DNA of 64,000 nucleotides from Patescibacteria group bacterium. GTDB taxonomy: Bacteria > Patescibacteriota > Saccharimonadia > UBA4664 > SCTI01. The notes below the pieces were generated by a model. The model was not told the DNA's origin. It searched no databases and saw nothing but the letters and a program-made list of their open reading frames with translations. Both the position numbers and the translations under genes were made by a program. How positions within the stretch are numbered: position 1 is the stretch's first letter; each line of letters begins with the position of its first letter. Of the stretch, positions 1-64,000 are shown piece after piece. The stretch is taken from NCBI GenBank assembly GCA_004297735.1, contig SCTI01000002.1, positions 160-64,159 of the forward strand, in the 5' to 3' direction.

Positions 1-154
1 CCCCCACCTTGGTTACCTGAGTTAAGTACAGCAAGGCTAAAACCGAGATCGCGGCAACCACTACTACGGTGGCCGAAACCGGACCAAGCTTCATGTCGGT
101 CTTGGTGCGGTAAAGATTTTGGTTGCGTCGCACAGCAAGTGTGGCGGTGCTCAT
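1..154 (-). CDS. FtsL-like small bitopic membrane protein, N-terminal part (runs off the window)
   Basis: ATG at 154 on the minus strand. Translation is MSTATLAVRRNQNLYRTKTDMKLGPVSATVVVVAAISVLALLYLTQ..., a short cytoplasmic head plus one TM helix. It lies downstream of rsmH, as in dcw clusters. Confidence 0.5.
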   Translation of the reverse strand, partial: MSTATLAVRRNQNLYRTKTDMKLGPVSATVVVVAAISVLALLYLTQVTKVG

Positions 155-200
155 AATTACTAATTTCCTGTTTATTTTTAAGTTTTAGTTTTTGGTTAAA

Positions 201-257
201 TCGTTTTTTGGTGCGGTTAGCGGCGCTCATCTCGTTTTTTGGTACACCGCTAACCGC
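201..257. repeat. 11-bp perfect inverted repeat with a duplicated 12-mer in the rsmH/ftsL-like spacer
   Basis: GCGGTTAGCGG (213-223) and CCGCTAACCGC (247-257) are separated by 23 nt. TCGTTTTTTGGT occurs at 201-212 and again at 232-243, each just before an arm. Confidence 0.8.
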
Positions 258-343
258 GGCAAACTAGCGGCTATTTAGCGATCTAGCTTGCGAACTTGGA
301 TGCGTCGAGCACGCATGCTCTCTACTTTGATTGGAACTGACAT

Positions 344-1282
344 TCAGCCCTCCTTTTGGTTTTGGTTTATTTTCACTGCGGCTCGGAGTTTGGCGCTCCT
401 AGCACGCGGGTTAAAAGCATCTTCGGTACCGGCTACTGGTTTGGTGGTGAGCTTTTTAAGGCTGGCCACGTGGTCACAGGTGCAAACCGGCTGTTTTGGT
501 GGGCAGGTACAGTCTTTTGACTCGCGGTTAAAAAACTCTTTAACCAAGCCGTCTTCCAGCGAGTGAAAGCTAATGACCGCTATTCTGCCACCTGGCTTAA
601 GCAATCTAACTAGCTTTGGTAAAGCTTGCTCTAGCTGCTCTAGCTCTTGGTTGACGTGGATGCGCAAGGCCTGAAAGGTCTTGGTGGCAGGGTGAATCTT
701 GCTCGCTCCTCTACCGCCCACCGCTTGCTCAACAATTTTAGCTAGTTGAGTGGTGGTCGAAATCGGTCGTTGGCGTACTATCGCCGCCGCAATGCGACGT
801 GAGCGACGTTCACCGCCGTACTGGTAGATTAGATCGGCTAGATCTTTTTCTGACACCGCGTTAACCACGTCGGCCGCCGACGGCGACTGCGACTGGTCCA
901 TGCGCATGTCGAGCGGGGCTTCAGCCATAAAGCTAAATCCGCGCTCTGGGTTGTCAAGCTGTGGTGACGAAACCCCCAGATCCAACAAAACCATGTCGAC
1001 TAAACGACGATCATGTAACAGCTCTTCGGTAGCCGATAAATAATCGCGGCGCATAATCCGGACTCGATCATGGTTGTTAAATCGCTGCTGCAACGCGTGT
1101 ATAGCGCGATGATCGCGATCGGCCAAGATCAAGAAGCCGTCAGGAGCAATCCGCTCAGCAATTGCCGCAGCGTGACCGCCATATCCTGCCGTTCCGTCAA
1201 AGTACAGCTCACCTGGATTTGGATCCAGTAGCTTGACTGTTTGCTCTAAGAGCACCGGAACATGTTTGGCGACGTGGGTCAT
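344..1282 (-). CDS. rsmH: 16S rRNA (cytosine1402-N4)-methyltransferase RsmH
   Basis: 312-aa ORF with HVPVLLEQ...DGTAGYGGHA typical of RsmH/MraW. It follows mraZ. Confidence 0.93.
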   Translation of the reverse strand: MTHVAKHVPVLLEQTVKLLDPNPGELYFDGTAGYGGHAAAIAERIAPDGFLILADRDHRAIHALQQRFNNHDRVRIMRRDYLSATEELLHDRRLVDMVLLDLGVSSPQLDNPERGFSFMAEAPLDMRMDQSQSPSAADVVNAVSEKDLADLIYQYGGERRSRRIAAAIVRQRPISTTTQLAKIVEQAVGGRGASKIHPATKTFQALRIHVNQELEQLEQALPKLVRLLKPGGRIAVISFHSLEDGLVKEFFNRESKDCTCPPKQPVCTCDHVASLKKLTTKPVAGTEDAFNPRARSAKLRAAVKINQNQKEG

Positions 1283-1365
1283 TGGTATCTCGACTGTCCG
1301 TAGTTCGTGCTGGCTATCAGTTGGTGACGCGATAGCCTACGGCCAGAGTGGTTTTCAAGGTCACC

Positions 1366-1578
1366 TACTCAGTAGTCAGTGTTGTGTTTGAGATTTTTGT
1401 TTTTGTTGAGTGTGATGGCTATCGTATGAGCCATCGAGTTGTTGTGGTAAGGAACTGTCATAATTCCGTAAGAATTGTGGCACATTCCTTATAACGATTG
1501 TGTGAGGTGGAGTTGTTTGTTGCTAGGTGCCAGGATGTTTGAACGGATTCCTCGAACCGTCGTACTGACTACCAAGTA
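1366..1578. repeat. Long-range inverted repeat enclosing a hairpin-rich 213-bp segment of the mraZ-rsmH spacer
   Basis: TACTCAGTAGTCAGT (1366-1380) pairs with ACTGACTACCAAGTA (1564-1578) at 13 of 15 positions. Internal 7-bp hairpins include GATGGCT/AGCCATC (about 1415-1436) and TAAGGAA/TTCCTTA (about 1449-1491). Confidence 0.7.
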
Positions 1579-1629
1579 GCTAATCTTGAAGTTTTTGTTT
1601 TTGTTTTTAAAGGACGATGCCTGGTTAAG

Positions 1630-2031
1630 TTAGGTAGTTGAGGGAGTCTTGATGCGCCAGTAGCCTCCGGGCATTTTAGTGGCCACCACCTCTTTATTGC
1701 GATCAAAGCCGGCGTAACGGAGCAAATCCTGCTCTATTGTTATACGTCCCTGCTTTGAATCCATGGTGGTTTCCATCATGCCTTCGAGCAACTGATCGGC
1801 CATGTCGGCTAGCTCGCGATCAAAAACGATCGGAGTGGCTCCATTACCCTTCCACTGTCCACTGAGTGCGGTTTCCATTTCGTTGTTCCACACCGCCTCA
1901 CTGTACACATGTAGGTAGTTACCAAAGCCGCGAGTGATGATAACCTTACCGCTTTCAAATTCAGGGCGAAGTTCAGCTGGAATTGTCAGCCGATTTTTGT
2001 CGTCCAATTTGCGCTTAAAGTATCTCATCAA
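1630..2031 (-). CDS. mraZ: Transcriptional regulator MraZ
   Basis: 133-aa ORF. KLDDKNRLTIPAELR is an MraZ/SpoVT-AbrB-type motif. It is the first gene of the dcw cluster. Confidence 0.9.
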   Translation of the reverse strand: MMRYFKRKLDDKNRLTIPAELRPEFESGKVIITRGFGNYLHVYSEAVWNNEMETALSGQWKGNGATPIVFDRELADMADQLLEGMMETTMDSKQGRITIEQDLLRYAGFDRNKEVVATKMPGGYWRIKTPSTT

Positions 2032-2089
2032 ACTCTTTCTGCCTCTCTTTCAACCCTCTATGTGCTACCTTGTGTAACCCATTGATTAG

Positions 2090-2144
2090 ATAATACTACC
2101 CACTGCTACCCACTGTCAACGATTTTCTCTATTATTTTACCCAC
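2090..2144 (-). promoter_or_regulatory. mraZ promoter with three GTGGGTA direct repeats (candidate MraZ operator)
   Basis: Read on the minus strand: GTGGGTA 2144-2138, TTGACA 2119-2114, GTGGGTA 2113-2107, GTGGGTA 2103-2097 (10-bp phasing), TATTAT 2095-2090. Confidence 0.6.
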
Positions 2145-2160
2145 TTTATGCATGAATACA

Positions 2161-2188
2161 AAAAAGACCACCTAATCAGTGGTCTTTT
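2161..2188. terminator. Bidirectional intrinsic terminator
   Basis: AAAAAGACCAC-ctaatca-GTGGTCTTTT has a 7-bp stem flanked by an A-run and a T-run. It lies just after the stop of the 2246..2539 gene. Confidence 0.7.
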
Positions 2189-2245
2189 ACAATAATTGCT
2201 GGGGTTGGCGCATGTAGGGCTACTGCCCCACCTGCGCCGGAACGG

Positions 2246-2539
2246 CTACCCCAAGCGGCGCATCTCGTCGATCATGCCGTCGATCTCGCGAACGCGATTG
2301 CGTCGATGCCGACGCCCACCGTGGCGGACCGGAGGCTCGTGGAGACTCTTGGTCACCTCCTGCGGGCTGCATCCCCTCTCGCGAGCGATATAGCCGACAC
2401 GTAGCGCGGCCTGTTCGTAGCTGAGCCGATCGTCCACCGAAATCTCGTGCAGGGTCGGAACTGGGAAGCCCCACTCGATTAGGAGCCGTTTCGCATCCTG
2501 TTCCGAAAGCGTCTGATTCAAGTCAGGTGCAACTGTCAT
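2246..2539 (-). CDS. GC-rich hypothetical protein, 97 aa, basic C-terminus
   Basis: ATG at 2539 is preceded by GGAGGTCACGCCGT. The sequence is MTVAPDLNQTLSEQDAKRLLIEWGF...RHGGRRHRRNRVREIDGMIDEMRRLG. It is much more GC-rich than its neighbours and no family was recognised. Confidence 0.6.
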   Translation of the reverse strand: MTVAPDLNQTLSEQDAKRLLIEWGFPVPTLHEISVDDRLSYEQAALRVGYIARERGCSPQEVTKSLHEPPVRHGGRRHRRNRVREIDGMIDEMRRLG

Positions 2540-2579
2540 ACGGCGTGACCTCCGTGGTCGTTTGGGTACCGTTGCTGTG

Positions 2580-2608
2580 ATTTTACAGATGTGAGCGTGT
2601 TTTGTCAA
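2580..2608 (-). promoter_or_regulatory. Sigma70-type promoter, ATTGACAAAA family
   Basis: Minus strand: TTGACA (2608-2603), 17 nt, TAAAAT (2585-2580). The context is AGTATTGACAAAAC. Confidence 0.65.
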
Positions 2609-2647
2609 TACTGTTAAACAAGTTTGACGAACAATATTAAATAATGA

Positions 2648-4036
2648 TTAAAACTTGTCGAGCTGAGCCTGAACTTCGTCCGCTAGCCCATCGATCTTAA
2701 CTCTCACCTGTTCCAAAGTATCGCGGTGACGAATGGTAACCGATTTGTCCTCTAGGGTGTCAAAATCAATCACAATACATAATGGCGTGCCAATCTCGTC
2801 CTGGCGGCGGTAGCGCTTGCCGATATTGCCGTTGTCGTCATACATAACCGCGCCGAACTGCTTTTTGAGGTCGGCGTAAACGTCCTTGGCAACCTTAACC
2901 AGCTCAGGCTTGTTGCGCAGCAGCGGCGATACCGCTACCTTTACCGGGGCTAATTGCGGCTTGAGCTTAAGCACGGTGCGGTCATTCTTGTCGTCCTGCC
3001 AGTAAGCGGCAGTCAGAATAGCCAGCACGGTTCGGTCCACCCCAAAGGTTGGCTCAATCACGTGCGGGATAAATCGCTGGTTGGTGGTTGGGTCGAGGTA
3101 GCCCACATCAACCCCACTGTGCTTGGCATGGTTGCTCAAATCAAAATCGGTGCGGTAAGCCAGGCCGTACAACTCCTTTACGCCAAACGGAAACTCAAAC
3201 TCAAAGTCGATCGTTTTTTTGGAGTAGTGAGCACGGTCAGCCTCGGGAACGTCCAGGTCGTGAATACTGGTCTTTGGCAGGCCAATCAGCTCCATCCAAT
3301 CGCGCATACGCTGCTCCCACTCGGCAAACTGCTGCTCCCACTCCCCTTCGGTCACAAAGTACTCAATCTCCATCTGTTCAAACTCGCGGGTACGGAAAAT
3401 GAAATCTTTAGGTGTGATTTCGTTACGAAAGGCCTTACCGATCTGCGCCAAACCAAACGGCAGCCGTGGATGAATACTATCCATAACGTTTTTAAAGTTT
3501 ACAAACATACCTTGAGCGGTCTCGGGGCGCATATAAACTTGGTTGGCGCTATCCTCGACCACCCCGGCCCGGGTCTCAAACATCAGATTGAACTGACGAG
3601 CGTCGCTCAGTTCGTTGCCCTCCGGGCTCTTGATGCCAAGCTCTTTAATCTTGGCGCTCATTTGGTCTAGCGTCATCCCAACTGGGTCAATATCATGCTC
3701 TTCCAGTAAATGATCCACGCGATAGCGTTTGCGGGTCTTCTTGTCCTCAACCAGTGGGTCGGCAAAGCCGGCGCCGGTGTGCCCACTGGCCTGCCAGACA
3801 CGAGCGTTCATTAAAATAGCGGCATCGACACCGTACATATCATCGCGACTATCAACAAAAAACTGCCACCACAGCTGTTTAATATTGTTTTTAAGCGCCA
3901 CTCCATAAGGACCATAATCCCAGGTACCAGCTAGACCGCCGTAAATTTCGGATCCCTGAAAAATAAAGCCACGTCGCTTGGCCAGCGAGACCAGTTCATC
4001 GATTGTAGGAGTTTGAGTGGTTTTTTTGTCGGCCAT
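2648..4036 (-). CDS. glyQS: Glycine--tRNA ligase, dimeric class II type
   Basis: 462-aa ORF with the overall GlyRS alpha2-type pattern (FRNEITP, GLAYRTDFDL, GVDRT). Confidence 0.9.
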   Translation of the reverse strand: MADKKTTQTPTIDELVSLAKRRGFIFQGSEIYGGLAGTWDYGPYGVALKNNIKQLWWQFFVDSRDDMYGVDAAILMNARVWQASGHTGAGFADPLVEDKKTRKRYRVDHLLEEHDIDPVGMTLDQMSAKIKELGIKSPEGNELSDARQFNLMFETRAGVVEDSANQVYMRPETAQGMFVNFKNVMDSIHPRLPFGLAQIGKAFRNEITPKDFIFRTREFEQMEIEYFVTEGEWEQQFAEWEQRMRDWMELIGLPKTSIHDLDVPEADRAHYSKKTIDFEFEFPFGVKELYGLAYRTDFDLSNHAKHSGVDVGYLDPTTNQRFIPHVIEPTFGVDRTVLAILTAAYWQDDKNDRTVLKLKPQLAPVKVAVSPLLRNKPELVKVAKDVYADLKKQFGAVMYDDNGNIGKRYRRQDEIGTPLCIVIDFDTLEDKSVTIRHRDTLEQVRVKIDGLADEVQAQLDKF

Positions 4037-4072
4037 AATGTGGCTTATTATAAGGCAAACCCGGTTAGCTGG

Positions 4073-4789
4073 CTACTCTAGCACCTGGGCGGCACGAAAC
4101 CGCTGACCAAAGGTGTGGTCGTAAAAGGCGTTGCAGGCCAGCATTGAATCAACCGCTAGATCGCTCACCGCCTCAATGCGCCGGATTGAACTCAGCGGGT
4201 TGGCCAACATCAATCGCCACAGCTTAATCTGGTCCTGGGTTAAGGGCAGATTGATTGAACCACAGCCGTCCCCAATTATGCCACCGTGCTCGACGCTCAA
4301 ACCATAATTACGGTGCGATTTTGCGCCATGACAGACAACACAGCCGTCCAGCTCCGGGCGGTAACCGAGTTGATCTAGCAAGCGCAGTTTAAACCACAGC
4401 TCGGTTACCGTGTCGGGGTTAGCCGGTATCTCCTTGAGCGTATCGTGCATCAAATCAAACAGCGCCGGGTGTTCCCCTTCGCCACTCAAGCGGTTGGTCA
4501 TCTCGGCAACCAAGTAGGCCAAGCGCATTGCATCGTAGTTATCACCAATCTTCAAATGCGACTGCAGTCGCGCCGAGGTGATAATATCGAGGTTCCGACC
4601 CTCGGTTAACATCAGATCCGATTCAGAGAACAGCTCTAGGTGTCCGGCCAGTTTGCTTTTAATCCGGCGCACCCCTTTGGCTACCGCGCGGATCACCCCC
4701 CGCTCCGGCGTAATTAGCACAATAATACGATCGGCCTCACCAAAGTTATGGCGGCCAATAATAATCCCTTTTGTCTGATAACTTGCCAT
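4073..4789 (-). CDS. recO: DNA repair protein RecO
   Basis: 238 aa. The N-terminal OB-like KGIIIGRHNFGEADRII and a Cys-rich segment (CVVCHG...GDGCG) fit RecO. Confidence 0.85.
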   Translation of the reverse strand: MASYQTKGIIIGRHNFGEADRIIVLITPERGVIRAVAKGVRRIKSKLAGHLELFSESDLMLTEGRNLDIITSARLQSHLKIGDNYDAMRLAYLVAEMTNRLSGEGEHPALFDLMHDTLKEIPANPDTVTELWFKLRLLDQLGYRPELDGCVVCHGAKSHRNYGLSVEHGGIIGDGCGSINLPLTQDQIKLWRLMLANPLSSIRRIEAVSDLAVDSMLACNAFYDHTFGQRFRAAQVLE

Positions 4790-4826
4790 GCCGTAAGTTT
4801 AGCAGGTATCTGGCGGACGCTTTGGT

Positions 4827-5213
4827 TTAAGCGGACGAGGTATTAAGCGCTACCATCACCTTTTTTACCACCTCATCCGGGGTATGGTGCGACTTAATTA
4901 GATAGTCGGTTACGCCCAGGGCTCGCGCCAGCTCTTGGTTCATGTCAACTTGAGCCTCACCAAGGTTGGTCAGCAAAATTACCGGTACGTTGCGCAATCC
5001 CGGCTTCTTTTTTATCTCTTTTAAAACGTGGAAGCCGTTCATTTTTGGCATCAAAATATCCAGTAAGATGATGTCGGGGGTGTAACCCTCTAATAAATTC
5101 AAGCACTCTTCGCCATTGGTAGCCACCACCACCTCATGACCCTCCATATCAAACTTGGCCTCATACATTTCAACCAGTACGCGATCATCTTCTGCCAACA
5201 TTATCTTTGCCAT
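4827..5213 (-). CDS. Single-domain response regulator (receiver only)
   Basis: MAKIMLAEDD...DIILLDILMPKMNG matches the CheY-like acidic pocket. GGAGG lies 7 nt upstream of the ATG at 5213. Confidence 0.85.
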   Translation of the reverse strand: MAKIMLAEDDRVLVEMYEAKFDMEGHEVVVATNGEECLNLLEGYTPDIILLDILMPKMNGFHVLKEIKKKPGLRNVPVILLTNLGEAQVDMNQELARALGVTDYLIKSHHTPDEVVKKVMVALNTSSA

Positions 5214-5263
5214 TACTGTACCTCCATTCACTCGATTGGGCTTTGGTTCATCATTATACTACA

Positions 5264-7666
5264 CTACTGCAGCAGCGGAAGCTGCTTAGCAATTGGCAAG
5301 GTAAAGCTAAACCGACTGCCCTTGCCCTCACGGCTGCTAACCCAAATTTTACCACCATGTGATTCAACCAAATTCTTAACAATATAGAGTCCCAAGCCGG
5401 TACCGCCAGCCTGAACGCTCATTGGGTTGTAAATCCGGCCGAACTTCTGGAACAGACGCTCTAGGTGAGCCGGAGTGATGCCGACCCCTTCGTCTTTAAC
5501 GCTTATAACCAGCTCATTACCTTGAGCCTTAAAGTCGATTGAAACCTCGCTCTTAGGTAGAGAGTACTTAATGGCATTATCGACCAAGTTAACCAAAATC
5601 TGCCGCAACCTCACCTCGTCAGCCAACACCAGCGGCAGCTTGTGCTTGCGATTAATCTTTAGCATGATCTGGCGCTCAAATCCTTTGCTCGCCAGTTCGG
5701 CCACTACATCATTAATGAGCGGTTCAACCGCGGTTGGGGCAATTTTGAGCTTGATCTTGCCGCTTTCAATATAGCTAGCGTCCAGCAGATCTTCTACCAA
5801 ATGAATCATACGCTGGTTGGTCTGGTAGACCCTTTCCATAAAGTACAGTTGACGATCGGTTAATGGACCAAAATCCTTTTGCACCAACATACTCAAAAAC
5901 CCTTTAATCGCGGTTAATGGCGTGCGGAGTTCATGCGACACAATTGAGATAAAGTCGCTCTTAACCGCCTCTACCTCTTGCTCACGTTGAATGTTGCTAA
6001 TAATTACGATGCCGCTGGTCACGTTACCGCTGTCGTCAAAGATTGGCGAGCAGCTAATTTCGGTCCACAAAGCCTGGCCGTTCTTGGTCTCAATCAACTG
6101 CTGCCGCTTGGTAACAACCTCGCCTTCCTGTAGTACCTTCCGCAACGGTGTCAGCATCGCCATACTGGTACCTTCGGGAGTCATCGCCTTAACCACATCG
6201 TGGAACGACCGCCCAATCGCCTCCTGCATGGTAAAGCCGGTTAGCTTACTGGCGGCCGGGTTAAAACCAACCACCTTGGTATCACGGTCAAAGATCAGGA
6301 TCCCCTCTTCGGTAAAGGTAAACACCGCCTCCCATCGTTCACGGCGAGCGTTAACCTCGTTGTACAGCTCCCAGTTTTCAATGATCACCGCTAGCCGTGA
6401 GGCAACCAGTCGTAGCAGCTTGGCCTCGTGCGTGTTATAGGCCGAGTCTCGGTGGCTGACCTTGATCACGCCCAGGGCTTTAGAGTGGTAAGTGATCGGC
6501 ACGGTTAGCATGTGGCTTTTGGATATCGCCCCATCATCAATCTCTGGATTATAGGTTTGAGGTTTACGTCGCAAAAACGCCTCCACCACCGGATGATACG
6601 CCCCTAAATGCCACTGGCCGGCATGTTCATGAAAGTGCGTGCTGGTCGCCACCCGCTTAAGCAGCTGCGAATCGGGCTGATACAAGTAAATGCTGACGTT
6701 GGGCGACTCCAGCAGCTGGCTGATCATGGTTAAGTACTTTTTATAGATTTGATCAAAACGGAAACCAACAAAACCACTCAGTTCCGCCAGACTGGATAGC
6801 TCGCGTGAGTGCTTGTTAGCTAAGCGAGCCATCTTGTTGGTCTCAATCGTCTTTTCGACCAACGTGGTGACGTCTCTAGTGGTGATAATGGCGCCCTCGT
6901 ACCGATCGCCGCGAATTAACGGGCTAGCAACCAACTGTAAGTGCTGAATCTTCGACCCAAGATCGGCCTCGGCGTAAAAAGTGGTCTCCCGCCGCTGCTT
7001 AACCAGACCTAAAACCTTATTAATATCGGTATCAAAGCTCAAAAAGCTGGTTACTTCGGGTTGAGCCAAGGCCTCGGTGATTGGCTTGGCCGGCAGCACC
7101 TGGTTAATAATCTCGAACCGCGAACTAACCGTCGTGACCACATCATCGGCGTCAAGAATAATCATGCCAATACTGTGGTTTTGTTGAATCGCGCGCAGCT
7201 TTTCTTGCTCAGCGTACAGGTGGGTTTGGTCGCGAAGGTTGATAAGGACGCCCATAATGCCATCGTTAATGTCCCGATACGGACCCAGCACCGCCTCAAT
7301 TGAGGTGGAGCGATCATCGCAGGAGATTGACATGACCAAGCGCGATTCCTGGCCGGACAGAGCACGCTTAAGAGCTCCATCGGCGTTGTCGTAAGTCAGT
7401 GGCGTTTCGTCTGGGCTGCCGTTGGGCGACTCCACCAACCCCAGAAAGGTGCGGCCGTTAATCTGCTCTTCAGGCAAGCCAAGCAGACGTGCTGCGGCTG
7501 GATTACTGTAGGTGATTACCCCGTCTTGATCTAAACAAAGCAAGCCGTCACGCATACTCTCGCGCATTCGGTCCAACTCGTTTTTAACCTTGGCAGTGGC
7601 GACTTTGGCTGGTGCCGCCACAACCGGCTGCTGGTAGAAATTTGTGGTTCGCCGCGCCATCATCAC
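5264..7666 (-). CDS. Cytoplasmic multi-PAS/GAF sensor histidine kinase
   Basis: 800 aa with H-box SHELRTPL, N-box [10 protein letters not shown] and G-box GGTGLGL. No obvious TM segments. Confidence 0.88.
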
Positions 7667-7741
7667 CCTTGTTACTAGTACTTAAAGTACCATGATCCAC
7701 CAGATAGCCTCAAGCATAAGGGCTGTGTTCTGCTCAGTTAT

Positions 7742-8395
7742 CTACGGGTTGATTTTAGCGCCGGCAACGATGGTATTAAACTCGCCGACATACCTTTTAT
7801 CTTCGGTGATCAAAACGATGGTTTTGTCGCGCACCGGCACAATAATAACCACGCCTTCATGGCGCTGATCATCAATGGTCCCTTCAAGTTGGGTGGCGTC
7901 AATCCCCGAAACCTTGGTTCCCTTGCTAGTAACCTTTTTCTGCTTAATTAGGGTTTGATAGTCTTTAACCACATCGGCCTGGGACTGGCGCAGCAGCTTG
8001 AGGCGAAAAGCCTGGGTGTTGCGAGCATCCCGGTTGAGATTAATGGTCACCGTATCAGGGTTAGCGGCAAAATCAACTTGGGTTGGACCGGTGTTGTTAC
8101 GGCCGTAATAGGTGCTCCAGGTTTTGGGTATGGGCAGTACAAAGCCACCGTCTACCGCATCGGCGGTAAAGTTTTTAAATGGTAGTTCGTTAGCTTTGCG
8201 ATTTTCTTCAGCACTTTGCTGTTTTTGCTGTTCTCTAGCGCGCTGCGACTCAGCCTTAACTAAGGTGTTGAGATTACCACGAACATACTCATTGTCTCGG
8301 TAAGCTAGGACTGCTAGAACCCCAAAAACAACCATCCCAATGGCTAAGAAAATGGTAAGAATAAGATGGATGCTGATGCGTTTTTGTTCGTACAT
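7742..8395 (-). CDS. Hypothetical membrane-anchored protein
   Basis: 217-aa ORF with an N-terminal TM helix (ISIHLILTIFLAIGMVVFGVLAVLAY). No recognised domain. Confidence 0.6.
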   Translation of the reverse strand: MYEQKRISIHLILTIFLAIGMVVFGVLAVLAYRDNEYVRGNLNTLVKAESQRAREQQKQQSAEENRKANELPFKNFTADAVDGGFVLPIPKTWSTYYGRNNTGPTQVDFAANPDTVTINLNRDARNTQAFRLKLLRQSQADVVKDYQTLIKQKKVTSKGTKVSGIDATQLEGTIDDQRHEGVVIIVPVRDKTIVLITEDKRYVGEFNTIVAGAKINP

Positions 8396-8531
8396 TCTGG
8401 TTATGGTTATACCATGAAAAGATCTTTTGGAGCAAGGCTGGCCAATGCGGCCCTCTTTTTAAGTACTATTTTGAATTTAAGAAAATCTATAATATTCGCT
8501 GAATATTATATAAATTATCAAATTCGATAAA

Positions 8532-9008
8532 CTACCCTATTCGATACAAGTAGCTGTTGCGAGTTTTAGAGATCGGCTTGCGCGGCAGCTCAAACACATG
8601 ACAGACAACTCGGGTCGGTCGACTAAGCTCTGATTCGAGCTTAGCGTTTAGCTTGGCCATGTACCGATCAAGCAAAAAAGTGTAAATAACATCCGCTGGC
8701 GGCAAGGTAACCATCCAGTAATTTTGCAGCCTAACACTCACCTGCCGCCGATACGGCCAAGTCCGAGCGTACGACACCAACCACAGTAATGGATTCAGCT
8801 CATACCCAATAGCGTTAGCGCCTCGCCGCGCCGCGGCAATCAACACGGTTCCATCACCGGAGCCAAGATCAATTAAGGTCTCACCGGCCTGCAGTTCGGC
8901 TAGATCAAGTGCGCCCTCAAGCTCGCGTCGTTTAATTGGCAAGTATGGTGCGCCAAAAAAGGTTCCGGCCGCAAAGCACACCGCCAGTACAATCAGCAGC
9001 CACCACAT
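8532..9008 (-). CDS. Small class I SAM-dependent methyltransferase with N-terminal TM helix
   Basis: LIDLGSGDGTVLIAAARRG matches SAM motif I. Confidence 0.65.
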   Translation of the reverse strand: MWWLLIVLAVCFAAGTFFGAPYLPIKRRELEGALDLAELQAGETLIDLGSGDGTVLIAAARRGANAIGYELNPLLWLVSYARTWPYRRQVSVRLQNYWMVTLPPADVIYTFLLDRYMAKLNAKLESELSRPTRVVCHVFELPRKPISKTRNSYLYRIG

Positions 9009-9259
9009 TACAGTAAGGTAGGAGGCTCACCGGCCCAGGCCGCTTCGGTTTCAGCTGGGGCAGCGGTATCAAAGCGCTGCTTGATCTTTTCAACCCGGTT
9101 CTCAACCTCGCCCAGCTCTTTCTTTAGCTCGCTGGCTAGCTCCATCCCCCGCTCAAACTTGGTTAAAGCAGCGTCTAGATCTACCTCGTCCGATTCAAAC
9201 CATTCGGTTATGGCCTCAAGCTCTTTTAATTTGGTTCCAAAATCTGGTTTTGCTGTCAC
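9008..9259 (-). CDS. xseB: Exodeoxyribonuclease VII small subunit
   Basis: 83 aa with LEAITEWFESDEVDLDAALTKFERGMEL typical of XseB. Abuts xseA. Confidence 0.85.
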   Translation of the reverse strand: MTAKPDFGTKLKELEAITEWFESDEVDLDAALTKFERGMELASELKKELGEVENRVEKIKQRFDTAAPAETEAAWAGEPPTLL

Positions 9260-10497
9260 TACTTATCCACCTTTGCGTTGATGTTTCCTGCCGCCAATTG
9301 TACCACGAGCGAATCGCCAACGTTAACCTGCTGCGGCCCGGTAACCACCTGTTCACCCTTGCGTACAATGGCGTAACCGCGCTTTAGGGTGGCGGTCGGG
9401 TCATAGCTTCCTAGCAGGCGGCTGAGCGAGTTAAGGCGCTGCTGCTGCATGGCCAAAGTTTGACGCTGAGCGTTAAGTAGCCGCAACTCTAAGTTTTGCA
9501 GGCGGGCTTGCGGCAGCCGTACAAACCGCTCCAGTACATTAATTTGGCGAATAATGTGGTTCTGGTAACGATCGAGCCGGCCGCGAATGGTTTGTTCAAA
9601 CCGGCGTTGTCGGTGCCCAATGTCCTGTATCACCTCGGCTTTATCTGGAACCACAATTCGAGCCGCATCGGTAGGAGTAGCCGCTCGCACGTCGGCCGCA
9701 AAGTCAGCCAAACTAACGTCCACCTCATGGCCCACCCCAACCAAAGTTGGCACTCGACTACCAGCAATGGCGCGAGCCACCTCCTCGGTATTAAATGCCT
9801 GCAAATCCTCCAAACTACCGCCACCCCGGATCACCACCAGCACGTCGGGAACGCTGGCCTGTTGATTAAAGTACTCAATGGCACGCACAATTTGAGCTGG
9901 GGCCGGCTGTCCCTGCACCTGAACGTCGGCCAGCTGGATCTCCATTCCGCCCCAGCGTTGGCCTAAAATTTTAATAAAATCGGCGTAGGCCGCCGACTGG
10001 CCGGAGGTAACCAAGCCGAGTCGCTCTGGGAACCGCGGCAGCGCCCGTTTACGACTGGCCTCAAACAAACCCTCTTGCTGCAACTTGGCTTTGAGCAGCT
10101 CAAAGGCCCGCTTAAGCGCGCCCTCACCGGCCAGGCTCACCGACTTGACCGTCAGGCTGAACTTACCCCACTTGGTTACCTTTGGCACTCCGGTCACTCG
10201 AATCTTCATGCCATCTTCGATTGGAACTTTTAGCTGGTAGATTGGGATAAAGCACGGCAAAGTGGCGTCCTCATCCTTTAAATCAAAGAACACCCACTTG
10301 CCCTGATTAACCTTGTAGCTGGACACCTCTCCCTCGATCGTAACCGCCGGGAAGGCAAAGTTTAAGGTTTCGTTAAGGATATCTAAAAAGGCCTTAACGC
10401 CAATAATTTGATCTGAGGGTGGCTCCAGTAACTGCATACCTTTTAGTATATCAGGTACAATAGCTCTATGAATCACATTGTCATACTCGGACGCCAA
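9259..10497 (-). CDS. xseA: Exodeoxyribonuclease VII large subunit
   Basis: 412 aa with an OB fold plus catalytic region (GRGGGSLEDL-like IRGGGSLEDL). The true start may be the Met at 10437, which would remove the divergent overlap with the next gene. Confidence 0.88.
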   Translation of the reverse strand: MASEYDNVIHRAIVPDILKGMQLLEPPSDQIIGVKAFLDILNETLNFAFPAVTIEGEVSSYKVNQGKWVFFDLKDEDATLPCFIPIYQLKVPIEDGMKIRVTGVPKVTKWGKFSLTVKSVSLAGEGALKRAFELLKAKLQQEGLFEASRKRALPRFPERLGLVTSGQSAAYADFIKILGQRWGGMEIQLADVQVQGQPAPAQIVRAIEYFNQQASVPDVLVVIRGGGSLEDLQAFNTEEVARAIAGSRVPTLVGVGHEVDVSLADFAADVRAATPTDAARIVVPDKAEVIQDIGHRQRRFEQTIRGRLDRYQNHIIRQINVLERFVRLPQARLQNLELRLLNAQRQTLAMQQQRLNSLSRLLGSYDPTATLKRGYAIVRKGEQVVTGPQQVNVGDSLVVQLAAGNINAKVDK

Positions 10498-11601
10498 CCA
10501 GAATTTGGCTTGGTAGAGCTTGAATCACGCCTATCGCCAAAACAGATCCAGCCCTGGGGCAGGTCTGCCGCCCTGCTTGAGCGGTCGATTAATCTAAGTG
10601 AGTTTGGGGGTGTTATTAAGGTCGGTCGAATCATCTACCAGGGCCCTGCTCGTGACATTAACGAGGCACCTCTCCCCCTTGACGAGCTGGTGGCCGAATC
10701 CGGCAAAACCACCTTTGGGCTAAGTTACTACGGGCTGAATGCCACCACCGCTTTTGTCCGCAAAACCGGGGTTGCTCTTAAAAAACGCTTAAAGGCCGGC
10801 GGATCGGTTAGGTTTGTGGCGCCACAAACCGGCATCCACCTATCGGCCGCTCAGGTAAAATTTAATGGCTTGTTAAAAAATGGCCATGAGTTACTAATAG
10901 TGATTAATAAGCAGCAGATGGTGGTGGCAATTACCGAACAGGTTCAAGATATCGATAGTTACGCCGCGCGCGACCACCAGCGTCCGACTCGCAGCGCCAA
11001 GGTGGGCATGCTACCACCAAAGCTGGCCCAGATTATGGTTAACACCACTCACGGCAATGAGGTTTTTGATCCCTTTTGCGGCACCGGTGTGATTCTACAG
11101 GAGGCGGCCCTGCTTGGACGTCGGGTGGGTGGCTCCGATCTGTCTGCAGATATGGTTTCGGCCACCCGCGAAAATATGAAATGGCTGAATGATATTGCCG
11201 CCTCCGCTATAGCAGCCGACGAGGCGCTTGAAGCCGACGCTAGAGCGGTTAGACTGCCCTCTGCGAAGGCATCAATTGTTTCCGAAGGCTACCTTGGTCC
11301 CAACATGAGCAGTAAGCCCACCTTAAAGCAGTTAGGGCCGATTCGGGATGAAATGCTGGCGCTTTACCGCGATAGTTTACGCAACTGGGCGGAGCAGCTT
11401 GAGTCGGGTTCCGAGATTGCAATTACCGTACCAGCTTGGCAAACCGCCGATGGCGGCCAGCAGCTACTGGGAATTGTTGACCTGCTACCTGATTTAGGGT
11501 ATACTTTGAGGCAGTTTGCGCATGTCCGTAGTGACGCGCTAATATATCGGCGACCAAACCAGATAGTTGGTCGTCAATTATTAATCTTAAGGAAGAGTTA
11601 A
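10468..11601 (+). CDS. Putative SAM-dependent RNA/DNA methyltransferase (UPF0020/Trm11-like)
   Basis: 377 aa. DPFCGTGVILQEAALLG matches motif I. The family call is approximate. Confidence 0.6.
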   Translation: MNHIVILGRQPEFGLVELESRLSPKQIQPWGRSAALLERSINLSEFGGVIKVGRIIYQGPARDINEAPLPLDELVAESGKTTFGLSYYGLNATTAFVRKTGVALKKRLKAGGSVRFVAPQTGIHLSAAQVKFNGLLKNGHELLIVINKQQMVVAITEQVQDIDSYAARDHQRPTRSAKVGMLPPKLAQIMVNTTHGNEVFDPFCGTGVILQEAALLGRRVGGSDLSADMVSATRENMKWLNDIAASAIAADEALEADARAVRLPSAKASIVSEGYLGPNMSSKPTLKQLGPIRDEMLALYRDSLRNWAEQLESGSEIAITVPAWQTADGGQQLLGIVDLLPDLGYTLRQFAHVRSDALIYRRPNQIVGRQLLILRKS

Positions 11602-11894
11602 TGTCAAAGACAAAAGCTGGCGGTACAGCTAAAAACGTACATGATTCACCAGGACAACGGCTTGGTGTTAAGTTGTTTGGTGGTCAGTTAGCTATTCCTG
11701 GTAACATTATTGTCCGACAGCGCGGCAGCCGTATGGAAGCCGGAGATGGCACCCGCATGGGTAAAGACCATACCATTTTTGCCACCCGAGCCGGGCGGGT
11801 TAAGTTTACCCTTAAGCAGATTACTAAGTTTACTGGCTCAAAGGTTCGTCGTCAGATCGTAAGTATCGAAGACGAGCAGCCAACCAAGAAATAA
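11601..11894 (+). CDS. rpmA: 50S ribosomal protein L27
   Basis: KAGGTAKNVHDSPGQRLGVKLFGGQ...IIVRQRG is the L27 signature. Confidence 0.93.
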   Translation: MSKTKAGGTAKNVHDSPGQRLGVKLFGGQLAIPGNIIVRQRGSRMEAGDGTRMGKDHTIFATRAGRVKFTLKQITKFTGSKVRRQIVSIEDEQPTKK

Positions 11895-11915
11895 CTTTTA
11901 TATTTAGGTGAATTT

Positions 11916-11946
11916 AAAAAACCGCCATCTTAGGCGGTTTTTTTGT
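11916..11946. terminator. Bidirectional intrinsic terminator
   Basis: AAAAAACCGCC-atctta-GGCGGTTTTTTT lies between convergent rpmA and the S41 peptidase gene. Confidence 0.75.
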
Positions 11947-11966
11947 TGCTGTCTTGATCTTAAAAT

Positions 11967-13142
11967 TTACTTCGACAGCTCCTGAATCGCCCGTTCCAGC
12001 TGTGGATCACGGCCGGCGTTCAAGTCAGCCTGCTCCAGCTTAACCTCGATATCAGGCTTAATTCCAACCTTATCAATCCCTTGCCCGCTAGGGGTAAACC
12101 AGTGCGCTACCGTCACCTTAAGCTCAGCGCCATCACCCAGCTTAATTACTTCCTGCACGCTACCCTTACCAAAGCTCTTTTCGCCCAACAGTTGGCCGGC
12201 TTTGTTGTCGCGTAAAGCACCAGCCACAATCTCGCTCGCCGAGGCGCTACCCTCATTAATCAACACCACTAGCGGCAATCCAACCAGCTGGCCGCCACCG
12301 GTAGTCTGGAGTCGCTCAACCGTCCTACCCTGACGCCGCTCCTCTACCACCGTCTTGCCATCAGGCAAGAACTGGCTCGAAACATCAACCGCACCATCCA
12401 AGTACCCACCAGGATTGTTGCGCAGGTCCAAAATCACCTTGGTCGCACCCTGAGCCTTAAGATCAGCGGCGGCCTGCTGGAGCTTAGCTACAGTATCGCT
12501 GCCAAACTGCGTTAGCTGAATATAGCCAATGCCATTCTCTTTCATACTCGACTTAACGCTTGGCACCGTGATCACGTCGCGCACAATCTTAATCTCAATT
12601 GGCTCGCTGCTGCCCCTGATTATCTTAAGCGTTACCTCGCTGCCTTTTGGCCCGCGAATCTTACTTACAGCCTCGTCCAGCGTCATGGTTGAGCTGTCTT
12701 GGCCGTTGATGCTAATAATTACGTCTCCAGCACGCACTCCGGCCTTAGCGGCCGGGCTATCAACAATTGGCGAAACCACGGTCAGCTTGTTGTTGCGAAT
12801 CGCCACCTCGGCGCCTACGCCCGATAAAGTACCATTTAACTGGTCTTCAAGATCCTTGGCTTCCTTTGGCTTAAGGTAAACCGTATAAGGATCTCCCAAT
12901 CCGGCTACCAGCCCGGCCTTCGCACCTTCCAGCGTATCGTTTGGCTTAACCTCACCATCAAACTTTTTAACCAGGGTGTCGTATATCGATGATAGTTCGT
13001 TAAAATCAGGGCGCTCATTTGCGGCCGGACCGCCAAACGTCACCACCGTTGGGGCCAGCTGACCACCAACAAACCCAATCGCTAGCAACACCACCGCTAT
13101 CAGGGTGTTGCGCACACTAAATCGAGAGGGTTCTGGATTCAA
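11967..13142 (-). CDS. Carboxy-terminal processing peptidase, S41 family
   Basis: 391 aa with an N-terminal TM, a PDZ-like segment, and GSASASEIVAGAL plus KGS catalytic motifs. Confidence 0.85.
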   Translation of the reverse strand: MNPEPSRFSVRNTLIAVVLLAIGFVGGQLAPTVVTFGGPAANERPDFNELSSIYDTLVKKFDGEVKPNDTLEGAKAGLVAGLGDPYTVYLKPKEAKDLEDQLNGTLSGVGAEVAIRNNKLTVVSPIVDSPAAKAGVRAGDVIISINGQDSSTMTLDEAVSKIRGPKGSEVTLKIIRGSSEPIEIKIVRDVITVPSVKSSMKENGIGYIQLTQFGSDTVAKLQQAAADLKAQGATKVILDLRNNPGGYLDGAVDVSSQFLPDGKTVVEERRQGRTVERLQTTGGGQLVGLPLVVLINEGSASASEIVAGALRDNKAGQLLGEKSFGKGSVQEVIKLGDGAELKVTVAHWFTPSGQGIDKVGIKPDIEVKLEQADLNAGRDPQLERAIQELSK

Positions 13143-13164
13143 AAACTTACCTTTTATTAACTAA

Positions 13165-14268
13165 TTAGAAGTGGATAAAGTACAAATTATCTGATGGGAT
13201 AGTCATTACACTGTATTCGCCAGCGTTATTGAAATTATACTGACTTACAGTAATCATACGTCCTGAAACTGATTCAACATACATAGCATGGCCATATGGC
13301 CCGGCAGTTGTAATGGCAACATCTCCTGGTCGAGGGCTTCCATCAACAGGTATGCCTTCGGCTTGGGCGTTTCCAGGCCACTGCTTGGCGTTCCCCCTAC
13401 CTCCCCAGTATGGCATACGACGTCCGGAATTGGCTACTCGGAAGGCGGTGTAGCTAACACATTCTCGGTTATACATACCCCATCTATCTATAAGTGTGTC
13501 TTTCGGGGCATTACACCATGTGGATGGATAGCCTCCCCCGCAAGGGGTGCCTCCGGAAGGTATGCCTCCAAAACGTGATGCCAAAATAGCCGCTTGCTGC
13601 TTTTTAAGCTCCTCGGCCTTGGCTGAGCTGGCCTTAGCCTGCTCGGCGTACTTCGCCTCATCACCCCTGGTCGAAGCCAAAAGATTTGACTGCTCATTTT
13701 GCTGAATTGCCAACGCCTGAGATAAATTAGTCTGGTTTCTAATTGCCAAATCTAAATCAGCCTGCTGCTTTTCTAGCTCTTCCTTTTGTCGCTGAACCTC
13801 TTTAGCGGCTTCCTGAACGTGATCCTTTAAGGTGTCTAAGTACTGCTGGCGGTCAACATACTCGCTAAAGCTTCGGCTCGAAGCCAACATTTCGAGTGGC
13901 GAAACCTTAGACTCCTGGTAGATAACGCGGACGTTCTCGTCTAGCACCTGCTTTTTTAATGCCAGTTTATCTTTGGCATCATTAATATCTTGAGTTAGCT
14001 TCTGAGCCTTGGCCTTGTTAGCGGCAATTTGCGAGCGAATCGCCTGCGACTGCGCCGCAATCTCGGCCAGCTTGTTGGCCAGCGTGTCGCCCTGAGTTCT
14101 TAAGGTAGCCGCCTGCTGTTGGTTGCGAGCCGCATCGGCGTTAGCGGCCGCGATTTGCTCCTCTAGCGTGGCGGCGTGGGCCGCTACCGGCGCCAACACC
14201 AAACCCAACGCTAGAACCAGCGCTGTTATGGTTTTAAAACTGAAATTTTTGTTTTTTGGTGAAACCAT
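13165..14268 (-). CDS. Secreted coiled-coil protein with C-terminal CHAP-type peptidoglycan hydrolase domain (PcsB-like architecture)
   Basis: Signal/TM region, then a Q/A/K-rich coiled coil of about 230 aa, then NRECVSYTAFRV...GHAMYVESV (Cys/His of CHAP). Lies directly downstream of ftsEX. The start was moved to the Met at 14268. Confidence 0.75.
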   Translation of the reverse strand: MVSPKNKNFSFKTITALVLALGLVLAPVAAHAATLEEQIAAANADAARNQQQAATLRTQGDTLANKLAEIAAQSQAIRSQIAANKAKAQKLTQDINDAKDKLALKKQVLDENVRVIYQESKVSPLEMLASSRSFSEYVDRQQYLDTLKDHVQEAAKEVQRQKEELEKQQADLDLAIRNQTNLSQALAIQQNEQSNLLASTRGDEAKYAEQAKASSAKAEELKKQQAAILASRFGGIPSGGTPCGGGYPSTWCNAPKDTLIDRWGMYNRECVSYTAFRVANSGRRMPYWGGRGNAKQWPGNAQAEGIPVDGSPRPGDVAITTAGPYGHAMYVESVSGRMITVSQYNFNNAGEYSVMTIPSDNLYFIHF

Positions 14269-14417
14269 ACTAATTAGGTGTTCGCCCCTTAACACTGTTT
14301 ACTATACCCCTTTAGGTTTAATAATTCAATAGCGGTTATGATTCAGGCGCCTTAGCGCTTACGCCAAGAGCACGAGAGGTATTATGGCTGAGTTTTAATC
14401 TGGAATCAACCGGCTAA

Positions 14418-15341
14418 TTATAGCTTGAGATAGCGTTTTAGGGCGACCATACTCGAAGCGGTGCCAATTAAAATTCCTAAAGCCAAAAGCGCAAACACCA
14501 CCAGCACCACATTATCTTGGAGCAGCTTAACTACGATTCCGGTGTCGACGTAGTTACCAAGCCGCGGCGCCCCCTTTAAGATCACGGTGTAGGTAAACGC
14601 AATCGCGATAAAGGCCGCAATAATGCCATACAGGGCGGCCTCAAAAATGAACGGCCCACGAATATACCAGTTGGTAGCGCCCACCAGCTTCATGATCTCA
14701 ATCTCCTCCCGGCGGGTAAAGATGGCCATGCGGATGGTGTTAAAGATGATCAAGGTTGAGATGATCACGAACACGACCGAGGCAGCCAGCCCGGTAGCCT
14801 TAAAGAAGTTTGAGGTTTGAATGATCCGGTCGATGGTGGCCTTGCGATCGCCACTGTAGCTAATCGGCTCCCGATCAGCCAGTAGCGGCTTGAACTCCGA
14901 CTGGTTCACCACCGCCGTAATTGGGTCGAGCTTGTTTGGGTCCTTGGCTTTAATTTGGAGCGAAGCCGGCAACGGGTTATCGGTCTCGGTTACCGCCTCG
15001 AGCAGCTTGGGGTTATCCTTGTTTTGCTCACGATACTGCTTGAGCGCCTCGGCCTTGGTCACCAAAACCACTCCCTGAACGTTATCGGTCTGCTCTAACT
15101 TAACCTTGAGTGCCTTAATTTGATCGGGGGTGGCGGAGTCCTTAAGGTACACCGACACATCAATCTTACCAACCACCTCTTTAATGGTTGAGTTGAGGGC
15201 GACGGTGGCCACGTAAGAGACGGCTACCAGAGTAAGCGTAATGGTCATGACGGCTGTAGCGGCGGTGCTTAGCCAAGCGTTGCGGGCAAAGTTGTGCAGC
15301 CCGGTCTTGGTGATCCGGGCGGCTGTTAGCGGATTGATCAT
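14418..15341 (-). CDS. ftsX: Cell division permease-like protein FtsX
   Basis: 307 aa with four TM segments and a large first extracellular loop. Overlaps ftsE by 4 nt. Confidence 0.85.
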   Translation of the reverse strand: MINPLTAARITKTGLHNFARNAWLSTAATAVMTITLTLVAVSYVATVALNSTIKEVVGKIDVSVYLKDSATPDQIKALKVKLEQTDNVQGVVLVTKAEALKQYREQNKDNPKLLEAVTETDNPLPASLQIKAKDPNKLDPITAVVNQSEFKPLLADREPISYSGDRKATIDRIIQTSNFFKATGLAASVVFVIISTLIIFNTIRMAIFTRREEIEIMKLVGATNWYIRGPFIFEAALYGIIAAFIAIAFTYTVILKGAPRLGNYVDTGIVVKLLQDNVVLVVFALLALGILIGTASSMVALKRYLKL

Positions 15342-16018
15342 AGAGCGTACTTCCCCTGCTCTTCGTCCTTGATGATCCGGCCGCGCTGAATGGTAATAAC
15401 CCGCCGCTTGAGCGAGTTTACGATCTCTTTGTTGTGAGTGGTTAACAGGACGGTGGTGCCAAACCGGTTAATCTTTAGCAATAATTCAATGATTTCCCAA
15501 GCATTCTTGGGGTCCAGGTTGCCGGTAGGCTCATCGGCCACCAGGATCTTGGGTTGGCGAACAAGGGCGCGCGCAATCGCGACACGCTGGCGCTCACCAC
15601 CGGATAGTTCGCGCGGAAAGTTCTTTTCTTTACCGCTGAGGCCGACCAGCTGAAGCACGCGGGGCACGCTGCGCTTAATCTCACGGTTGGGAGCGCCGGC
15701 CACCTCAAGCGCAAAGGCCACGTTTTCGTGCACGTTACGGCTTGGTAGTAGCTTAAAGTCCTGGAACACCACGCCAATTCGGCGGCGCAGGTGCGGCACG
15801 TTCTTATACACAATGGTGTCATAATCCAGCCCGCCCACAATAATCTTGCCGGAACTTTGAACCTCTTCGCGGGTAAGCAGTTTAATCAGCGTCGATTTGC
15901 CAGCACCGGACGCACCCACGATAGTCACAAACTCCTTGGGTTGGATGTGCAGATTCAGCCCGCTTAGGGCAATCTGCTTGTTCGGGTACATTTTGGTAAC
16001 GCGATCAAACAGTATCAC
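15338..16018 (-). CDS. ftsE: Cell division ATP-binding protein FtsE
   Basis: Walker A GASGAGKST, signature LSGGERQR, Walker B ILVADEPT. Confidence 0.9.
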   Translation of the reverse strand: MILFDRVTKMYPNKQIALSGLNLHIQPKEFVTIVGASGAGKSTLIKLLTREEVQSSGKIIVGGLDYDTIVYKNVPHLRRRIGVVFQDFKLLPSRNVHENVAFALEVAGAPNREIKRSVPRVLQLVGLSGKEKNFPRELSGGERQRVAIARALVRQPKILVADEPTGNLDPKNAWEIIELLLKINRFGTTVLLTTHNKEIVNSLKRRVITIQRGRIIKDEEQGKYAL

Positions 16019-16068
16019 GTGGCTATTTTAGCACTAATGAGCCTATAGCCAAAGTGTTTATGGTTCTT

Positions 16069-17154
16069 TTATTGACCAACCCGACTCGACAGATACGCCT
16101 CAATAAATGGATCTAGATCGCCATCTAGCACCGCCCCCGCCTGACTGGTTTCATGCTTGGTACGCTCATCCTTTACCTTGGTATAGGGGTGCAGCACATA
16201 ATTGCGAATTTGGTTGCCCCAGGCTGCCTCCTGGTTCTCGCCGCGTAACTCACCCAGCTCAGTCTTTTGCTGCTGCAACATTAGCGCAGTTAACCGAGCT
16301 TTAAGAATTGCCAAGGCTTTTTCTTTGTTCTGCAGCTGACTGCGCTCGTTTTGAATCGCGACTACGGTACCGGTCGGAATATGGGTAATCCGAACCGCCG
16401 AATCGGTGGTGTTAACGCTCTGGCCACCGTGACCACCGCTCCGATACACATCCACTCGCAAGTCTTGCTCATCCAGCTCAAACTCTTCGGGGCGATCCAG
16501 CTGTGGCAACACCTCAACCCGAGCAAAGCTGGTTTGGCGCTTAGCATCAGCATTAAATGGACTTTGACGGACCAGACGATGCACTCCGCTCTCCCCCTTT
16601 AGCTTGCCGTAAGCGTACTGGCCATTAACCTCAACCGTCACGCTCTTAATGCCAGCCTCCTCGCCGTCGGACCGCTCAACCACCTCGGCCTTCCAGCCGG
16701 CCTTTTCAAAATACCGTAAATACATCCGCAGCAGCATCTCGGCCCAGTCCTGGGCATCGGTGCCACCAGCACCGGCAAAGATAGAAATAATAGCGTTGTT
16801 GCGATCGTAAGTACCCGACAGTTTCAGCTCAAACTCTTTGGCGGCAAAAGCCTGCTGCAAGCGCTCCAGGTTGGCCTGCAGATCGCCGGCCATCGACTCG
16901 TCGCCCAGCTCGGCCAGCTCCTTAGCTACCATTACGTCCTTATGTAAACCAACCCACTCCTCTAAATGACTCCTTAGCCCTGCCGCCTGCTGGCTAATCG
17001 CCGCCGCGGCTTGCGAGTCATCCCAGAATCCTGGCGCCTGCATCTGAGCATCAAGCTCCTCCAAGCGTCCCTGCTCGGCCTCGAGCCCCAAGCGCCGCAT
17101 GGCCTCCTCGACCAGCAGCTGTAGCTCAACAAACTGTTTAACAATTGATTGCAT
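16069..17154 (-). CDS. prfB: Peptide chain release factor 2
   Basis: SPF motif (RQSPFNA) and GGQ ([11 protein letters not shown]). The ORF is uninterrupted, with no +1 frameshift site. The start was taken as MQSIVKQ at 17154. Confidence 0.9.
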   Translation of the reverse strand: MQSIVKQFVELQLLVEEAMRRLGLEAEQGRLEELDAQMQAPGFWDDSQAAAAISQQAAGLRSHLEEWVGLHKDVMVAKELAELGDESMAGDLQANLERLQQAFAAKEFELKLSGTYDRNNAIISIFAGAGGTDAQDWAEMLLRMYLRYFEKAGWKAEVVERSDGEEAGIKSVTVEVNGQYAYGKLKGESGVHRLVRQSPFNADAKRQTSFARVEVLPQLDRPEEFELDEQDLRVDVYRSGGHGGQSVNTTDSAVRITHIPTGTVVAIQNERSQLQNKEKALAILKARLTALMLQQQKTELGELRGENQEAAWGNQIRNYVLHPYTKVKDERTKHETSQAGAVLDGDLDPFIEAYLSSRVGQ

Positions 17155-17178
17155 GATGAATATTATACCTGAAACCAC

Positions 17179-17221
17179 AAAAAGCCCCGTACCTGATACC
17201 TTTACCGGTATCCGATGGGGC
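17179..17221 (-). terminator. Intrinsic terminator after the LPETG protein gene
   Basis: Minus strand: GCCCC..GATACC-ggtaaa-GGTATC..GGGGC followed by TTTTT. A second GC hairpin, CGGGCC-cgaa-GGCCCG, lies at 17265-17280. Confidence 0.6.
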
Positions 17222-17307
17222 GATTTGTGGGCTTATCGCGTGCGACAAGCGCCAACTAGAGTAACGGGCCCGAAGGCCCGCTGCCTCTAATTAACGATGC
17301 GTTAACC

Positions 17308-18006
17308 TTATCGGTTGAGTAGCTTTTTAGCCAAGGCACGCTTACTGCGGCGGTAAGCCATCACAGCGTAACCAAGAGCACCACTACCAGCCATGGCCAT
17401 CAGGCCAGCCTCAGGACCGGTCTCCGGAAGAGTGGTCGGCTGAGCGGCGGCTGGGGTAGCCGGAGTCTTTGGCTGCTCGGTAGTAGTAGTTGGGCAGTCA
17501 ACCTGGGCCTTAAACTGGACGAAACGAATCTGTTGGGTCGAAACACCAACGCTAGAAACGGTAACGCCACCGTTTAAGATGCCGTCGGGCAGGCTATTCA
17601 AAACCACGTTGTTCGGGTCAAGCAGCTGGGTGCTACCTGGAACATAGCTCAAACGAGCGGCACTTGAAAGGTTTACACCCGCAGTGTCGGTAATCTGAGT
17701 TGGGTTGGCGTCAGCAGCGGTTACGGTAACCATTGAGCTGTGACTGGTTCCAACAGTGGTAGGCAAAGTAGCCTTAACGTTAACATTGTTGATTGGGTCT
17801 GGACCCGGGTTGTGAATACGTACCTTAAAGGTAACAACCTCACATGGTTTGGCGGTTACAGGATCACCAAAAGTGGTGTTCTGAGTATCGTTCTTTACGC
17901 GATAGATGTTACCGCCCTCGATCTGACCGGCGGCCATTACGGGGGTAGCAACTAAGCTGACGACTGCAACAGCAGCTACAGCGGAAGTCTTAAGATTGAA
18001 GTTCAT
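17308..18006 (-). CDS. LPXTG-anchored cell-surface protein
   Basis: Signal peptide MNFNLKTSAVAAVAVVSLVATPVMAA. C-terminal LPETG plus a hydrophobic stretch plus RRSKR. AAAGGAGAAG RBS before the ATG at 18006. Confidence 0.85.
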   Translation of the reverse strand: MNFNLKTSAVAAVAVVSLVATPVMAAGQIEGGNIYRVKNDTQNTTFGDPVTAKPCEVVTFKVRIHNPGPDPINNVNVKATLPTTVGTSHSSMVTVTAADANPTQITDTAGVNLSSAARLSYVPGSTQLLDPNNVVLNSLPDGILNGGVTVSSVGVSTQQIRFVQFKAQVDCPTTTTEQPKTPATPAAAQPTTLPETGPEAGLMAMAGSGALGYAVMAYRRSKRALAKKLLNR

Positions 18007-18154
18007 AGTCTTCTCCTTTCTGATGCTTTCGCACACAGAAAATTAGTTATCTTACGAAGTGATTCGTTAACGCATGTTATTTAGTTGTAAACGTACCACC
18101 TCTGTAAGAGAGACGGTAGACAGGCTAGATAGTCACAGATTATCAAGTTGGGTT

Positions 18155-18180
18155 GGGGCGGGGCTCGAAAGCCCCACCCC
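18155..18180 (-). terminator. GC-rich hairpin terminator (no U-tract)
   Basis: Minus strand: GGGGTGGGGC-tttcga-GCCCCGCCCC, a 10-bp stem, 15 nt after the stop at 18195. Confidence 0.6.
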
Positions 18181-18194
18181 ATTGATACCCAGAA

Positions 18195-19607
18195 CTAGTG
18201 CATCGCCGCGGTCACCGTGGTGGTGGTCCCCGGTGTGTCCGAGTCGGTGATGACGACCGCGGAGTCGAACGACCCGGGTGTCCCGGGCGTCTCGGCCTTG
18301 ACGTCGGTGTTACCCGTCGTCGTGACCGTGCCGCCGGTGCCGGTCGCGGTAGCCGTGATCGTCACCATGCCCGCGACCGAAGTCGCCCACATGGTCACCC
18401 GGTAGCACTTGGTGCCGGTCGGGCACGGTGTGCCATCCCAGCGGTACGGAACCGAGATCTTGCCGGCAAACCAGGCCGACGCGTTGCCGCTGGTGATGAC
18501 CGCGTCACCGCTGGCGCCTTCACCCGAAGCCTCGTAGTAAACCTGGCAGTTGCCAGTCACGAAGATGTGGGCGCAGGTCGTCAGCTGGATCGACGGCGGT
18601 GGAATCACCGGCGGAGGCGGCGTGACCGGGGGCGGCGGCGGAGGCGGAACCTCCTTCTTGCAGATATCCCCGTTCACCGTCACGTAGTTGCCGTTGCCGA
18701 CCACCACGATGCTGCACTCCGCAACGATCACGAAGCACTGCTGGATCTGCGAGTTCCACACGTGGTTCTGCTCGGCCTTGCACTGCTGCTCAGCCGAAAC
18801 CACCTGGCCGGGGGTTGCGGTTGGCGGGACCTCAGCCGTCGGCGGGATCTTGCGAACCAGCCGCCTCTTGACCGACTTGACCTTCTTGACGAAGGCCCGG
18901 ACATACGTCTTGCACTTCTGCCACTTCTTGCCGGCCACCACGTTACGGCAGTAGGCCTTCATGAAGGGGCGATACGAGACGCACTCCTTGTACTTCTGGT
19001 GGTAGGTGGTGCTCGTCTCGATCGTCTCGTCGACGTACACCTCCGTCTCACCGGTCGCGTCGTTGTGCACGAACTGCTCCGGCGAGATCGAGATGACCTT
19101 GCTGGTGGGCTTCCCCACCGGCTTCGGCTTCCCGACCCGCTTCTTGCTCGTCGACCGAACGGCCAGCACACCCATGTGGGAATGCCGGTAGTTGCCGTCG
19201 AATGTCGAGTAGACGCCCCCGCTGCACGAGGTGTTGAACGACAGCGTGTAGCCGCCCGGGGTGGTCGTGAAGACCACCTTCGGCGACTGCAGGAACGCCA
19301 TGACCGACTGGTCCTGGTGCATGTAGCCCTGCTCGATGAGCTTGCGCTTCATCGAAGGCAGGAACTTCTTGCCCGCCGGCGTCTTGTAATACGCGACGGC
19401 GCCGGCCTTCGAGGTGAAGCCCGGACCGCAGTACGCCTGGGCCGGCGCGGCGGCGCCGAACGACATCAGGATCGCCGCCACCACGGCGGCGATCGACAGC
19501 ATGACCTTGCGGAACATGGTGACCTCCAGGGTCGTGGGACGGATGAACTTGATGAATCGGCTGACGAACTTGTCAGCCGTCTGGCGGGTGAGGTGCACGT
19601 TGGGCAT
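18195..19607 (-). CDS. GC-rich secreted Cys-rich protein with poly-proline linker and Thr/Gly-rich C-terminus, unknown function
   Basis: ATG at 19607 follows AAAGGAGGGG. The first 30 codons have G/C at the third position in 27 of 30 (hand count). An internal Met at 19517 (GGAGGTCACC upstream) starts a classical signal peptide, MFRKVMLSIAAVVAAILMSFGAAAPAQA. PPPPPPPVTPPPPVIPPP linker. Confidence 0.75.
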   Translation of the reverse strand: MPNVHLTRQTADKFVSRFIKFIRPTTLEVTMFRKVMLSIAAVVAAILMSFGAAAPAQAYCGPGFTSKAGAVAYYKTPAGKKFLPSMKRKLIEQGYMHQDQSVMAFLQSPKVVFTTTPGGYTLSFNTSCSGGVYSTFDGNYRHSHMGVLAVRSTSKKRVGKPKPVGKPTSKVISISPEQFVHNDATGETEVYVDETIETSTTYHQKYKECVSYRPFMKAYCRNVVAGKKWQKCKTYVRAFVKKVKSVKRRLVRKIPPTAEVPPTATPGQVVSAEQQCKAEQNHVWNSQIQQCFVIVAECSIVVVGNGNYVTVNGDICKKEVPPPPPPPVTPPPPVIPPPSIQLTTCAHIFVTGNCQVYYEASGEGASGDAVITSGNASAWFAGKISVPYRWDGTPCPTGTKCYRVTMWATSVAGMVTITATATGTGGTVTTTGNTDVKAETPGTPGSFDSAVVITDSDTPGTTTTVTAAMH

Positions 19608-19682
19608 GACCCCTCCTTTCGGATGGCTGACAAGACTACCGCGTAGCCCAACTACGCGGTTACGGTGATGTGTACCGAAACC

Positions 19683-19718
19683 TGGGAATATATCGTGGGC
19701 GGCACAAATATATTCCCA
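19683..19718. repeat. 11-bp perfect inverted repeat in the 5' UTR
   Basis: TGGGAATATAT (19683-19693) and ATATATTCCCA (19708-19718) with a 14-nt spacer. A CCGCGTAG/CTACGCGG hairpin lies nearby at about 19639-19659. Confidence 0.8.
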
Positions 19719-19884
19719 GAGTACGGCACACAGCCTAATCGCGTAGAGGACTGTGCAAATGTCTAGTTCTATAGGTATCAAGGGTCTTGATGACCCATGA
19801 CTATCTAGCTTGTCAATGTCCCCTCATCTGAACCAGTTCGGTTGATTTCTCCACCTCACCTCTGTTCTTCAGAGTGAATATAAC

Positions 19885-19913
19885 AATATATCATGCTTAT
19901 GCATTTTTGTCAA
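19885..19913 (-). promoter_or_regulatory. Sigma70-type promoter, ATTGACAAAA family
   Basis: Minus strand: TTGACA (19913-19908), 17 nt, TATATT (19890-19885). The context is AGTATTGACAAAAA. Confidence 0.65.
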
Positions 19914-19977
19914 TACTTAAGCTGTATAAAATGCTTATGATTTTAGTGCATTCTCATAAGATATAATTCCTGTGCTT

Positions 19978-20008
19978 GGGGCCAGATCGTACAATCTGAT
20001 CTGACCCC
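19978..20008 (-). terminator. Hairpin terminator after the peptidase gene
   Basis: Minus strand: GGGGTCAGATC-agattgtac-GATCTGGCCCC, an 11-bp stem including one G-U pair. Confidence 0.6.
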
Positions 20009-20032
20009 AGTTCTCTATCTATTCCGAACCTG

Positions 20033-20950
20033 TTAACGTTCGGCGGTCCAGGTTGAGACCATGGCAGAGGCGCGGAGTTCATTGGCCGTGAAGCCTCTGT
20101 TCTCGTTGTTCCGCCCGAACTGCCCTGTATTCCAAGGGTCTGCCAGGTAGAACTTGCCCTGCTTAAAGCCGCGGATCACCAAAAAGTGTCCGCCTCCTGT
20201 AAACGGTCCAGGAGCAAAGAGAATGATCGCGAGACCACCTCTTTGAACGGTATTGGCTACCAAACCGAGATCTCCTCCTGTGCGGCGGGCCTCAAGCCCC
20301 ATACTCAGGAGGGCGGTCAAGATGATGTCTCCGCCACCATGGAAGTAGCTCAACACTCCACCCTGGATAATCTGACTGCAGTACTTGCGAGCCAGACTAA
20401 CAGGAGAGACCCTGCTTCCAGGATGAAGCGTCCGGCCCACCATAGTGAGAGCCGTCACGCCGCAACCCGAACCCTTGATCGTTCTGCCGCCACCGAGGCG
20501 ACAAAACGGCTTGCCTCCCCACTTCTTCGAGGTTTGGTTGAGGCTGACCATCGGATAATGTCCACCGATGGTGTAGCCAAATCCCCTCTTAAAGGGGCGG
20601 ATGTGCGCGCCTGATTGACGCTGAGGGTTCGACGGATGGCGACGAGCCGGCTTGGTGGCCGACTTCGGTGCCTTATCGGTACCCTCTTCTCCCTTCACAA
20701 TCCCCAGATCTTCAATGGTTGTCTCATCTGGAGGAAGCGGCGGGAGCTCGGTCGCAACCGGCGGGGGTGCCTCCGTCGAAGGGGGCAAGGTTTCTTCGGG
20801 TGGGGGCGAAGAATTTGGATCCTCAACCACCACCGTTTCACCGTTACCGGTGATGACGGTTTGAGCCATACCCGAAGCGGGTGCCCAGGTCGCGATCGCC
20901 AGCGTAGCGCTGGCAACCAAAGCCAGGATAATGCTGATGAAGCGTGACAT
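20033..20950 (-). CDS. Secreted papain-fold cysteine peptidase, C39-like domain, with Pro-rich linker
   Basis: Signal peptide MSRFISIILALVASATLAIATWAPASGMA. PPPEETLPPSTEAPPP linker. Candidate triad is Cys in GSGCGVTALTMV, His in GGGHFLVIRG and Asp in LADPW. AGAGG RBS before the ATG at 20950. Confidence 0.7.
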   Translation of the reverse strand: MSRFISIILALVASATLAIATWAPASGMAQTVITGNGETVVVEDPNSSPPPEETLPPSTEAPPPVATELPPLPPDETTIEDLGIVKGEEGTDKAPKSATKPARRHPSNPQRQSGAHIRPFKRGFGYTIGGHYPMVSLNQTSKKWGGKPFCRLGGGRTIKGSGCGVTALTMVGRTLHPGSRVSPVSLARKYCSQIIQGGVLSYFHGGGDIILTALLSMGLEARRTGGDLGLVANTVQRGGLAIILFAPGPFTGGGHFLVIRGFKQGKFYLADPWNTGQFGRNNENRGFTANELRASAMVSTWTAER

Positions 20951-21004
20951 GTACACCTCTAGAGGTTGAATTTTCAGAGAACGTGTCCCTTTACGGGATA
21001 TTAC

Positions 21005-21033
21005 ACTATATAATACTTTTGTTTTTTTGTCAA
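21005..21033 (-). promoter_or_regulatory. Sigma70-type promoter, ATTGACAAAA family
   Basis: Minus strand: TTGACA (21033-21028), 17 nt, TATAGT (21010-21005). The context is AGATTGACAAAAAAA. Confidence 0.65.
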
Positions 21034-21102
21034 TCTAAGAATCGACTATGTTTAATCTGGTTTTCATCTGTTGAGCGTGGATTCGTGGGAGGTAAAGTGG
21101 GG

Positions 21103-21132
21103 CCCTGGAGCGGCAGAGTTGCCGCCCCAGGG
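21103..21132 (-). terminator. Hairpin terminator after the 95-aa gene
   Basis: Minus strand: CCCTGGGGCGGCA-actc-TGCCGCTCCAGGG, a 13-bp stem with one G-U pair. Confidence 0.6.
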
Positions 21133-21142
21133 TTGAGTCGCA

Positions 21143-21430
21143 TCAAAAGCAGGGCCGATGGGCCCAGTACTGGACCGAGTATGAGGGGTAGCCAGCCACC
21201 CTGACTACCTCGACCCAGCGAGTGAGCAGAGGCGCCGAGATGGTGACTTCCTCAAAGTCAAGGCACATCCGGTAAAGCTTTCCGCTGCTGCTCCATCCGG
21301 TGTTGTTGTACGGGCTTGCCGGGGCCTTGGTTGCTGCGGCTGCCCAAAAACAGCACAAGCCGGCCGACAGCAGCATGATGAGCAGGAATGCTCGCCAGCC
21401 CCGGCGGTACAACGACATCAGGTGTGACAT
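21143..21430 (-). CDS. GC-rich small secreted protein, 95 aa, unknown function
   Basis: GAGGAGGG lies upstream of the ATG at 21430. Signal-like MSHLMSLYRRGWRAFLLIMLLSAGLCCFWAAAATKA. Third codon positions are mostly G/C in this frame. The mature part has two Cys. Confidence 0.65.
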   Translation of the reverse strand: MSHLMSLYRRGWRAFLLIMLLSAGLCCFWAAAATKAPASPYNNTGWSSSGKLYRMCLDFEEVTISAPLLTRWVEVVRVAGYPSYSVQYWAHRPCF

Positions 21431-21588
21431 AATCTGGCACCCTCCTCAGGGCTTCAAGATCTACAGATCGTGAACTTCTGCGGTAGGGCATCCGTGCCCC
21501 TCCTATGTGGTTGCTTTCCTATCTGATACGACTCTGGGTGACTTGATCACCCACGAATCAACACATCGCTGTCAACGTACGATGGACA

Positions 21589-21617
21589 AATATACCATAA
21601 AGCTTACGTTTTGTCAA
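21589..21617 (-). promoter_or_regulatory. Sigma70-type promoter, ATTGACAAAA family
   Basis: Minus strand: TTGACA (21617-21612), 17 nt, TATATT (21594-21589). The context is TCATTGACAAAAC. Confidence 0.65.
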
Positions 21618-21701
21618 TGATTTTACAGCACTGTATAGCTGATTTAATTACCAGTTAATTAAAAATTCGACAGATAGAACGATCTGGATTATGGTCGATA
21701 T

Positions 21702-21947
21702 ATGAACTATATTGATCAGCCTGGCTACGAGGAGTTTAAGGAAGCAATAAAGCGCTTCCACCCCGACACTCAAGAGCGTTTATTGCGCATACATGCTAAA
21801 AATGAGCAAAGGTGGAGAGCTCACGATGAAGATTTTTACGCAGTTATTGAGGATACAACTCAGATGAAGAAGTTATTACGACGGATTAAAAAGCGTCTTG
21901 ATGCATTTGAAAATAAGTCTAAAGCGGTCGGGACAAGAAAAGCCTAA
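21702..21947 (+). CDS. AT-rich hypothetical protein, 81 aa
   Basis: ORF MNYIDQPGYEEFKEAIKRFHPDTQERLL... is convergent with secA and overlaps its stop by 4 nt. No recognised family. Confidence 0.45.
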   Translation: MNYIDQPGYEEFKEAIKRFHPDTQERLLRIHAKNEQRWRAHDEDFYAVIEDTTQMKKLLRRIKKRLDAFENKSKAVGTRKA

Positions 21948-24556
21948 CGTCGTTTTTTGCGTTTTTTGTTTGCCTTTTTAGAGCCCCCAGATGAGCTCTT
22001 TTGTCGTCTAGCAGCACGGTTGCCACCAGATGGAGCAACCTCTTCCCCATCTGATCCGGCCTGGCTCATATCGCTGAGCTCGTGGGCCTGGGCAGCGGCC
22101 CGGGTCATAGCGGTCTGGACCTGTTCACCGGCTGGTTCAATGGTCAGGCTGGCGCGTAAGATTGAATTGGCAATCTCCGCCTCCATAATCTGGATCAGCC
22201 GATTAAATAGGTTGTGACTTTCGCGCTTGTACTCAATTAACGGATCGCGCTGACCAATGGCACGCAGGCCAATACCTTCACGCAGTCGCTCCATGGCCTC
22301 CAGGTGCTCAATCCATAACCGGTCGAGTATCTGCAGGTAAACCAGCCGCTCCAGCAAGCGCATCGCCTCCGACCCCATCTGTTGTTCCCTGGAATCATAC
22401 AGCTTAGCGGTGTAACCAATTAGGATTTGAGCCACATCTCGCGGGTCAGCATCCTTAACCTGATCTATTACCGACTGGTCCAACATCATGCCGGCCTGGA
22501 CCTGTTCAACCACCTTATCGGTATCAAGTATGCCGGTACGCTGATCGGTGTGAGCTTCAACCAACACCGTCATCTCGTGAGCCAGCATCTTCTCAATCTC
22601 TTCCCTCAGGTTGGCGTGCTTGAGCGCCGCCTTGCGTCGGCTGTAAATCACCTCACGGTGTCGGTTCATTACATCGTCAAACTCAACCACCTGCTTGCGA
22701 ATGTCGAAGTTGTGCCCCTCCACCTTCTTTTGGGCGTTTTCAAGACTACGACTAACCACGCCGCTCTCAATCGGCGTTTCGTCGTCAACACCTAGACTTT
22801 GCATCAAACCGGCCACTCGCTCGCCACCAAAGATGCGCATCAGATCATCTTCGAGCGAGACATAAAAACGGGTTGAGCCTGGGTCACCCTGGCGCCCAGC
22901 GCGACCACGCAGCTGGTTGTCGATCCGACGAGACTCGTTGCGCTCGGTACCAATTACGTACAAACCGCCAACCTCCTGCACTCCTTCGCCCAACACAATA
23001 TCGGTACCACGACCGGCGATGTTGGTGGCAAGCGTCACCGCCCCCGGCTGGCCGGCATCGGCCACAATTGAGGCCTCGCGTTCGTTGTTTTTGGCGTTGA
23101 GCACTCGGTGCGGAATCTTAGCCTTACTTAGCAACTGGCTCAGCATTTCGTTCTTAGCGATTGAGGCAGTACCAACCAACACCGGCTGACCGGCCTGGTG
23201 TCGCTCGGCAATATCACCCACCACGGCGTTAAACTTACCCATCTGAGTACGATAAATTCGATCTGGATGGTCAATTCGGATATTGGGTTTGTTGGTTGGA
23301 ACCACCACCACATCTAGCTCATAGACCTTAAAGAACTCCTCTTTTTCGGTCGCGGCGGTACCGGTCATACCGGCCAGCTTCTGGTAAAGGCGGAAGTAGT
23401 TCTGGAAGGTGATGGTGGCTAGCGTCATCGATTCCTGACGAATCTCAACCCCCTCTTTGGCCTCAATCGCCTGGTGTAGACCCTCGCTGTAGCGACGACC
23501 GTGCATTAAGCGACCGGTGAACTCGTCCACAATAATGATCTCGTTTTCGCGCACCACGTAATCTCGATCCTTGAGGTAGAGCGACTGAGCCTTGAGCGAC
23601 TGCTCAACGTGGTGAACGTCCTCAATCCGACCGGCTTCGTAAACATTATCAACACCTAAAGCCTTTTCCAGCTTACAAATACCATCGTCGGTAACACTGA
23701 CCGCCTTTTGCTTTTCGTCCAAGGTGTAATCTGTCCCCTCCTGTAAACCCTGGGCCAAGCGGGCAAACTGACGATACTTGTCGGTGCTTTCGCCGGCCGG
23801 GGCGCTAATGATGAGTGGAGTCCGTGACTCGTCAATCAAGATAGAGTCGACCTCGTCAACAATGGCGTAGGCCAGATCACGCTGCACCATCGCTGGCTCT
23901 TCATTAACCATATTGTCGCGCAAGTAATCAAAACCAAACTCGTTGTTGGTACCGTAGGTAATATCGGCGGTATAGGCTTCGCGGCGGCTAACCGGGCGCA
24001 GATGTTTGAGTCGGACGTCGTCAACACCTTCGGCCCCATAGTCCGGATCGTACAGATAAGCTGATACACCAAAGGTCGCCTGTGGCACAATCACCCCGGT
24101 GGTCAAGCCAAGCGCATGGTAAATCTGAGCCATCCAGCCGGCGTCACGTCGTGCCAGATAGTCGTTAACGGTCACCACGTGAACGCCCTTACCGGCCAAA
24201 GCGTTAAGGTAGGTTGGCGCGGTAGCAACCAGGGTCTTACCCTCACCGGTCCGCATTTCGGCGATTTTACCCTGGTGGAGCACGATTCCGCCGATTAGCT
24301 GGACATCATAATGGCGCTGGCCAATGGTGCGCCTGGCGGCTTCGCGAACCGTGGCAAAGGCTTCGGGCAGGAGATCATCGATGCCGACACCTTCTTTGGC
24401 AAGCTGATCTTTGAGCTTTTGGGTCTGATCTTTGAGCTTAGCATCGGATAATTTCTTGGTTTTGGCTTCGAGTGCGTTGACCTGTTCAACCAGCCGCTGA
24501 GCGCGGTTGACTTCGCGGGAACTGGTATCGCCAAAAATGCGCTGCAACAACTTCAT
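21944..24556 (-). CDS. secA: Preprotein translocase ATPase SecA
   Basis: 870 aa with MRTGEGKTL Walker A, DEVDSILIDE DEAD-like box and TNIAGRGTDI. The C-terminus is a Lys/Arg-rich tail without the Cys zinc motif. Confidence 0.95.
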   Translation of the reverse strand: MKLLQRIFGDTSSREVNRAQRLVEQVNALEAKTKKLSDAKLKDQTQKLKDQLAKEGVGIDDLLPEAFATVREAARRTIGQRHYDVQLIGGIVLHQGKIAEMRTGEGKTLVATAPTYLNALAGKGVHVVTVNDYLARRDAGWMAQIYHALGLTTGVIVPQATFGVSAYLYDPDYGAEGVDDVRLKHLRPVSRREAYTADITYGTNNEFGFDYLRDNMVNEEPAMVQRDLAYAIVDEVDSILIDESRTPLIISAPAGESTDKYRQFARLAQGLQEGTDYTLDEKQKAVSVTDDGICKLEKALGVDNVYEAGRIEDVHHVEQSLKAQSLYLKDRDYVVRENEIIIVDEFTGRLMHGRRYSEGLHQAIEAKEGVEIRQESMTLATITFQNYFRLYQKLAGMTGTAATEKEEFFKVYELDVVVVPTNKPNIRIDHPDRIYRTQMGKFNAVVGDIAERHQAGQPVLVGTASIAKNEMLSQLLSKAKIPHRVLNAKNNEREASIVADAGQPGAVTLATNIAGRGTDIVLGEGVQEVGGLYVIGTERNESRRIDNQLRGRAGRQGDPGSTRFYVSLEDDLMRIFGGERVAGLMQSLGVDDETPIESGVVSRSLENAQKKVEGHNFDIRKQVVEFDDVMNRHREVIYSRRKAALKHANLREEIEKMLAHEMTVLVEAHTDQRTGILDTDKVVEQVQAGMMLDQSVIDQVKDADPRDVAQILIGYTAKLYDSREQQMGSEAMRLLERLVYLQILDRLWIEHLEAMERLREGIGLRAIGQRDPLIEYKRESHNLFNRLIQIMEAEIANSILRASLTIEPAGEQVQTAMTRAAAQAHELSDMSQAGSDGEEVAPSGGNRAARRQKSSSGGSKKANKKRKKRR

Positions 24557-24607
24557 AACCTGGTTATTTTAGCACATTTCTCCAGGTGTGACAGGCTCTT
24601 TAAGTGA

Positions 24608-24985
24608 CTACTGTGTATCAACTGGTGGGTAATCAGATTCAGCGACTTGATTACCTCGCCGACGCGGACGGTGCGAGCTATGCTTATCCTTATACTTGAT
24701 AATCTGGGACTTTAGCTTTTGCTCAACAATATCAACCGCAGCATACAAGTTAACCGTGCCCTCCTTGGCAAACATGTCTACGCCGGGCACGTCTAGACGC
24801 ACCTCGCAAATATACTGGTAGCCCTCGCCGGCGCTTTTATCAAACTCCAGTACCACCTTACCCTTGGCGATGGCATGACCTTTGGGCATGTAACGATCCA
24901 GCTGACCAATCTTACGCCCTACGTAGTCCTGTAGCTTGTCGTCCAGCTCCTCGTGATGGCGAGCGGTTAACTGTAGGTTAATCAT
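24608..24985 (-). CDS. hpf: Ribosome hibernation/RaiA-family protein (short HPF)
   Basis: 125 aa. INLQLTARHHEELDDKLQDYVGRKIGQLDRY fits the sigma54-modulation/RaiA fold pattern. Confidence 0.8.
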   Translation of the reverse strand: MINLQLTARHHEELDDKLQDYVGRKIGQLDRYMPKGHAIAKGKVVLEFDKSAGEGYQYICEVRLDVPGVDMFAKEGTVNLYAAVDIVEQKLKSQIIKYKDKHSSHRPRRRGNQVAESDYPPVDTQ

Positions 24986-26208
24986 AGCGTCTTACCTCCA
25001 TAGTAGGTTTGCAGGGCTTCTGGTATGGCCACAGTACCATCCTCGGCCTGATGATTCTCAAGCAACGCAATTAGCAGGCGACTGGTTGCCACGGCGGTGC
25101 CATTTAGGGTATGCACGTGCTCCAGGCTACCATCTTCCTTTCGGGCGCGAATATTTAAGCGGCGAGCCTGATAATCAGTCACATTACTACAGCTGGTGAG
25201 TTCGCGATAGCTGCCATCAACCGGGCTCCAGTACTCAATGTCGTACTTCTTGTAGGCCGGGGCACCCAGATCGCCAGCCGCAATCCGTACCAGCCGATAC
25301 GGGATCTCTAGTTCATGGCAGATCCGTTCCTCAACCTCAACCAGCTTTTGATGCCATTTTTCGCTATCTTCGGGCGAGCAGAACACATACATTTCTAACT
25401 TATTAAACTGATGCACTCTGTATAAGCCCTTACTGTGTTTGCCGTAAGCCCCCGCCTCCTGGCGATAAGCCGGACTGTAGCCAGCATAGAGTAGCGGCAG
25501 CTGATCGGCTTCCAGGATTTCGTCGGCATGATAGCCGGTTAGCGGGATTTCGGCGGTAGCAATCAAGTTAAGGTCGTCGCCCTCAATCTCGTAGATCTGG
25601 CGCTCCTCACCGCGAGGGCTAAAACCGGTCCCGTTCATGGTGCGAGTGTTAGCCATATGCGGCACGCTCATTAGAGTAAAGCCCTCTTTTTCAAGCAGAT
25701 CCATGGCCATGTTTACCACCGCCATCTCGAGGCGGACCAAGGCGCCCTTTAAAAAGTAGAACTTGGCGCCGGCCACCTTGGCGCCACGCTCGAAGTCAAT
25801 CCAGTCGTTGGCTTCACCAAGAGTTAAATGATCCTTAACTCCGTCGCGCTTTTCGGCCTTGCCCCAGGTCCTTTCCTCACGATTATCCTCTTCCCCGCCT
25901 TCGGGTGTGTCAGTGGCAAGCAAGTTTGGAATCTGTTGCAGAACTGCATCCAGCTTTTCGGTGGTTTGCTTAAGCTGTTTTTCGAGCGGTTCAAGCTCGG
26001 CCTTGGCCTGCTGTAGGGCCTTGAGCTCATCCTCGCTAGGCTTACCCTTAACGTTCAGCTGGGCGCGGAGCTGCTCAACCTTGGCAATTTGCTGGGCGCG
26101 ATCGGCATCAAGTTTGATGGCTGCCTTTATATCAACCTTAATTCCTCTCTGCTCAGCTGAGGTTTGGTAATCTTCGGGGTTGGCTCGGAGGTTTTTGATA
26201 TCAATCAT
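24982..26208 (-). CDS. serS: Serine--tRNA ligase
   Basis: 408 aa with an N-terminal coiled-coil arm and class II motifs (FRQEAGAYG-like YRQEAGAYGK, GTAVATSR). Confidence 0.93.
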   Translation of the reverse strand: MIDIKNLRANPEDYQTSAEQRGIKVDIKAAIKLDADRAQQIAKVEQLRAQLNVKGKPSEDELKALQQAKAELEPLEKQLKQTTEKLDAVLQQIPNLLATDTPEGGEEDNREERTWGKAEKRDGVKDHLTLGEANDWIDFERGAKVAGAKFYFLKGALVRLEMAVVNMAMDLLEKEGFTLMSVPHMANTRTMNGTGFSPRGEERQIYEIEGDDLNLIATAEIPLTGYHADEILEADQLPLLYAGYSPAYRQEAGAYGKHSKGLYRVHQFNKLEMYVFCSPEDSEKWHQKLVEVEERICHELEIPYRLVRIAAGDLGAPAYKKYDIEYWSPVDGSYRELTSCSNVTDYQARRLNIRARKEDGSLEHVHTLNGTAVATSRLLIALLENHQAEDGTVAIPEALQTYYGGKTL

Positions 26209-26286
26209 AATAGCTTTATTATAGCGTGCCTAAAGGCTTTTTTATAGGTTGATTGTTACACAAATCAAGCCAAACTCCGGTCTTTA

Positions 26287-27822
26287 TTAGCTTTGTCGCT
26301 TCAAGCGTTTTGTTAGCCAATCGCGATCAAGACTGGCCAAGAACCAGCCCGCCTTTGGACCGTATAGCTTACCCAGGATGACTTGATAAAGCGCCTGGAA
26401 GGCTTCTTTGGGTTGGAGCTCGGCCTCATCTTTGGCGGCATAAATCAGCTGGTGCATGGTTTGGCCATCAATATCGCCAGAATGATCTTCAATTTTAGTA
26501 GCAAGTAGGTCGAGGAACTTCTGCTGGGCGGCGCTAAGGTCGGCTTGAGGAAGCTCTTTTTGAACCTGGAATTTTACTTCATCCGGAGCGTATTTTTCGA
26601 GCCAGTTTTTGACAAAGGTGAGTTCGGCAATAATGATATCGCGCTCGTTTTCAACCTCGTCTTTGTAATCGGTGCGGCGGAGTACTTCGAGCGTTTGCCC
26701 CTCGTCTCCCTGGGCGGCCTGATACACCTGAACCAGGTGCTTAAACGGTACGCTGGAAATCACGCGTTTGGTGTCACCGGCCACCGCAAAGTTGTAGGCA
26801 TCACGAAACTCATGATCCGGATCATCCTGAACGGCAGCAAACTCATCGATTAAGTTATAGAGGCCTTGACCGGGATCAAAGATCAGCTTTCGCTCGGGGC
26901 GGCTGCGAACAATAAAGTAACGCAGGATTTCAGCCGGCATAATTTTGAGAGCTTCTTCAGGGGTAACTCCATTACCCTTTGATGAGCTCATCTTGATATT
27001 TTCGCCAGGACGATGAATGTGACCGTAGCGCGCCGCATCGTACGGCGGCTCGATGCCAAAAATATCGCGAGCAAAATCTACGCCGGTGTCGTACGAGCTA
27101 CCGGAGGCGCCATGCTCTTGGGCGCCAAATGGCTCAACCTGCACGCCTAGCAGAGCCCAGCGCGCCGGCCAGTCGAGACGCCAATCGAGCTTTACTCGTC
27201 CATCATTAAATGGCGTATCGTTAATGGTTTCTTTATCTTTATTGAAAGTATTGAGCTCTCCCTTGGCAAACCGGTTGTCTTCCTGTAACACCGTTACCGG
27301 AGTCCAGTCGGCCGGTAGTTCACGGTTTGATTTTGCTTTAAAGATTTCGCGAATGCGATCAACTTTTGAAAGTGCCTGAGTAATGTACGGAGCCATCTTG
27401 CCAGGCTGATACAGGTCACGGTAGCTTCGAATAATCTCCGGCTTGATTCCCATTGGCTCAAGATGCTGCTCAAACTCAGCAAAAAAGTGGTCGGCATAGG
27501 ATCCGTACTTTGAATCGGTTGGGTTTGGCACCAAACTAATTGGCCAACCCACATACTGCTCAAACTCCTTTGGTAAAAAGTCATAGCGTTTACGTAATGG
27601 GTCAAAGTCGTCCACCACGTGAAGATGGCGAGCCTGGCGACCACGCTGGCGCACCGCCCAGGTTAAGGCCTCGGCGGTCATAATCTCACGGAAATGCCCA
27701 ATGTGGTATGAGGCCGATGGCGAAATGCCGCTCGACACGATAATCTCGCCGTCTGGGTAGCGGCGGATAATCTCGTCGGCGGCTAGGTCGAGCCAAAAAT
27801 TGCTGGTTTTGGTTTCGCTCAT
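26287..27822 (-). CDS. lysK: Lysine--tRNA ligase, class I type
   Basis: 511 aa with a HIGH-type motif SYHIGHFRE and KMSSSKG. This is the class I (archaeal-type) LysRS pattern rather than class II LysS. Confidence 0.85.
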   Translation of the reverse strand: MSETKTSNFWLDLAADEIIRRYPDGEIIVSSGISPSASYHIGHFREIMTAEALTWAVRQRGRQARHLHVVDDFDPLRKRYDFLPKEFEQYVGWPISLVPNPTDSKYGSYADHFFAEFEQHLEPMGIKPEIIRSYRDLYQPGKMAPYITQALSKVDRIREIFKAKSNRELPADWTPVTVLQEDNRFAKGELNTFNKDKETINDTPFNDGRVKLDWRLDWPARWALLGVQVEPFGAQEHGASGSSYDTGVDFARDIFGIEPPYDAARYGHIHRPGENIKMSSSKGNGVTPEEALKIMPAEILRYFIVRSRPERKLIFDPGQGLYNLIDEFAAVQDDPDHEFRDAYNFAVAGDTKRVISSVPFKHLVQVYQAAQGDEGQTLEVLRRTDYKDEVENERDIIIAELTFVKNWLEKYAPDEVKFQVQKELPQADLSAAQQKFLDLLATKIEDHSGDIDGQTMHQLIYAAKDEAELQPKEAFQALYQVILGKLYGPKAGWFLASLDRDWLTKRLKRQS

Positions 27823-27906
27823 ATGATGTGATTTTACCTTAGTTATTGCTTTCTATAAACCAAAATGAGCCCGAGTGGGCTCATTTACCGGTGATCAAAG
27901 TCTATT

Positions 27907-28383
27907 TTATTCGATATGCTTGATCTTGTAGGTCATAGTGCCCGAAGGAACCGAAATCTCAACCTCTTCACCCTTGCCCTTGCCCATAAGCGCCTGGCCG
28001 ATTGGTGACTCATTCGAAATCTTACCGAGCTCCGGATTGGCCTCGGTGGAGCCAACGATGGTGTACTTCTGTTCACCATCTTCAAGCTCCAAGTGTACGG
28101 TCGAGCCAATATCAACCTTGTCGGTCTTTTTGGGAGCCTTAATGATTACCACGTTGCGCAAAATCTGCTCAACCTCGGCAATGCGCCCTTCCACAAATGA
28201 CTGGTGCTCTTTGGCAGCATCCCAAGAAGCGTTTTCGCTAAGGTCACCAAACTCCTTGGCCTCCTTCAGCTCCTTAGCAATCTGGGGACGCTGATTTTTG
28301 GTCAAATCCTCCAGCTCGGCCTTGAGCTTTTCAACGCCTTCCTTGGTTAGGTAAAACTCTTTTTTAGTTGTAGGTGCACTCAT
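27907..28383 (-). CDS. greA: Transcription elongation factor GreA
   Basis: 158 aa. The coiled-coil N-terminus contains FGDLSENASWDAAKE. Confidence 0.92.
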   Translation of the reverse strand: MSAPTTKKEFYLTKEGVEKLKAELEDLTKNQRPQIAKELKEAKEFGDLSENASWDAAKEHQSFVEGRIAEVEQILRNVVIIKAPKKTDKVDIGSTVHLELEDGEQKYTIVGSTEANPELGKISNESPIGQALMGKGKGEEVEISVPSGTMTYKIKHIE

Positions 28384-28431
28384 GTGTGCCTCCTTTCTTG
28401 TTCCCTCATTTTTTGCTTGGCATAAAAACGC

Positions 28432-28493
28432 CCGAGGAAAAACCTCGGTGCCAGGCAGAGTCTATAAGCTTAAAAGTAAGTGCGGACACTTAC
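28432..28493 (-). promoter_or_regulatory. Two terminator-like hairpins inside the greA leader
   Basis: Minus strand: GTAAGTG-tccg-CACTTAC followed by TTTT (28493-28476), then CCGAGG-ttttt-CCTCGG followed by GCGTTTTT (28448-28432). A candidate promoter, TTGACC-17 nt-GACAAT, lies upstream. Confidence 0.5.
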
Positions 28494-28629
28494 GATGTAA
28501 TGTATTGTCCCGCAGCCAACGCCTAAGGTCAAGCGTTACTCTTGTTAATGTGGTTTAAAAGCAGTATTTGGGCTTAACAAAGGTAAAGTTTTTAAATACA
28601 AGCGTTGTTATTGACTGACATTAGCGTCT

Positions 28630-30681
28630 TTATTTAACGCAGCCGCCAGGCCGCTTAAAGCACCACGCTAGCGTTTCGCGAGTGGCCGGAGCAGCATATT
28701 GAGCGCCTTCACCCGAGTTTTCAACCAAGATAACTGTGACGATTTGCGGATCATCATACGGGGCGAAAGCGGTGAACCAGGCATGTGGCTTGCGCTTACC
28801 ATTGGGATCGGTCTCGGCGGTACCGGTTTTACCGGCAACCGGTACCGGTACCTCTCGCTCCATCTGGCAGCAGGCGGTACCGTAGGATTCAGATACCACC
28901 TTGCGCATGGCTTGGCGAATGAGCTGAATATTGGCCGGGCTAATAAAGTTTTGGCGGACAACTTCGGTGCTGCTAGCGCGGATGGTGCGACCACCGGCAT
29001 CTTGGACCTCTTTTAAAATATGCGGCTTCAACACATTGCCGCCGTTAGCCACCGCCGCCGTAGCCACCGCCATTTGCAAGGGTGAGGCGCGGAGGTCACC
29101 CTGCCCAACCGAAATGTTGTAGGTGTCTCCCAGGTACCACCCCTCACCACTAGCCTTCTTTTTACTGGCCGGAGTTGGTACTAGGCCGGCGGTTTCACCC
29201 GGCAGGTCAACTCCGGTCTTAGCCCCTAGGCCAAACTTGTTATAGTAAGCCGTCAACCGATCAACCCCTAAGCCGGCAATATTACCAAAACCACCACCAA
29301 CGGTATAAAAGAAGACGTTTGAGCTAACCGCAATCGCTCGTGAAATGTTAACCACTCCCAAGCCACCCTCTTCGTACGAACGAAAGGTGTACTTGGTGTT
29401 GGGGTCATACCGGTTAGGCACCTCCAGCGAACCGGTATCGTTCACGGTGGTAGATGGAGAAATAACTCCTTCTTGCAAGCCGGCTGAGCCGATTAACGGC
29501 TTGATGATCGAGCCAACCGGGTAGGCTCCGCCCATCGCCTTGTTAAACAGCGGTTGCGCCGAGTCATTAAGCAGCCGGCTGTAATCACTCTGACCAATAC
29601 CCTTAGCAAACAGGTTGTTGTCGTAGCTAGGCAGGTTGACCGCCGCCAATATCTCGCCGGTTTTTGGGTTGAGCGCAATCCCGCTAGCACGCGGACTGCC
29701 GCTAGCCTGCATCTGCTTTTTTATCGCTTCGGTCATCTGCTGTTGTAGCTCGGTGTCGATGGTTAGAACTAGGTTAGAGCCAGGCACCGACGGCTGCGAA
29801 CTAAGCAGCTTGATTGGCCGACCCGACGCGTCGACCTCGGTCTGCTCGCGTCCGTTTTGGCCGCGTAGCTCCTTTTCGTACTGCAGCTCCACCCCTAGTT
29901 TACCGGCATAATCGGTTGGGGCGTAATCGGGGTTGCGAATTAAGTCCTGTTCGCTAACTCTACCGGTATAGCCCAATATCGCCGAGAGCAAGGTTTGGTC
30001 GCGGTAGTCTCGGATCGGGTTTACATCTAAACTAAATCCCGGTGTGGTGGCCGACAGCTGATCAAAGTCGAGGGCGGTCTCGCGCGGCACATTATCGGCA
30101 ACCAGTCGCGGCTGTGTGGCCGCCAAACAGTCAAATTCGGCCCTAAACTGTGGCGTACCAGCTTTAAGCGCTTGATCTATACAGGAGCGTTCAACGCGTT
30201 GCTCAATCTCTTGCCCACTTACCCCCAGAGAAGCGCCAACGGTAGCGTAAATCTGACGACGGTGATTGATGTCACGCGGCAGCAAGCTGGGTATTACCGT
30301 AACATCAAAGCTAGCCAGGTTCTGGGCCAAGGTCACCTTGTTGCGATCGTAAATAACCCCTCTTGGCGCCCTAGTTACCTTTTGGCGCAGGCGGTTTCCG
30401 TCGGCGAGCCCAAGATTACGGTCGCCATCAATAATCTGCAAGCGAAACATTTGAATCGCTAGTACCGCCATCACCAAAAAAACCGCCCCCACAATAATAA
30501 TCAAGCGGCGTCGGCTGGTAGGAGTTTCGATCACTCCCGCCTCGGCGTCGGCTGGCAGAATGGCCTCAATCCATCTTTCGTTACCACCCTGATCACGCTT
30601 AATCACTGGATCGCCCTTATGGGGTGACTGCTCGCCACCAAAACCGAATATAGGCTCTTTGGCTTTACGGCTCACAGCCAA
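28630..30681 (-). CDS. mrdA: Penicillin-binding protein 2 (elongasome transpeptidase)
   Basis: 683 aa with an N-terminal TM, SxxK (GSIIKP), SSN (VSSNVFF) and KTG (AGKTGTAE). Adjacent to mreD. Confidence 0.88.
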   Translation of the reverse strand: MAVSRKAKEPIFGFGGEQSPHKGDPVIKRDQGGNERWIEAILPADAEAGVIETPTSRRRLIIIVGAVFLVMAVLAIQMFRLQIIDGDRNLGLADGNRLRQKVTRAPRGVIYDRNKVTLAQNLASFDVTVIPSLLPRDINHRRQIYATVGASLGVSGQEIEQRVERSCIDQALKAGTPQFRAEFDCLAATQPRLVADNVPRETALDFDQLSATTPGFSLDVNPIRDYRDQTLLSAILGYTGRVSEQDLIRNPDYAPTDYAGKLGVELQYEKELRGQNGREQTEVDASGRPIKLLSSQPSVPGSNLVLTIDTELQQQMTEAIKKQMQASGSPRASGIALNPKTGEILAAVNLPSYDNNLFAKGIGQSDYSRLLNDSAQPLFNKAMGGAYPVGSIIKPLIGSAGLQEGVISPSTTVNDTGSLEVPNRYDPNTKYTFRSYEEGGLGVVNISRAIAVSSNVFFYTVGGGFGNIAGLGVDRLTAYYNKFGLGAKTGVDLPGETAGLVPTPASKKKASGEGWYLGDTYNISVGQGDLRASPLQMAVATAAVANGGNVLKPHILKEVQDAGGRTIRASSTEVVRQNFISPANIQLIRQAMRKVVSESYGTACCQMEREVPVPVAGKTGTAETDPNGKRKPHAWFTAFAPYDDPQIVTVILVENSGEGAQYAAPATRETLAWCFKRPGGCVK

Positions 30682-31193
30682 GATCCTCGACGAAGCTCGC
30701 TGGTAATCCGCGCGCGCCGGTCGCGAGTAAGTTCGCGCACCGCAAACAAAACTCCGACCACAATCACATTAAAAATCGCTTCGATTCCGGTTCGCTGAAC
30801 CACTACCGCCCAGTCGATGCCGGCGGTAGAACCAACCACTCCCAGTACAATAAATAGATTGGCGACTATTGTACTAATCACCACCACCGCGGCCGCTAAC
30901 GAAAACGACTCGGCGTACAAACCAAACTGACGGGCCGAGATTATAGCGAGCGTTACCACCGTAAAGAAAGCTGTACGCAAGCCAAAATCACTGCCGCTGG
31001 CTAAATCAAGCAGTAAGCCACATAGCACGGCGCTAGCTACCGCCGTAGTGGCCCTAGCCCACAGTGCCGTCACCACCACCACCGCCAGCACCACATTAGG
31101 CATAACTCCCAGCGGTCGAACATGGCTAAACCAAGATAGCTGCAACCAGACCGCCGCCAAAAGTGCTCCAACCTGCATAACAATTGCTAGCAT
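30672..31193 (-). CDS. mreD: Rod shape-determining protein MreD
   Basis: 173-aa polytopic membrane ORF between mreC and mrdA. Confidence 0.7.
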   Translation of the reverse strand: MLAIVMQVGALLAAVWLQLSWFSHVRPLGVMPNVVLAVVVVTALWARATTAVASAVLCGLLLDLASGSDFGLRTAFFTVVTLAIISARQFGLYAESFSLAAAVVVISTIVANLFIVLGVVGSTAGIDWAVVVQRTGIEAIFNVIVVGVLFAVRELTRDRRARITSELRRGSWL

Positions 31194-31212
31194 ATCTTAC
31201 CTCCGCTCCAAG

Positions 31213-32019
31213 TTACGGCTGCGAAACCACATAAACCACCTCTAAGCGATTAAAGGCCACTCCCGAGGTTACCTGAGCCACCTGGAACACCCCGTTGTCG
31301 CGGCGTTCAACCGTCTGCACCTTGCCAATAATCAAGCCCTTAGGTATCTCGCTGCCGGTACCGGCGGTCACCACCGTATCGCCAGGCGAAACCGTTTCGG
31401 TTTGAGCAATCTTGTCCATAACCAAACCGCCACCAATCTGGCCGTAAATGGTACCGGTTGGTCGATTTGGCGCGTCCTGGTCGAGGGCGGTCACTCGAAA
31501 AGTCGGGTCAATCACCAAAAAGACCTTGGCGGTGGTAGGCGTAACTTCTTGCACCGTACCAACCAGGGCTCCCTGACTAATCACCGCCATCCCCGACCTT
31601 ACCCCATCGGTGCTGCCGCGTCCGATAGTAATAAACTGGCGAAAATTATCCGGTTGATACCCTATCACTTCGGCCCCAATTAGCTTGTCGGGTCGAACGC
31701 CACCCAGATTAAGCTGCTTGCGTAGCTCGTCGTTTTGCGCCGCAACCTCAACCTCTTGGCTCAACCGCTGCTTTAAATCGGCCACCTCACTACGAAGCTG
31801 CTGGTTTTCCTTAGCCAAGCCTCCAATCGAGGTTGCGGCGGTTAGCCAGCCGGAGGTTGACGCGCTCATCTTGCTCAAAATGCCGGCAAATGGAGCGCCA
31901 ATGGTTGCCACGCCGCTCTGAACCGGACGCAACAGACCGGCCGAACCAAGCGCTACCAGCAACAAGCCAATTGCCATCAGGCCTAAAATCTTTCGCTGTA
32001 CGCTACGCCCTCGCTTCAT
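31213..32019 (-). CDS. mreC: Rod shape-determining protein MreC
   Basis: 268 aa with TM, coiled coil (ENQQLRSEVADLKQRL) and beta-barrel repeats. Confidence 0.85.
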   Translation of the reverse strand: MKRGRSVQRKILGLMAIGLLLVALGSAGLLRPVQSGVATIGAPFAGILSKMSASTSGWLTAATSIGGLAKENQQLRSEVADLKQRLSQEVEVAAQNDELRKQLNLGGVRPDKLIGAEVIGYQPDNFRQFITIGRGSTDGVRSGMAVISQGALVGTVQEVTPTTAKVFLVIDPTFRVTALDQDAPNRPTGTIYGQIGGGLVMDKIAQTETVSPGDTVVTAGTGSEIPKGLIIGKVQTVERRDNGVFQVAQVTSGVAFNRLEVVYVVSQP

Positions 32020-32031
32020 ATCATTCCCGCC

Positions 32032-33072
32032 CTACTTAAACTGGGTTGGCACCAAGATATCCTTGAGCGTATCGATATCCTCTAGCACCAGACCGGTCCC
32101 CCGCGCCACCGCCGTTAGCGGGTCATCGGCCACGTGTACCGGCATCTTAGTTTGCTGCATCAGTAGAGCATCCAGGCCTTTAAGTAAGGCGCCGCCGCCC
32201 GCCAAAACAATGCCACGCTCCAAAATGTCCGCCACCAGCTCTGGCGGAGTCTCCTCGATCGTGATCTTAACCGCCTCAACAATCTCGCGAACACTCTTAG
32301 CTAGCGCCTTCCGAATCTGCTCATTGGTTACCTGAACCTCTTTTGGCAAACCGGTCACCAAATCACGCCCCCGCATCGGCATCGACTTAGGCTTGTCTAG
32401 CTGGTGAGCCGCTCCGACCGTTACCTTAATCTGCTCAGCGGTCCGCTCACCAATAGTCAGGTTGAACTCATCGCGAGCAAACTGGATAATGTCTTCGCTT
32501 AGTTCGTCACCGGCAACCCGGATACTGCGGCTGGCCACAATCCCACCCAGCGAAATCACCGCGACCTCGGTGGTACCACCGCCAATATCGACAATCATTG
32601 AACCGGCTGGATCCTGAATTGGCAGTCGACAGCCGATCGCCGCGGCCATTGGCTCTTCGATGAGGAAGGTCTGGCGGGCGCCGGCGTTGGTGGCGGCGTC
32701 TTCCACCGCGCGCTTTTCCACCTCGGTTACGCCGCTGGGGATGCCAACCACCACCCTTGGTCTGGCCAGCAAGTTCCAGCGCTGGGGATGCACCTTGTCG
32801 ATAAAGTAGCGCAACATCTGCTCGGTAACCTCAAAGTCGCTGACAACACCGTCTACTAGTGGTCGGGTCGCCACAATACTGCTGGGAGTACGCCCAACCA
32901 TCTTTTTAGCCTCGTCACCAATGGCTAATACCTGGTTGGTTTTGGTGTTAATTGCCACCACGCTTGGTTCGTTGATCACAATCCCACGGCCGCGCACATA
33001 CACCAGGGTGTTAGCGGTCCCTAGATCGATCCCAATATCGTGCGAAAATCTTCCGAGTAGTCGGTCAAACAA
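32032..33072 (-). CDS. mreB: Rod shape-determining actin homolog MreB
   Basis: 346 aa with DIGIDLGTANTLVY and DIGGGTTEVAV. The apparent start codon is TTG. Confidence 0.95.
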   Translation of the reverse strand: MFDRLLGRFSHDIGIDLGTANTLVYVRGRGIVINEPSVVAINTKTNQVLAIGDEAKKMVGRTPSSIVATRPLVDGVVSDFEVTEQMLRYFIDKVHPQRWNLLARPRVVVGIPSGVTEVEKRAVEDAATNAGARQTFLIEEPMAAAIGCRLPIQDPAGSMIVDIGGGTTEVAVISLGGIVASRSIRVAGDELSEDIIQFARDEFNLTIGERTAEQIKVTVGAAHQLDKPKSMPMRGRDLVTGLPKEVQVTNEQIRKALAKSVREIVEAVKITIEETPPELVADILERGIVLAGGGALLKGLDALLMQQTKMPVHVADDPLTAVARGTGLVLEDIDTLKDILVPTQFK

Positions 33073-33256
33073 TGTCTATACCAGCGTTACCATCTTGAGT
33101 TAGTTTAACAGGTTTGAGGGGTTTGAGGCTAGGGGTGACTTAGGGCGGCTTCACCTCCATGTGCTGTTTTGTAAAATGGGCTGTTTAAAGATTTTTAAAC
33201 GAGAGCAGCCGCGCGCTACCTGAGAATATTCCTTTAAAAAGTAAATTTTGGCCCTC

Positions 33257-33297
33257 ACACCTGTTAAAAGATCCTTAAACAGGTGTTTTGCTATAAT
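33257..33297 (+). promoter_or_regulatory. Extended -10 promoter overlapped by a 9-bp perfect inverted repeat (candidate operator)
   Basis: ACACCTGTT (33257-33265) and AACAGGTGT (33278-33286) with a 12-nt spacer, then TGCTATAAT (33289-33297). Confidence 0.55.
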
Positions 33298-33339
33298 TAG
33301 AGCTAAGAGCTCTTCACATCTGACCGAAAGAAGTCGCAC

Positions 33340-33510
33340 ATGGCCATTAAACACGACTGCACTTACGAGGAGTTCGAACCCCCCGAAATTCGTCGCGTCC
33401 GCGAGCGCCTCCAGGAGCAGCTGGCCAGACAAGGCATCGCCCTCCGAGGTCGACCTCCTGTCTGGGTTGTCGGCGCCAGCATCAAGCCTGTTTCAACCAG
33501 AACCAAGTAG
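33340..33510 (+). CDS. GC-rich small protein, 56 aa (not in the supplied ORF track)
   Basis: ATG at 33340. MAIKHDCTYEEFEPPEIRRVRERLQEQLARQGIALRGRPPVWVVGASIKPVSTRTK. About two thirds of third positions are G/C. It is bracketed by the promoter above and the terminator below. The RBS is weak (GAAAGAAG). Confidence 0.45.
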   Translation: MAIKHDCTYEEFEPPEIRRVRERLQEQLARQGIALRGRPPVWVVGASIKPVSTRTK

Positions 33511-33517
33511 CTCAACG

Positions 33518-33557
33518 GGCCCGGGTGGAATGTTCCTACCCGGGCCGCAGTGTTTTT
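33518..33557 (+). terminator. Intrinsic terminator
   Basis: GGCCCGGGT-loop-ACCCGGGCC followed by GCAGTGTTTTTT. Confidence 0.7.
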
Positions 33558-33575
33558 TATTGAGTAATAATTAGA

Positions 33576-34823
33576 TTATTTGAAAAGTTTGAGAGCTTCG
33601 GCGTGCGAGACAAGCTTTGACTCCGCTTCGTTACGACGTTTTACTTCGACACTGTTTTCTTTGAGCGTCTTAGGGCTAACCGTTAATCGGACCGGCATAC
33701 CCATCAGGTCGGCGTCGGCGAACTTGGCGCCAGCTGGAATGTCACGGTCGTCGTAAATTGTTTCAATACCCTGCGCTTTAAGGTCAGCGTAGAGCTTGTC
33801 GGCGGCCTTGACGACGTCTTCATCCTCACCGATTCGAACAATGTGAGCCTTTGCCGGCGCAATCTCTTCTGGCCAAATCATGCCTTTATCGTCGTGGAAC
33901 AGCTCAATCAGTACGCCCATAACGCGCGCCGGGCCAATACCGTAAGAACCCATGATGACCGGCTTAACCGAGCCATCCTCATCGGTAAACTTGAGACCGA
34001 GTGGGTCGGAGAACTTGGTACCGAGCGTAAAAATGTTACCAACCTCGGAGGCGTTAACCTTTTCGAGCTTGTTTTTATCGAGGCCAAGATCGTTAAGGAC
34101 CTCATCGGTGTAAACCTCTTCGTTGACGGCCAGCTTCTTGTCGCGATCTAGGTAAATAACATCCTCTCCGGCCTCAATTATGGCCTGGAACTCATGCGAG
34201 TACTTGCTAAAACTGCCGCCGCTGGCAAAAGTAATAAAGGTGTGGTCACCGATTCCAAGGCGCTGAAATACTTTGGTGTAAACCTCTTTCATTTTTTCGT
34301 AATACTCATCATGCTGCTTTTGGTCGCGGCTAAAGGAATAGAGGTCCTTCATAATAAACTCGCGCGTACGCATGATGCCGCTCTTGGCCCTAACCTCATT
34401 GCGGAACTTGGCCTGGAACTGGTAAACATACTGCGGCAGATCACGGTAGCTGCTAATGTTTTCAGCCATTAGCTCGGTTAGCGGCTCTTCGTGAGTAAAA
34501 CCAAGACCCAGCTCGGTGTCGTTGTGCAACTTGGTGCGGAACCAAACGTCGACCTGCTTATCGTCCCAACGGTTGGTTTTTTGCCACAGTTCGGGCGGCT
34601 GCAGCGCGGTCATGGTTAGTTCCTGGCCGCCGGCTGCATTCATCTCTTCGCGGATGATGCCAATAATGCTGTTGAGCGTCTTGAGGCCCAGCGGCAGCAT
34701 AACGTAAGCACCGGCCATCTGCTTATGAACAAAGCCCGCTCGCAGCAGTAGCTGAGCGCTAATTGCCTCCTCATCCCTGGGAGCTTCACGTCTAGTCTTG
34801 GTAAAAAGTTGAGATAGTTTCAT
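33576..34823 (-). CDS. proS: Proline--tRNA ligase (short form without insertion/editing domain)
   Basis: 415 aa with class II core motifs (FRNEVRAKSGIMRTREF, GSYGIGPAR) and a C-terminal anticodon-binding domain. Confidence 0.88.
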   Translation of the reverse strand: MKLSQLFTKTRREAPRDEEAISAQLLLRAGFVHKQMAGAYVMLPLGLKTLNSIIGIIREEMNAAGGQELTMTALQPPELWQKTNRWDDKQVDVWFRTKLHNDTELGLGFTHEEPLTELMAENISSYRDLPQYVYQFQAKFRNEVRAKSGIMRTREFIMKDLYSFSRDQKQHDEYYEKMKEVYTKVFQRLGIGDHTFITFASGGSFSKYSHEFQAIIEAGEDVIYLDRDKKLAVNEEVYTDEVLNDLGLDKNKLEKVNASEVGNIFTLGTKFSDPLGLKFTDEDGSVKPVIMGSYGIGPARVMGVLIELFHDDKGMIWPEEIAPAKAHIVRIGEDEDVVKAADKLYADLKAQGIETIYDDRDIPAGAKFADADLMGMPVRLTVSPKTLKENSVEVKRRNEAESKLVSHAEALKLFK

Positions 34824-34825
34824 GT

Positions 34826-35581
34826 TTAGCTTTGGCTGATTGCAATAAAAGCAATGTAGTTATTAAAGGCGTGCAGTGCGATTCCTGGGATGATCGACCC
34901 AAGCCGTACGTACAAGAAACATAGTACCAGACCAATCACGAAGGTGTATACAATCACATTGGGCTGAACGTGAGCCAAGCCAAACAAAAAGCTCGATATG
35001 GCCGCCCCGGCGATTAAGCCAAATCGCTTTGATAGGGCTGGAAAGACAAAGCCACGAAACACCGTTTCTTCGACAAAAGCCGGTAGAACAACCAAGACCA
35101 CCGGCAGCCACCCTCTCAAGCTGGTTGCCAAGCCATCAAAATCGTTGGTCTGCGGCTCATCTGGATTAAAACCGGGAACCAGCAGTTGCACAACGACGTA
35201 CAGTATTTGCACCACTAAAATAAAGGCGATGAATAATCCGCCAATATACAGCAGCGCCTTCCACCAGCTAAACCCGCGAAAGCCAAGGTCGCGCCAGTTT
35301 GCACCGGTTCGATGTAAAAGGTAACCAATAATCGCTAACGACCCAATGGCATCAACGATAGCAAAGATTAAGTTCGCCTCCGGCTTATTGGAGTTAATTA
35401 GCTCATTAAATGGCTGGAAAACAGGGAACAACCCGGCTGCAACGGCGAACCATACATAAAAAGCAAATGGCAGAACCACCCAAGCGCCAGCAAACAAAGC
35501 CAAGGCATGTCGGGCGCTCCATGGCACCGAGCGTAAACGCTGAGCGGTGCTAGTACTAGTTGAGGCGCTGGATGTCGACAA
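34826..35581 (-). CDS. CPBP (CAAX) family intramembrane metalloprotease
   Basis: EETVFRGF, FGLAH and HAFNN motifs in a polytopic membrane protein. Confidence 0.8.
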   Translation of the reverse strand: MSTSSASTSTSTAQRLRSVPWSARHALALFAGAWVVLPFAFYVWFAVAAGLFPVFQPFNELINSNKPEANLIFAIVDAIGSLAIIGYLLHRTGANWRDLGFRGFSWWKALLYIGGLFIAFILVVQILYVVVQLLVPGFNPDEPQTNDFDGLATSLRGWLPVVLVVLPAFVEETVFRGFVFPALSKRFGLIAGAAISSFLFGLAHVQPNVIVYTFVIGLVLCFLYVRLGSIIPGIALHAFNNYIAFIAISQS

Positions 35582-36635
35582 AGGTCACCACGACCATTAA
35601 GGCGATTAAAGCGGCAAAACCAATGGTATGTACGGTAGCCTCAAAGCGTTCCGACAGCCGTCGGCGGGTAAGCTTTTGGGCAGCGATTAAGGTCCAGCGC
35701 CCACCGTCTAGGGCGGGCAGCGGTAGAGAGTTTAGCACCGCTAACGATACCGAGATTGAGGCGACAAACAACAGTACGTACGACACTCCAAAGTAAGCCA
35801 TGTTGGCCAAAATCGACACAATTCCAACCGGACCGGCTACCTGCTGACTCACCTGCCCCTGCGTTAGCAAGCCGGCTACCAAACCACCAAAAGCCGCCAG
35901 TGTAGCCCACACCATCTGGGCGGTCAAACCGGCCGCGGTGATTACCGCGTCTACCGGACGATACTGTAGCTTGTAGGTTTGAATTGGTGTGACTCCAAGT
36001 TGGCCCTGTTTTTCGTCAGCGCCACGCAAAGTAGTTGTAATGGTGCGAGTGCCCTGGTCACCTGCAACCTCAAAGCTAACCGTTTGGCCGGCCTGAGCCT
36101 TGGTGAAATCAAGCAACTGCTGCTCCGATTCCAGGGGCTGGCCGTTGGCGCTTAACACCACCTCTCCCCGCTCAATTCCCGCCTTAGCGGCCGGTGAATC
36201 TTTGGCGACCGATACCACCATTACCTGTTTGGGCTGATCGTAGGTTGGTTGGCCAAAGCTAAACTGATTGGCCAGTACCGGTGGCAGCCCACTAATACAT
36301 AGTCCGAGCAAGATGATGTAAGCGGCAACCAAGTTCATGGTGACTCCGGCAAACAAAATCTTGGTCTTTGACCAAAAACTGGCCGCGTTAAAACTGCCAG
36401 CCCCTTGGTCTGCCGTATCCTCACCCTTGAGTTTGACAAATCCGCCCAACGGCAACCAGTTGATTGAATAAACCGTCCGGCCGACTTTTTTGCCAATAGC
36501 GCGGGGCGGGAAACCAAAACCAAACTCCTCTACCTCAACCCCGCTACGCCTGGCCGCCACAAAATGACCCAGCTCGTGCACAAACACCAGTAGTCCAAAA
36601 ATTGCAATTACTAACAGAATAATAAGCAAGCTCAT
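35556..36635 (-). CDS. rseP: Site-2 (RIP) zinc metalloprotease RseP family
   Basis: HELGHF near the N-terminus, a PDZ segment, and a C-terminal NxxPxxxLDG-like NSLPLPALDGG. Confidence 0.88.
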   Translation of the reverse strand: MSLLIILLVIAIFGLLVFVHELGHFVAARRSGVEVEEFGFGFPPRAIGKKVGRTVYSINWLPLGGFVKLKGEDTADQGAGSFNAASFWSKTKILFAGVTMNLVAAYIILLGLCISGLPPVLANQFSFGQPTYDQPKQVMVVSVAKDSPAAKAGIERGEVVLSANGQPLESEQQLLDFTKAQAGQTVSFEVAGDQGTRTITTTLRGADEKQGQLGVTPIQTYKLQYRPVDAVITAAGLTAQMVWATLAAFGGLVAGLLTQGQVSQQVAGPVGIVSILANMAYFGVSYVLLFVASISVSLAVLNSLPLPALDGGRWTLIAAQKLTRRRLSERFEATVHTIGFAALIALMVVVTFVDIQRLN

Positions 36636-36669
36636 CTCCTTCTATTGTAGCTAACTTGACGCCCTAGGG

Positions 36670-37362
36670 CTATACGCCAAAGTTACGTTTACGTTTGGCG
36701 TACTCGGTTAAGGCCGCGTCAAACTCAGCCTCATTAAAGTCGGGCCACATTACATCGCTAAAGTACAGCTCGCTGTAGGCCGACTCCCAAATTAGGTAGT
36801 TGCTTAAGCGCTGCTCTCCCGATGTCCGGATAATTAAATCTGGGTCGGGAATACCGGCAGTTGATAAGTGCTCCCCAAAGCTAGATTCGTCAACCGACTT
36901 TACCCCGCTGGCCAGCAGCTTGTTGACCGCCTCTACAATATCGCGGCGCCCACCGTAGTTAAAACAAATATTAATGGTGCCGCCGCTGTTGTGGCGAGTA
37001 AGTTTTTGCAACTTGTCAAAGCCCTCCAGCAGACCTTCATCAACCCCTTCGCTGGAGCCAATAATATTAATGCGGATGCCTTTATCGTGCAGGCGTTTGC
37101 CCTCTTCTTTTAGGACCCAACCCACCAATTTCATCAAATAACCAACCTCTTCTTCGGTGCGAGACCAGTTTTCGGTCGAAAAAACGTAGCCGGTCACGTA
37201 CTTCACCCCTCGGTCAAAGGCCAAGTCGGCAATTTTGAGCAGGTTTTGGTAACCAGCCTTATGGCCCTCTTTGGTTTCGAGCCCTTTAGCCTTGGCCCAG
37301 CGGCGATTGCCATCTGGAATTACAGCGACATGAGTGGGTGTGGTAGGACTGGTTTGCGACAT
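36670..37362 (-). CDS. uppS: Undecaprenyl-diphosphate synthase
   Basis: IPDGNRRWA and RTSGEQRLSNYLIWESAYSE. Confidence 0.93.
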   Translation of the reverse strand: MSQTSPTTPTHVAVIPDGNRRWAKAKGLETKEGHKAGYQNLLKIADLAFDRGVKYVTGYVFSTENWSRTEEEVGYLMKLVGWVLKEEGKRLHDKGIRINIIGSSEGVDEGLLEGFDKLQKLTRHNSGGTINICFNYGGRRDIVEAVNKLLASGVKSVDESSFGEHLSTAGIPDPDLIIRTSGEQRLSNYLIWESAYSELYFSDVMWPDFNEAEFDAALTEYAKRKRNFGV

Positions 37363-37386
37363 GATTGGTATTATAGCGCGGACGGA

Positions 37387-37947
37387 TTAAACCGTCATGA
37401 GCTCGGCCTCTTTGGCCTTGGCAATATCGGTAATTTTTTGCTTGTACTGGTCAATCTTTTTGTTAAGTGACTGTTCGGCAAACTTCATATCATCCTGAGT
37501 CGCCTGCTTGTCCTTTTCTAGCTTTTTGACCTCATTAAGCACGTCATGGCGAATGTTGCGCAAGCTAATGTTACACTGCTCCACCTTGTTGCCAAGTTCT
37601 TTAACGATCTGGCGGCGGCGCTCCTCGGTCATTGGCGGGACATTCAAGCGCACAGCGTTACCGTCGCTAGCCGGGTTAAGACCCAAAGCCTGGTCCTCGC
37701 GAATGGTCTTTTCGATTACCGCTACCAAGTTCTTATCCCACGGGCTAATGGTGATGGTTTGTGCATCAGGTGTGGTGATGGTGGCTACGGCTTTAAGCGG
37801 CGTCTGCTGACCCCACTGCTCCACCATAATGTTTTCGACCATGCTGGTCTGGGCTCGACCGGTTCGCAAACTGTTGAGTTCATCTTTAAGATGCTCAATC
37901 GCCTTATCCATCCGCCCATCGGCGGCGCTCACCACCTGTGTCACCAT
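37387..37947 (-). CDS. frr: Ribosome recycling factor
   Basis: 186 aa with the typical RRF pattern (LNSLRTGRA, PMTEERR). Confidence 0.93.
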   Translation of the reverse strand: MVTQVVSAADGRMDKAIEHLKDELNSLRTGRAQTSMVENIMVEQWGQQTPLKAVATITTPDAQTITISPWDKNLVAVIEKTIREDQALGLNPASDGNAVRLNVPPMTEERRRQIVKELGNKVEQCNISLRNIRHDVLNEVKKLEKDKQATQDDMKFAEQSLNKKIDQYKQKITDIAKAKEAELMTV

Positions 37948-37948
37948 T

Positions 37949-38539
37949 TTACAGCTCCCCGCCTAGCTCAATGCGCTTAAACTGACGAATCACAATTCGT
38001 TCACCCAGCTTAGACGACAGATCGGTCATCATTTGCTCAATGGTTTGATCGCCATCCTTAATAAATGGCTGCTTGGTTAAACAAACACTTTCGTAAAACT
38101 TAGCCAACTTACCATCAATAATCTTATCGGCAATCTCGGCTGGCTTGCCTTCAACGTCAACCGCAAACACCTCTTTTTCCTTAGCAATCTCTGCCTCTGG
38201 CACACTCTCTGGGTCCAGGTACTGGGGGTTAGCAGCGGCTATCTGTAGCGCCATATTGCGAGCAAACTCCTGAAAGTCCTCGGTGCGAGCCACAAAATCG
38301 GTCTCACAGTTGACCTCAACCAGGACACCAATCTTGCCACCGTGAACGTAACTCGCGATGGTGCCTTCTTTAGCCTCGCGGTCGCCACGCTTGGCCACCC
38401 GGGCGGCACCCTTTTTACGCATGGCGGTTACCGCGGCTTCAAAGTCACCACCGGCTTCAACCAAAGCCTTTTTGGCGTCCATCATGCCGGCGCCGGTTAG
38501 CTCTCGCAGTTTCTTAATATCGGCTACTTCTACGCTCAC
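37949..38539 (-). CDS. tsf: Elongation factor Ts (short form)
   Basis: 196 aa with the UBA-like N-terminus [19 protein letters not shown]. Confidence 0.9.
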
Positions 38540-39285
38540 TTAACCTCTCCTTCTTTTTTGGTATCTTCTTTAGCATCCTCAACCGGAGCCTTTTGGGCAT
38601 GTAGTTTAGCGCCTTCAGCGACGGCGGCAGCGATTCGGCCGGTAATCAACTGAATCGACTTGATCGCATCATCGTTGGCTGCAATTGGGTAGTCGGCCAA
38701 ATCCGGGTTGGCGTTGCTGTCGGCCACACCAATCACGGTTAGACCCAAGTTACGAGCCTCGGCAATGGCAATGTGGTCACGCGTCATGTCGACCACAAAG
38801 ACCGCCTTTGGCAGCTCGTCCATCTTTTTAATACCGCCAAAAATACGCTCCAAATGGTTCTTTTCGTTGGTCAGGTCCAGGACCTCTTTCTTGTTGTACT
38901 TACCAGCAAAGTCACCCGACTCCAAGCCAGCTTCAAGCTCCTTAAGTCGCTCCACGCGACTGCGAATGGTACGGAAGTTGGTCAAAAGACCACCCAGCCA
39001 GCGCTCGGTTACATAAGGCATACCGGCAGCCTCAGCTTCCTTTTTAATAATCGCTTGGGCCTGGCGCTTGGTGCCAACAAATAGCACGCTGCCGCCGTCT
39101 TCGGCAATCTTGCAAGCGGCCTTTTCCGCCTCCTCAAGCTGCTCAGCGGTCTGAGTTAGGTCAATAACGTGAATACCGCTGCGAGCCCCAAAAATGTACG
39201 GGCGCATCTGCGGGTTCCAACGACGAGTCTGGTGGCCAAAATGAGCACCAGCTTCCAATAACTGTTTAATAGTTTGATCTGCCAT
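38536..39285 (-). CDS. rpsB: 30S ribosomal protein S2
   Basis: [17 protein letters not shown] is the S2 signature. Confidence 0.95.
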
Positions 39286-39413
39286 AAATTGTCTCCTTAG
39301 TCTTTGCTTCAGGCGACCGCTGAGTTTTAGGTTCGGCGGAGGATTGATGCCTGAGCTGTAACGTTAATCAATGCAACTTGGTTAGAATACCAGATTTGAG
39401 AGGTTTGGGCAAG

Positions 39414-39989
39414 CTATTGAGCCGGCCGCACCCACATTCGTTCAACCCAACCATTTCTGGGTTCTTCAAACGTATCATCGGTTGAATTAAATCCAAGCTT
39501 TTTGAGGATTTTTACGCTTGGAGCATTACTATCTTCACAAAATGCCACGAACTCTGTTATCTCCATACTAGTCTGAGCCATCTGCATTAAGGCTTGAATT
39601 GAAGCGGTAACGAGGCCCCTGCCCCTCATCGAAGGGTCGAGAAAATAACCAAAACCGATCACGGTTGGGTTGGGCGTTCCGGACATGTAGCCATTGTCCT
39701 GCCATAAGTTGACCCAACCCACCATATTATCTTGCTGCACAAGGGTGTAGCGAAGGATATCAGGCTTACTTTGGCCTCTCCTAATCTCATTGACCACATC
39801 TGCCTCGTTGAGCATTTTGGAGGCCACAGTGACACGGTCGCGTATGCTCGGATCAGCCTCGAGTATTTCAATAGTCCTTTTAGCATCAGATTCCTGTACT
39901 AACCTCAGGTAGACATCATCTTGCACTTGGACTTTTTGTAGTGCCGGAATTTGGTGTAAGTCTCTTGCAATATTTTTTGGCTTTGTCAT
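39414..39989 (-). CDS. GNAT family N-acetyltransferase (RimJ/RimL-like)
   Basis: 191 aa. RGRGLVTASIQALM matches the acetyl-CoA binding motif A. Confidence 0.75.
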   Translation of the reverse strand: MTKPKNIARDLHQIPALQKVQVQDDVYLRLVQESDAKRTIEILEADPSIRDRVTVASKMLNEADVVNEIRRGQSKPDILRYTLVQQDNMVGWVNLWQDNGYMSGTPNPTVIGFGYFLDPSMRGRGLVTASIQALMQMAQTSMEITEFVAFCEDSNAPSVKILKKLGFNSTDDTFEEPRNGWVERMWVRPAQ

Positions 39990-40054
39990 ACCAAAACTAT
40001 ACTATAAATTTTTGAGATCAGAATTCGTTAATATTAGTTGTTTACGATAAATAG

Positions 40055-40152
40055 GCCTGGTGGATACGGTCTCACGACGAGGGGCCGAGCTGGTGCTATA
40101 CTTTGGCTTCGTCACCCGCTGTATTGGGGTTCGATTCCCCATAGCTCCACCA
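40055..40152 (+). ncRNA. tRNA/tmRNA-like small RNA, copy A (non-canonical; encodes CCA)
   Basis: 5' GGGGCCG (40081-40087) faces 3' TAGCTCC-A-CCA (40142-40152) with a G3:U70-type pair. T-arm TGGGG-TTCGATT-CCCCA lies at 40125-40141. A central 7-bp helix (40089-40095 with 40113-40119) carries a 17-nt loop. There is no D-arm and no 7-nt anticodon loop. Leader CCTGGTGGA (40056-40064) is perfectly complementary to TCCACCAGG (40146-40154). A possible -10, ATAAAT, lies at 40047-40052. Confidence 0.5.
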
Positions 40153-40163
40153 GGTTAATAAAC

Positions 40164-40192
40164 AAAAATAGCCGCCCGGAGCGGCTATTTTT
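40164..40192 (+). terminator. Intrinsic terminator 12 nt after RNA A
   Basis: AAAAATAGCCGC-ccgga-GCGGCTATTTTT. Confidence 0.75.
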
Positions 40193-40216
40193 GTAGTCAG
40201 TGTTGTCGGGCCAGTG

Positions 40217-40231
40217 CCACAGCTCCACCAG
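40217..40231 (+). repeat. Displaced copy of the 3' end of RNA A
   Basis: CCACAGCTCCACCAG compared with CCATAGCTCCACCAG at 40139-40153 matches at 14 of 15 positions. This is the pattern left by integration into the 3' end of tRNA/tmRNA genes. Confidence 0.6.
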
Positions 40232-40279
40232 ATACATTCGATACCTTTGTATCGATTTGATTGTAGCGCATTCTACTCC

Positions 40280-40308
40280 TTGACGCCATCCCCTTTTTCA
40301 GGTAAGAT
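40280..40308 (+). promoter_or_regulatory. rpmE promoter giving a near-leaderless mRNA
   Basis: TTGACG (40280-40285), 17 nt, TAAGAT (40303-40308). Only 9 nt separate the -10 from the ATG at 40318, and there is no SD. Confidence 0.5.
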
Positions 40309-40317
40309 GGTCGAGTT

Positions 40318-40713
40318 ATGAAAACCGATATTCATCCGACATTATTCGACACCAAGGTGCACTGCAACGGTTGTGATACCAACTTCACTACTCGCGCCAC
40401 GGTGCCAGAGATCACAGTTGAGATTTGTTCGAACTGTCATCCGTTCTACACCGGCAAGCAAAAGCTGGTGGATACCGCTGGTCGCGTTGAGAAGTTTGAG
40501 GCTCGCCGTAAGGCCGCCGAGGCCAAGAAGGCCGCTAGCTTAAAGGCAGCCGATGTTAAGGCTGAGCGTGAGGCCAAAAAGGCTCAAAAGAACGACCCTG
40601 AGCTTAAGGAAATTGCCGAGGAGCTCAAGGATCAGACCATTGATGAGCCAGCCGAGGTTGATGCTCCGGCTCCAGAAGCTGAGACCGAAAAGACCGATTC
40701 AACCGAATCTTAA
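40318..40713 (+). CDS. rpmE: 50S ribosomal protein L31 (zinc type) with a roughly 60-aa Lys/Glu/Ala-rich C-terminal extension
   Basis: MKTDIHP...CNGCDT...[13 protein letters not shown] is the L31 core. It is followed by [28 protein letters not shown]...[12 protein letters not shown]. Confidence 0.9.
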
Positions 40714-40779
40714 ATAATTATTAAACTTAGCAGCACGTTCGTTATTCGGCGTGCTGTTTTGTTATGATGGAGTACAGAT

Positions 40780-41826
40780 ATGGATGCCACCGAGCAAAAA
40801 ACCCGCGAGGAGTACGGTCAGCTAGAACAAAAGCTGATGGATAGCTCGTTGTTTGGTACGCCAGAATACGTAAAAGCGGCTAAGCGTCAGACCGAGCTAA
40901 AGCCCTTGATGGCGCTGTACGATGAGCGACGGCTGGTTGAGGATGATTTAAAGGCGCTGGAAGATCCAGAGATGGCCGAGCTAGCCGCTGGCGAACGGCC
41001 AGGCCTAGAGGCGCGGTTGGCCGAGGTTCAAGACAAGTTAAAGGTAGCTCTGGTGCCCAAAGATCCAAATGACGGCAAAAACGTAATTATTGAGATTAGG
41101 GCCGGGGCCGGCGGTGATGAGTCGACCTTGTTTGGCGCTGAGCTTTTTAGGGCTTACAGCCGCTACGCCGAAGCTCGTGGCTGGAAGGTAGAGGTTGATA
41201 GCGAAAGCCCCAGTGATGTTGGTGGCTACAAAGAGATTGTGTTTGAGATCCGCGGTGACGGTGTCTATGGCGACATGAAGTACGAGTCGGGCGTGCACCG
41301 CGTCCAGCGCGTACCGGCCACCGAATCGCAAGGCCGAGTTCATACCTCGACCATAACCGTTGCGGTACTGCCGGAGGCCGAGGAGACTGAGCTGGCGATC
41401 AACGAGAATGATTTGCGCATCGACGTGTTTCGAAGCGGTGGCCACGGTGGCCAGAGCGTTAACACTACCGACTCGGCGGTGCGTATTACTCACCTACCTA
41501 CCGGCACGGTGGTAACCTGTCAGGACGAAAAGAGTCAGCTTAAAAACAAGCAAAAGGCTATGGGCGTGCTACGCTCTCGCCTGCTGGCCCAAAAGCTTGA
41601 GGCCGAGCAGCGCGAAAACCGCGAGGCGCGCCTGGCTCAGATTGGCACCGGCGATCGTAGCGAAAAGATTCGCACCTATAACTTCCCCCAAGACCGCATT
41701 ACCGATCACCGTATTGGCCGCACCCAGCACGGTCTCCCGCAGTTTATGGCCGGTGAAATTAGCGGCATGATTGAGGCCCTAAAAGCCGAAGATCTTAAAC
41801 GGGCATTAGAAACTGCAGGCCTGTAA
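40780..41826 (+). CDS. prfA: Peptide chain release factor 1
   Basis: PAT tripeptide ([10 protein letters not shown]) and GGQ ([11 protein letters not shown]). Confidence 0.93.
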
Positions 41827-42632
41827 TGACGGTTGGGCAGCTAATTGAACAAAGCGTTGCGCAGTTAGAGGTCGCCGGGGTTACCGGGGCAAGACTGGAC
41901 GCCCAGCTGCTAATTGCTCATGCGGTCGGGCGCAACCGCGCCTGGGTGATGGCTCACCCGGAGTTTGAGCTAGGCTTAGATCAGCTAGAGCTAGTAAAAG
42001 ACTTGATGCAACGACGTGCTCAGCGTGAGCCGGTCGTTCATTTAACAAACAAGCGTGAATTCTACGGTTTAGAGTTTTACATTAACGCCGATGTGCTCAC
42101 CCCTAGAGCCGAAACCGAACAGATGGTTGAGTGGGCGGTAAAGAGCGCCCCCAAAGACTCCCGCTTAATTGACGTTGGCACCGGTAGTGGCGCGATCGCG
42201 GTGGCGATTGCCAAGCAGCGGCCGGACCTCAAGATTATGGCAACCGATGTTACCGACGAGGCTTTGGCGGTGGCGCGGCAAAATATTGCGGCTCACAAAG
42301 TTCAGGTTGAGCTGGTTAAATCCGACCTATTTGAATCGGTTAAGGGTGAGTTTGATACGGTGGTAACCAACCTGCCCTACCTGCAAGATGACGCCGAACT
42401 GATGCCCGAGGTGCAAAAGGAGCCGGCGGTGGCTCTGCACGGCGGAGCGGACGGCCTTGATCTGTACCGTCGCTTTTTGCAGCAGCTGCCCTCGCACTTA
42501 CGCCCTGGCGGCTATCTGTTTACCGAATGCGACCCCTGGCAGCACGCCGGCTTAATTGAAGCCGCTGCAAATCAGCAGCTTTTACTGCAGCAAGAGGGTT
42601 ATTTTATTTTGGGATTTCAGCTCGCGAGCTAA
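41826..42632 (+). CDS. prmC: Release factor glutamine methyltransferase
   Basis: DVGTGSGAIAV motif I and TNLPY (NPPY-type). Follows prfA. Confidence 0.88.
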   Translation: MTVGQLIEQSVAQLEVAGVTGARLDAQLLIAHAVGRNRAWVMAHPEFELGLDQLELVKDLMQRRAQREPVVHLTNKREFYGLEFYINADVLTPRAETEQMVEWAVKSAPKDSRLIDVGTGSGAIAVAIAKQRPDLKIMATDVTDEALAVARQNIAAHKVQVELVKSDLFESVKGEFDTVVTNLPYLQDDAELMPEVQKEPAVALHGGADGLDLYRRFLQQLPSHLRPGGYLFTECDPWQHAGLIEAAANQQLLLQQEGYFILGFQLAS

Positions 42633-42633
42633 A

Positions 42634-43779
42634 CTACTGCCGAGGCGCCTCACCCAGCGTTACCTCAATTGTCTGCTGCTGGCCATCACGCCACACCGTC
42701 AGCTTAACCTTATCTCCAGGCTTGTAATCGTTAATTAAGGTTGAGAGACTGTGATCTTCATCAATGGTCTTGTTGTTAACCTTAATAATAATGTCGCCCT
42801 CTTTTAATCCGGCCTTAGCGGCGGGACTGTCGGCCGCTATTGCGGGCTGACCCTGACTGCTGGTTAAGTAGGCACCGGCGGTGACCTTAAGGTCGTTACT
42901 GGCGGCAAACTCCTTGGTTACAGGTATGTAGCGCACTCCAATGTAAGCCTTTACTATCTTCCCCTGGGTTTTAACCGTTTCTAGCTGGGCTGCAATTTGG
43001 TTGATGGGAATAGCAAACCCTATACCCTGGGCATTACCCGCCACAGCGGTATTGATACCAATCACCTTACCGGTCAGATCCACCAGCGGACCACCCGAGT
43101 TGCCAGGATTAATGGCGGCATCGGTTTGAAAAAGATTCTGGAGCTGCTCAACCTTGTTGCCCTGCTGATCACCGGCAGCCACCGGGCGCCCTAAGCCCGA
43201 AATGATACCGGTGGTAACGGTGTTTTCAAACTGCCCAAGCGCGTTTCCGATCGCCATAACCTGCGTACCAACCTGAATCTTTGATGAGTCACCTAGCTCA
43301 GCCGCTTTTAGCCCACTGGCTTTGATCCGTAAAAAGGCAGTGTCATTTTGGGCGTCACGCGCCACCACCTGCACATCCTTATACTCCTTACCTTCCGAGG
43401 TAAAAACGGTTAGATTACTGGCACCTTCAATCACATGGTTGTTGGTGATGATCAAGCCATCCGAACTGGCAATAACCCCAGTACCGGCGCCCTGGGTGGT
43501 TTGTGAGGCCCCAAAAAAGCTAAAGCCGGTTGATTCCGAGGTGATCGAGACCACACTCGGTGAGACCTTTTTTGCCACCTCGATCGTGGCCGAACTTTGT
43601 TCTAATAAGATTGACTGTTTGCTAACAGGAATCAAGCCCGGCACCAGCCGAGCCAGTCCAAAAGTGGTTAAAGACCCGCCAATAATGCCGCAGATCAATG
43701 CCACTAGTACAAATCGCCCGGCAAATGGACGGGGCGTTAGCGGATTTGATTTAGTTGGTTTTGCCTCGGTATCTGTCAT
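42634..43779 (-). CDS. HtrA/DegP-family serine protease with PDZ domain
   Basis: TNNHV, D, GNSGGPL catalytic pattern with a C-terminal PDZ and an N-terminal TM. Confidence 0.88.
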   Translation of the reverse strand: MTDTEAKPTKSNPLTPRPFAGRFVLVALICGIIGGSLTTFGLARLVPGLIPVSKQSILLEQSSATIEVAKKVSPSVVSITSESTGFSFFGASQTTQGAGTGVIASSDGLIITNNHVIEGASNLTVFTSEGKEYKDVQVVARDAQNDTAFLRIKASGLKAAELGDSSKIQVGTQVMAIGNALGQFENTVTTGIISGLGRPVAAGDQQGNKVEQLQNLFQTDAAINPGNSGGPLVDLTGKVIGINTAVAGNAQGIGFAIPINQIAAQLETVKTQGKIVKAYIGVRYIPVTKEFAASNDLKVTAGAYLTSSQGQPAIAADSPAAKAGLKEGDIIIKVNNKTIDEDHSLSTLINDYKPGDKVKLTVWRDGQQQTIEVTLGEAPRQ

Positions 43780-43821
43780 CCGATTATACTCCTCTACCCC
43801 TTGAATTAGATTAAGATTTGA

Positions 43822-44580
43822 TTAAATCGTGCCATTCCAGCGAGTGCCAGCAATCACAATTGCCAGCAGCGCCGCGCCAATGGCCACATACTCAATTAGC
43901 CGACTGCGACTTAGTCGCTTAAGGCTGTGAGCGGTGACAATACTAACGAAACAATAACCTATACCCGCTATTATAATAGCGGCTTGCGGCACAATTATAT
44001 AGCCTCCCCCAATATCATAGTTAACCTGCCAGATGTACAACACCCACCCTACCTGAGCGGCTACTAAACCCCAGGTTGCCGCTAAGATATTGGCGGCCTT
44101 TTGTTGAGTCGATTCAAGCAGCCAGCGAGCGTTGGCGTAACTGGCTAACCATAACACCACCAACATAACCGCATCCGGCCAGTGCCAAAAGGCGGTGGCT
44201 AAAAAGATGGCCGAAACCGCTAAAAGCTGGCCCACACCAGCAATCAGCGGGTATAGTCTTGGCTGCTGCCATCGCCATAATATTACCGACCAAGTGGCAT
44301 AAAAGATGGCAAGCGTAAGCTGGCTGGCCACCGGGAATACCGCTTGCCCAACCGGGGGCTGGTTCAACCCGATCAACACCACCACGCTCAGCCCGGCCAG
44401 TATTTCGGGTGTTAACCCAATTAGAGCCCTGTGGCTACGCCCTCGCCGATACCATCGAACTGCTGCTACTACTAGCACCAAAGTGGCGGCCAGCCAAGCA
44501 AAGCCATAGTGGCTTAAGAGCAGCACCGTAATGGCAAGAGCTAGCTGAACGAGAGCGAAAAAAAAGACGGTTAGAGTCAT
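43822..44580 (-). CDS. Hypothetical polytopic membrane protein
   Basis: 252-aa ORF with about 7 hydrophobic segments. Overlaps the LCP gene stop by 4 nt. Confidence 0.55.
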   Translation of the reverse strand: MTLTVFFFALVQLALAITVLLLSHYGFAWLAATLVLVVAAVRWYRRGRSHRALIGLTPEILAGLSVVVLIGLNQPPVGQAVFPVASQLTLAIFYATWSVILWRWQQPRLYPLIAGVGQLLAVSAIFLATAFWHWPDAVMLVVLWLASYANARWLLESTQQKAANILAATWGLVAAQVGWVLYIWQVNYDIGGGYIIVPQAAIIIAGIGYCFVSIVTAHSLKRLSRSRLIEYVAIGAALLAIVIAGTRWNGTI

Positions 44581-45965
44581 GGCTGTGTTGGTAGTTGATA
44601 ATCCTTACCCACCATTATAACAATGTCTGCCGAAGATGCAGGTTTAGCCGCTGGATCCCCCTTAACCACCGGCGCTTTAAAGCGCTGCTGTAGGTACCTA
44701 ACGGTATATGGCTTGGTGCCATTGCTGTAGTCAACCAGCTGAGTGGTGGGTTGCTGCTGAGTTGCCGTAGTTGTACCAACCACCTGGTAACTATAGGCCG
44801 ATAACTGGCGGTTCAGCCGATCGGCCAGACCGGTTCGGCCGCTGGCGTTAACAATCTCAATCTTAGGTGACTCTTTCTTAAGGTAGCCATCGGCAAAAAT
44901 GGTATGAACCAGCTCTTGAATCTCGCTGTAGTCAAACGAGCCTGCTCGAGGCAGTAGAATCGATCCAGCCCCCTTAAAGGTGTTAGAGCCATTAACCAGT
45001 AGGCCACCCTCTTCGTTGGTGAGAACCTTGGTTGTTATGGTGTCGGTTTTAGCATCTTTTAATAACTCTGCTAATTTTTGCACTTCGTTTAGCTGCAAGT
45101 CCATCCGAACATGATCGCCAATGCCGTCAATTAAAGCGCTCATCTTGATTGGATTGGTTAAGGTCTTAGCGGCCAAAACTTCGTGGCGCAGAGCGAGGAG
45201 TACCTCTTGCTGACGCGCGGCTCGCCCAAAATCACCCTCGCATACTCCATGACGACATCGGACGTACTTTAAGGCGGTGGCTCCGTTTAGTTTTTGTGCT
45301 CCCGGCTTGAGCGAAAATGGGCAGTAATTACGGCCGTTATCGCAGGGATAATCGGGATCATAAAGCGCTTTTTCGGGATTAACCTGGACGCCCCCTACCG
45401 CATCAACCGACTGCTTAAAGGCCCCAAAATCGGCTTGAATGTAGTAATGAATTGGCAGGTCCAGGATTTGGCTAACCACCTGTTTTGACAGCTCCGGACC
45501 ACCATAGGTGCCGGCAGCGTTAATCTTAGCCGCACCATAACCTGGAATTTTAACGTACAAATCACGCGGGATGCTCAGCATGGCTACATCCTTATGGATT
45601 GGATCAATGCTGGCCACCATAATGGTGTCGGTAAGCGCGCCGGCGGTGTGCTCTGCTCCGCCCACGCCTAGCAAGAGGATGTTAATCCGGCCATCTCCCT
45701 CCCCTTTTAGGCGGGTTGGGTCAATTTGGCCTTTAAGCGCAGGGGCGCCTTGGCTCGGCTTAGCAACCACTTTTTGGCTAGCTAAAACCGCCTTAACGCT
45801 CAGCATAGCTAAAACCGCCAGTACGAGCGAGATAATAATTACCCCAATGTGCTGACGGCGATCAAGAATAGTGCCGGCGATCCGGCGGCCAAAACTAGTG
45901 CTTGATGCTCCCATTGCAATCCAGTATATCAAACTATAAGCGTAAGCGTAAAAGCTTGCTGCCAT
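44577..45965 (-). CDS. LytR-CpsA-Psr (LCP) family cell-wall polymer transferase
   Basis: TM anchor, then NILLLGVGG...TDTIMVASIDP...SIPRDLYV, typical of LCP. The start may be the Met at 45914. Confidence 0.82.
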   Translation of the reverse strand: MAASFYAYAYSLIYWIAMGASSTSFGRRIAGTILDRRQHIGVIIISLVLAVLAMLSVKAVLASQKVVAKPSQGAPALKGQIDPTRLKGEGDGRINILLLGVGGAEHTAGALTDTIMVASIDPIHKDVAMLSIPRDLYVKIPGYGAAKINAAGTYGGPELSKQVVSQILDLPIHYYIQADFGAFKQSVDAVGGVQVNPEKALYDPDYPCDNGRNYCPFSLKPGAQKLNGATALKYVRCRHGVCEGDFGRAARQQEVLLALRHEVLAAKTLTNPIKMSALIDGIGDHVRMDLQLNEVQKLAELLKDAKTDTITTKVLTNEEGGLLVNGSNTFKGAGSILLPRAGSFDYSEIQELVHTIFADGYLKKESPKIEIVNASGRTGLADRLNRQLSAYSYQVVGTTTATQQQPTTQLVDYSNGTKPYTVRYLQQRFKAPVVKGDPAAKPASSADIVIMVGKDYQLPTQP

Positions 45966-46642
45966 CTAGTTTAATCGGTATACTTGGGTCTAGTAATTTT
46001 CTTATTGTGAACCCAGATCTTAACCACCCTAACTCAACCACCGCTACCAGCGGCGAACCGACACCGTCCTTAGTTGAACGGATTTTTTCTCATTGGCTGG
46101 TTAGCTGGGTGATTATACCGGCCGCACTCATTTTCCTGCTACACAACTTTGTGTTTAGCGCTTACCACGTGGTTGGCAGCAGCATGATACCCAACCTGCA
46201 CGACTCTGACTACTTAATCATCTCTAAGGTCGGAAAGACGGTTAGCGGACTGAGCGGTCAAAAGTACACCGCTGAGCGTGGTCAAATCGTGGTCTTCCAC
46301 TACCCTAAAGAGCCACAATACGACTTTGTTAAGCGGGTGGTTGGATTGCCGGGAGAGCGAGTAGTGGTTAGAGATGGCAAGATCACCGTTTATAATACCG
46401 AACACCCAAATGGTTTTGATCCCGACACCACTCACACCACTACCGGCAGCTACACTCAGGCCGGACCGGACGATGAGCCGATTGACGTCACGGTGCCAGA
46501 AGGCAACATTTTTGTGGTTGGCGACAATCGTACACCCAATGGCTCCACCGACTCACGCGAATGGGGCTTTTTACCTAGCAGCGATATCGTGGGTAACGTG
46601 GTGCTTCGACTCTACCCGCTTAACTCAATTAAACTGTTTTAA
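45902..46642 (+). CDS. lepB: Signal peptidase I
   Basis: VVGSSMIPNL (catalytic Ser), KRVVGLPGE and GDNRTPNGSTDSREWG. The start is uncertain because the 5' end overlaps the divergent LCP gene. Confidence 0.85.
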   Translation: MMLPLQSSISNYKRKRKSLLPSSLIGILGSSNFLIVNPDLNHPNSTTATSGEPTPSLVERIFSHWLVSWVIIPAALIFLLHNFVFSAYHVVGSSMIPNLHDSDYLIISKVGKTVSGLSGQKYTAERGQIVVFHYPKEPQYDFVKRVVGLPGERVVVRDGKITVYNTEHPNGFDPDTTHTTTGSYTQAGPDDEPIDVTVPEGNIFVVGDNRTPNGSTDSREWGFLPSSDIVGNVVLRLYPLNSIKLF

Positions 46643-47537
46643 GTTTTTGCAATAATTGATCAAGCTCGGCTTGATCGCGATAACTCAGTACCAGGCTTCC
46701 GCCCTTGGCGCCGGCTTTAGCTCGTACCGAAACACCTAAACGCTGCGACACCGCCTTAATGGTGTCGGCAGAGACTGTAATTGAGTTTGAAGCTGGGCTC
46801 TTGTGAACGGATTGAGGGGCGGTAGGGGCATTAGCCTGCTGCGCTAGCGCCTCAGCCTGGCGGACGCTCAGACCCTGGTCGATAATTGCTTTCAGTAGGC
46901 CTTCCCGTTCGTCTGGGTTCACGGCCAGAATGGCACGACCATGAGCCTCCGATATCTTGCCGGCAGCTAATGCCTGCAAGGCCGCTTCGGGAAGTTGCAG
47001 TAAGCGCAGCTGGTTCGAAATCGTTGATTTGGCTCGACCCACCCGCTTGGCTACCTGGTCTAGCGACAGATTAAACTCGTCCATTAGCTTCTTGTAGGCC
47101 ACCGCCGCCTCAAGCGGGTTGAGGTTGGCGCGCTGGACGTTTTCGATCAAGGCCAGCTCTAGCTTTTGCTGTTCACCAAAACTTCGCACTATTACCGGTG
47201 CGGTGGCTTGACCGGCCAGCTTACTAGCCCTCAGTCGTCGCTCGCCAGCAATCAACTGGTAGCGGTCACCGTCTTGGCTGACAACCAGCGGCTGTAACAC
47301 GCCGTGCTCTTTAATTGAGCTCGCCAAAGCCTCCAGCTCGGCTTGATCAAACTGGGTTCGAGGTTGATGTGGGTTGGGGTCAATTTGCTCAACCTTAATT
47401 AGCTGAACGGCTTCACCTAAGTTGGCGGCTGAACTAGTGGCGATTGCGCCCGACTCGGCTGGCTCTACCCCCGTGGGCTCCAATTTGGTGGGTATCAGCG
47501 AATCTAAGCCTCGCCCTAAACCGCGTGGTTTACTCAT
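46629..47537 (-). CDS. parB: Chromosome partitioning protein ParB
   Basis: PNPHQPR and LIAGERRLRAS motifs, with an HTH. Confidence 0.9.
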   Translation of the reverse strand: MSKPRGLGRGLDSLIPTKLEPTGVEPAESGAIATSSAANLGEAVQLIKVEQIDPNPHQPRTQFDQAELEALASSIKEHGVLQPLVVSQDGDRYQLIAGERRLRASKLAGQATAPVIVRSFGEQQKLELALIENVQRANLNPLEAAVAYKKLMDEFNLSLDQVAKRVGRAKSTISNQLRLLQLPEAALQALAAGKISEAHGRAILAVNPDEREGLLKAIIDQGLSVRQAEALAQQANAPTAPQSVHKSPASNSITVSADTIKAVSQRLGVSVRAKAGAKGGSLVLSYRDQAELDQLLQKLKTV

Positions 47538-48349
47538 GCTGCCACCTTCTTTTTAGCAGCCTCAGCGGCGCCCTTTTTGGTCTTAGCCTGAGCCTTGGCT
47601 CGCTTGGTCACCTCTTTGGCGAGAGCGTTGTAGCTACGAGCACCCTTACTCCATTTGTCGTAGTGGCTGATTGGCTGACCGTAGCTGGGAGCCTCAGCTA
47701 AGCGAACGTTACGAGGGATAATGGTGTCAAAAACCTTGTCGGGAAAATGACGCTTAACCTCTTGGTGCACCTGTGCACTTAGAGTGGTACGACCGTTATG
47801 CATGGTCAAAACCACCCCCATTAAATCTAGTTCTGGGTTGAGCGCCTGGCGCACTCGCTGAACGGTCTGAATTAGCTGGCCAAGACCTTCAAGAGCGTAA
47901 AACTCGGCCTGGACCGGGATAATAAGCGAGTCGGCGGCGGTTAGGCCATTAACGGTCAACAACCCGAGCGATGGCGGGCAATCAATTAAAATGTAGTCGT
48001 ATGGTAGATCCTGGAGCGCTTGCCGCAGCTTAAACTCGCGCTGCTTGGTGTCGACCAGCTCTACCTCGGCGGCCGCTAAAACTGGGGCGGCAGGCAGCAC
48101 CACGACGCCGTTGTAGTTGGTGCGCAGAGCGGCTTCGTGGGGGTGAACATCACCGGTCAGCACGTCATATAAACTGGTGTCGACCATACTCTTATCCACG
48201 CCCAGACCGCTGGTGGTGTTACCCTGAGGGTCCAGATCGACCACCATTACTCGCGCCGAACCTTTGGCTAAAAATGCAGCCAAATTAATGGTGGTGGTGG
48301 TCTTTCCGACTCCCCCTTTTTGGTTAGCTATCGCGATAACGTGTGCCAC
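47534..48349 (-). CDS. parA: Chromosome partitioning ATPase ParA/Soj
   Basis: Deviant Walker A NQKGGVGKTT. Confidence 0.92.
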   Translation of the reverse strand: MAHVIAIANQKGGVGKTTTTINLAAFLAKGSARVMVVDLDPQGNTTSGLGVDKSMVDTSLYDVLTGDVHPHEAALRTNYNGVVVLPAAPVLAAAEVELVDTKQREFKLRQALQDLPYDYILIDCPPSLGLLTVNGLTAADSLIIPVQAEFYALEGLGQLIQTVQRVRQALNPELDLMGVVLTMHNGRTTLSAQVHQEVKRHFPDKVFDTIIPRNVRLAEAPSYGQPISHYDKWSKGARSYNALAKEVTKRAKAQAKTKKGAAEAAKKKVAA

Positions 48350-48399
48350 TCGAACCCTCTTTGTATTAGCTGAATTATACCATCAACGAGCTTGTGTTT

Positions 48400-49263
48400 C
48401 TATGGTTTTGGAGTGACCGCTACTGGTGTGGCTACCACCACAATGCGCTGAGTTTCACGGACATCGTTACAGGTGTAAATTGTTAGCTGCGGTGTCGCGG
48501 TCTGGTTGAGCACCGCCACTTCGGTACGAGGCACCACTCGCTTGGCTTGAACCGCATACTGACGACGGGTACCCTGGTTGTCGACCAAAATCAGGTCGCC
48601 TACCTCTAGCTTATCGAGATTATATAGCGTGGTGGTGTTGGGCGGCAGATACTTAAACCGGTGGCCGGCCAACACGTAGTTACCACTGTCTACGCTACCG
48701 GTTTGATTCCAGACTCCCTCAGCCCGATCCAATACCGTTAAATCGGCACCAGCCAGCACCGCTGTATCCACCCCAATCTTGGGTATCACCAGTCGGTTTT
48801 GGGTGGTTGGTGCGGCCTGCGTAAAGGTTGGTGACGGTTGAACCGCGGTAGCCGGCTGCGATGGCGCGATCATGTGGCCAACTCGATACTGGACCTCGGG
48901 TACCCAAGGGTATAGGGCGATGGCCGCGGCCAAAAAGGTTGCCACTAGGCTAGCGCGAACCACCCAACGATAGCGACCTAGATGCCGCCGCCAGTGCGAA
49001 TAAGCCGCCCGCAAGTGCTCGGCGTTGAACTGTCGCTGAACCGCCGCGGTGTCCGCCAGAACCTGCTGCACCGAGTCCGGCTGTAGTTTAAAAAAGCGAG
49101 GCTCACTGGTCAGCTGCAGCTGAAGATCAATGGGGACTTGTTTGCAAACCTTGTTGCGGCTATCTAGAAAATATCGGTATGGCCCCTTCTCCCAGGTTTG
49201 GTCGGGGCTGAACAGACTTGGAGGAGACTGCAGGTAGGCTGAGCGACTAAAAGAAGGTTGCAT
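48400..49263 (-). CDS. Sortase (class E-like by its LAXTG substrate)
   Basis: TM anchor, VLAGHR (His), LTIYTC (TLxTC Cys) and a downstream Arg. Overlaps the LAATG protein gene by 17 nt. Confidence 0.85.
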   Translation of the reverse strand: MQPSFSRSAYLQSPPSLFSPDQTWEKGPYRYFLDSRNKVCKQVPIDLQLQLTSEPRFFKLQPDSVQQVLADTAAVQRQFNAEHLRAAYSHWRRHLGRYRWVVRASLVATFLAAAIALYPWVPEVQYRVGHMIAPSQPATAVQPSPTFTQAAPTTQNRLVIPKIGVDTAVLAGADLTVLDRAEGVWNQTGSVDSGNYVLAGHRFKYLPPNTTTLYNLDKLEVGDLILVDNQGTRRQYAVQAKRVVPRTEVAVLNQTATPQLTIYTCNDVRETQRIVVVATPVAVTPKP

Positions 49264-50635
49264 AGCGGCGCCTGGCCCAGACTAAGCCAGCCAGCGAAAC
49301 CGCCATTGCCGCCGCGCCGGCCAAACTTAATATAACTGCGTTGTCGCCGGTAGCAGCTAGGCTAGATGAGCTGGCGGCGGATCCGCTGTTGGTTGTAGCC
49401 GCAGGGGCGGTACTGGTAGCTGCTGGCGCAGACGAACTAGCCACCGGCTCCGGCGTGGCAGCTGCCACAGCTACCACCAGGGTTAGCTGAGTTTGCCCAA
49501 CTGTAGCACCGCTACCATCGGTCGCCACTACGGTAACCTGATGCTGACCGTTGGCGATGCTCTGATCAGCGGTTACGGTCCAGTTACCACTCGAGTTCGA
49601 GGTGGCCTTAAACGACTTGCCGTCAACCGTAACGGTAACGGTAGAGTTTGGCTCGCTGGTACCGCTAAAGACCGGGTTAGCAGTGGTCACGTTGGTGGGA
49701 TTAGCTACGGCTACTCCGCTCACCGACTGTACCGCGGTAGCCTTGGCGGCCGCGGCCTGCACGATAAAGGCTGGCGTGGTGCTGGTGGCACCACCAAACT
49801 GAACCCACTCGCTAGCCTGATCGCCAACCTTAGCCCTGGCCTGCCACTGATACTGGCCATCATCGAGATTATCCACCGTCACACTTGGATTGAGATTGCT
49901 GCCATTAGCCGAAACCGCCGAGCCGGTATGAGTGGCCTCACCAGTAAACGGAGTGCCAATCGGTCGGACCTCAACCTCGGGCGTAACCGAGCCGCTGTTG
50001 GCATCGGTCTCAATAGTAAAACTAAGCTTAACGCTCTTTTGCTGTACCGTCCCACCGGCTGCCACCGCTTCACCGCTGGCGGTGAGCTGCTTTAAGCTGG
50101 TCGGATTAACCGCCTCAACCTCTTTAGTTGGGGCCTTGGGCTGCTCTTTTTTGGGCTGATTTAAAAACCACCAGCCAATCGCGGCGCCAACCGCAACCAG
50201 TAGTAAGACAATTAAGCCGACAACCAGCGGCCAGCGACGCTTAGGCGGCTCGGGAGCGTTTGGTACCGGTCGCGGTTCTGGTGGAGGTGGCGGAGTTTCG
50301 GCAGGCGTAGGCGCTGGGGCCGGCTTAGGGGTAGCCTCAGGAGCCTTTTTGGCGGCCGCCCTTACATACGAAGCCTTTGGCGCGGTGCTCATGCTGGTAG
50401 CTAGCGGCGTTTGGTTTACCGGGTTAGGAGCCGGGACCGGGCGGGCATGAAAAGCGCTCGCCTCATAGGCGTTGGCACTGGTGGTATTAATCTGATTGTT
50501 GGTACCCGATCCATTCAGCAGATTCATCCGCGGATTATTGGTTGGATTCGGGGTACCGCTGGTAAGTGAATCCATACTCCGTCCGTTATCACACGTACTT
50601 GAATTAAGCATAGCAATAACCATAAGCAGATTCAA
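49247..50635 (-). CDS. Cell-surface protein with internal TM anchor, Ig-like repeats and C-terminal LAATG sorting signal
   Basis: Pro-rich N-terminal region, a TM segment (WPLVVGLIVLLLVAVGAAIGWWF), and C-terminal SLAATG plus a hydrophobic stretch plus RRRY. The start is uncertain (alternative Met at 50575). Confidence 0.8.
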   Translation of the reverse strand: MNLLMVIAMLNSSTCDNGRSMDSLTSGTPNPTNNPRMNLLNGSGTNNQINTTSANAYEASAFHARPVPAPNPVNQTPLATSMSTAPKASYVRAAAKKAPEATPKPAPAPTPAETPPPPPEPRPVPNAPEPPKRRWPLVVGLIVLLLVAVGAAIGWWFLNQPKKEQPKAPTKEVEAVNPTSLKQLTASGEAVAAGGTVQQKSVKLSFTIETDANSGSVTPEVEVRPIGTPFTGEATHTGSAVSANGSNLNPSVTVDNLDDGQYQWQARAKVGDQASEWVQFGGATSTTPAFIVQAAAAKATAVQSVSGVAVANPTNVTTANPVFSGTSEPNSTVTVTVDGKSFKATSNSSGNWTVTADQSIANGQHQVTVVATDGSGATVGQTQLTLVVAVAAATPEPVASSSAPAATSTAPAATTNSGSAASSSSLAATGDNAVILSLAGAAAMAVSLAGLVWARRRYATFF

Positions 50636-50721
50636 GGGCTTTTAAGCGTTTTTTAATGATTACACACATTAAAAAACCGGCCGCCTAGCCGGAATCTTAA
50701 TAGCTTTGATTAATCGGCTAG

Positions 50722-51039
50722 CTAAGCCGACTTAGCCTTACCAATTGAGGTGACCTTAATCTGGGTGTAGCGCTGACGGTGACCGGTCAACTTTTTAACC
50801 CGCTTTTTGGCCTTAAACTTGAGCACCTTAATCTTATCGCCCTTGGTCTCGCCCAAGACCTCAGCCGCTACGACCACGCCCTTAACTCGAGGCGCGCCTA
50901 CCTCAACCTTATCGCCATCAATTACCATTAAAGGCTCAAAGGTCAGTTTTTTGGCGTCATCAGATACCAGATCAATTTCTAGGGTCTGGTTTGGCTCAAC
51001 TAAATGCTGTTTGCCGCCGGCTAAAATTACTGCTTGCAT
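50722..51039 (-). CDS. rplU: 50S ribosomal protein L21
   Basis: MQAVILAGGKQHLVEPNQ...KFKAKKRVKKLTGHRQ is the L21 pattern. Confidence 0.92.
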   Translation of the reverse strand: MQAVILAGGKQHLVEPNQTLEIDLVSDDAKKLTFEPLMVIDGDKVEVGAPRVKGVVVAAEVLGETKGDKIKVLKFKAKKRVKKLTGHRQRYTQIKVTSIGKAKSA

Positions 51040-51109
51040 GGGTATATAACCACTTAAATAACCTCACCACTATAACCAAAATCTTCAGGTTTGTAAAGAA
51101 GTAAAGGCG

Positions 51110-52222
51110 CTACGACCCAAACTGAATCTTTTTACGCCTAATCGCGATCGATTCCAGAAGGCCGACTGCGATTAGCGACACCAACAAGCTGGTGCCTCCG
51201 TAGCTGATAAATGGCAGTGGAATACCGGTCACCGGCATCAGCCCAATATTCATACCAATATTAATAAACAGGTGGAACAGCAGCATGGTGACCACGCCGA
51301 CCGCTACAAACACCCCAAAACGATCTTCGGCTCTTGAAGCAATGTAGATCCCGCGTAGCAACAGTACGGTAAATAGCAGTAGCACGATCAGGCCGCCAAT
51401 AAATCCCATTTTTTCGCTTAACACCGCAAAAATAAAATCGGTGTGTTGTGATGGTAAAAAGTTAAGTTGCGACTGACTACCGGCGGCCAACCCGCGCCCG
51501 TACAGCTGCCCACTACCCACCGCGATCGTAGACTGAACCACGTTGTAGCCGGTGCTAAGCGGGTCGGCGGTTGGGTTTAAGAACACCTCTAGACGGGCGC
51601 GCTGGTACGGTTTAAGCACAAACTGGATAAAGATTGGCAGGCTTACCACGGCGGCACCAAACAGCGCCGCAAAGTAGGTCCAGCGCACCTGGGCCATTAT
51701 CGCCATTACCAGCCAAATAGCACCAAACACTAGGGCCGTTCCTAGGTCTGGCTGAGCCAACACCAGCAGGCCAGGGACCGCCACATACAGTAACGAGATC
51801 GCCACCGGGCGAATTCGATCCATTGAGTCATAGTTGGCACTAAAGTACTTAGCCAACACCAAGATCATCACAATCTTAGCGAACTCCGATGGCTGAAACT
51901 GGAAAAAGCCAAGATCAATCCACCTGGTAGCACCCAGGGCAGTCTTGCCCAATACAAAAACCGCCAACAAGCTGACCAACATCGCCACATACAAAACCGG
52001 GGTAACCTTGCTCCAGCCACGGTAGTCCATGCGCGCCGCAAGCCCGAACCCAACCAACGCAATAACTAAAAAATAAACTTGGTGAGCAGCGTCCACCGGC
52101 GCAACCAAGTTAGCCGCCTTAAACGAGGTTGAGTAGATTACCACCACCCCCACAAGAGACAGTGCAAGCGCTGCGCCAAACAGCACCCAATCAAAGTTTT
52201 TCCAGAACCGCGACTTAAACAT
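51110..52222 (-). CDS. SEDS-family peptidoglycan glycosyltransferase (RodA/FtsW)
   Basis: 370 aa with about 10 TM segments, QPSEFAKI and LPFISYGGTS motifs. Confidence 0.88.
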   Translation of the reverse strand: MFKSRFWKNFDWVLFGAALALSLVGVVVIYSTSFKAANLVAPVDAAHQVYFLVIALVGFGLAARMDYRGWSKVTPVLYVAMLVSLLAVFVLGKTALGATRWIDLGFFQFQPSEFAKIVMILVLAKYFSANYDSMDRIRPVAISLLYVAVPGLLVLAQPDLGTALVFGAIWLVMAIMAQVRWTYFAALFGAAVVSLPIFIQFVLKPYQRARLEVFLNPTADPLSTGYNVVQSTIAVGSGQLYGRGLAAGSQSQLNFLPSQHTDFIFAVLSEKMGFIGGLIVLLLFTVLLLRGIYIASRAEDRFGVFVAVGVVTMLLFHLFINIGMNIGLMPVTGIPLPFISYGGTSLLVSLIAVGLLESIAIRRKKIQFGS

Positions 52223-52269
52223 TAAGTTCTATTATACGCGGTAAGCCGGGTCAACAAAATCTACCAAGA

Positions 52270-52289
52270 CCCTGGTGGAACTGTTGGGG
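52270..52289 (-). repeat. Degenerate copy of the tRNA-like 3' end (candidate att remnant)
   Basis: The minus strand reads CCCCAACAGTTCCACCAGGG. Compare CCCCATAGCTCCACCAGG (RNA A) and CCCCACAGCTCCA (RNA B). Read on the plus strand, it equally resembles the RNA A leader CCTGGTGGA...GGGGC. Confidence 0.5.
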
Positions 52290-52383
52290 CGCCTCTCTAA
52301 CCCAGATTCTGGCAGATAGCAGTTTTACACGCTATTTGCAGGGTGGGCATTTGACTATCGGATGGCGCTTTGCGCATGCTGAA

Positions 52384-52403
52384 GACCCACCGATCGGTGG
52401 GTC
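52384..52403. repeat. Perfect 20-nt palindrome upstream of the 61-aa gene
   Basis: GACCCACCGATCGGTGGGTC. A second hairpin, GCGGGG (52427-52432) with CCCCGC (52446-52451), abuts the RBS. Confidence 0.85.
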
Positions 52404-52467
52404 CCGAGGTCCACTGGCAAGGGGACGCGGGGCAACGTACTACAACCCCGCAAAGGAGGTGGAGTAC

Positions 52468-52653
52468 ATGGGAAAGCCAAAGTTCGACACCCAGTCGAAC
52501 AACTCGAATGCGTGGGTCGGTGTCCGCGAAGGTCAGGACAGATCATCCGGCAAGACGCATACCGAGATCATCGTGCATGACAAGAGCAACAACGATCACG
52601 CTCACGTCGGCATCGATAAGAGCGGCAATCAGATATATCGCCGTGATCGCTAA
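52468..52653 (+). CDS. GC-rich small hydrophilic protein, 61 aa
   Basis: AAAGGAGG RBS with ATG at 52468. MGKPKFDTQSNNSNAWVGVREGQDRSSGKTHTEIIVHDKSNNDHAHVGIDKSGNQIYRRDR. Third codon positions are mostly G/C. Confidence 0.55.
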   Translation: MGKPKFDTQSNNSNAWVGVREGQDRSSGKTHTEIIVHDKSNNDHAHVGIDKSGNQIYRRDR

Positions 52654-52662
52654 ATAGCGACA

Positions 52663-52683
52663 CCGAGGCCCTTCCGGCCTCGG
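52663..52683. terminator. GC hairpin between convergent islet genes
   Basis: CCGAGGCC-cttcc-GGCCTCGG, an 8-bp stem. Confidence 0.55.
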
Positions 52684-52699
52684 GCCGGGAGGGCCTCAT

Positions 52700-53026
52700 C
52701 TATACGCGGCGCGTCAGGCCATCCTCGCGAGCTACTCCCTCACCGAACGCCGATGCAATCGCGCTGTAGCGCGCGAGGAGCACCAGAGCGTTCGCAATCT
52801 CGCCATGCTCAGCCGGTACGAGAAACTCTCGCATCCACGCTGAGTTCGGAGTCGCAGCCATTATGTCCGCGAGCACAGCAGCCTCTTCGGGATCTGCTGC
52901 CGCCCAACGATCACGAATCAGCTTCGAAGCTTGATCGATCGATCGGTCATCGAAGTCGTCCTCGTCGAAGCGACGGCGCATTTCATCGCGCAGCTCGACC
53001 AAGTCTTGTAATTCACTGTTACCCAT
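52700..53026 (-). CDS. GC-rich acidic helical protein, 108 aa, unknown function
   Basis: ORF MGNSELQDLVELRDEMRRRFDEDDFDDRSIDQASKLIRDRW... is divergent from the recombinase gene. Confidence 0.55.
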   Translation of the reverse strand: MGNSELQDLVELRDEMRRRFDEDDFDDRSIDQASKLIRDRWAAADPEEAAVLADIMAATPNSAWMREFLVPAEHGEIANALVLLARYSAIASAFGEGVAREDGLTRRV

Positions 53027-53268
53027 GGCTTTATTGTCGAACAGGCCAGCGACTCATGCAAGCACGAGCGTGTCCAATCGCCCGTCCGATCGCGTCAGAG
53101 TGCTCGCTCCTGAACTTCCCGCATTCAGGCGCTTTCCGCTCGATTAAGGCCTAGGACTATCTAGGGCCCTTTGCCCTCCCTTACTACAAACGCCTCCAGA
53201 TCTGGCAAAATACGTATTGGCTTAACTACTGATACGAGCTAAGATCCTTAACGAAAGGAGGTGCACAT

Positions 53269-64000: not shown

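Follow-up and report, generated by a model that had tools for sequence, protein, structure and literature searches.

The conserved interval between secA and prfB-ftsEX in the window (the whole stretch of 64,000 nucleotides analyzed here) contains separately promoted genes for predicted exported proteins. With a probability of about 0.55, these genes form an exported-protein island that diversifies quickly, is specific to the Saccharimonadales lineage (Saccharibacteria, CPR) and was not imported from another phylum. The island would consist of separately transcribed units, each equipped with a strong promoter and a GC-rich stem-loop (Table 1).

Table 1. Features of the exported-protein locus and its flanks (positions in the window)
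Feature	Position	Strand	Remarks
LPETG surface protein	17308..18006	-	sortase-type, DUF11/B_ant repeat
Inverted repeat, 3' arm	18119..18147	+	5' arm lies within the a leader (19786-19814); core GACAnGCTAGATAGTCA...ATCAAG
GC-rich hairpin after a	18155..18180	-	post-stop segment folds at -32.3 kcal/mol
Gene a	18195..19607	-	470 aa, predicted exported modular protein
a-slot 5' leader RNA	19608..19878	-	~270 nt, structured
a-slot promoter	19885..19913	-	11/12
GC-rich hairpin after b	19978..20008	-	post-stop segment folds at -23.8 kcal/mol
Gene b	20033..20950	-	305 aa, predicted secreted stand-alone C39-like (Peptidase_C39_2) cysteine peptidase
Promoter of b	21005..21033	-	11/12; conserved in 4 loci
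GC-rich hairpin after c	21103..21132	-	post-stop segment folds at -28.3 kcal/mol; no U-tract
Gene c	21143..21430	-	95 aa, predicted exported protein
c-slot ultraconserved 5' leader	21431..21588	-	~90% identical to L001
c-slot promoter	21589..21617	-	TTGACA-17-TATATT, TG-extended, 11/12; identical in L001 and L002
Small divergent gene	21702..21947	+	81 aa, no signal peptide
secA	21944..24556		locus flank

The gene structures largely agree with an earlier note on this DNA, which described three minus-strand genes (a, b and c) for secreted proteins, each with its own promoter and terminator, located between an LPETG surface protein and secA. The open reading frames, their translations and the location were as described, and no mobility gene was found between the LPETG gene and secA. 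A promoter scan of the minus strand recovered three TTGACA-17-TATAnT sites (21617, 21033 and 19913), each an 11/12 sigma-70 promoter upstream of one of the three genes, and all three are kept in the related loci L001, L002, L003 and L013. Each protein begins with a Sec-type signal peptide, judged by eye from the sequence, and all three look exported. The predicted hairpins lie exactly where they had been placed, one after each gene, but none of the three has a U-tract and a simple terminator scan calls none, so that independent transcription of a, b and c is putative.

The c slot combines an ultraconserved upstream region with a hypervariable product. Its leader is more similar to that of L001 than are the flanking housekeeping genes (~80% identical), and it persists in L002, whose b is just 53% identical. 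The leader contains two pairs of a Shine-Dalgarno sequence (SD) and an ATG, of which the ATG at 21491 ('MPYRR') is out of frame and the one at 21430 starts c; the MPYR ATG is found in L013 too. The signal peptide of c is of the n/h/c type, and the protein, described earlier as a 95-aa secreted protein with two Cys, indeed has this length and two Cys in its mature part, but four overall, the other two residing in the signal peptide. The mature part is only 39-48% identical at the nucleotide level, between flanks at ~90% and 68-76%, and dN/dS of c against L001 is 0.74. The slot holds proteins of 96, 186 and 160 aa in L001, L002 and L013, respectively, which have nothing in common beyond the signal peptide, an SGE/K motif and (R/E)PxC(F/S) at the C-terminus; across five loci, four of them with a complete gene, the slot is occupied by at least four coding sequences that can barely be aligned. 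Gene c has no match in Pfam, NCBIfam or PADLOC. From the stop codon onward, including the hairpin, the sequence is again kept in L001, L002 and L003. A conserved intergenic region is common to the c slot and the small divergent gene, homologs of which occupy the same place in L001 (87 aa, 42% identical), L002 (72 aa) and L013 (70 aa); its only Pfam match is a sub-threshold one to KxDL.

Protein b has the length, the Pro-rich linker and the GSGCGVTAL, GGGHFLVIRG and LADPW motifs noticed previously, arranged as a signal peptide (residues 1-29; MSRFISIILALVASATLAIATWAPASGMA, followed by Q), the linker (~44-80) and a catalytic domain (~118-305). Its assignment to the C39-like, papain-type peptidases is upheld at the level of sequence. 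Pfam PF13529 scores 37.9 bits (cut-off 24), the Cys163/His255/Asp271 triad is unchanged in order and identity across 11 homologs, and the family profile matches the double-glycine protease LahT150 (PDB 6MPZ, E 4e-5), the three triad residues lining up. Secondary structure prediction places Cys163 at the N-terminus of a helix and His255 at the start of a strand. The AF2 model is poor (pLDDT 46, from 4 sequences), so the papain fold is a prediction from sequence. On the motif and profile evidence, b is predicted to be a genuine secreted stand-alone C39-like cysteine peptidase. It evolves under purifying selection (dN/dS 0.12 against L001) and is one of very few members of a divergent subfamily, which has 11 cluster representatives among 5.8 billion, all metagenomic; in L012, a homolog occurs alone in an unrelated context. 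C39_2 members are described as peptidases that consist of a single domain and whose substrate is unknown (PMC10318531), and the family is also listed among the catalytic domains of lysins from Gram-positive phages (PMC8223927). Several loci have a without b (L013, L007), and b is hence not needed for a.

Protein a matches the earlier description of a Cys-rich protein of about 440-470 aa with a PPPPPPPVTPPPPVIPPP linker and a Thr/Gly-rich tail: it contains 13 Cys and reaches 470 aa if translation starts at the ATG that has a GGAGG SD. Further in, at 19515, lies another ATG of the same frame, likewise with an SD, at which the signal peptide MFRKVMLSIAAVVAAILMSFGAAAPAQA begins, followed by YCGPGF. 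The protein thus counted comprises a 30-aa N-extension, the signal peptide, a basic N-domain (59-254), a Cys-rich module (~276-316), poly-Pro linkers, an Ig-like domain (339-437) and the Thr/Gly tail. The AF2 model is confident. The N-domain, with 35 K+R against 11 D+E, has beta-strands of 26-37 residues, gave no structural match in fold searches, and may make sense only in an oligomer, given the length of its strands; for the Ig-like C-domain, the nearest structures include the bacterial adhesin/pilin domains FdeC, EbpB, intimin, invasin and SrpA. The family is unannotated and modular, comprising at least 83 clusters (83 representatives), among which N- and C-modules recombine, and the closest remote homolog, P0006, is 48% identical over residues 33-331. 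The gene is under purifying selection (dN/dS 0.18 against L001), and its product is a new modular protein, predicted to be of surface type. A homolog of the LPETG protein lies downstream of the a-slot gene in L001, L006, L007, L008, L009, L013 and L014; the protein in the window matches TIGR01451 with 24.4 bits (cut-off 24) and carries LPETG together with a hydrophobic stretch and a basic tail. As for double-glycine motifs, the one GG noticed is GQ[IL]xGG, which comes directly behind the signal peptide in the LPXTG proteins and is a candidate lead.

The a-slot promoter block TTGACAAAA..ATGATATATTGnTATATTCACTC is kept in 7 loci and slightly variant in L007. The leader that follows folds into a P1 stem, the m1 hairpin (19780-19798), a long hairpin (19668-19731) with the invariant loop GUGCCGCCCACGA (19693-19705) and a further hairpin (19638-19660) ahead of the SD. 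The z-score of the single-sequence fold is -4.8, and an alignment of 8 sequences yields 41 pairs that are 97.5% paired, with compensatory changes in 16 of them; the corresponding number is 8.0±1.7 after shuffling and 2-5 in controls that were slid. None of the 4227 families of Rfam 15 matches the leader, which, judging by this covariation, is a previously undescribed conserved structured RNA. Part of it recurs as an inverted copy beyond the 3' end of the gene (blastn 16/17), where the 3' arm is the best non-self match of covariance model R1 across the whole window. Each a-slot gene is bracketed by this conserved inverted repeat (8/8 loci with both ends present), the arms covary by locus, and a comparable hairpin follows every a-slot gene.

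Codon composition sets a apart from most of the window. GC3 is 0.91 for a, 0.76 for c and 0.62 for b, against 0.47-0.69 for 43 of the 46 other genes, so the GC-rich, foreign composition attributed to the whole locus applies to a and partly to c but not to b, whose composition is normal. The NrdJ-like gene at 59765-62782 has the same high-GC-like codon usage as a, and the translation genes rpsB, tsf and frr lack the GC3 bias of a. Nine of the ten a-slot genes measured have GC3 of 0.82-0.93 next to neighboring genes at 0.34-0.71, the exception being L007 (0.69), and the high values persist in genomes of 47-56% GC; L009 is also raised in its b homolog (0.88) and in a 196-aa gene (0.77). Because the pattern holds even at 47% genome GC, the high GC3 of a is a family trait and not a sign of recent transfer. 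Synteny is equally persistent. L001 is colinear at 75-83% nucleotide identity (tRNA synthetases, secA, c, b, a, LPXTG gene, prfB), P0006 is placed between secA and prfB-ftsE-ftsX-CHAP, and the order in L009 is secA, Mur ligase, b homolog, a homolog, LPXTG, prfB. Homologs of a thus occupy the same place, beside the same LPXTG/DUF11 neighbor, in distant Saccharimonadales, and the genome-collection matches are labeled Candidatus Saccharimonadales. Genes a and b are found together again in distant L009, where c is absent.

These data bear on the suggestion of the earlier note that exported enzymes of foreign composition could attack the host wall, with c perhaps inhibiting b or conferring immunity to it, and on the reading of such a set as a high-GC module of actinobacterial type gained by horizontal transfer. 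The codon usage of a and the NrdJ-like gene, which resembles that of high-GC organisms, the occurrence of C39_2 among phage lysin domains and the position of c directly upstream of b would fit such a module. However, synteny extends to relatives at 37-48% protein identity, b is native in codon usage, the locus carries no mobility gene, and every homolog was found on Saccharimonadales-like or unassigned metagenome contigs, none being assigned to Actinobacteria. In addition, a-slot GC3 of ~0.9 is kept across a dS of 0.31 between the window and L001, the opposite of amelioration. The island is probably native to the Saccharimonadales lineage, and an acquired module is improbable. The enzyme/immunity pair is unsupported because c and b each occur without the other (L013 has a c slot and no b, L009 has b and no c), and c-slot proteins are barely alignable. 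The same separation weakens the idea of a bacteriocin-like system in which b, by analogy with C39 double-glycine peptidases, would be the protease that matures the c-slot protein, the latter being an exported toxin or signal peptide. This scheme draws on the homology of b to LahT150, the conserved leader and variable cargo of the c slot, reminiscent of polymorphic secreted peptides, and the adjacency of c and b in the window, L001, L002 and L003, but is improbable: c has an ordinary Sec signal peptide instead of a double-glycine leader, b has no ABC exporter fused to it and is predicted to be secreted in its own right, its PF03412 score of 15.5 falls short of the cut-off of 22, and there is no exporter or immunity gene nearby.

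The inverted repeats raise the possibility that they are recombination sites and that the a slot between them can invert (phase variation) or move as a cassette; its composition would then reflect strain-to-strain exchange, possibly along with GC-biased gene conversion. Every a-slot gene examined has such repeats on both sides (17-29 nt, with one consensus), their arms varying together within a locus; the promoter lies outside the bracket, such that inversion would put the GC hairpin directly after the promoter-proximal arm; modules are shuffled between loci; and dS of a (0.31) is well below that of secA and serS (1.25-1.67) in the comparison with L001. Yet the orientation is the same in 8/8 independent assemblies, the only recombinase seen in the window is ~34 kb away and none adjoins the locus, the slot is always beside the same LPXTG gene, synonymous-site constraint alone can explain the low dS, and the arms can equally be read as operator sites or as 5'/3' RNA pairing partners, which makes a cassette unlikely. 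A further idea takes the high GC3 and a long antisense ORF (18198..19646, plus strand, 482 aa) as signs that the real gene, or a second one, lies opposite a. This frame shares the codon phase of a and has no stop across the entire length of a in the window, L001, L006, L009 and L013. Its stops correspond to sense TTA, CTA and TCA, of which only 0.4-1.9 per gene are expected at 1-4% A-ending codons, and there are 2 such stops in the L008 homolog and 1 in that of L007. Together with the signal peptide, conserved Cys, constrained dN/dS, confident model and 83 homologs of the sense frame, these points largely refute such a gene, which we regard as extremely improbable.

In the lineage-specific island favored here, the ultraconserved promoter, leader and signal-peptide start of the c slot would drive almost wholly different small mature proteins between related genomes. 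The b gene would be an optional unit, with the Pro-rich linker holding a secreted papain-like peptidase off the membrane, where it could act outside the cell on envelope peptides, either wall peptides, as assumed for the C39_2 domains of Gram-positive phage lysins, or neighboring surface proteins. In the a slot, the structured leader would drive a modular disulfide-rich exoprotein with synonymous sites held at ~90% G/C and may set its expression post-transcriptionally. Protein a and the sortase-anchored DUF11 protein that appears always to be encoded directly downstream are most likely envelope or surface components contacting the host cell or anionic wall polymers, and the variability of both slots may reflect diversifying selection acting where the cell meets its host or phages. 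In a cultivated Saccharibacterium, several adhesins are needed for epibiotic growth (PMC10633639). Cell-wall attack or host interaction is a reasonable candidate function of the island.

Several known systems resemble parts of the locus. Protein b resembles Peptidase_C39_2 in its score above the curated cut-off, its Gln...Cys-Gly...His...Asp order and its single catalytic domain behind a signal peptide, as in many members (PMC10318531), but is divergent and has a Pro-rich spacer and an epibiont surface-protein island as its setting. It is homologous, with an aligned triad, to the C39 double-glycine peptidases of bacteriocin ABC exporters (PF03412; LahT150, 6MPZ), from which it differs in being exported itself, in lacking a transporter fusion, in its sub-cut-off PF03412 score and in having no double-glycine leader peptide gene nearby.

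Variable surface-protein or contingency loci, such as the mycoplasma variable lipoprotein loci, have a conserved expression site, and the c slot (conserved promoter, leader and signal start, variable mature part) and the module shuffling in the a slot are similar; unlike in such loci, no silent cassettes, repeats or recombinase for the slots were found in the window, and the variation is seen between genomes. With the cis-regulatory leaders of Rfam (riboswitches, protein-binding leaders), the a leader shares its length, multiple covarying helices, invariant loop nucleotides and position between promoter and SD; it differs in matching no Rfam family, in showing no intrinsic terminator or obvious SD-sequestering switch and in being partly repeated, inverted, downstream of the gene. 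Finally, although a lacks a sorting signal and its basic long-strand N-domain is structurally unmatched, the DUF11 repeat of the LPETG protein and the Ig-like sandwich of the C-domain of a, near adhesin/pilin domains, resemble the Gram-positive sortase-anchored Ig-like/DUF11 proteins and fibrillar adhesins.

The three minus-strand open reading frames between the gene for an LPETG surface protein and secA (denoted a, b and c; see the table) correspond to the description in the earlier note, in which each was also assigned its own promoter and GC-rich hairpin terminator. The promoters are borne out by a scan of the minus strand, where sites matching TTGACA-17-TATAAT in 11 of 12 positions number exactly three (21617, 21033 and 19913), one ahead of each gene. 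As for the terminators, all three hairpins are present at the coordinates of the note, and the segments bearing them fold at -32.3, -23.8 and -28.3 kcal/mol, but a simple terminator scan omits them because they have no U-tract. A comparable hairpin trails the LPETG gene; the strong stem-loops of the window lie both inside and between genes, with four intergenic ones within the 4-kb stretch of the island (the set of genes in the secA-prfB interval), and the promoters and hairpins of the island are kept in related contigs. The three-gene pattern is real, chance being ruled out, and the products of a, b and c are probably exported. Gene a has a further in-frame ATG, at 19515, which likewise follows a GGAGG and begins a classical signal peptide (MFRKVMLSIAAVVAAILMSFGAAAPAQA/YCGPGF); its product contains 13 Cys, a PPPPPPPVTPPPPVIPPP linker and a Thr/Gly-rich tail.

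Features of the island and GC3 of the genes that occupy the position of gene a (a slot) in related loci
Feature	Position	Strand	Remarks
Gene a	18195-19607	minus	470 aa; start ATG behind GGAGG
Gene b	20033-20950	minus	305 aa; signal peptide, Pro-rich spacer, GSGCGVTAL, GGGHFLVIRG, LADPW
Gene c	21143-21430	minus	95 aa; signal peptide; two Cys in the mature part
LPXTG protein	17308..18006	minus	sortase substrate; C-terminus ...TTLPETGPEAGLMAMAGSGALGYAVMAYRRSKRALAKKLLNR
a leader, 5' stem	from 19878
a leader, m1 hairpin	19780-19798
a leader, long hairpin	19668-19731		invariant loop GUGCCGCCCACGA
a leader, further hairpin	19638-19660
L001 a-slot gene			GC3 0.88
L006 a-slot gene			GC3 0.88; locus GC 0.47, neighbours 0.34-0.44
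L007 a-slot gene			GC3 0.69, not elevated
L008 a-slot gene			GC3 0.88; neighbours 0.42-0.60
L009 a-slot gene			GC3 0.93; b homolog 0.88, LPXTG gene 0.45
L013 a-slot gene			GC3 0.84
L015 a-slot gene			GC3 0.82

Protein b is listed at NCBI as EPO04_01720, from a MAG named ‘Patescibacteria group bacterium’, and its neighbourhood recurs in other loci. L001, a 17-kb contig from another sample, is colinear with the window over tRNA synthetase genes, secA, c, b, a, the LPXTG gene and prfB. L013 (SecA 89% identical) lacks b; its c and a slots are both occupied, and the LPXTG gene and prfB come next. The order in L009-L011 is secA, Mur ligase, b homolog (37% identity), a-slot gene, LPXTG protein (57%), a second LPXTG-like protein and prfB, and the gene for P0006, a homolog 48% identical to a over residues 33-331, sits between secA and prfB-ftsE-ftsX-CHAP. 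Given the frame kept in all these loci, the island is ancestral in the Saccharimonadales lineage, in which it is native and syntenic; members of the a family from species-representative genomes carry the label Candidatus Saccharimonadales. The locus as a whole is a variable exported-protein locus with several unusual features, and we assign a probability of about 0.55 to the overall picture of a native locus of this kind. Downstream of prfB (11967-16018, minus strand) lie ftsE, ftsX and the genes for a PcsB-like CHAP hydrolase (13165-14295) and an S41/PDZ CtpB-like peptidase (11967-13142), a cluster of cell division and wall hydrolase genes that the variable island therefore borders.

Gene a has a GC3 of 0.91, with 2% A and 7% T in third positions, compared with 0.47-0.69 in 43 of the 46 other genes of the window. 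The step from 0.47 to 0.90 falls exactly at the ATG at 19607, which argues for translation of the 30 codons that precede the signal peptide. This extension (19515-19607, minus strand), encoded by DNA 96-99% identical to that of L001, the maximum for the region, has counterparts in the homologs P0008, P0016 and P0018 and in L013, and may be an extended signal-peptide region. The codon bias is family-wide, as the a-slot genes of the related loci attest (see the table), and at synonymous sites a has diverged from its L001 counterpart by 0.31, b by 0.97, and secA and serS by 1.25-1.67. The bias has thus been kept up over the long term against the genomic background, the opposite of the pattern of an ameliorating foreign gene. 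The translation genes of the window (rpsB, tsf and frr) do not have it. Such an evolutionarily conserved, gene-specific bias is poorly explained by recent transfer or by ordinary expression-linked bias, and composition alone would have miscalled a native, ancestral gene as foreign.

The codon table of a is that of the gene at 59765-62782 (minus strand, 1005 aa), which by eye, from its N-terminus, resembles a class II (B12-dependent) ribonucleotide reductase (NrdJ); with a GC3 of 0.86 and the favoured codons of a (TTC, ATC, AAG, CCG, TCG), it may be foreign or under the same force as a. The b homolog of L009 (7001-7696) reaches an extreme GC3 of 0.88, and therefore the bias is not confined to one protein family; at 0.62, b in the window follows the codon usage of the genome.

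For c, the promoter, the leader (5' untranslated region) and approximately the first 20 codons agree at about 90% between the window and L001, after which identity drops to 39-48% and recovers at the stop codon; the c leader is still conserved in L002, a locus whose b is 53% identical. The four complete c-slot proteins, of 95 (window), 96 (L001), 186 (L002) and 160 aa (L013), resemble each other only in their signal peptide, in a short SGE/K motif and in (R/E)PxC(F/S) at the C-terminus; of a fifth gene, different again, L003 shows just the 3' end. Compared with L001, dN/dS is 0.74 for the whole of c and 0.12 for b. The c and a slots are both variable, which suggests diversifying selection. A target of a diversity-generating retroelement was considered for the c slot and rejected: the mature region of c is not repeated elsewhere in the window, hence there is no template repeat, and the differences between loci go beyond A positions and include length changes.

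The c leader contains a second Shine-Dalgarno sequence and ATG (21431-21491, minus strand; ATG at 21491, MPYRR...), in a different frame from c, whose start is overlapped. Both are conserved in four loci (the window, L001, L002 and L013), the downstream frame in neither length nor sequence; the ATG may belong to an upstream ORF or to an SD-sequestering structure. At 21702-21947 (plus strand), divergent from c and with its 3' end overlapping the end of secA, lies a gene for 81 aa without a signal peptide, which is found at the equivalent place in L001, L002 and L013 although its sequence changes fast (42% identity); its one family match, to KxDL, is below threshold.

It is in non-coding DNA that the window and L001 agree best, with nucleotide identities of 83-99% over the a promoter and onward as far as the signal-peptide region, and of 88-95% in the spacer between a and the LPXTG gene. 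The region upstream of the a-slot genes can be aligned across nine loci, including ones found by scanning metagenomes with the leader pattern, whose proteins are down to 30-37% identical. The fold of the a leader has a z-score of -4.8; in an alignment of eight sequences, RNAalifold predicts 41 pairs, with 97.5% of the cells paired, and compensatory changes occur in 16 of the pairs, where column shuffles give 8.0±1.7 and sliding the partners gives 2-5. This covarying leader of about 270 nt is a new structured RNA absent from Rfam: at gathering thresholds nothing in the window matched Rfam 15, and at E<=1 over 18000-21750 only a chance miRNA match turned up (22 bits, cut-off 100). A scan of viral contigs with the leader pattern gave 0 matches. 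The leader probably regulates a.

The core of m1, a hairpin of the leader, (AAnYTRGATAGnYAYGG...AAG) is repeated in inverted orientation a few bases past the post-stop hairpin of a (18119-18147 vs 19786-19814). The inverted copy is found in all eight loci with both ends, locus-specific variants being common to the two arms, and the 3' arm is the top non-self match in the window of R1, the covariance model of m1. This bracket could be a DNA element, serving as operator or as a site of inversion or exchange, or it could act in the RNA, through 5'/3' pairing. Kinship of the c leader with m1, to which similar GGGU.AUCAAG.ACCC hairpins had pointed, was dropped: the pattern came from the two sites themselves, MAFFT left them unaligned and R1 is blind to the c leader at E<=10. 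A third copy of CTAGATAGTC (53150-53164) is put down to chance because 8 of 100 shuffles give at least three matches and the extended motif is missing. It is contained in a palindrome, GGCCTAGGACTATCTAGGGCC (53148-53166), that probably resembles the m1 core by chance and lies, together with a very strong hairpin (-34.5 kcal/mol, 52646-52705), upstream of a gene (53269-55002, plus strand, 577 aa) resembling, by eye from its N-terminus, a large serine recombinase; this gene, in a high-GC stretch and with a GC3 of 0.77, may be part of an integrated element.

Protein a defines an unannotated family. A word-indexed protein search returned one homolog and an exhaustive HMMER scan 83 cluster representatives, one set of which has an N-domain in common (AYCGPGF ... 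KPFMKxYCRN) and a second a C-domain (EASDPDGD ... RWDGxPCPxGxxCYRxTxWA); the family is modular, with N-, middle and C-modules in differing combinations. There is no Pfam or NCBIfam match to a, and a PDB sequence search with a alone found nothing. The AF2 model from 44 sequences (pLDDT 80 overall, >95 for residues 60-255) shows, within the latter range, a small head of helices and after it three beta-strands, 37, 30 and 26 residues long, and a beta-sandwich at residues 339-437. Wherever downstream DNA is available, the a-slot gene is followed by an LPETG/DUF11 homolog, so the pairing is constant. The LPXTG protein has the signal peptide, C-terminal LPXTG, hydrophobic stretch and basic tail of a sortase substrate and a DUF11-type repeat (TIGR01451, 24.4 vs a cut-off of 24). 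The two proteins are likely to be envelope or surface components that contact the host or wall polymers.

The assignment of b to the C39-like, papain-type peptidases, made in the earlier note from motifs, is upheld by profile comparison. Residues 161-275 match Peptidase_C39_2 (PF13529, papain-like clan) with 37.9 bits (E 3.4e-9), above the curated gathering cut-off of 24 bits; precomputed PF13529 matches also exist for the homologs P0001, P0002, P0097, P0098 and P0100, and the C70 and C39 Pfam scores of b are under their thresholds. At >=53% identity to b, there are only four proteins among 5.8 billion clusters, and a profile search added seven more distant ones; Cys163, His255 and Asp271 are invariant, in this order, in all 11. 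The profile of these 11 sequences matches the double-glycine protease domain of LahT150 (6MPZ; E 4e-5) with the Cys, His and Asp motifs aligned; a PDB sequence search with b alone found nothing, 6MPZ being reached only by the profile. Ten homologs extend over the region of the oxyanion-hole candidate upstream of the Cys, Gln139 (LNQTS); eight of them have the Gln and two a Met. In a poor AF2 model (four sequences, pLDDT 46), Cys163 starts a helix (163-175) and His255 a strand (255-263). By its sequence, b is a predicted peptidase, a new and rare member of a known family, and would act on extracellular peptide substrates. Proteins of the C39_2 family have been described as single-domain peptidases of unclear function (PMC10318531), and C39_2 is named among the catalytic domains of lysins from phages of Gram-positive bacteria (PMC8223927). 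The LPXTG proteins of the window, L001, L006, L007, L009 and L013 have a GQ[IL]xGG motif just past the predicted signal-peptide cleavage site, at which an enzyme of the C39 type might cut; a double glycine encoded beside the gene for a C39-like peptidase hints at this, although L013 has the motif and no b.

The Saccharibacteria, like other Patescibacteria, spend their lives fixed to bacterial hosts, and almost no regulatory RNAs are known from the phylum. For the recognition and holding of the host, the locus is a compact, conserved and testable candidate set: a predicted secreted cysteine peptidase, a modular surface-type family always paired with a sortase substrate, and a variable slot whose small product is a different protein in each genome where the gene is complete. 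No account of the locus emerged from literature searches, nor anything relevant on Saccharibacteria with C39, LPXTG/sortase or GC3. A more far-reaching reading, which we hold to be rather unlikely, sees the a slot as a regulated, possibly switchable cassette for a host-specificity determinant of Saccharimonadales epibionts. The leader, with its invariant loop, would sense a signal such as a ligand, a protein or host contact, and the inverted repeats around leader, gene and hairpin would drive DNA inversion or cassette exchange or, alternatively, pair as a long-range 5'/3' RNA duplex steering processing; the roughly 90% G/C at synonymous sites would be upheld by that mechanism, for instance via GC-biased conversion or selection on mRNA structure. 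If so, the a slot and the hypervariable c slot would form a contingency locus that decides which hosts can be attached to.

Other explanations each appear decidedly improbable beside the native variable locus. The foreign wall-attack module of the earlier note, with c as an immunity protein, would fit the aberrant composition of a, which is, however, confined to that gene. The island is present and syntenic in relatives, the GC3 bias of a is a family trait and b has genome-typical codon usage; these observations speak against a foreign origin, and recent horizontal transfer of a was rejected on account of synteny and of a GC3 of about 0.9 in distant homologs from lower-GC genomes. The locus contains no mobility gene and the window no tRNA. 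No family or defence-system model matches c (PADLOC found none for any island protein), and b and c are present or absent independently of one another across loci. An invertible or mobile cassette would account for the flanking inverted repeats; no recombinase is adjacent, and the eight assemblies show one orientation. The case for an antisense gene comes from a 482-aa frame (18198-19646, plus strand) that shares its codon phase with a; it was rejected because the near-absence of A-ending codons accounts for the open frame: its stops would correspond to sense TTA, CTA and TCA, which the homologs in L007 and L008 contain.

Bacteriocin maturation, the last of these improbable explanations, draws on the similarity of the b family to a double-glycine protease. 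The island contains no ABC exporter or GG-leader peptide gene, and ftsE, 4 kb away, encodes a cell-division ABC protein. The bacteriocin-processing C39 domain (PF03412), against which b scores 15.5 with a cut-off of 22, is N-terminal to an ABC exporter, whereas b is a stand-alone protein with a signal peptide of its own.

Follow-up and report, generated by a model that had tools for sequence, protein, structure and literature searches.

Our analysis suggested that four copies of one sequence motif in a stretch of DNA (the window, 64 kb in length) from an uncultivated Saccharimonadia (TM7) bacterium of the Patescibacteria are strong promoters for the housekeeping sigma factor, that their -35 element has an A-rich extension kept by selection, and that they serve lineage-specific, mostly secreted proteins. 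We give this reading a probability of about 60%. Under this reading, the four sites (P1 to P4) would be promoters close to the consensus of the housekeeping holoenzyme of RNA polymerase (sigma-70/sigma-A type), and each would drive a separate short transcription unit encoding a lineage-specific protein (ORF1 to ORF4) of a Saccharimonadia clade.

The 10-mer ATTGACAAAA was found four times in the window, always on the minus strand (2609-2600, 19914-19905, 21034-21025, and 21618-21609). The mean count in shuffled sequences was 0.11 and none of 100 shuffles reached four, which agreed with an earlier note on this DNA that had set four copies against about 0.1 expected. All four copies were located inside a TTGACA-17 nt-TAnnnT arrangement (2608-2580, 19913-19885, 21033-21005, and 21617-21589), and the coordinates and 17-nt spacers given in that note were reproduced. 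Its distance of 13 nt between the motif and the -10 element was not; the gap from ATTGACAAAA to the -10 hexamer was 14 nt. Each site matched the sigma-70/sigma-A consensus at 11 of 12 positions, and the intergenic DNA of the window contained only five such matches, namely P1 to P4 and the mraZ promoter.

P1 (2580..2609, minus strand) consisted of A-TTGACA-AAA, the 17-nt spacer, and TAAAAT, and P3 (21005..21034, minus strand) had the same upstream part followed by TATAGT. The two remaining sites contained the TG of an extended -10 element: P2 (19885..19914, minus strand) read AGT-A-TTGACA-AAAA-TGCATAAGCA-TGaTATATT, with the palindrome ATGCATAAGCAT in its spacer, and P4 (21589..21618, minus strand) read A-TTGACA-AAA followed by TGgTATATT. 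As had been reported, P1 and P2 had a 13-mer, AGTATTGACAAAA, in common. P2 and P3 were 81% identical across 37 nt in the source genome. When the four upstream regions were aligned, the similarity stopped at the promoter, and a candidate upstream motif, TATCTGTTGAGAA, was not enriched (10 found versus 11 expected). All four sites were intergenic and oriented with the downstream gene, a GGAGG-type Shine-Dalgarno (SD) sequence preceded every start codon, and the leaders of ORF1, ORF2, ORF3, and ORF4 were 34, 271, 48, and 152 nt long, respectively.

The readable backbone promoters of the window had consensus scores of 9 to 10 of 12 and, as the earlier note had claimed, no A-tract. The mraZ promoter, with its score of 11 of 12, was the only backbone promoter with a perfect TTGACA; it was a poor control because GTGGG repeats filled its spacer.

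Orthologous promoter positions were kept in six related Saccharimonadia loci (L081, L083, L091, L093, L094, and L097), and about 120 kb of clade DNA was open to comparison. In L091 and L093, P1 read TTTAACAGTATTGACAAAA-[6 variable nt]-yACATCTGTAAAAT. P4, P3, and P2 were all kept in L081, where P4 differed by two spacer substitutions only. The P3 orthologues in L081 and L083 read ATTGACAAAT, and the P2 orthologues in L081, L083, and L094 all carried TTGACAAAAA. L083 had a fifth promoter in addition to P3 and P2, and L094 had, besides P2, a TTGACAAAT promoter ahead of another signal-peptide protein. Promoters of the TTGACAAA type also headed secreted-looking ORFs downstream of secA in an unrelated Saccharimonadia locus (L011). 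In more distant relatives, the ORF2 promoter read tATTGACAtaa...tggTAGAGT, with variants TTGACATAA/TAC, and thus the full A-tract is dispensable.

When 12 sites were compared, position -36 was an A in all of them, and the three bases 3' of TTGACA were A in 12, 12, and 10 of the 12 sites, respectively, whereas the positions next to A(-36) and AAA varied. Between orthologues, the A-TTGACA-AAA[A/T] flanks were retained and the spacers mostly drifted. The promoters and leaders of the island were 86 to 97% identical between the window and L081, compared to 75 to 85% for backbone genes. From these alignments, the extra flanking bases appear to be under purifying selection at orthologous promoters, which makes a common transcriptional input plausible. 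A protein bound at these positions would leave the same pattern of conserved A(-36) and AAA.

The unit served by P1 was located between a class II aminoacyl-tRNA synthetase gene and mraZ. ORF1 (2246..2539, minus strand) encoded a 97-aa protein with a basic C-terminus, an all-helical model, and no signal peptide, and it was identical to the NCBI hypothetical protein EPO04_01630 (Patescibacteria group bacterium). A canonical intrinsic terminator, a hairpin followed by a T-run, was read from the sequence 3' of the gene (2159..2188, minus strand). ORF1 and P1 occupied the same site in L091, L092, L093, and L097, and orthologues with this synteny were 78% and 70% identical to ORF1. The confidence of the ORF1 model was too low for a structure search, and searches of Pfam, NCBIfam, and PHROGs returned no family for ORF1, ORF2, or ORF4.

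The other three promoters were found in the secA-prfB cluster. An exact look-up of SecA returned no match. ORF4 (21143..21430, minus strand) encoded a 95-aa, secreted-looking, Cys-containing protein that was highly variable between genomes; in L081, the length, the signal peptide, and a few motifs were kept, and the gene body had only about 50% nucleotide identity. ORF3 (20033..20950, minus strand) encoded a secreted protein with a signal peptide, a Pro-rich linker, and a papain-like Peptidase_C39_2 domain (PF13529; E value 3.3e-9), for which the PDB contained no sequence relative; its orthologues were present in L081 and L083. ORF2 (18195..19607, minus strand) encoded a 470-aa secreted, Cys-rich protein of a Saccharimonadia-specific family, which we compared using 83 family representatives; a cluster look-up returned no taxon names for the ORF2 relatives. 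Downstream of ORF2 was a gene for a DUF11-repeat surface protein with an LPETG sorting signal (17308..18006, minus strand). Promoter scans of the window detected no promoter belonging to this gene, which was always located downstream of an ORF2 family gene; ORF2 is probably co-transcribed with this sortase-anchored protein.

The order of the cluster was conserved. Downstream of secA, L081 contained ORF4, the C39 peptidase gene, ORF2, and the DUF11-like gene, together with P4, P3, and P2. L083 contained the C39 gene, the ORF2 homologue, and the DUF11-like gene at this site, and L094 and a 388-kb JGI contig contained the ORF2 homologue with the DUF11-like gene. The proteins of the conserved units had diverged to 40 to 90% identity between relatives. 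Since the genes and promoters were syntenic in relatives, the four sites point to a conserved class of strong promoters rather than a device for capturing foreign genes.

The earlier note had also stated that each motif copy was located upstream of a GC-rich ORF, and this was the case. The GC contents of ORF1, ORF2, ORF3, and ORF4 were 0.616, 0.646, 0.583, and 0.604, respectively, and each value exceeded those of all 45 backbone ORFs (mean, 0.525; standard deviation, 0.026; maximum, 0.578). GC3 was 0.714 in ORF1, 0.91 in ORF2, and 0.624 in ORF3; the last value is within the backbone range. In nine genomes, GC3 of the ORF2 family was 0.69 to 0.91, compared to about 0.45 to 0.6 for the backbone, and it was equally high across genomes of 47 to 56% GC. 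Because it was stable across genomes, the high GC3 of this family was not a mark of recent arrival. Thus, high GC content and a sharp boundary with an AT-rich promoter do not indicate recent horizontal transfer here, which corrects a tempting inference, and a gene-specific GC3 anomaly that is stable across the clade calls for another explanation.

The leader of ORF2 (19608..19878, minus strand) was predicted with RNAfold and RNAalifold to form a structured 270-nt RNA. The structure comprised a long hairpin (19732-19669), in which the apical CGUGCCGCCCACG was invariant, one further hairpin, and, at 19634-19569, a helix that encloses the SD sequence and start codon. The RNAfold z score was -6.3, and the RNAalifold consensus from four genomes contained 58 pairs with compensatory changes in 23 of them. 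Rfam searches of the whole window at gathering thresholds, and of 17.9 to 21.7 kb at permissive thresholds, yielded nothing credible, and the ORF2 leader matched no family.

A complementarity search showed that a leader segment (19786..19814, minus strand; core CTAGATAGTCATGGG) was complementary to a segment that follows the ORF2 stop codon and precedes the DUF11-like gene (18119..18147, minus strand), with a duplex energy of -43.9 kcal/mol. This long-range inverted repeat of 26 to 31 nt bracketed the ORF2 coding region in all eight independent genomes (the window, L081, L082, L083, L084, L087, L094, and L095; nine loci tested). The complementarity score was reached in 1 of 1,000 shuffles and in 0 of 300 to 500 shuffles. 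The arms covaried, with 86.8% of cells paired and double changes in 10 of 29 pairs, compared to 30 to 40% in slid controls. Across seven genomes, G·U was counted 12 times and A·C 6 times, which does not discriminate between a helix in RNA and a repeat in DNA.

A weaker pairing was observed for ORF4. Its leader (21431..21582, minus strand) contained a local hairpin, a second start that was conserved and had a strong SD sequence at 21491, and a box, GTTGATTCGTGGGTGATCAAGT (21562-21541), that resembled a box in the ORF2 leader, TCATGGGTCATCAAG. The leader was 90 to 91% identical to that of L081, compared to 75 to 85% for backbone genes. A 22-nt 3' partner (21077..21098, minus strand) was complementary to the box at 18 of 22 positions (-31.9 kcal/mol; score reached in 4 of 1,000 and 2 of 500 shuffles) and was only partly kept in L081. 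For ORF1 and ORF3, complementarity between 5' and 3' segments was not significant relative to shuffles.

The shared 10-mer is made up of TTGACA, an A at -36, and AAA directly 3' of the hexamer. In the mechanism that we propose, the A-rich extension would strengthen the promoter, either by way of DNA shape or bending where sigma region 4 makes contact or by an UP-like effect. The predicted outcome is high constitutive transcription. Finer control would be post-transcriptional, at least for ORF2, in which the covarying leader has its last helix over the SD sequence and start codon and may also act through the conserved 26- to 31-bp pairing with the region just 3' of the stop codon. A speculative extension, which we consider somewhat unlikely, is that very strong constitutive transcription, a structured leader, and a 26- to 31-bp clamp between the leader and the post-stop region mark mRNAs built for post-transcriptional control. 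The helix might cut out the GC3-rich ORF2 message or hold it in a loop, in the manner of an RNase III rRNA stalk, and set the 5' end of the surface-protein mRNA. If this were true, Patescibacteria would have a cis-regulatory RNA architecture of a new type, which might be linked to the host-attached lifestyle. The ORF2 leader, with its covarying pairs, and the helix around ORF2 provide a concrete candidate for a long-range mRNA structure in a reduced genome.

The invariance of flanks outside the sigma-70 hexamer in five or six gene families and several genomes, in which spacers mostly drift, could also reflect a regulon, with ATTGACAAA[A/T] being or overlapping the site of a dedicated regulator or sigma variant that co-controls secreted and surface proteins, for example on contact with the host bacterium. 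The products of most genes behind these promoters have signal peptides, the flanks were absent from the readable backbone promoters, and further conserved elements were present near P2 (the palindrome ATGCATAAGCAT, and GCATAAG, which was retained in the L094 spacer). However, the motif lacks dyad or repeat symmetry and exceeds the -35 hexamer by only four bases, the ORF1 product is not secreted, and the same extension is present in the unrelated strong promoter Pveg. No candidate regulator was found, and the low-confidence, helical model of ORF1 had no family match. We consider a regulon somewhat unlikely, and much less probable than strong housekeeping promoters with a selected extension. The clustering of three of the four promoters, and the likeness of P2 and P3 over 37 nt, might instead be a relic of ancient paralogy, in which one ancestral promoter was duplicated as the cluster of secreted proteins expanded and the flanks were inherited rather than selected. 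The encoded proteins are mutually unrelated, however, and the spacers of orthologues diverged freely while the flanks did not, so selection is needed whatever the origin. We regard inheritance by itself as improbable.

The earlier note had described the ORFs as foreign looking and had raised a portable promoter module or a shared capture mechanism, by which each acquired GC-rich gene was supplied with a mobile promoter copy or inserted downstream of one. The compositional deviation of the ORFs, the P2-P3 identity, and the 13-mer common to P1 and P2 fit this idea. The same genes and promoters, however, were found at the same sites in relatives with proteins of 40 to 90% identity, the P2-P3 spacer likeness was lost in L083, similarity ended at the promoter, and the high GC3 of ORF2 was unchanged in genomes of 47 to 56% GC. 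We found no recombinase near 17 to 22 kb or 2 to 3 kb, no flanking direct repeats, no attC-like site at the unit borders, and no tRNA in the window. No empty sites were found either; every relative recovered from the clade had the units in this synteny. Moreover, two GC-rich genes of the window that are clearly of foreign type, the B12 ribonucleotide reductase gene (nrdJ; 59765-62782) and a large serine recombinase gene (53269-55002), lacked the motif. Capture is therefore very improbable. What stands of the earlier interpretation is that the four sites form a nonrandom class of promoters, unlike those read in the backbone, and that a common input to this class is plausible.

To our knowledge, the promoters of Saccharibacteria and other Patescibacteria have hardly been characterized, and a literature search on promoter mapping in Saccharibacteria returned nothing relevant. 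These bacteria are hard to grow and have become genetically tractable only recently. A conserved promoter with defined flanks that is predicted to be very strong would be a practical expression tool, and the promoter class points to proteins that these epibionts are likely to produce in large amounts, most of them secreted or surface proteins of unknown function.

Like genomic islands and integron cassettes, the units described here are short, independent, deviant in base composition, and clustered between housekeeping genes. In contrast to these elements, every unit has a promoter, synteny is kept across divergent relatives, and the composition is stable without drift to the genome average. 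We rejected an integron cassette array since none of the units is promoterless, the hairpins at the 3' ends are dissimilar, and no integrase or attC-like site was found. The ORF2 segment resembles an inverton in that inverted repeats of 26 to 31 bp flank 1.6 kb downstream of a fixed promoter. This candidate was also rejected: the segment had one orientation in all recovered loci, it contains a whole gene and a structured RNA leader, and no recombinase is adjacent, the only one in the window being about 34 kb away inside a separate GC-rich element.

The closest promoter parallel is the strong, constitutive Bacillus subtilis promoter Pveg, which reads TTGACAAAAATGGGCTCGTGTTGTACAAT and includes TTGACAAAAA (PMC7925131). 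P1 to P4 are like sigma-A/sigma-70 promoters of this type in their perfect TTGACA, 17-nt spacer, TAnnnT -10 element (often with TG), AT-rich upstream DNA, and run of A's after the -35 hexamer. They differ in that A(-36) and AAA are invariant across several unrelated genes and genomes of one uncultivated clade and mark lineage-specific, mostly secreted proteins. Pairing between 5' and 3' untranslated regions has been described for bacterial mRNAs such as Staphylococcus aureus icaR (PMC3868564) and B. subtilis hbs (PMC5737220). As in these mRNAs and in RNase III rRNA stalks, part of the ORF2 leader is complementary to a stretch beyond the stop codon, a feature that is weaker in ORF4, and the arms covary between genomes. 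The ORF2 helix is much longer than that of hbs (26 to 31 bp versus 14 bp; PMC5737220). It also differs in that it is located upstream of the SD sequence rather than on it, brackets a 1.4-kb ORF within a probable two-gene transcript, and has a conserved primary-sequence core, CTrGATAGnyATGGG.

The 10-mer ATTGACAAAA occurred four times in the 64-kb window, always on the minus strand, compared with 0.11 copies expected from shuffled sequences. All four copies were embedded in TTGACA-17 nt-TAnnnT, in the candidate promoters P1 (2580-2609), P2 (19885-19914), P3 (21005-21034), and P4 (21589-21618). The earlier note had claimed these four copies, and its coordinates and 17-nt spacing held; the stretch that it gave as 13 nt after the 10-mer was 14 nt. 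Only 11 TTGACA-17 nt-TAnnnT sites were found in the window, and the only intergenic matches to 11 of the 12 consensus positions were P1 to P4 and the mraZ promoter. The remaining backbone promoters matched at 9 or 10 of the 12 positions and lacked the A-tract. The mraZ promoter (2090-2119, minus strand; TTGACAgtgggtagcagtgggtagTATTAT) contained two GTGGGTAG repeats in its spacer, which were kept in the related loci L091 and L093 and which we take to resemble the operator repeats of MraZ autoregulation.

Each of the four promoters preceded a GC-rich gene on the minus strand. ORF1 (2246-2539), behind P1, encoded a helical 97-aa protein without a family match; an NCBI MAG labeled "Patescibacteria group bacterium" contains the identical sequence as a hypothetical protein. 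Among the four units, that of ORF1 was the only one followed by a canonical hairpin-plus-T-run terminator. The P4, P3, and P2 units lay between secA and prfB. Relatives of the SecA protein assigned the window to the Saccharimonadia (TM7, Patescibacteria), with the nearest species representative 65% identical. P4 preceded ORF4 (21143-21430; 95 aa, secreted-looking), P3 preceded ORF3 (20033-20950; secreted, with a Peptidase_C39_2 domain), and P2 preceded ORF2 (18195-19607; 470 aa, secreted, Cys-rich). ORF2 was followed by a gene for a DUF11-repeat LPETG surface protein (the DUF11-like gene; 17308-18006, minus strand), for which promoter scans detected no promoter of its own. GC-rich hairpins lacking a T-run (18154-18179, 19978-20009, and 21102-21131, minus strand) marked the unit ends in this cluster and were kept in L081, a locus from another Saccharimonadia genome. 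Divergent from P4 was an 81-aa low-GC ORF (21667-21947, plus strand), conserved in L081, whose 3' end overlapped the secA stop codon. Its predicted promoter, TCGACA-17-TATGGT, ended 6 nt before the ATG, and its mRNA would therefore be leaderless.

In the case of P1, three genomes shared TTTAACAGTATTGACAAAA, six variable nt, and yACATCTGTAAAAT, and P4, P3, and P2 were all conserved in L081. Identity between L081 and the window was 86-97% for island promoters and leaders, compared with 75-85% for backbone genes. In L083, promoters with differing spacers carried ATTGACAAAA before a secreted ORF of 260 aa, ATTGACAAAT before the C39 gene, and AGTATTGACAAAAA before the ORF2 homologue; in L094, TTGACAAAAAAGCATAAGAATGGTATATT preceded the ORF2 homologue and TTGACAAAT preceded another signal-peptide protein. 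The ORF2 promoter of more distant relatives read tATTGACAtaa...tggTAGAGT. Downstream of secA in L011 were three TTGACAAA promoters, which preceded unrelated ORFs, at least one of them secreted-looking. Position -36 was A in 12/12 sites, and the three bases after the -35 hexamer were A in 12/12, 12/12, and 10/12 sites, with variable adjoining positions. The B. subtilis Pveg promoter also reads TTGACAAAAA (PMC7925131). On this motif comparison, covering about 120 kb of the clade, the shared 10-mer is best read as a perfect -35 element with an A-rich extension kept by selection, in predicted very strong housekeeping promoters, and not as a mobile module; the same bases may instead form a regulator site overlapping the -35 element. 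A palindrome, ATGCATAAGCAT, in the P2 spacer (19892-19903, minus strand) may be an operator; a near copy lay 38 nt upstream (19930-19941, minus strand), and GCATAAG was seen again in L083, upstream of P2, and in L094, within the P2 spacer.

The ORFs behind the motif had GC contents of 0.583-0.646 versus a maximum of 0.578 among 45 backbone ORFs. Two more GC-rich genes lacked the motif: one encoded an actinobacterial-type B12-dependent ribonucleotide reductase, NrdJ (59765-62782, minus strand; GC3 0.86), and the other a large serine recombinase (CcrB/XisF-like), which together with small ORFs formed a block (52336-55002, plus strand) that looked like an integrated element. ORF2 had a GC3 of 0.91 versus 0.52 for the DUF11-like gene, which had the lowest GC3 of the neighborhood and was probably cotranscribed with ORF2. 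Across the ORF2 family, GC3 was 0.69-0.91, versus 0.41-0.52 for the DUF11-like neighbor, and the same contrast was found in L081, L083, L084, L087, L089, L094, and L095. The family values held steady in genomes with a background GC of 47-56%, and ORF1 followed the same pattern, which suggested that the deviant composition was a stable, gene-specific trait. One possible cause is selection for a particular mRNA structure or for mRNA stability. A long stop-free antisense ORF (18198-19646, plus strand) was a by-product of the ORF2 bias.

An exhaustive HMMER search found 83 members of the ORF2 family. One close homologue (87% identical) lay on the syntenic contig L081, in the order PBP-greA-lysS-serS-hpf-secA-ORF4-C39-ORF2-DUF11-like-prfB. 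On a 388-kb contig, secA and prfB flanked a member with about 48% identity, L083 carried one with about 44% identity in the order C39-ORF2 homologue-DUF11-like, and L094 carried another downstream of secA-murX-murL. Distant members always kept the DUF11-like neighbor at a different genome position. As in the window, the ORF1 orthologues (78% and 70% identical) were flanked by the class II aaRS gene and mraZ. Judged from these comparisons, the four genes did not appear to be recent arrivals. The earlier proposal of foreign cassettes with a portable promoter was thus rejected, given the synteny of genes and promoters in relatives and the stable composition; a common regulatory input, also proposed there, was plausible. 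Just downstream of the ORF2-DUF11-like pair, the distant relatives L084 (6535-7164, minus strand) and L085 (9272-9634, minus strand) encoded a protein whose N terminus, judged by eye, resembled an IS200/RAYT-type Y1 transposase.

The promoter class was modestly novel; a more interesting lead came from the ORF2 leader and the putative helix that brackets the gene. This 270-nt leader (19608-19878, minus strand; L081 9722-10000, L083 3493-3771, L082 1-204, and L094 about 4637-5000) folded far better than shuffled sequences (z = -6.3), showed compensatory changes in 23 of 58 pairs across four genomes, and had no Rfam match. Its fold comprised two hairpins, one of them long with CGUGCCGCCCACG invariant at the apex; in addition, leader CUUGUCAGCC paired with codons 9-12 (GGCUGACAAG) in a helix that would therefore enclose the SD and start codon. 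From its covariation and folding, the leader clearly appeared to be a conserved structured RNA.

A 26-31-nt inverted repeat had one arm in this leader (19814-19786; core CTAGATAGTCATGGG) and a complementary arm between the ORF2 stop and the DUF11-like gene (18147-18119), so that the whole coding region was bracketed. The repeat was found, and was significant, in 9/9 loci tested from eight independent genomes (the window, L081-L084, L087, L094, and L095). The arms covaried, with 86.8% of cells paired and double changes in 10 of 29 pairs (slid controls, 30-40%), and the duplex was predicted at -43.9 kcal/mol versus -12.6 kcal/mol for the competing local hairpin. ORF4 showed a similar but weaker 5'/3' pairing and a leader box resembling that of ORF2; nothing significant was found for 5'/3' complementarity of ORF1 and ORF3. 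In the ORF4 region (21143-21491, minus strand), the gene body was about 50% identical between the window and L081, compared with about 90-95% for the promoter, leader, and first ~110 nt. At 21491, another in-phase start, preceded by a strong SD, opened an overlapping frame, in which the first 37 codons were conserved with mostly synonymous changes.

The ORF2 repeat could act as an RNA helix, in processing or stability, or, possibly, as a DNA inversion site. The count of G·U versus A·C (12 versus 6) fit either an RNA helix or a DNA repeat. We favored the RNA helix because the leader around its arm was clearly structured, no recombinase was adjacent to the repeat, and the orientation was the same at every locus. 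Such a helix would be like the UTR pairing of hbs (PMC5737220) and icaR (PMC3868564) or an rRNA-type processing stalk.

Follow-up and report, generated by a model that had tools for sequence, protein, structure and literature searches.

Introduction

Conserved core genes can be separated by variable islets, whose cargo is replaced by recombination via the conserved flanks. In the classical O1/O2 arrangement of bacterial repressors, a dyad operator lies over the promoter and an auxiliary copy lies upstream of it. Bacterial small proteins, the products of sORFs shorter than 100 aa, have been catalogued in GMSC (PMC11364881) and sORFdb (PMC11796252) and have been reviewed (PMC10723866).

The locus described here touches on each of these systems. 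It lies in a 64,000-nt stretch of contig SCTI01000002.1 (assembly GCA_004297735.1) from a Patescibacteria group bacterium of the Saccharimonadia, and this whole stretch is called the window. An open reading frame of 56 codons, ORF56, lies between proS and mreB. We put the probability at about 0.7 that ORF56 is a genuine lineage-restricted small-protein gene, which would make up a monocistronic unit by itself, opposite in strand to proS and mreB. A preliminary description, made from the letters of this DNA, had listed several features around ORF56, and all of them were found to exist. The features of the locus are as follows.

33151-33432, minus strand: 93-aa open reading frame, chosen by the gene caller on L081, an identical Logan contig
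33182-33201, no strand assigned: O2, a second dyad, TGTTTAAAGATTTTTAAACG, 80 bp upstream of O1 and between the divergent mreB and ORF56 promoters
33248-33574, plus strand: 108-aa open reading frame
33257-33286, no strand assigned: O1, a 30-bp near-palindrome with halves ACACCTGTTAAAAGA and TCCTTAAACAGGTGT and core TGTTAAAAGATCCTTAAACA; 13 of 15 pairs complementary
33289-33297, plus strand: extended -10 element TGCTATAAT, aligned with TGATATAAT in L166; no recognisable -35 box
33305-33314, plus strand: leader palindrome AAGAGCTCTT at the 5' end of the predicted transcript
33326-33333, plus strand: weak Shine-Dalgarno-like (SD) purine run GAAAGAAG, separated from the ATG by 6 nt
33340-33510, plus strand: ORF56 including its stop (ATG 33340, TAG 33508-33510), 56 aa, MAIKHDCTYEEFEPPEIRRVRERLQEQLARQGIALRGRPPVWVVGASIKPVSTRTK
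33518-33558, plus strand: intrinsic terminator, with hairpin 33518-33546 (GGCCCGGGT.../...ACCCGGGCC), GCAGTG and T6 at 33553-33558

The interval between proS and mreB

Most Patescibacteria have proS next to mreB. Among the 37 fetched Patescibacteria loci with both genes, 33 have a gap of 8-145 nt between them, and the gap in the window is 503 nt, in keeping with the original view that something was inserted here. Comparison of this junction among relatives, which the preliminary description had proposed, revealed a variable slot. At least seven different contents occupy the gap in the window's clade, and a gene of the ORF56 type is present in one related locus, L166. The slot holds one or two genes, and no mobility genes were seen in it. 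A common frame, consisting of a promoter and/or a terminator, surrounds the changing cargo in five lineages. Scans of GTDB genomes and JGI metagenomes with ProS returned relatives of at most 72% identity, and their slot contents were unrelated. A 217-aa protein of locus L082 has an apparent N-terminal likeness to ORF56, which BLASTP did not support.

The coding part had also been described as GC-rich in the manner of a cassette. It is indeed GC-rich (0.61-0.65) relative to its flanks (0.39-0.42) and to the window (0.534), but this is not a cassette signature. The GC content of ORF56 is not anomalous because the coding DNA of the genome has such values: 0.66/0.48/0.66 at the three codon positions of ORF56 and 0.60/0.41/0.62 in the genes of the genome.

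Conservation of the reading frame in a second genome

An exhaustive HMMER scan of 1.84 billion representative proteins found one true homologue of ORF56, P0001 (53 aa, 58% identity, E 4e-12), and a profile built from both homologues retrieved P0001 alone. A word-indexed search of 5.8 billion proteins gave no match. The homology search suggested at the outset was thus empty in one form and productive in the other. The preliminary description had named a lack of homologues as evidence against the gene, and the outcome came close to that, with a single homologue retrieved by the exhaustive scan only. P0001 is encoded at L166, on contigs from two samples, between proS and mreB and in the same orientation as ORF56; both genes are convergent with proS and divergent from mreB. 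The source sample of this genome is SRR8426595, and that of the relative is SRR16631310 or ERZ23498390. Judged by these searches, ORF56 is a new small-protein family of which two lineages are known.

Other searches for relatives returned nothing. The exact ORF56 product is called nowhere, no paralogues are present in 176 fetched loci, and no repeats of the element occur elsewhere in the 64-kb window. Pfam, NCBIfam, PHROGs and PADLOC gave nothing above threshold, tblastn against phage and plasmid collections gave no match, and the protein had no match in viral contigs. A faint resemblance to Csx3, a CRISPR-associated ring nuclease, was rejected because the scores lie below the cut-off (Pfam E 0.16, 12.3 bits against a cut-off of 21) and the 53-aa homologue lacks the match; this hit and the PADLOC hits (E 0.009-0.04 over ~25 residues) were treated as chance.

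In the alignment of the two genomes, the start, stop and frame of ORF56 are conserved at saturated synonymous divergence, with a substitution pattern like that of coding DNA. ProS of L166 is 88% identical to that of the window, and synonymous sites are saturated, with dS of 1.3-3.7 over five neighbouring genes. ORF56 and P0001 are separated by two indels (4 codons and 1 codon), both in frame. Their differences fall 15/11/25 by codon position, and dN is 0.27, dS 1.33 and dN/dS ~0.2. The selection tests draw on 52 aligned codons of one pair, from two independent lineages, and over these 52 codons the bias in codon position reaches p ~0.05 by chi-square. In codons 2-7, 5 synonymous and 0 replacement changes were counted, an outcome that none of 200,000 random trials matched. 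In simulations of random substitution at this divergence, 2.5% retained the open frame together with start and stop, a figure that excludes the further ~1/9 chance of both indels being in frame.

Codon usage points in the same direction. ORF56 is the sole frame of the six with a positive codon log-odds score (+13 bits, +0.23 bits per codon). Among true in-frame windows this score is at the 16th percentile, and it exceeds 99% of off-frame windows; the codon usage of ORF56 ranks 5th of 208 short ORFs (top 2.4%).

Relation to larger genes of the slot

How did a gene of this size come to occupy the slot? A possible source is a group of orphan slot proteins of 200-248 aa, called family A, which are encoded at L165, L168, L170 and L173 in the position and orientation of ORF56. 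Family A has no sequence match in Pfam, PHROG, PADLOC or PDB. At L165, O1, leader, SD and terminator as in the window flank the gene, which encodes 248 aa. The frame that the preliminary description had seen around ORF56 is therefore conserved but not specific to ORF56, as it here encloses an unrelated-looking gene. A terminator of the ORF56 type also follows the family A gene of L173 and the deletion remnant of L172. One segment of ORF56 itself recurs in that remnant.

33413-33426, plus strand: AGGAGCAGCTGGCC, ORF56 codons 25-29, present exactly in the family A 3'-end remnant of L172

This 14-nt exact match was reached in 0 of 2000 dinucleotide shuffles, in which the maximum was 11, and AGGAGCAGCTGGCC is also shared, in the same reading frame, with the C-terminal end of the L165 gene. 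At the other end, the leader and 5' region of ORF56 align with L165 at z 4.3. At the protein level, BLASTP of ORF56 against family A was empty at E up to 1, and the best hhalign segment, ORF56 residues 18-32 (15 columns) against the C-terminal helix of family A, had 1.6% probability. ORF56 is about one quarter of the length of family A, and its 24-residue tail has no counterpart there. Because the end sequences are common to both, ORF56 probably descends from the collapse of a 200-248-aa family A gene, of which the end segments were kept and to which a new tail was added; the support is at the DNA level, confined to the two ends, and the protein level is not significant. If this origin is true, a large accessory gene became a selected micro-protein while its regulatory frame was retained.

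A collapsed gene could also be a dead one. ORF56 would then be a relic of family A, open by chance, and the regulatory frame would be conserved for the control of mreB or for shielding proS from convergent transcription. The ORF region is homologous to family A at its two ends, L172 keeps the frame around a dead remnant, slot content turns over rapidly among relatives, and the SD of the window is weak, all of which a relic would explain. However, it would not explain why start, stop and frame were kept across two indels at a saturated dS of 1.3 with so low a dN/dS, or why five changes in codons 2-7 are synonymous and none is a replacement. Furthermore, the 24-residue tail that family A lacks is also conserved (RPPVW), and the adjacent neutral spacers have decayed to background identity. 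We consider the relic unlikely.

Promoter, leader and terminator

Transcription of ORF56 is predicted to start near 33304, where RNA polymerase would use an extended -10 promoter lacking a -35 box. The TGnTATAAT motif of this promoter is conserved in L166, the start site itself being a prediction. A generic promoter scanner did not report the -10 box because no -35 box accompanies it. Boxes of the (T)GCTATAAT type were found before many genes of the window. Taken in this sequence by itself, the leader palindrome lacks significance, because ~0.5 perfect 10-bp palindromes are expected per 500 nt. The aligned leaders are also palindromic with other letters (GAGTACTC in L166, GAAGTACTTC in L165), and folding revealed no conserved RNA hairpin at the leader palindrome. 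At the position aligned with the weak purine run, L166 has the strong SD GAAGGAG.

The terminator hairpin has 11 pairs, of which 9 are G-C, and an energy of -25 kcal/mol (z -3.9). Its stem and T-run are kept in L166, L165, L172 and L173 while the loops vary, and the energies in three genomes range from -24 to -28 kcal/mol. The terminator appears to be one-directional because the minus strand has no T-run after the hairpin. A transcript of ~250 nt would stop at this hairpin, before reaching proS.

Comparison of the window with L166 places footprints on these elements: identity is 85% at O2, 80% at O1, 83% at the -10 box, 66% in the leader, 65% in the ORF and 76% in the terminator region. The spacers are 51-57% identical, against 46-48% for shuffled sequence. 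By this footprinting, five conserved non-coding elements stand between unalignable spacers, namely O1, O2, the TGnTATAAT box, the leader with SD, and the terminator. The frame of promoter, palindrome and terminator that was proposed earlier is borne out by the positions of the footprints.

A promoter and a terminator that bound a short unit against the flow of the neighbouring genes could also serve an RNA. The functional product would then be the ~250-nt RNA, with the ORF incidental, acting either as a regulated antisense to proS read-through towards mreB, in an excludon-like transcriptional interference, or as a trans-acting small RNA. proS transcripts may read through, because the minus-strand hairpin lacks a T-run, and the minus strand of the window folds at z -3.5. 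However, the plus-strand fold is ordinary (z -1.05), and the two strands of L166 fold at z -2.2 and -2.9 into structures that differ and are mainly terminator-driven, so that no strand-consistent signal emerged from folding the unit, the terminator apart. Rfam returned no match, either over the window at gathering score or, with the limit relaxed to E 10, over 33050-33620. Codon-periodic substitutions and in-frame indels are not predicted by selection at the RNA level. In addition, mreB would be independent of read-through because it has its own conserved promoter-like box. An RNA product with an incidental ORF thus seems improbable.

The palindromes O1 and O2

The preliminary description had recognised an operator-like palindrome of 9-bp perfect inverted repeats. 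These are the outer arms of O1, ACACCTGTT at 33257-33265 and AACAGGTGT at 33278-33286. The palindrome is real and conserved, but its size had been underestimated, as it spans 30 bp and has a second copy upstream. A 9-bp inverted repeat alone is unremarkable because perfect repeats of this length with a spacer of up to 20 nt occur at ~24 places in the 64 kb. The full dyad is far rarer: TGTTTAAAG-NN-CTTTAAACA with up to 3 mismatches has 2 copies in the 64 kb (O1 and O2) against 0.01 expected. O2 is a direct repeat of O1, with 17 of 20 positions identical, and in L166 it lies at a spacing of 81 bp between flanking spacers at background identity. A 17-nt inverted repeat, 33104-33120 / 33252-33268, is also present; it is explained by the resemblance of the O1 half-site to the extended -10 box of mreB.

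The O1 palindrome is perfect over 32 bp in L166 and over 28 bp in L165. From L166 to the window, its outer two pairs changed from T-A to C-G and from C-G to A-T, and these two-sided changes retained the symmetry. The predicted transcription start is ~32 bp downstream of the centre of O1, which spans the would-be -35 position. O1 and O2 are candidate transcription-factor operators on these grounds: they are dyad-symmetric, conserved beyond their surroundings and promoter-overlapping. The predicted ligand of O1, over the -35 position, and probably of O2 too, is a dimeric DNA-binding protein whose gene would lie at some other place in the genome. The bound protein would repress ORF56, activation being less likely, and may also affect the divergent mreB promoter. 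The half-site TGTTTAAAG matched no known regulator family, and the fetched flanks yielded no candidate for the regulator that the preliminary description had supposed to be encoded nearby. In L165 the gene that follows O1 is another one, and L172, where the gene was lost, still has an O-like dyad. Because the dyad outlasts the gene, O1 and O2 may serve something other than ORF56, for example mreB.

The palindromes have also been considered as recombination or insertion sites through which the cargo of the slot is exchanged. Among close relatives the cargo differs while O1 and the terminator are constant, and the two-sided changes in O1 would preserve the symmetry of such a site. The perfect 28-bp form of O1 can be read as 11 + 6 + 11 bp (TACCTGTTTAA AGATCT TTAAACAGGTA), and tyrosine-recombinase core sites such as dif are built in this way. 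Its central 6 bp are symmetric, however, and the site would therefore have no directionality. Moreover, O1 and O2 both lie on one side of the cargo and none lies at the terminator end, the fetched flanks contain no recombinase, integrase or tRNA gene, and the dyad has no match in viral contigs. Homologous recombination via the conserved proS and mreB flanks would suffice for exchange of the cargo. A role as recombination sites is very improbable, and the operator reading is preferred.

There is next to no chance that the true gene is one of the longer ORFs. Both exceed ORF56 in length, and the gene caller picked the 93-aa one on L081. However, the 93-aa and 108-aa ORFs score 0.00 and -0.35 bits per codon, cross the promoter, palindrome or terminator, have no family match in Pfam or NCBIfam and are closed in L166, whose longest alternative frames span 35-48 aa in other registers. 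Both had been taken for spurious from the start, and the codon scores and the closed frames agree with this. Together with the syntenic homologue, the coding substitution pattern and the footprints, the scores of these competitors favour the original proposal that the 56-aa frame is the real, unannotated gene.

The ORF56 protein and its possible role

The predicted product has three parts: an invariant N-terminus (MAIKHDC), an amphipathic Arg/Glu helix at about residues 15-30, and a Pro-rich basic tail with the conserved RPPVW. It is basic, with a net charge of ~+4 as read from the sequence (11 K/R, 7 D/E). No hydrophobic stretch was found when the sequence was inspected for one, charged residues being present throughout. 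A type I toxin or small membrane protein was rejected because ORF56 has no transmembrane helix. Two peptides derived from ORF56 are HDCTYEEFEPPEIR and GRPPVWVVGASIK. AlphaFold, run on a two-sequence alignment, gave one helix at residues 15-30 with low confidence (pLDDT 60), a model too poor for a fold search. A ribbon-helix-helix fold comprises an N-terminal strand and two helices, and other small DNA-binding folds contain a helix-turn-helix; the low-confidence model shows a single helix.

What could such a protein do? Our tentative guess is a small binding or adaptor protein whose helix might act on a protein or nucleic-acid partner, and not an enzyme, membrane toxin or secreted peptide. A broader scenario is more speculative still and somewhat doubtful. 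ORF56 would have been born by collapse of a larger gene to its two ends within an operator-controlled frame and would have been under selection since. The proS-mreB gap of this Saccharimonadia clade would act as a 'swap slot' under regulation, its cargo sharing control with the cell-shape operon mreBCD via O1 and O2, and the slot proteins, ORF56 among them, might modulate the envelope, shape or host attachment of these episymbionts.

Comparison with known systems

The analysis adds one gene and a two-lineage small-protein family at a locus that annotation skipped or filled with a spurious antisense ORF. A family of this kind can escape word-indexed search entirely and yet be found by an exhaustive profile scan. 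The locus also makes a compact case of phylogenetic footprinting in an uncultivated lineage, and the candidate promoter, the two-site operator motif TGTTTAAAG-N2-CTTTAAACA and the terminator could be used for reporters in Saccharibacteria. The value is local rather than general because no known function or open question is resolved by it.

Like the sORF products in the catalogues, ORF56 is short, lineage-restricted and domain-free, was missed or mis-called by automatic annotation, and can be recognised only through its conservation and its own promoter, SD and terminator. Unlike the catalogued families, it has two known lineages and lies in a Patescibacteria genome, and the conservation of its regulatory frame exceeds that of the protein.

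The arrangement of O1 and O2 resembles that of classical repressor operators. Two 20-bp dyads are conserved across genomes. The first covers the -35/spacer region of an extended -10 promoter, and ~80 bp farther upstream the second lies in the intergenic region between divergent genes. The differences are that the sites are predicted ones, that their spacing of 80-81 bp is not a whole number of helical turns and so lacks helical phasing, and that the operator precedes different genes depending on the genome. The proS-mreB gap, finally, is like a variable islet in having many alternative contents between two conserved genes. Unlike the known islets, the slot is very small and carries no mobility genes, and it has kept a common frame around its cargo in five lineages.

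Gene content of the proS-mreB gap

The minus strand of the window carries, in order, a PBP2-like transpeptidase, mreD, mreC, mreB, the gap, proS, a CPBP protease, rseP, uppS, frr and tsf. Of 37 fetched Patescibacteria loci with both genes, 33 have proS and mreB 8-145 nt apart; the distance here is 503 nt. Compared with this common arrangement, the window therefore has an insertion, in line with a preliminary description that had placed an inserted gene between mreB and proS. Direct reading of the region found every feature of that description at its position. The 9-bp inverted repeat was among them, but its two arms form the outer portions of a larger 30-bp near-palindrome (O1, 33257-33286), in which 13 of 15 pairs are complementary.

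Features of the gap
33257-33265, left arm of the inverted repeat, ACACCTGTT
33278-33286, right arm of the inverted repeat, AACAGGTGT
33289-33297, extended -10 box, TGCTATAAT
33305-33314, leader palindrome, AAGAGCTCTT
33340-33510 (+), ORF56, 56 codons, ATG at 33340 and TAG at 33508-33510
33518-33546, then T6, terminator, 11-pair GC-rich hairpin, -25 kcal/mol

By its ProS, the window belongs to Saccharimonadia/Patescibacteria. The nearest GTDB species representative matched the window ProS at 68% identity, and the nearest JGI metagenome contig at 72%. A 38-kb Logan contig is identical to the window, and the gene caller there picked a 93-aa antisense ORF. An exact-product look-up found no record of the 56-aa product anywhere. 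Elsewhere in the window, about 1 kb (20956-21944) lacks any ORF of at least 100 aa within an otherwise dense minus-strand gene array.

Evidence that ORF56 is a gene

Intrinsic evidence for ORF56 as a gene is supportive. It alone among the six frames has positive codon log-odds (+13 bits), and its GC content at codon positions 1/2/3 is 0.66/0.48/0.66, compared to 0.60/0.41/0.62 in window genes. Its codon score is higher than that of 99% of off-frame windows, and in a ranking of 208 short ORFs, none of them sharing the frame of a long gene, it comes 5th. The GC content over ORF56 (0.61-0.65) is above that of the AT-rich flanks. The enrichment noted earlier is real, but it is no peculiarity, being the ordinary coding composition of the genome.

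The comparative evidence is decisive. A word-indexed search of 5.8 billion proteins gave zero matches to ORF56. An exhaustive search with HMMER across 1.84 billion representatives then recovered a 53-aa homologue, P0001, with 58% identity over the full length (E 4e-12); two further matches, to long repetitive proteins, were regarded as spurious. The P0001 gene lies on a Logan contig, and a 205-kb ENA scaffold carries a version with one substitution (S8F). At its locus (L166), the gene has the same site and orientation as ORF56, converging on proS and diverging from mreB. The ProS of that genome is 88% identical to the window ProS, and synonymous sites are saturated in five neighbouring genes (dS 1.3-3.7). 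Start and stop are nonetheless kept, and the two indels (4 codons and 1 codon) are in frame. Differences at codon positions 1/2/3 number 15/11/25 (dN 0.27, dS 1.33). Random substitution at this divergence retained the open frame, start and stop in 2.5% of simulations, a figure in which the in-frame indels are uncounted. Codons 2-7 carry five changes, all synonymous, an outcome given by 0 of 200,000 random trials. The overlapping 108-aa (+) and 93-aa (-) ORFs, previously suspected to be spurious, score -0.35 and 0.00 bits per codon, and neither is open in L166.

Alternatively, the functional product could be an RNA rather than a protein, as the minus-strand fold in the window (z -3.5) might suggest. 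However, this strand asymmetry was not reproduced in L166, where the two strands gave z -2.2 and -2.9 with differing structures. The plus-strand fold was no better than shuffles (z -1.05), Rfam returned zero matches at any threshold, and RNA-level selection does not predict the codon-periodic substitutions in ORF56. From one pair of lineages, we conclude that the ORF56 frame appears to be translated and under purifying selection. The proposal of a real unannotated gene thus stands. The data support a new small-protein family within a known category, the unannotated sORF gene.

Promoter, dyads and terminator

The operator-like palindrome and strong terminator proposed around ORF56 both withstood comparison with L166. 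Identity was 78% in the 50 nt adjoining mreB, 85% in O2 (a second dyad copy, 33182-33201), 80% in O1, 83% in the -10 box, 66% in the leader, 65% in ORF56 and 76% from the terminator to the proS stop, but only 51-57% in the two spacers (shuffled baseline 46-48%). The O1 palindrome is perfect over 32 bp in L166 (halves TCTACCTGTTTAAAGA and TCTTTAAACAGGTAGA) and over 28 bp in L165. Between L166 and the window, pairs 14 and 15 from the centre are altered on both sides (T-A to C-G and C-G to A-T), and each half-site has one unpaired change. O2 lies upstream of O1, at a distance of 80 bp (81 bp in L166). The dyad TGTTTAAAG-NN-CTTTAAACA, allowing up to 3 mismatches, occurs in the 64 kb only as O1 and O2 (0.01 expected). 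The O1 centre is ~32 bp upstream of the predicted transcription start, over the missing -35 box. A site over the -35 position is the usual place for a repressor site.

The predicted leader is ~35 nt long with a weak SD, GAAAGAAG, aligned with GAAGGAG in L166. The leader palindrome keeps its symmetry across three genomes while its letters differ (AAGAGCTCTT, GAGTACTC, GAAGTACTTC), and RNA folding formed no conserved hairpin from it. The terminator, an 11-pair hairpin followed by T6, is one-directional; folding it in three genomes gave a strong structure each time (-24 to -28 kcal/mol).

The ORF56 -10 box is of the local promoter type, as (T)GCTATAAT-like boxes precede many window genes. In many of these, GCTATAAT- or GCTAAAAT-type boxes lie 6-10 nt before a start codon without a Shine-Dalgarno sequence (start regions 4036, 26208, 37362, 52222, 24556, 36635, 16018 and 10468). 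This suggests that leaderless mRNAs are common in the genome. Upstream of mreB (33076-33110, minus strand), an extended -10-like box, TGnTA(A/C)ACT, is conserved in L163, L166, L168, L170, L082 and L001. The ATG of a 5-9-codon mini-ORF follows after 8 nt (MVTLV in the window; MVTLEHDLV, MLTLVEYFV, MVMLVVRLV and others in relatives). Its stop lies 3 nt ahead of, or overlaps, the non-SD TTG/ATG/GTG start of mreB. The mreB mRNA looks leaderless, beginning on the mini-ORF and translationally coupled to mreB. Just upstream of this box, a tandem GGTTTGAGG GGTTTGAGG (33111-33129) has only its first unit conserved in relatives.

A variable slot and the origin of ORF56

For ProS homologues at 83-89% identity, the source contigs were located. 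The content of the gap (the slot) differs between almost all lineages traced, with a homologue at the same site in L166 and other contents elsewhere.

Slot contents in the window and relatives
Window, L166: ORF56 and its 53-aa homologue
L165: 248-aa orphan
L168, L170: 200-aa orphans
L173: partial homologue of the L165/L168/L170 orphans
L172: dead remnant
L163, L169: proteins resembling the C-terminal domain of RNA polymerase alpha (PF03118)
L082: 217-aa orphan
L001: 157-aa membrane protein, opposite strand
L175: two same-strand ORFs
L174: empty 201-nt gap

The gap is hyper-variable in this Saccharimonadia clade (L001, L082, L163-L176), with at least 7 unrelated contents, whereas most Patescibacteria have 8-145 nt. 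The stand-alone L163 protein (3800-4333, minus strand, 177 aa) has one PF03118 domain, and that of L169 (5134-6132, minus strand, 332 aa) apparently several repeats.

The orphans of L165, L168, L170 and L173 are mutually related (family A; L165 vs L170 28% identity, E ~1e-3). The L165 gene is preceded by an O1 identical to that of L166 (30/30 nt) and by a homologous leader that includes the SD, and it is followed by the same terminator, which L173 and L172 also have. The expression frame therefore predates ORF56 and is not specific to it. In L168, two 24-nt palindromes, 28 nt apart, precede the family A gene (5115-5177, AAGTTCGGAA-N4-TTCCGAACTT) and are unlike O1 and O2. The independent Logan contigs L162 (position 1) and L165 (position 4691) both end exactly at a perfect O1 palindrome, which probably caused an assembly break.

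Where did ORF56 come from? Codons 25-29 (AGGAGCAGCTGGCC, 33413-33426) recur exactly in the family A 3'-end remnant that L172 carries, a 14-nt match reached by 0 of 2000 shuffles (maximum 11), and in frame they resemble the L165 C-terminus (QEQLAR vs KTQLAK). For the leader and 5' coding region, alignment gave z 4.3 with L165 and a weaker z 2.9 with L168. Protein-level comparison with family A was not significant. The 24-residue tail of ORF56 is conserved (RPPVW). The most economical reading derives ORF56 from a family A gene whose interior was lost and which acquired this tail. Such gene collapse inside a variable slot by mreB is an interesting, unproven origin.

Possible function

ORF56 had zero family, defence-system, phage, plasmid or PDB matches. 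A Csx3 identity was rejected, its weak matches being below threshold and absent for P0001. The protein is basic and not hydrophobic, with an invariant N-terminus (MAIKHDC), and AlphaFold predicted one helix (residues 15-30, pLDDT 60) in an otherwise unstructured chain. A small binding or adaptor protein is our best, if doubtful, guess. An O-like dyad is still present in L172, where the slot has no cargo, and an identical O1 precedes different cargo; the slot gene is therefore a less likely source of the putative dyad-binding factor than some other locus in the genome. With an operator predicted from sequence, the ORF56 locus resembles the classical layout of promoter, operator and terminator.

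Follow-up and report, generated by a model that had tools for sequence, protein, structure and literature searches.

A candidate Saccharimonadales family of tRNA-shaped, possibly alanine-accepting small RNAs, with a predicted antisense partner in one lineage

The genes of tRNA and tmRNA are integration sites of genomic islands and prophages, and the tRNA shape itself occurs in several reduced or modified versions: some mitochondrial tRNAs have no D-arm, and in YrlA the ends of the molecule close a helix at the position of the anticodon stem. Divergent, non-overlapping pairs of antisense RNAs are represented by the type I toxin-antitoxin loci tisB/istR-1 and zor/orz. Most of the known tRNA mimics with alanine identity are tRNA-like domains of tmRNA; those that stand alone are rare, and only 9 standard-form entries of the curated tmRNA database have no coding region. 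Such CDS-less tmRNAs, the closest described counterparts of the RNAs considered here, occur in mycobacteriophage DS6A, in the mitochondria of jakobids and in some plastids (PMC4131195, PMC11915505); sizes of about 65 nt have been recorded, and a similar molecule made of the tRNA-like domain only inhibited tmRNA in E. coli (PMC11915505, PMC4131195). The tmRNA, too, serves as an integration site (PMC11915505).

We describe two genes, A and B, from a contiguous 64,000-nt stretch of a Saccharimonadia genome (the window). According to our analysis, and with moderate confidence, they are two related copies of a Saccharimonadales-specific gene family, whose product would be a tRNA-shaped RNA of about 70 nt that is non-decoding, distinct from tmRNA, probably alanine-accepting and under the control of RNA pairing. 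Gene A, with its flanks, is organised as follows.

40043-40048, plus strand: candidate -10 box TACGAT of RNA A, with an inferred start at G40055
40048-40052, plus strand: TAAAT box of RNA A
40054-40064, plus strand: 5' leader strand GGCCTGGTGGA, with its partner at 40146-40156
40081-40152, plus strand: RNA A, tRNA-shaped, between the GNAT gene and rpmE
40081-40087 and 40142-40148, plus strand: 5' and 3' strands of the acceptor stem, as read in the sequence
40088-40097, plus strand: D-loop without a stem
40098-40101 and 40121-40124, plus strand: base of the central hairpin, its loop at 40102-40120
40125-40141, plus strand: T-arm
40149 and 40150-40152, plus strand: A73 and the encoded CCA
40162-40199, plus strand: intrinsic terminator, a perfect 14-bp inverted repeat (40162-40175 and 40181-40194) and then a T run
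40200-40255, plus strand: 3'-half relic of a tRNA-like gene, with a decayed T-arm GGGCCAGTGCC, then CACAGCTCCACCAG (repeat copy at 40217-40231) and a hairpin at 40238-40255

The pairing of the A leader with the 3' end, including the encoded CCA, had been proposed in the preliminary description of this DNA and is borne out, the leader CCTGGTGGA (40056-40064) being the perfect complement of TCCACCAGG (40146-40154). The 7-bp helix with a 17-nt loop that was drawn for the centre of A is not conserved in the ortholog of L217, also situated between GNAT and rpmE; in its stead the comparison favours a helix of 4 bp, AUAC:GUAU in the window (40098-40101 and 40121-40124) and GUGU:AUGC in L217. The acceptor stem of window A is imperfect, with a C6.A67 mismatch and a G7.U66 pair, against a perfect stem in L217. 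Between the two genomes the stem of the terminator is conserved, and the differences lie mostly within or beside its loop.

Gene B is read from the opposite strand and is interrupted at its 3' end by a mobile element.

55035-55044, minus strand: 5' leader strand GCCTTGGTGG, its partner displaced to 52275-52266
54950-55016, minus strand: RNA B, tRNA-shaped, G1 at 55016, between ileS and ftsW
55016-55010 and 54957-54951, minus strand: 5' and 3' strands of the acceptor stem
55009-55001, minus strand: D-loop
55000-54997 and 54978-54975, minus strand: base of the central hairpin, its loop at 54996-54979
54974-54958, minus strand: T-arm
54950, minus strand: A73, the CCA being lost to the insertion of the element
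52276-54949: integrated mini-element of about 2.67 kb with a serine recombinase, two small ORFs and its own terminator (54933-54901)
53269-55002, plus strand: large serine recombinase ORF, crossing the junction into B
52245-52275, minus strand: displaced native CCA, trailer and terminator of B, CCAGGGTCTTGGTAGATTTTGTTGAC, adjoining the ftsW promoter on its upstream side

RNA B folds into a tRNA-like shape with z = -2.86; the minimum-free-energy hairpin GUUGGUCU:GGACCGAU was rejected, as it is not conserved in orthologs. The displaced block at 52245-52275 matches, by eye, what lies 3' of the intact B genes of L214 and L215, and it is only because of the insertion that window B has no CCA, which is encoded in all intact orthologs. 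Each RNA had been credited with a dedicated terminator close downstream; this is right for A (40162-40199) and wrong for B, where the terminator at 54933-54901 belongs to the inserted element and the native one lies 2.7 kb away, at 52275-52245.

A and B had been regarded as related tRNA/tmRNA-like genes that are neither canonical tRNA nor full tmRNA, and our analysis supports it: their upstream regions and leaders align and the same leader:trailer helix can be formed in both. The sequence does contain the features described as shared, from the TAAAT boxes and the leaders GCCT(T)GGTGG to the 5' ends GGGGC[C/T]GAG[C/T]TGGT, G3:U70 and A73, and a common block of 24 nt, GGGGTTCGAWTCCCCAYAGCTCCA, has exactly two copies in the window, at 40126-40149 (plus strand) and 54950-54973 (minus strand), where none would be expected by chance. 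In the alignments an nAnnAT hexamer is seen by eye 6 nt 5' of the first G of the leader in every A and B ortholog; the list produced by the promoter scan did not contain the hexamer upstream of the A and B leaders. A model search is less telling about kinship. The model R1, built from B orthologs alone, gives window A 36.4 bits (E = 3e-6) and the L217 ortholog 37.5 bits; we rejected this as a proof of specific A-B kinship, since generic viral RNAs consisting of the tRNA-like domain only score alike (36-42 bits, A not higher). R1 thus does not separate A from the viral RNAs, and the paralogy of A and B rests on the upstream region, the leader and the helix rather than on the core.

Orthologs of B occupy the ileS-ftsW interval in L210, L214, L215 and L216, and an A ortholog was found in L217. 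Relatives from four lineages whose RF1 is 78-95% identical (L203-L209) lack the A gene at all 7 of their syntenic loci, and the B gene is missing from 3 syntenic loci (L211-L213), from which it follows that these genes are dispensable and located in variable DNA. A strict pattern scan of the genome contig collection gave 13 matches, mostly ordinary tRNAs or chance. Some distant relatives sit in tRNA arrays, one of them adjoining a suppressor tRNA, and related RNAs in other phyla adjoin IS1595-family transposases; no terminal inverted repeats joining these distant tRNA-like RNAs to the neighbouring transposases were found. A literature search for tRNA-like RNAs in Saccharibacteria or for IS1595-linked RNAs returned nothing relevant.

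Comparison of the orthologs, which comprises just 6 sequences from 5 lineages, shows an uneven conservation. All six sequences have the 7-bp acceptor stem, the D-loop UGG and a T-stem of 5 bp that carries a UUCGAWU loop; the alanine identity elements G3:U70 and A73 are invariant in the same 6/6. The T-loop is invariant too, in contrast to the central loop and the flanks, which diverge. An encoded CCA is found in A and in each of the intact orthologs. Positions of the acceptor stem, the D-loop GG and the T-arm either do not vary or are compensated, compared with about 70% identity of the adjoining intergenic DNA. The distance from the acceptor 5' strand to the T-arm is only 33-35 nt in A and B, and it holds a 4-bp covarying central helix, at most 1 nt from the T-stem, which cmscan places on tmRNA P2a. 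All 16 core pairs form in each of the four B orthologs, where three of the four pairs at the base of the central hairpin, and one pair of the T-stem, are changed on both sides. The helix between the leader and CCA plus trailer is 97.9% paired over the 6 sequences, with 4 of its 8 pairs changed on both sides; its covariation score was reached by no shuffle, and slid registers are only 43-55% paired. As far as alignments can tell, this covariation among orthologs shows selection on the structure.

Standard tools are nearly silent about these genes, and none of them folded A or B as an ordinary tRNA. ARAGORN reported 0 genes in the window and none at the ortholog loci, and Rfam at gathering scores gave 0 matches in the window. 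Below the thresholds, B scores 27.3 bits against the Rfam tRNA family (RF00005, cut-off 29), in an alignment where the D-stem is deleted, and 28.6 bits against mascRNA (cut-off 42.5), its highest-scoring Rfam family; it has no Rfam tmRNA match. Window A shows weak partial matches only, none of them to tRNA, among which is a truncated tmRNA alignment of 12.8 bits. For the intact orthologs tmRNA is the best Rfam match (34-41.5 bits, E from 1e-10 to 1e-13, cut-off 47; 34.2 bits for L217). Neither RNA makes a cloverleaf, and the anticodon-like stem is unpaired in L214 and L215; what both have are the elements of the elbow, namely acceptor stem, T-arm and D-loop GG. Neither is a standard tmRNA (RF00023), as judged by tag reading frame and pseudoknots, and the space for one of 300 or more nucleotides is lacking, as was noted earlier for the GNAT-rpmE gap and is likewise the case for the ileS-ftsW gap. 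The suggestion of an isolated tRNA-like domain of tmRNA proved half right: it is the best architectural match, with tmRNA on top for the intact orthologs, but membership is contradicted by scores under 47 and by a replaced G.A motif. Genuine viral RNAs of the tRNA-like-domain-only kind, which we found in viral contigs, score 54-73 bits, above the cut-off of 47, and retain the UUCGAC...GGAC motif, whose G.A/A.G pairs open P2a in the Rfam consensus; this tandem G.A motif is absent here, its place being taken by AGCA:UGCU, GACA:UGUU, GGCG:CGCU, GGUG:CAUU and AUAC:GUAU. We take the tandem G.A pairs of UUCGAC...GGAC to be a part of the SmpB contact region. A likeness to YrlA and Y RNAs, in which the terminal stem bears the Ro-binding site, had been suggested before and was not upheld: the Rfam matches listed with an E of 10 or less include no such family, and the topology differs. 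Ro60/TROVE (rsr), smpB, alaS and Fem-type genes were looked for among about 50 ORFs of the window, and none was found.

The central loop, the most variable part of the molecule, has a second copy upstream of the gene, and a divergent transcription unit can be predicted there.

55123-55140, minus strand: segment U, upstream same-strand copy AGGACCGATAATCCTCGT of the B loop (loop copy 54995-54978)
55087-55181, plus strand: predicted antisense unit (anti-U RNA), from promoter and terminator prediction
55087-55092 and 55109-55114, plus strand: predicted anti-U promoter, -35 TTGACA, a 16-nt spacer including TG, and -10 TAATCT, with a predicted start at about 55121
55143-55175: stem of the bidirectional ileS terminator, which would also end the anti-U RNA
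39976-39988, plus strand: weak and uncertain upstream copy TTTGGCTTTGTCA of the A loop TTTGGCTTCGTCA (40102-40114), antisense of the GNAT start codon region

The sequence shared by U and the loop has only two matches in the 64-kb window, with 0.05 expected. Each of the four genomes with a B gene shows co-variation between the central loop (15-20 nt) and its copy about 120 nt upstream, and among 178 related RNAs compared an upstream loop copy accompanies only those of Saccharimonadales; in distant and viral RNA groups no such copies were found above cross-controls. The predicted anti-U RNA is divergent and about 55 nt long, its first 22 nt (the 5' end) being complementary to the B loop, and U coincides with the predicted 5' end of a promoter-terminator unit. 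Homologous promoters are seen in L210 (TTGACC-16-TATTAT) and L215 (TTGACG-16-TACTAT), with TG before both -10 boxes, and are the sole promoter-like sites in those regions; the window's own -10 box, TAATCT, did not pass the promoter scan. The duplex of the window B loop with anti-U RNA has a predicted energy of -35.8 kcal/mol, reached by 0/300 shuffles. All B loops have their best partner in the antisense of their own upstream region (-30 to -36 kcal/mol, again 0/300 shuffles), the cross matrix being strongest on its diagonal, and both U/loop differences in the B lineage (window and L214) would give G.U pairs in an RNA duplex. No start codon of a toxic peptide frame was seen in the anti-U RNA of about 55 nt. 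A layout of two predicted divergent transcription units with co-evolving complementarity is seen in the B lineage only.

At A the relation is much weaker. The A loop matches its upstream copy at 12 of 13 positions (score 10.5 against 7 for the best cross-control), and the antisense duplex energy is reached by 4/300 shuffles for window A and by 49/300 for L217. We rejected antisense regulation of the GNAT start codon by the A loop, as the match is only modestly above shuffles, absent in L217 and unremarkable in a scan of 3 kb either side; it may be kept as a weak lead. The GNAT itself shows weak RimL/RimJ, ArsN and AAC(6') similarities and has only two homologs in 5.8 billion proteins; the idea of an aminoacyl-tRNA-acetylating toxin was rejected for want of a toxin-family match.

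The element at B is inserted exactly after A73, with the junctions CAGCTCCA to TGACAG and CAGTTCCA to CCAGGG, and relatives have ileS, B and ftsW without anything in between. Its recombinase has the Resolvase, Recombinase and Zn_ribbon_recom domains and Ccr-like matches, and no relatives of it were found in viral contigs. The far end of the element mimics the 3' end of B (CCCCAACAGTTCCA compared with CCCCACAGCTCCA); from the two junctions attB is reconstructed as CCCCACAGCTCCA followed by CCAGGGTCTTGG, and attP as CCCCAACAGTTCCA followed by TGACAGCAG. The GC content of the 2-kb windows in 52001-56000 is 0.56-0.59, compared with about 0.52 in neighbouring ones. At A, the second copy of the 3' end at 40217-40231 that had been reported was recovered with 14/15 positions matching. 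The relic sits within a conserved block of about 65 nt; the block at about 40188-40254 differs from that of L217 at one position only (C/A at 40244), in contrast to the diverged sequences of GNAT and of A itself. From its decayed T-arm to CCA, the relic downstream of A looks like an old integration scar. The earlier idea of a 3'-end integration scar therefore holds in principle, a serine-recombinase element occupying the 3' end of B and the copy at A resembling a relic that is conserved in L217; that the relic is an old scar is, for its part, inferred.

From these data it seems reasonable to propose the following reading. Each gene keeps the top half of a tRNA or tmRNA: the acceptor stem of 7 bp has G3:U70 and is followed by A73 and an encoded CCA, the D-loop retains its GG but has no stem, and the T-arm is canonical. 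A single hairpin with a 4-bp covarying base and a fast-evolving loop of 18-20 nt stands for the D-stem and anticodon arm. Transcription probably starts at an own promoter, and the first 8-10 nt of the precursor may pair with CCA and the 3' trailer. The conserved elbow and acceptor stem, together with G3:U70, A73 and CCA, suggest RNase P cleavage, 3' trimming and alanylation: RNase P would cut at G1, the 3' end would be trimmed and AlaRS would charge the product with alanine. The outcome would be a tRNA mimic that accepts alanine but does not decode, laid out like the tRNA-like domain of tmRNA with a hairpin closing it. The variable loop of the B lineage is kept complementary (15-20 bp) to the 5' end of the predicted divergent RNA of about 55 nt. 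The latter most likely acts by masking the tRNA-like RNA or by inducing its decay, or else is titrated by it. The 3' CCA end may attract mobile DNA, as is suggested by the 2.7-kb element after A73 of B and the older relic at A. We may even suggest, as a tentative and rather doubtful extension, that the B-type module is an undescribed two-RNA system, in which an alanine-identity tRNA-shaped scaffold presents a co-evolving loop of 15-20 nt for recognition by a dedicated divergent antisense RNA of about 55 nt, the leader and an arm of the terminator compete for the CCA-trailer, and the whole is carried on a small mobile module. Such competition could couple maturation of the mimic to read-through into ftsW. 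Several observations speak against our main reading: the acceptor mismatch in window A, the lack of CCA and of the leader partner in window B, the absence of the genes from several syntenic loci, the anti-U -10 box of the window that did not pass the promoter scan, the small set of 6 sequences behind the covariation, and an antisense relation that is strong for B only; the U/loop identity could in principle also reflect a process at the DNA level instead of RNA pairing.

It is unlikely, in our estimation, that A and B are true CDS-less tmRNAs (the tRNA-like domain only, as in mycobacteriophage DS6A or organelles) acting via SmpB, by untagged donation of alanine to stalled ribosomes or by titration of SmpB that damps trans-translation. 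The layout is the same (G3:U70 acceptor stem, stem-less GG D-loop, P2a-position helix, T-arm, CCA), tmRNA is the best family of the intact orthologs, R1 scores A and the viral counterparts alike, and forms of about 65 nt, together with a comparable inhibitor of tmRNA in E. coli, are on record (PMC11915505, PMC4131195); all scores, however, stay below 47, where the viral RNAs reach 54-73 bits, UUCGAC...GGAC has given way to ordinary covarying pairs, and smpB is missing among the roughly 50 window ORFs scanned. Moreover, the leader:trailer helix and the antisense partner have no known counterpart in tmRNA. The idea of unusual decoding tRNAs, comparable to D-arm-less mitochondrial ones, charged with alanine and reading Ile/Val codons (window B loop CCGAUAA) or stop codons, appears extremely improbable. 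The anticodon-like stem is unpaired in L214 and L215, the loop varies among close relatives (GAU, AAC, CAC) and follows the upstream copy rather than a codon, position 33 of window B is C and not U, and alanine identity with Ile/Val anticodons would mistranslate, against which stand the 27.3 bits of B in a tRNA alignment with a 7-nt loop and GAU at the anticodon position, BLAST matches to phage genes for tRNA-Ile and tRNA-Phe, at about 78% identity across the D-loop and the anticodon arm, and the distant relatives located in tRNA arrays, one beside a suppressor tRNA.

The repeats may also be explained at the level of DNA, U/loop and leader/trailer being recombination cores or binding sites which a module of about 300 bp has left behind, or makes use of, when it integrates site-specifically, is excised or transposes, and the tRNA-like body mainly an attachment site. 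To this would fit the serine-recombinase element exactly at the CCA of B with its mimicking other end, the 3' relic at A, other DNA inserted just 3' of B in L210, the position of both genes in variable regions, L211 resembling an empty or deleted site (GCATTGGTGG joined to ATTTTAG), the repeat GCGTATAATA flanking the module in L215 and the IS1595-family transposases beside related RNAs in other phyla. We nevertheless find it improbable, since recombinase sites are normally conserved in sequence between copies, and here leader/trailer and U/loop differ between genomes and nonetheless stay complementary or identical, the hallmark of base pairing; both U/loop differences (window, L214) are compatible with G.U pairs in RNA, U lies precisely where the RNA of a promoter-terminator unit is predicted to begin, a recombinase is missing from four of the five B-type modules retrieved, and gene conversion over 15-20 nt with unrelated flanks is not to be expected. 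A still simpler view, that A and B are decaying tRNA/tmRNA pseudogenes and functionless attachment-site debris, had been left open in the preliminary description, and the covariation argues against it. Acceptor stem, D-loop GG and T-arm are invariant or compensated next to intergenic DNA of about 70% identity, CCA and the terminators are retained and the upstream regions conserved, and loop/U co-variation across four genomes requires an ongoing constraint. This reading is therefore very unlikely in our opinion, even if the standard tools call nothing, the D-stem is deleted, L214 and L215 have a degenerate anticodon-like stem, the acceptor stem of window A has a mismatch and the genes are patchily present among relatives.

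If expressed and charged, the RNAs of our preferred reading, the non-decoding alanine-accepting mimics, would make a new class of non-decoding aminoacyl-RNA, with ribosome rescue, alanine donation, regulation or life as a selfish module as candidate roles. We did not find the covarying leader:CCA-trailer helix or the co-evolving antisense partner described in the literature searched. As integration sites of tRNA/tmRNA type the genes behave in a familiar manner, with the body of B intact to A73, an element at the 3' end mimicking the displaced end, and a partial 3' copy downstream of A; what differs is the large serine recombinase in place of the usual tyrosine integrase, the size of the element, only 2.7 kb, and the non-canonical target. 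Non-canonical tRNA-like genes missed by annotation tools can evidently be attachment sites, a point of importance in the search for genomic islands in genomes of the candidate phyla radiation (CPR).

A and B have in common with YrlA and mascRNA that they are small non-decoding RNAs with a tRNA-like elbow, a T-arm and ends that pair with each other. This end pairing prolongs the acceptor stem in A and B, unlike in YrlA, and mascRNA is eukaryotic, with B at 28.6 bits below its cut-off of 42.5. With tRNA-Ala they share G3:U70, A73, the T-loop UUCGAAU and the D-loop AGUUGGU, and, as in a tRNA, nucleotides at the positions of the D-stem 3' strand and the variable loop take part in pairing, where they extend the central helix; they differ from it, and from D-arm-less tRNAs, in having no D-stem and no conserved anticodon stem or anticodon, and in falling below the tRNA cut-off. 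The B module resembles type I toxin-antitoxin loci in its predicted back-to-back promoters, in 15-20 nt of complementarity at one 5' end and in its fast co-evolution, but it has no toxin frame and one of the partners is tRNA-shaped; the divergently transcribed gene of the A module codes for a RimL/RimJ-like GNAT, the complementarity there is weak and a match to toxin families is lacking. If the two-RNA scheme is true, the B-type module would be a natural counterpart of an engineered tRNA scaffold for specific RNA-RNA recognition, in regulation, addiction or immunity.

Closest of all are the CDS-less tmRNAs, which have the same size of about 60-80 nt, a 7-bp G3:U70 acceptor stem with A73 and usually CCA, a stem-less GG D-loop and a helix at the P2a position beside a canonical T-arm, with no tag frame and no pseudoknots. 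A and B depart from them by scoring below the Rfam cut-off (orthologs 34-41.5 as against 47, the window copies less), by Watson-Crick pairs in place of the tandem G.A, by a covarying leader:trailer helix in the precursor and, in the B lineage, by a loop that co-evolves with a dedicated predicted antisense RNA. They are also chromosomal genes of a Saccharibacteria lineage, so that the free-standing version is met here in the chromosome of ultra-small host-dependent bacteria, and under clear purifying and compensatory selection.

Two tRNA-shaped small RNA genes, RNA A and RNA B, lie in a core region of the chromosome in a Patescibacteria/Saccharimonadales bacterium (mraZ/mraW, several aminoacyl-tRNA synthetases, secA, mreBC, rpsB-tsf-frr-uppS, rpmE-prfA-prmC, parAB, ftsW, ileS, ribonucleotide reductase) and belong to a real family, of which we found no description. 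The RF1 of the window shows 100% identity to a protein listed by NCBI under this organism name.

Features of the window
40056-40064, plus strand: leader of A, CCTGGTGGA, complementary to TCCACCAGG at 40146-40154
40081-40152, plus strand: RNA A, between GNAT and rpmE
40217-40231: second copy of the 3' end of A, 14/15 matching
52276-54949: integrative mini-element, 2.67 kb, GC above surroundings
55016-54950, minus strand: RNA B, between ileS and ftsW

Reading of both loci confirmed the shared sequence blocks of the preliminary description. The two RNAs have in common a 24-nt T-arm/acceptor block (GGGGTTCGAWTCCCCAYAGCTCCA) with exactly two copies in 64 kb, at 40126-40149 (plus strand) and 54950-54973 (minus strand), where chance would give none; the 5' start GGGGCYGAGYTGGT; G3:U70 and A73; and a GCCT(T)GGTGG leader with a similar upstream region before each RNA. 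The leader/3'-end complementarity of A and the downstream copy of its 3' end were likewise found. The claim that neither RNA is a canonical tRNA or a full tmRNA also holds, as in the window ARAGORN called no tRNA or tmRNA and Rfam at gathering scores gave no match. Under relaxed Rfam thresholds B reached 27.3 bits with the tRNA family, whose cut-off is 29, and 28.6 bits with mascRNA, and A gave weak partial matches only; the predicted fold of B consists of the acceptor stem, one hairpin and the T-arm (z = -2.86).

All 16 core pairs form in 4/4 B orthologs, in which the central hairpin base has three of its four pairs changed on both sides (AGCA:UGCU, GACA:UGUU, GGCG:CGCU, GGUG:CAUU) and one T-stem pair is changed from U:A to C:G; the hairpin base of A is AUAC:GUAU in the window, and its ortholog at L217 has GUGU:AUGC. 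The 5' leader and the A73-CCA-trailer form an 8-bp helix that is 97.9% paired across six precursors, the window's B being reconstructed from its two junctions, with four pairs changed on both sides (strands, for example, GCCTTGGTGG/CCACCAAGGC, GCAATGGTGG/CCACCATTGC and GCACTTGGTG/CACCAAGTGC). No shuffle attained its covariation score, and slid registers fall to 43-55% paired. Decayed debris was considered as an explanation of A and B, and against it stand the invariant G3:U70, A73, D-loop GG and T-loop and the covarying helices, in contrast to the divergent central loop and flanks. Judged by this comparison, the pattern is that of structured RNA under selection and not of debris (a small sample of six sequences from five lineages).

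The B gene sits in a ~300-nt module between ileS and ftsW in L210, L214, L215 and L216; in L212 and L213 ftsW directly follows ileS with no B module, and L211 retains the upstream half of the module with the tRNA-like body missing (GCATTGGTGG joined to ATTTTAG). At the A locus, rpsB ... rpmE-prfA is kept in relatives with 78-95% RF1 identity but without an A-like RNA, and the cargo of the rpsB-rpmE gap differs between these lineages, while on one contig, L217, a GNAT homolog (68% identity) is followed by the A ortholog, and this in turn by a terminator, the 3' relic and finally rpmE. From this patchy presence it follows that both genes are lineage-specific and dispensable; where present, they are conserved. 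At the ileS stop codon of L215, and overlapping it, stands GCGTATAATAA (5096-5110), a repeat of the ftsW promoter -10 region on the other side of the module (CCGCGTATAATAG, ~5385-5400), and L212, which has no module, holds a single copy; the repeat may have arisen as a target-site duplication when the ~300-nt module inserted. Within the clade, the rpsB-rpmE gap (window 39286-40317; L203-L209) is a variable-DNA hot spot.

Contents of the rpsB-rpmE gap
L203, L206: empty
L204: 359-aa ORF
L205: 401-aa and 226-aa ORFs
L208: two small ORFs
Window, L217: GNAT and RNA A

The product of the adjacent ribosomal protein L31 gene (40318-40713) is 131 aa long (118-138 aa in relatives) and carries a long Ala-, Lys- and Glu-rich extension at its C-terminus. 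No smpB, Ro60, alaS or Fem-type gene was found among the ~50 window ORFs scanned (all but five).

Mobile DNA was found at the 3' end of B, and a 3'-end relic downstream of A. In the window B ends in ...CAGCTCCA followed by TGACAG, whereas its orthologs run on into CCA, trailer and terminator hairpin; the missing continuation (...CAGTTCCA, then CCAGGGTCTTGGTAGATTTTG) was found 2.7 kb away, adjoining the ftsW promoter. Besides two small ORFs without family match, the mini-element carries the gene for a large, Ccr-like serine recombinase, and the far end of the element imitates the 3' end of B. What had been taken for a dedicated terminator of B is actually the mini-element's own, 13 nt inside the junction. 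The recombinase reading frame crosses this junction into RNA B, so that its C-terminal tail would differ between integrated and excised states. In L210 unrelated DNA is inserted on the same side of B; this insert (7215-9995), between the 3' end of B and ftsW, holds an 806-aa ORF without family match as well as a TatA gene. The relic downstream of A is made up of a T-arm in decayed form, the acceptor 3' strand and CCA. It lies, with a small hairpin, in a ~65-nt block (40188-40254) past the A terminator that differs from L217 at a single position; the rpmE wobble positions have diverged, and A and GNAT have diverged far more than the block.

The loop of B, AGGACCGATAATCTTCGT (54995-54978), is repeated on the same strand at 55140-55123, just past the ileS terminator, these being its only two matches in the window (0.05 expected). 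All B-bearing genomes have both the loop and its upstream copy, and the sequence differs from genome to genome (GACTAACACTCTTCGTGT at both sites in L210, GACTAACAATCTTCG at both sites in L215, ATTCACAACC[C/T]TAGC in L214); in a set of 178 related RNAs such a copy was confined to those of Saccharimonadales. Between copy and B, on the opposite strand, there is a conserved promoter (TTGACN, 16-nt spacer including TG, TAYTAT), directed toward the copy and the bidirectional ileS terminator; the regions of L210 and L215 have no other promoter-like site, and the window version of this promoter, TTGACA-16-TAATCT, fails the promoter scan. The promoter predicts a ~55-nt RNA whose first ~22 nt would be complementary to the loop of B. 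Each loop forms its best duplex with the antisense region of its own genome (-30 to -36 kcal/mol), the cross matrix being strongest on the diagonal and the energy attained by 0/300 shuffles. A rival explanation would place the loop/copy identity at the DNA level. The two loop-versus-copy differences in the B lineage would both yield G.U pairs, and we read the identity as selection for RNA-RNA pairing in this lineage. For A, the equivalent copy at 39976-39988, which is antisense to the GNAT start codon, is a weak match and not conserved. The A and B modules also align, by eye, across the divergent promoter region, and therefore this layout may be ancestral.

We propose, as the most likely mechanism, that the RNA would be a non-decoding tRNA mimic, processed by RNase P, probably accepting alanine, and regulated by RNA pairing, both in the leader:trailer helix and, for the B lineage, with a dedicated antisense RNA. 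Its gene doubles as a site of integration. Of this picture, transcription, charging and cellular role are inferred.

A loose pattern (acceptor with G3:U70, GG loop, T-arm) retrieves >130 distinct RNAs of 60-83 nt from metagenome and viral contigs, tRNA-like-domain-only, CDS-less tmRNA-like genes (loci L015-L202, many on viral contigs; for example L024:2681-2762, L071:9624-9705, L019:1292-1354). Those with UUCGA(C)...GAC that exceed the Rfam tmRNA cut-off with interior deleted (7/9 tested, 54-73 bits) are CDS-less, tRNA-like-domain-only tmRNAs, a form known from phage DS6A and organelles (PMC4131195, PMC11915505). ARAGORN called none of these RNAs tmRNA and mislabelled one as an odd tRNA; the curated tmRNA database has only 9 standard-form sequences without coding region. 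In many of them an internal loop (AAGNCC...GGAA) is conserved, and a small hairpin forms the cap. One metagenome contig with such a gene also carries a Pistol ribozyme match (L033:2198-2248, 39.1 bits, cut-off 34.5).

The layout of these RNAs is common to A and B, and tmRNA is the best Rfam family of intact A and B orthologs, at 34-41.5 bits. To this extent the earlier reading as an isolated tmRNA tRNA-like domain stands, but the scores are under the cut-off of 47, and where tmRNA P2a opens with tandem G.A pairs the aligned orthologs have covarying Watson-Crick pairs. Both defining tests having failed, A and B are not filed as tmRNA members. The suggested YrlA likeness was not borne out, as no YrlA-type family is among the Rfam matches listed for A and B at E up to 10. 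The D-loop and central arm of B resemble those of tRNA-Ile and tRNA-Phe genes, as if positions 8-13 were deleted; as decoding tRNAs A and B were rejected, the anticodon-like stem being unpaired in L214 and L215 and the loop changing between close relatives.

A model from B orthologs only scores A at 36.4 bits, the same as generic viral tRNA-like-domain-only RNAs, and therefore the case for linking A and B is made by their common upstream region, leader and helix. Some tRNA-like RNAs from other phyla reach 48-60 bits against this model without being called as tRNA or tmRNA.

tRNA-like RNAs from other phyla
L005:5824-5892
L020:1156-1223
L027:4941-5010
L123:2950-3018

An IS1595-family (ISXO2-like) DDE transposase gene lies within ~0.3-0.4 kb of the RNA in L005, L020 and L027 and ~0.8 kb from it in L123; a search for terminal repeats joining RNA and transposase in this group found none. 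The L020 RNA sits in a tRNA array, and a suppressor tRNA (anticodon UUA) follows the L005 RNA. Taken against these known systems, the family of A and B is best called a variant of the tRNA-like-domain or tRNA-mimic kind.
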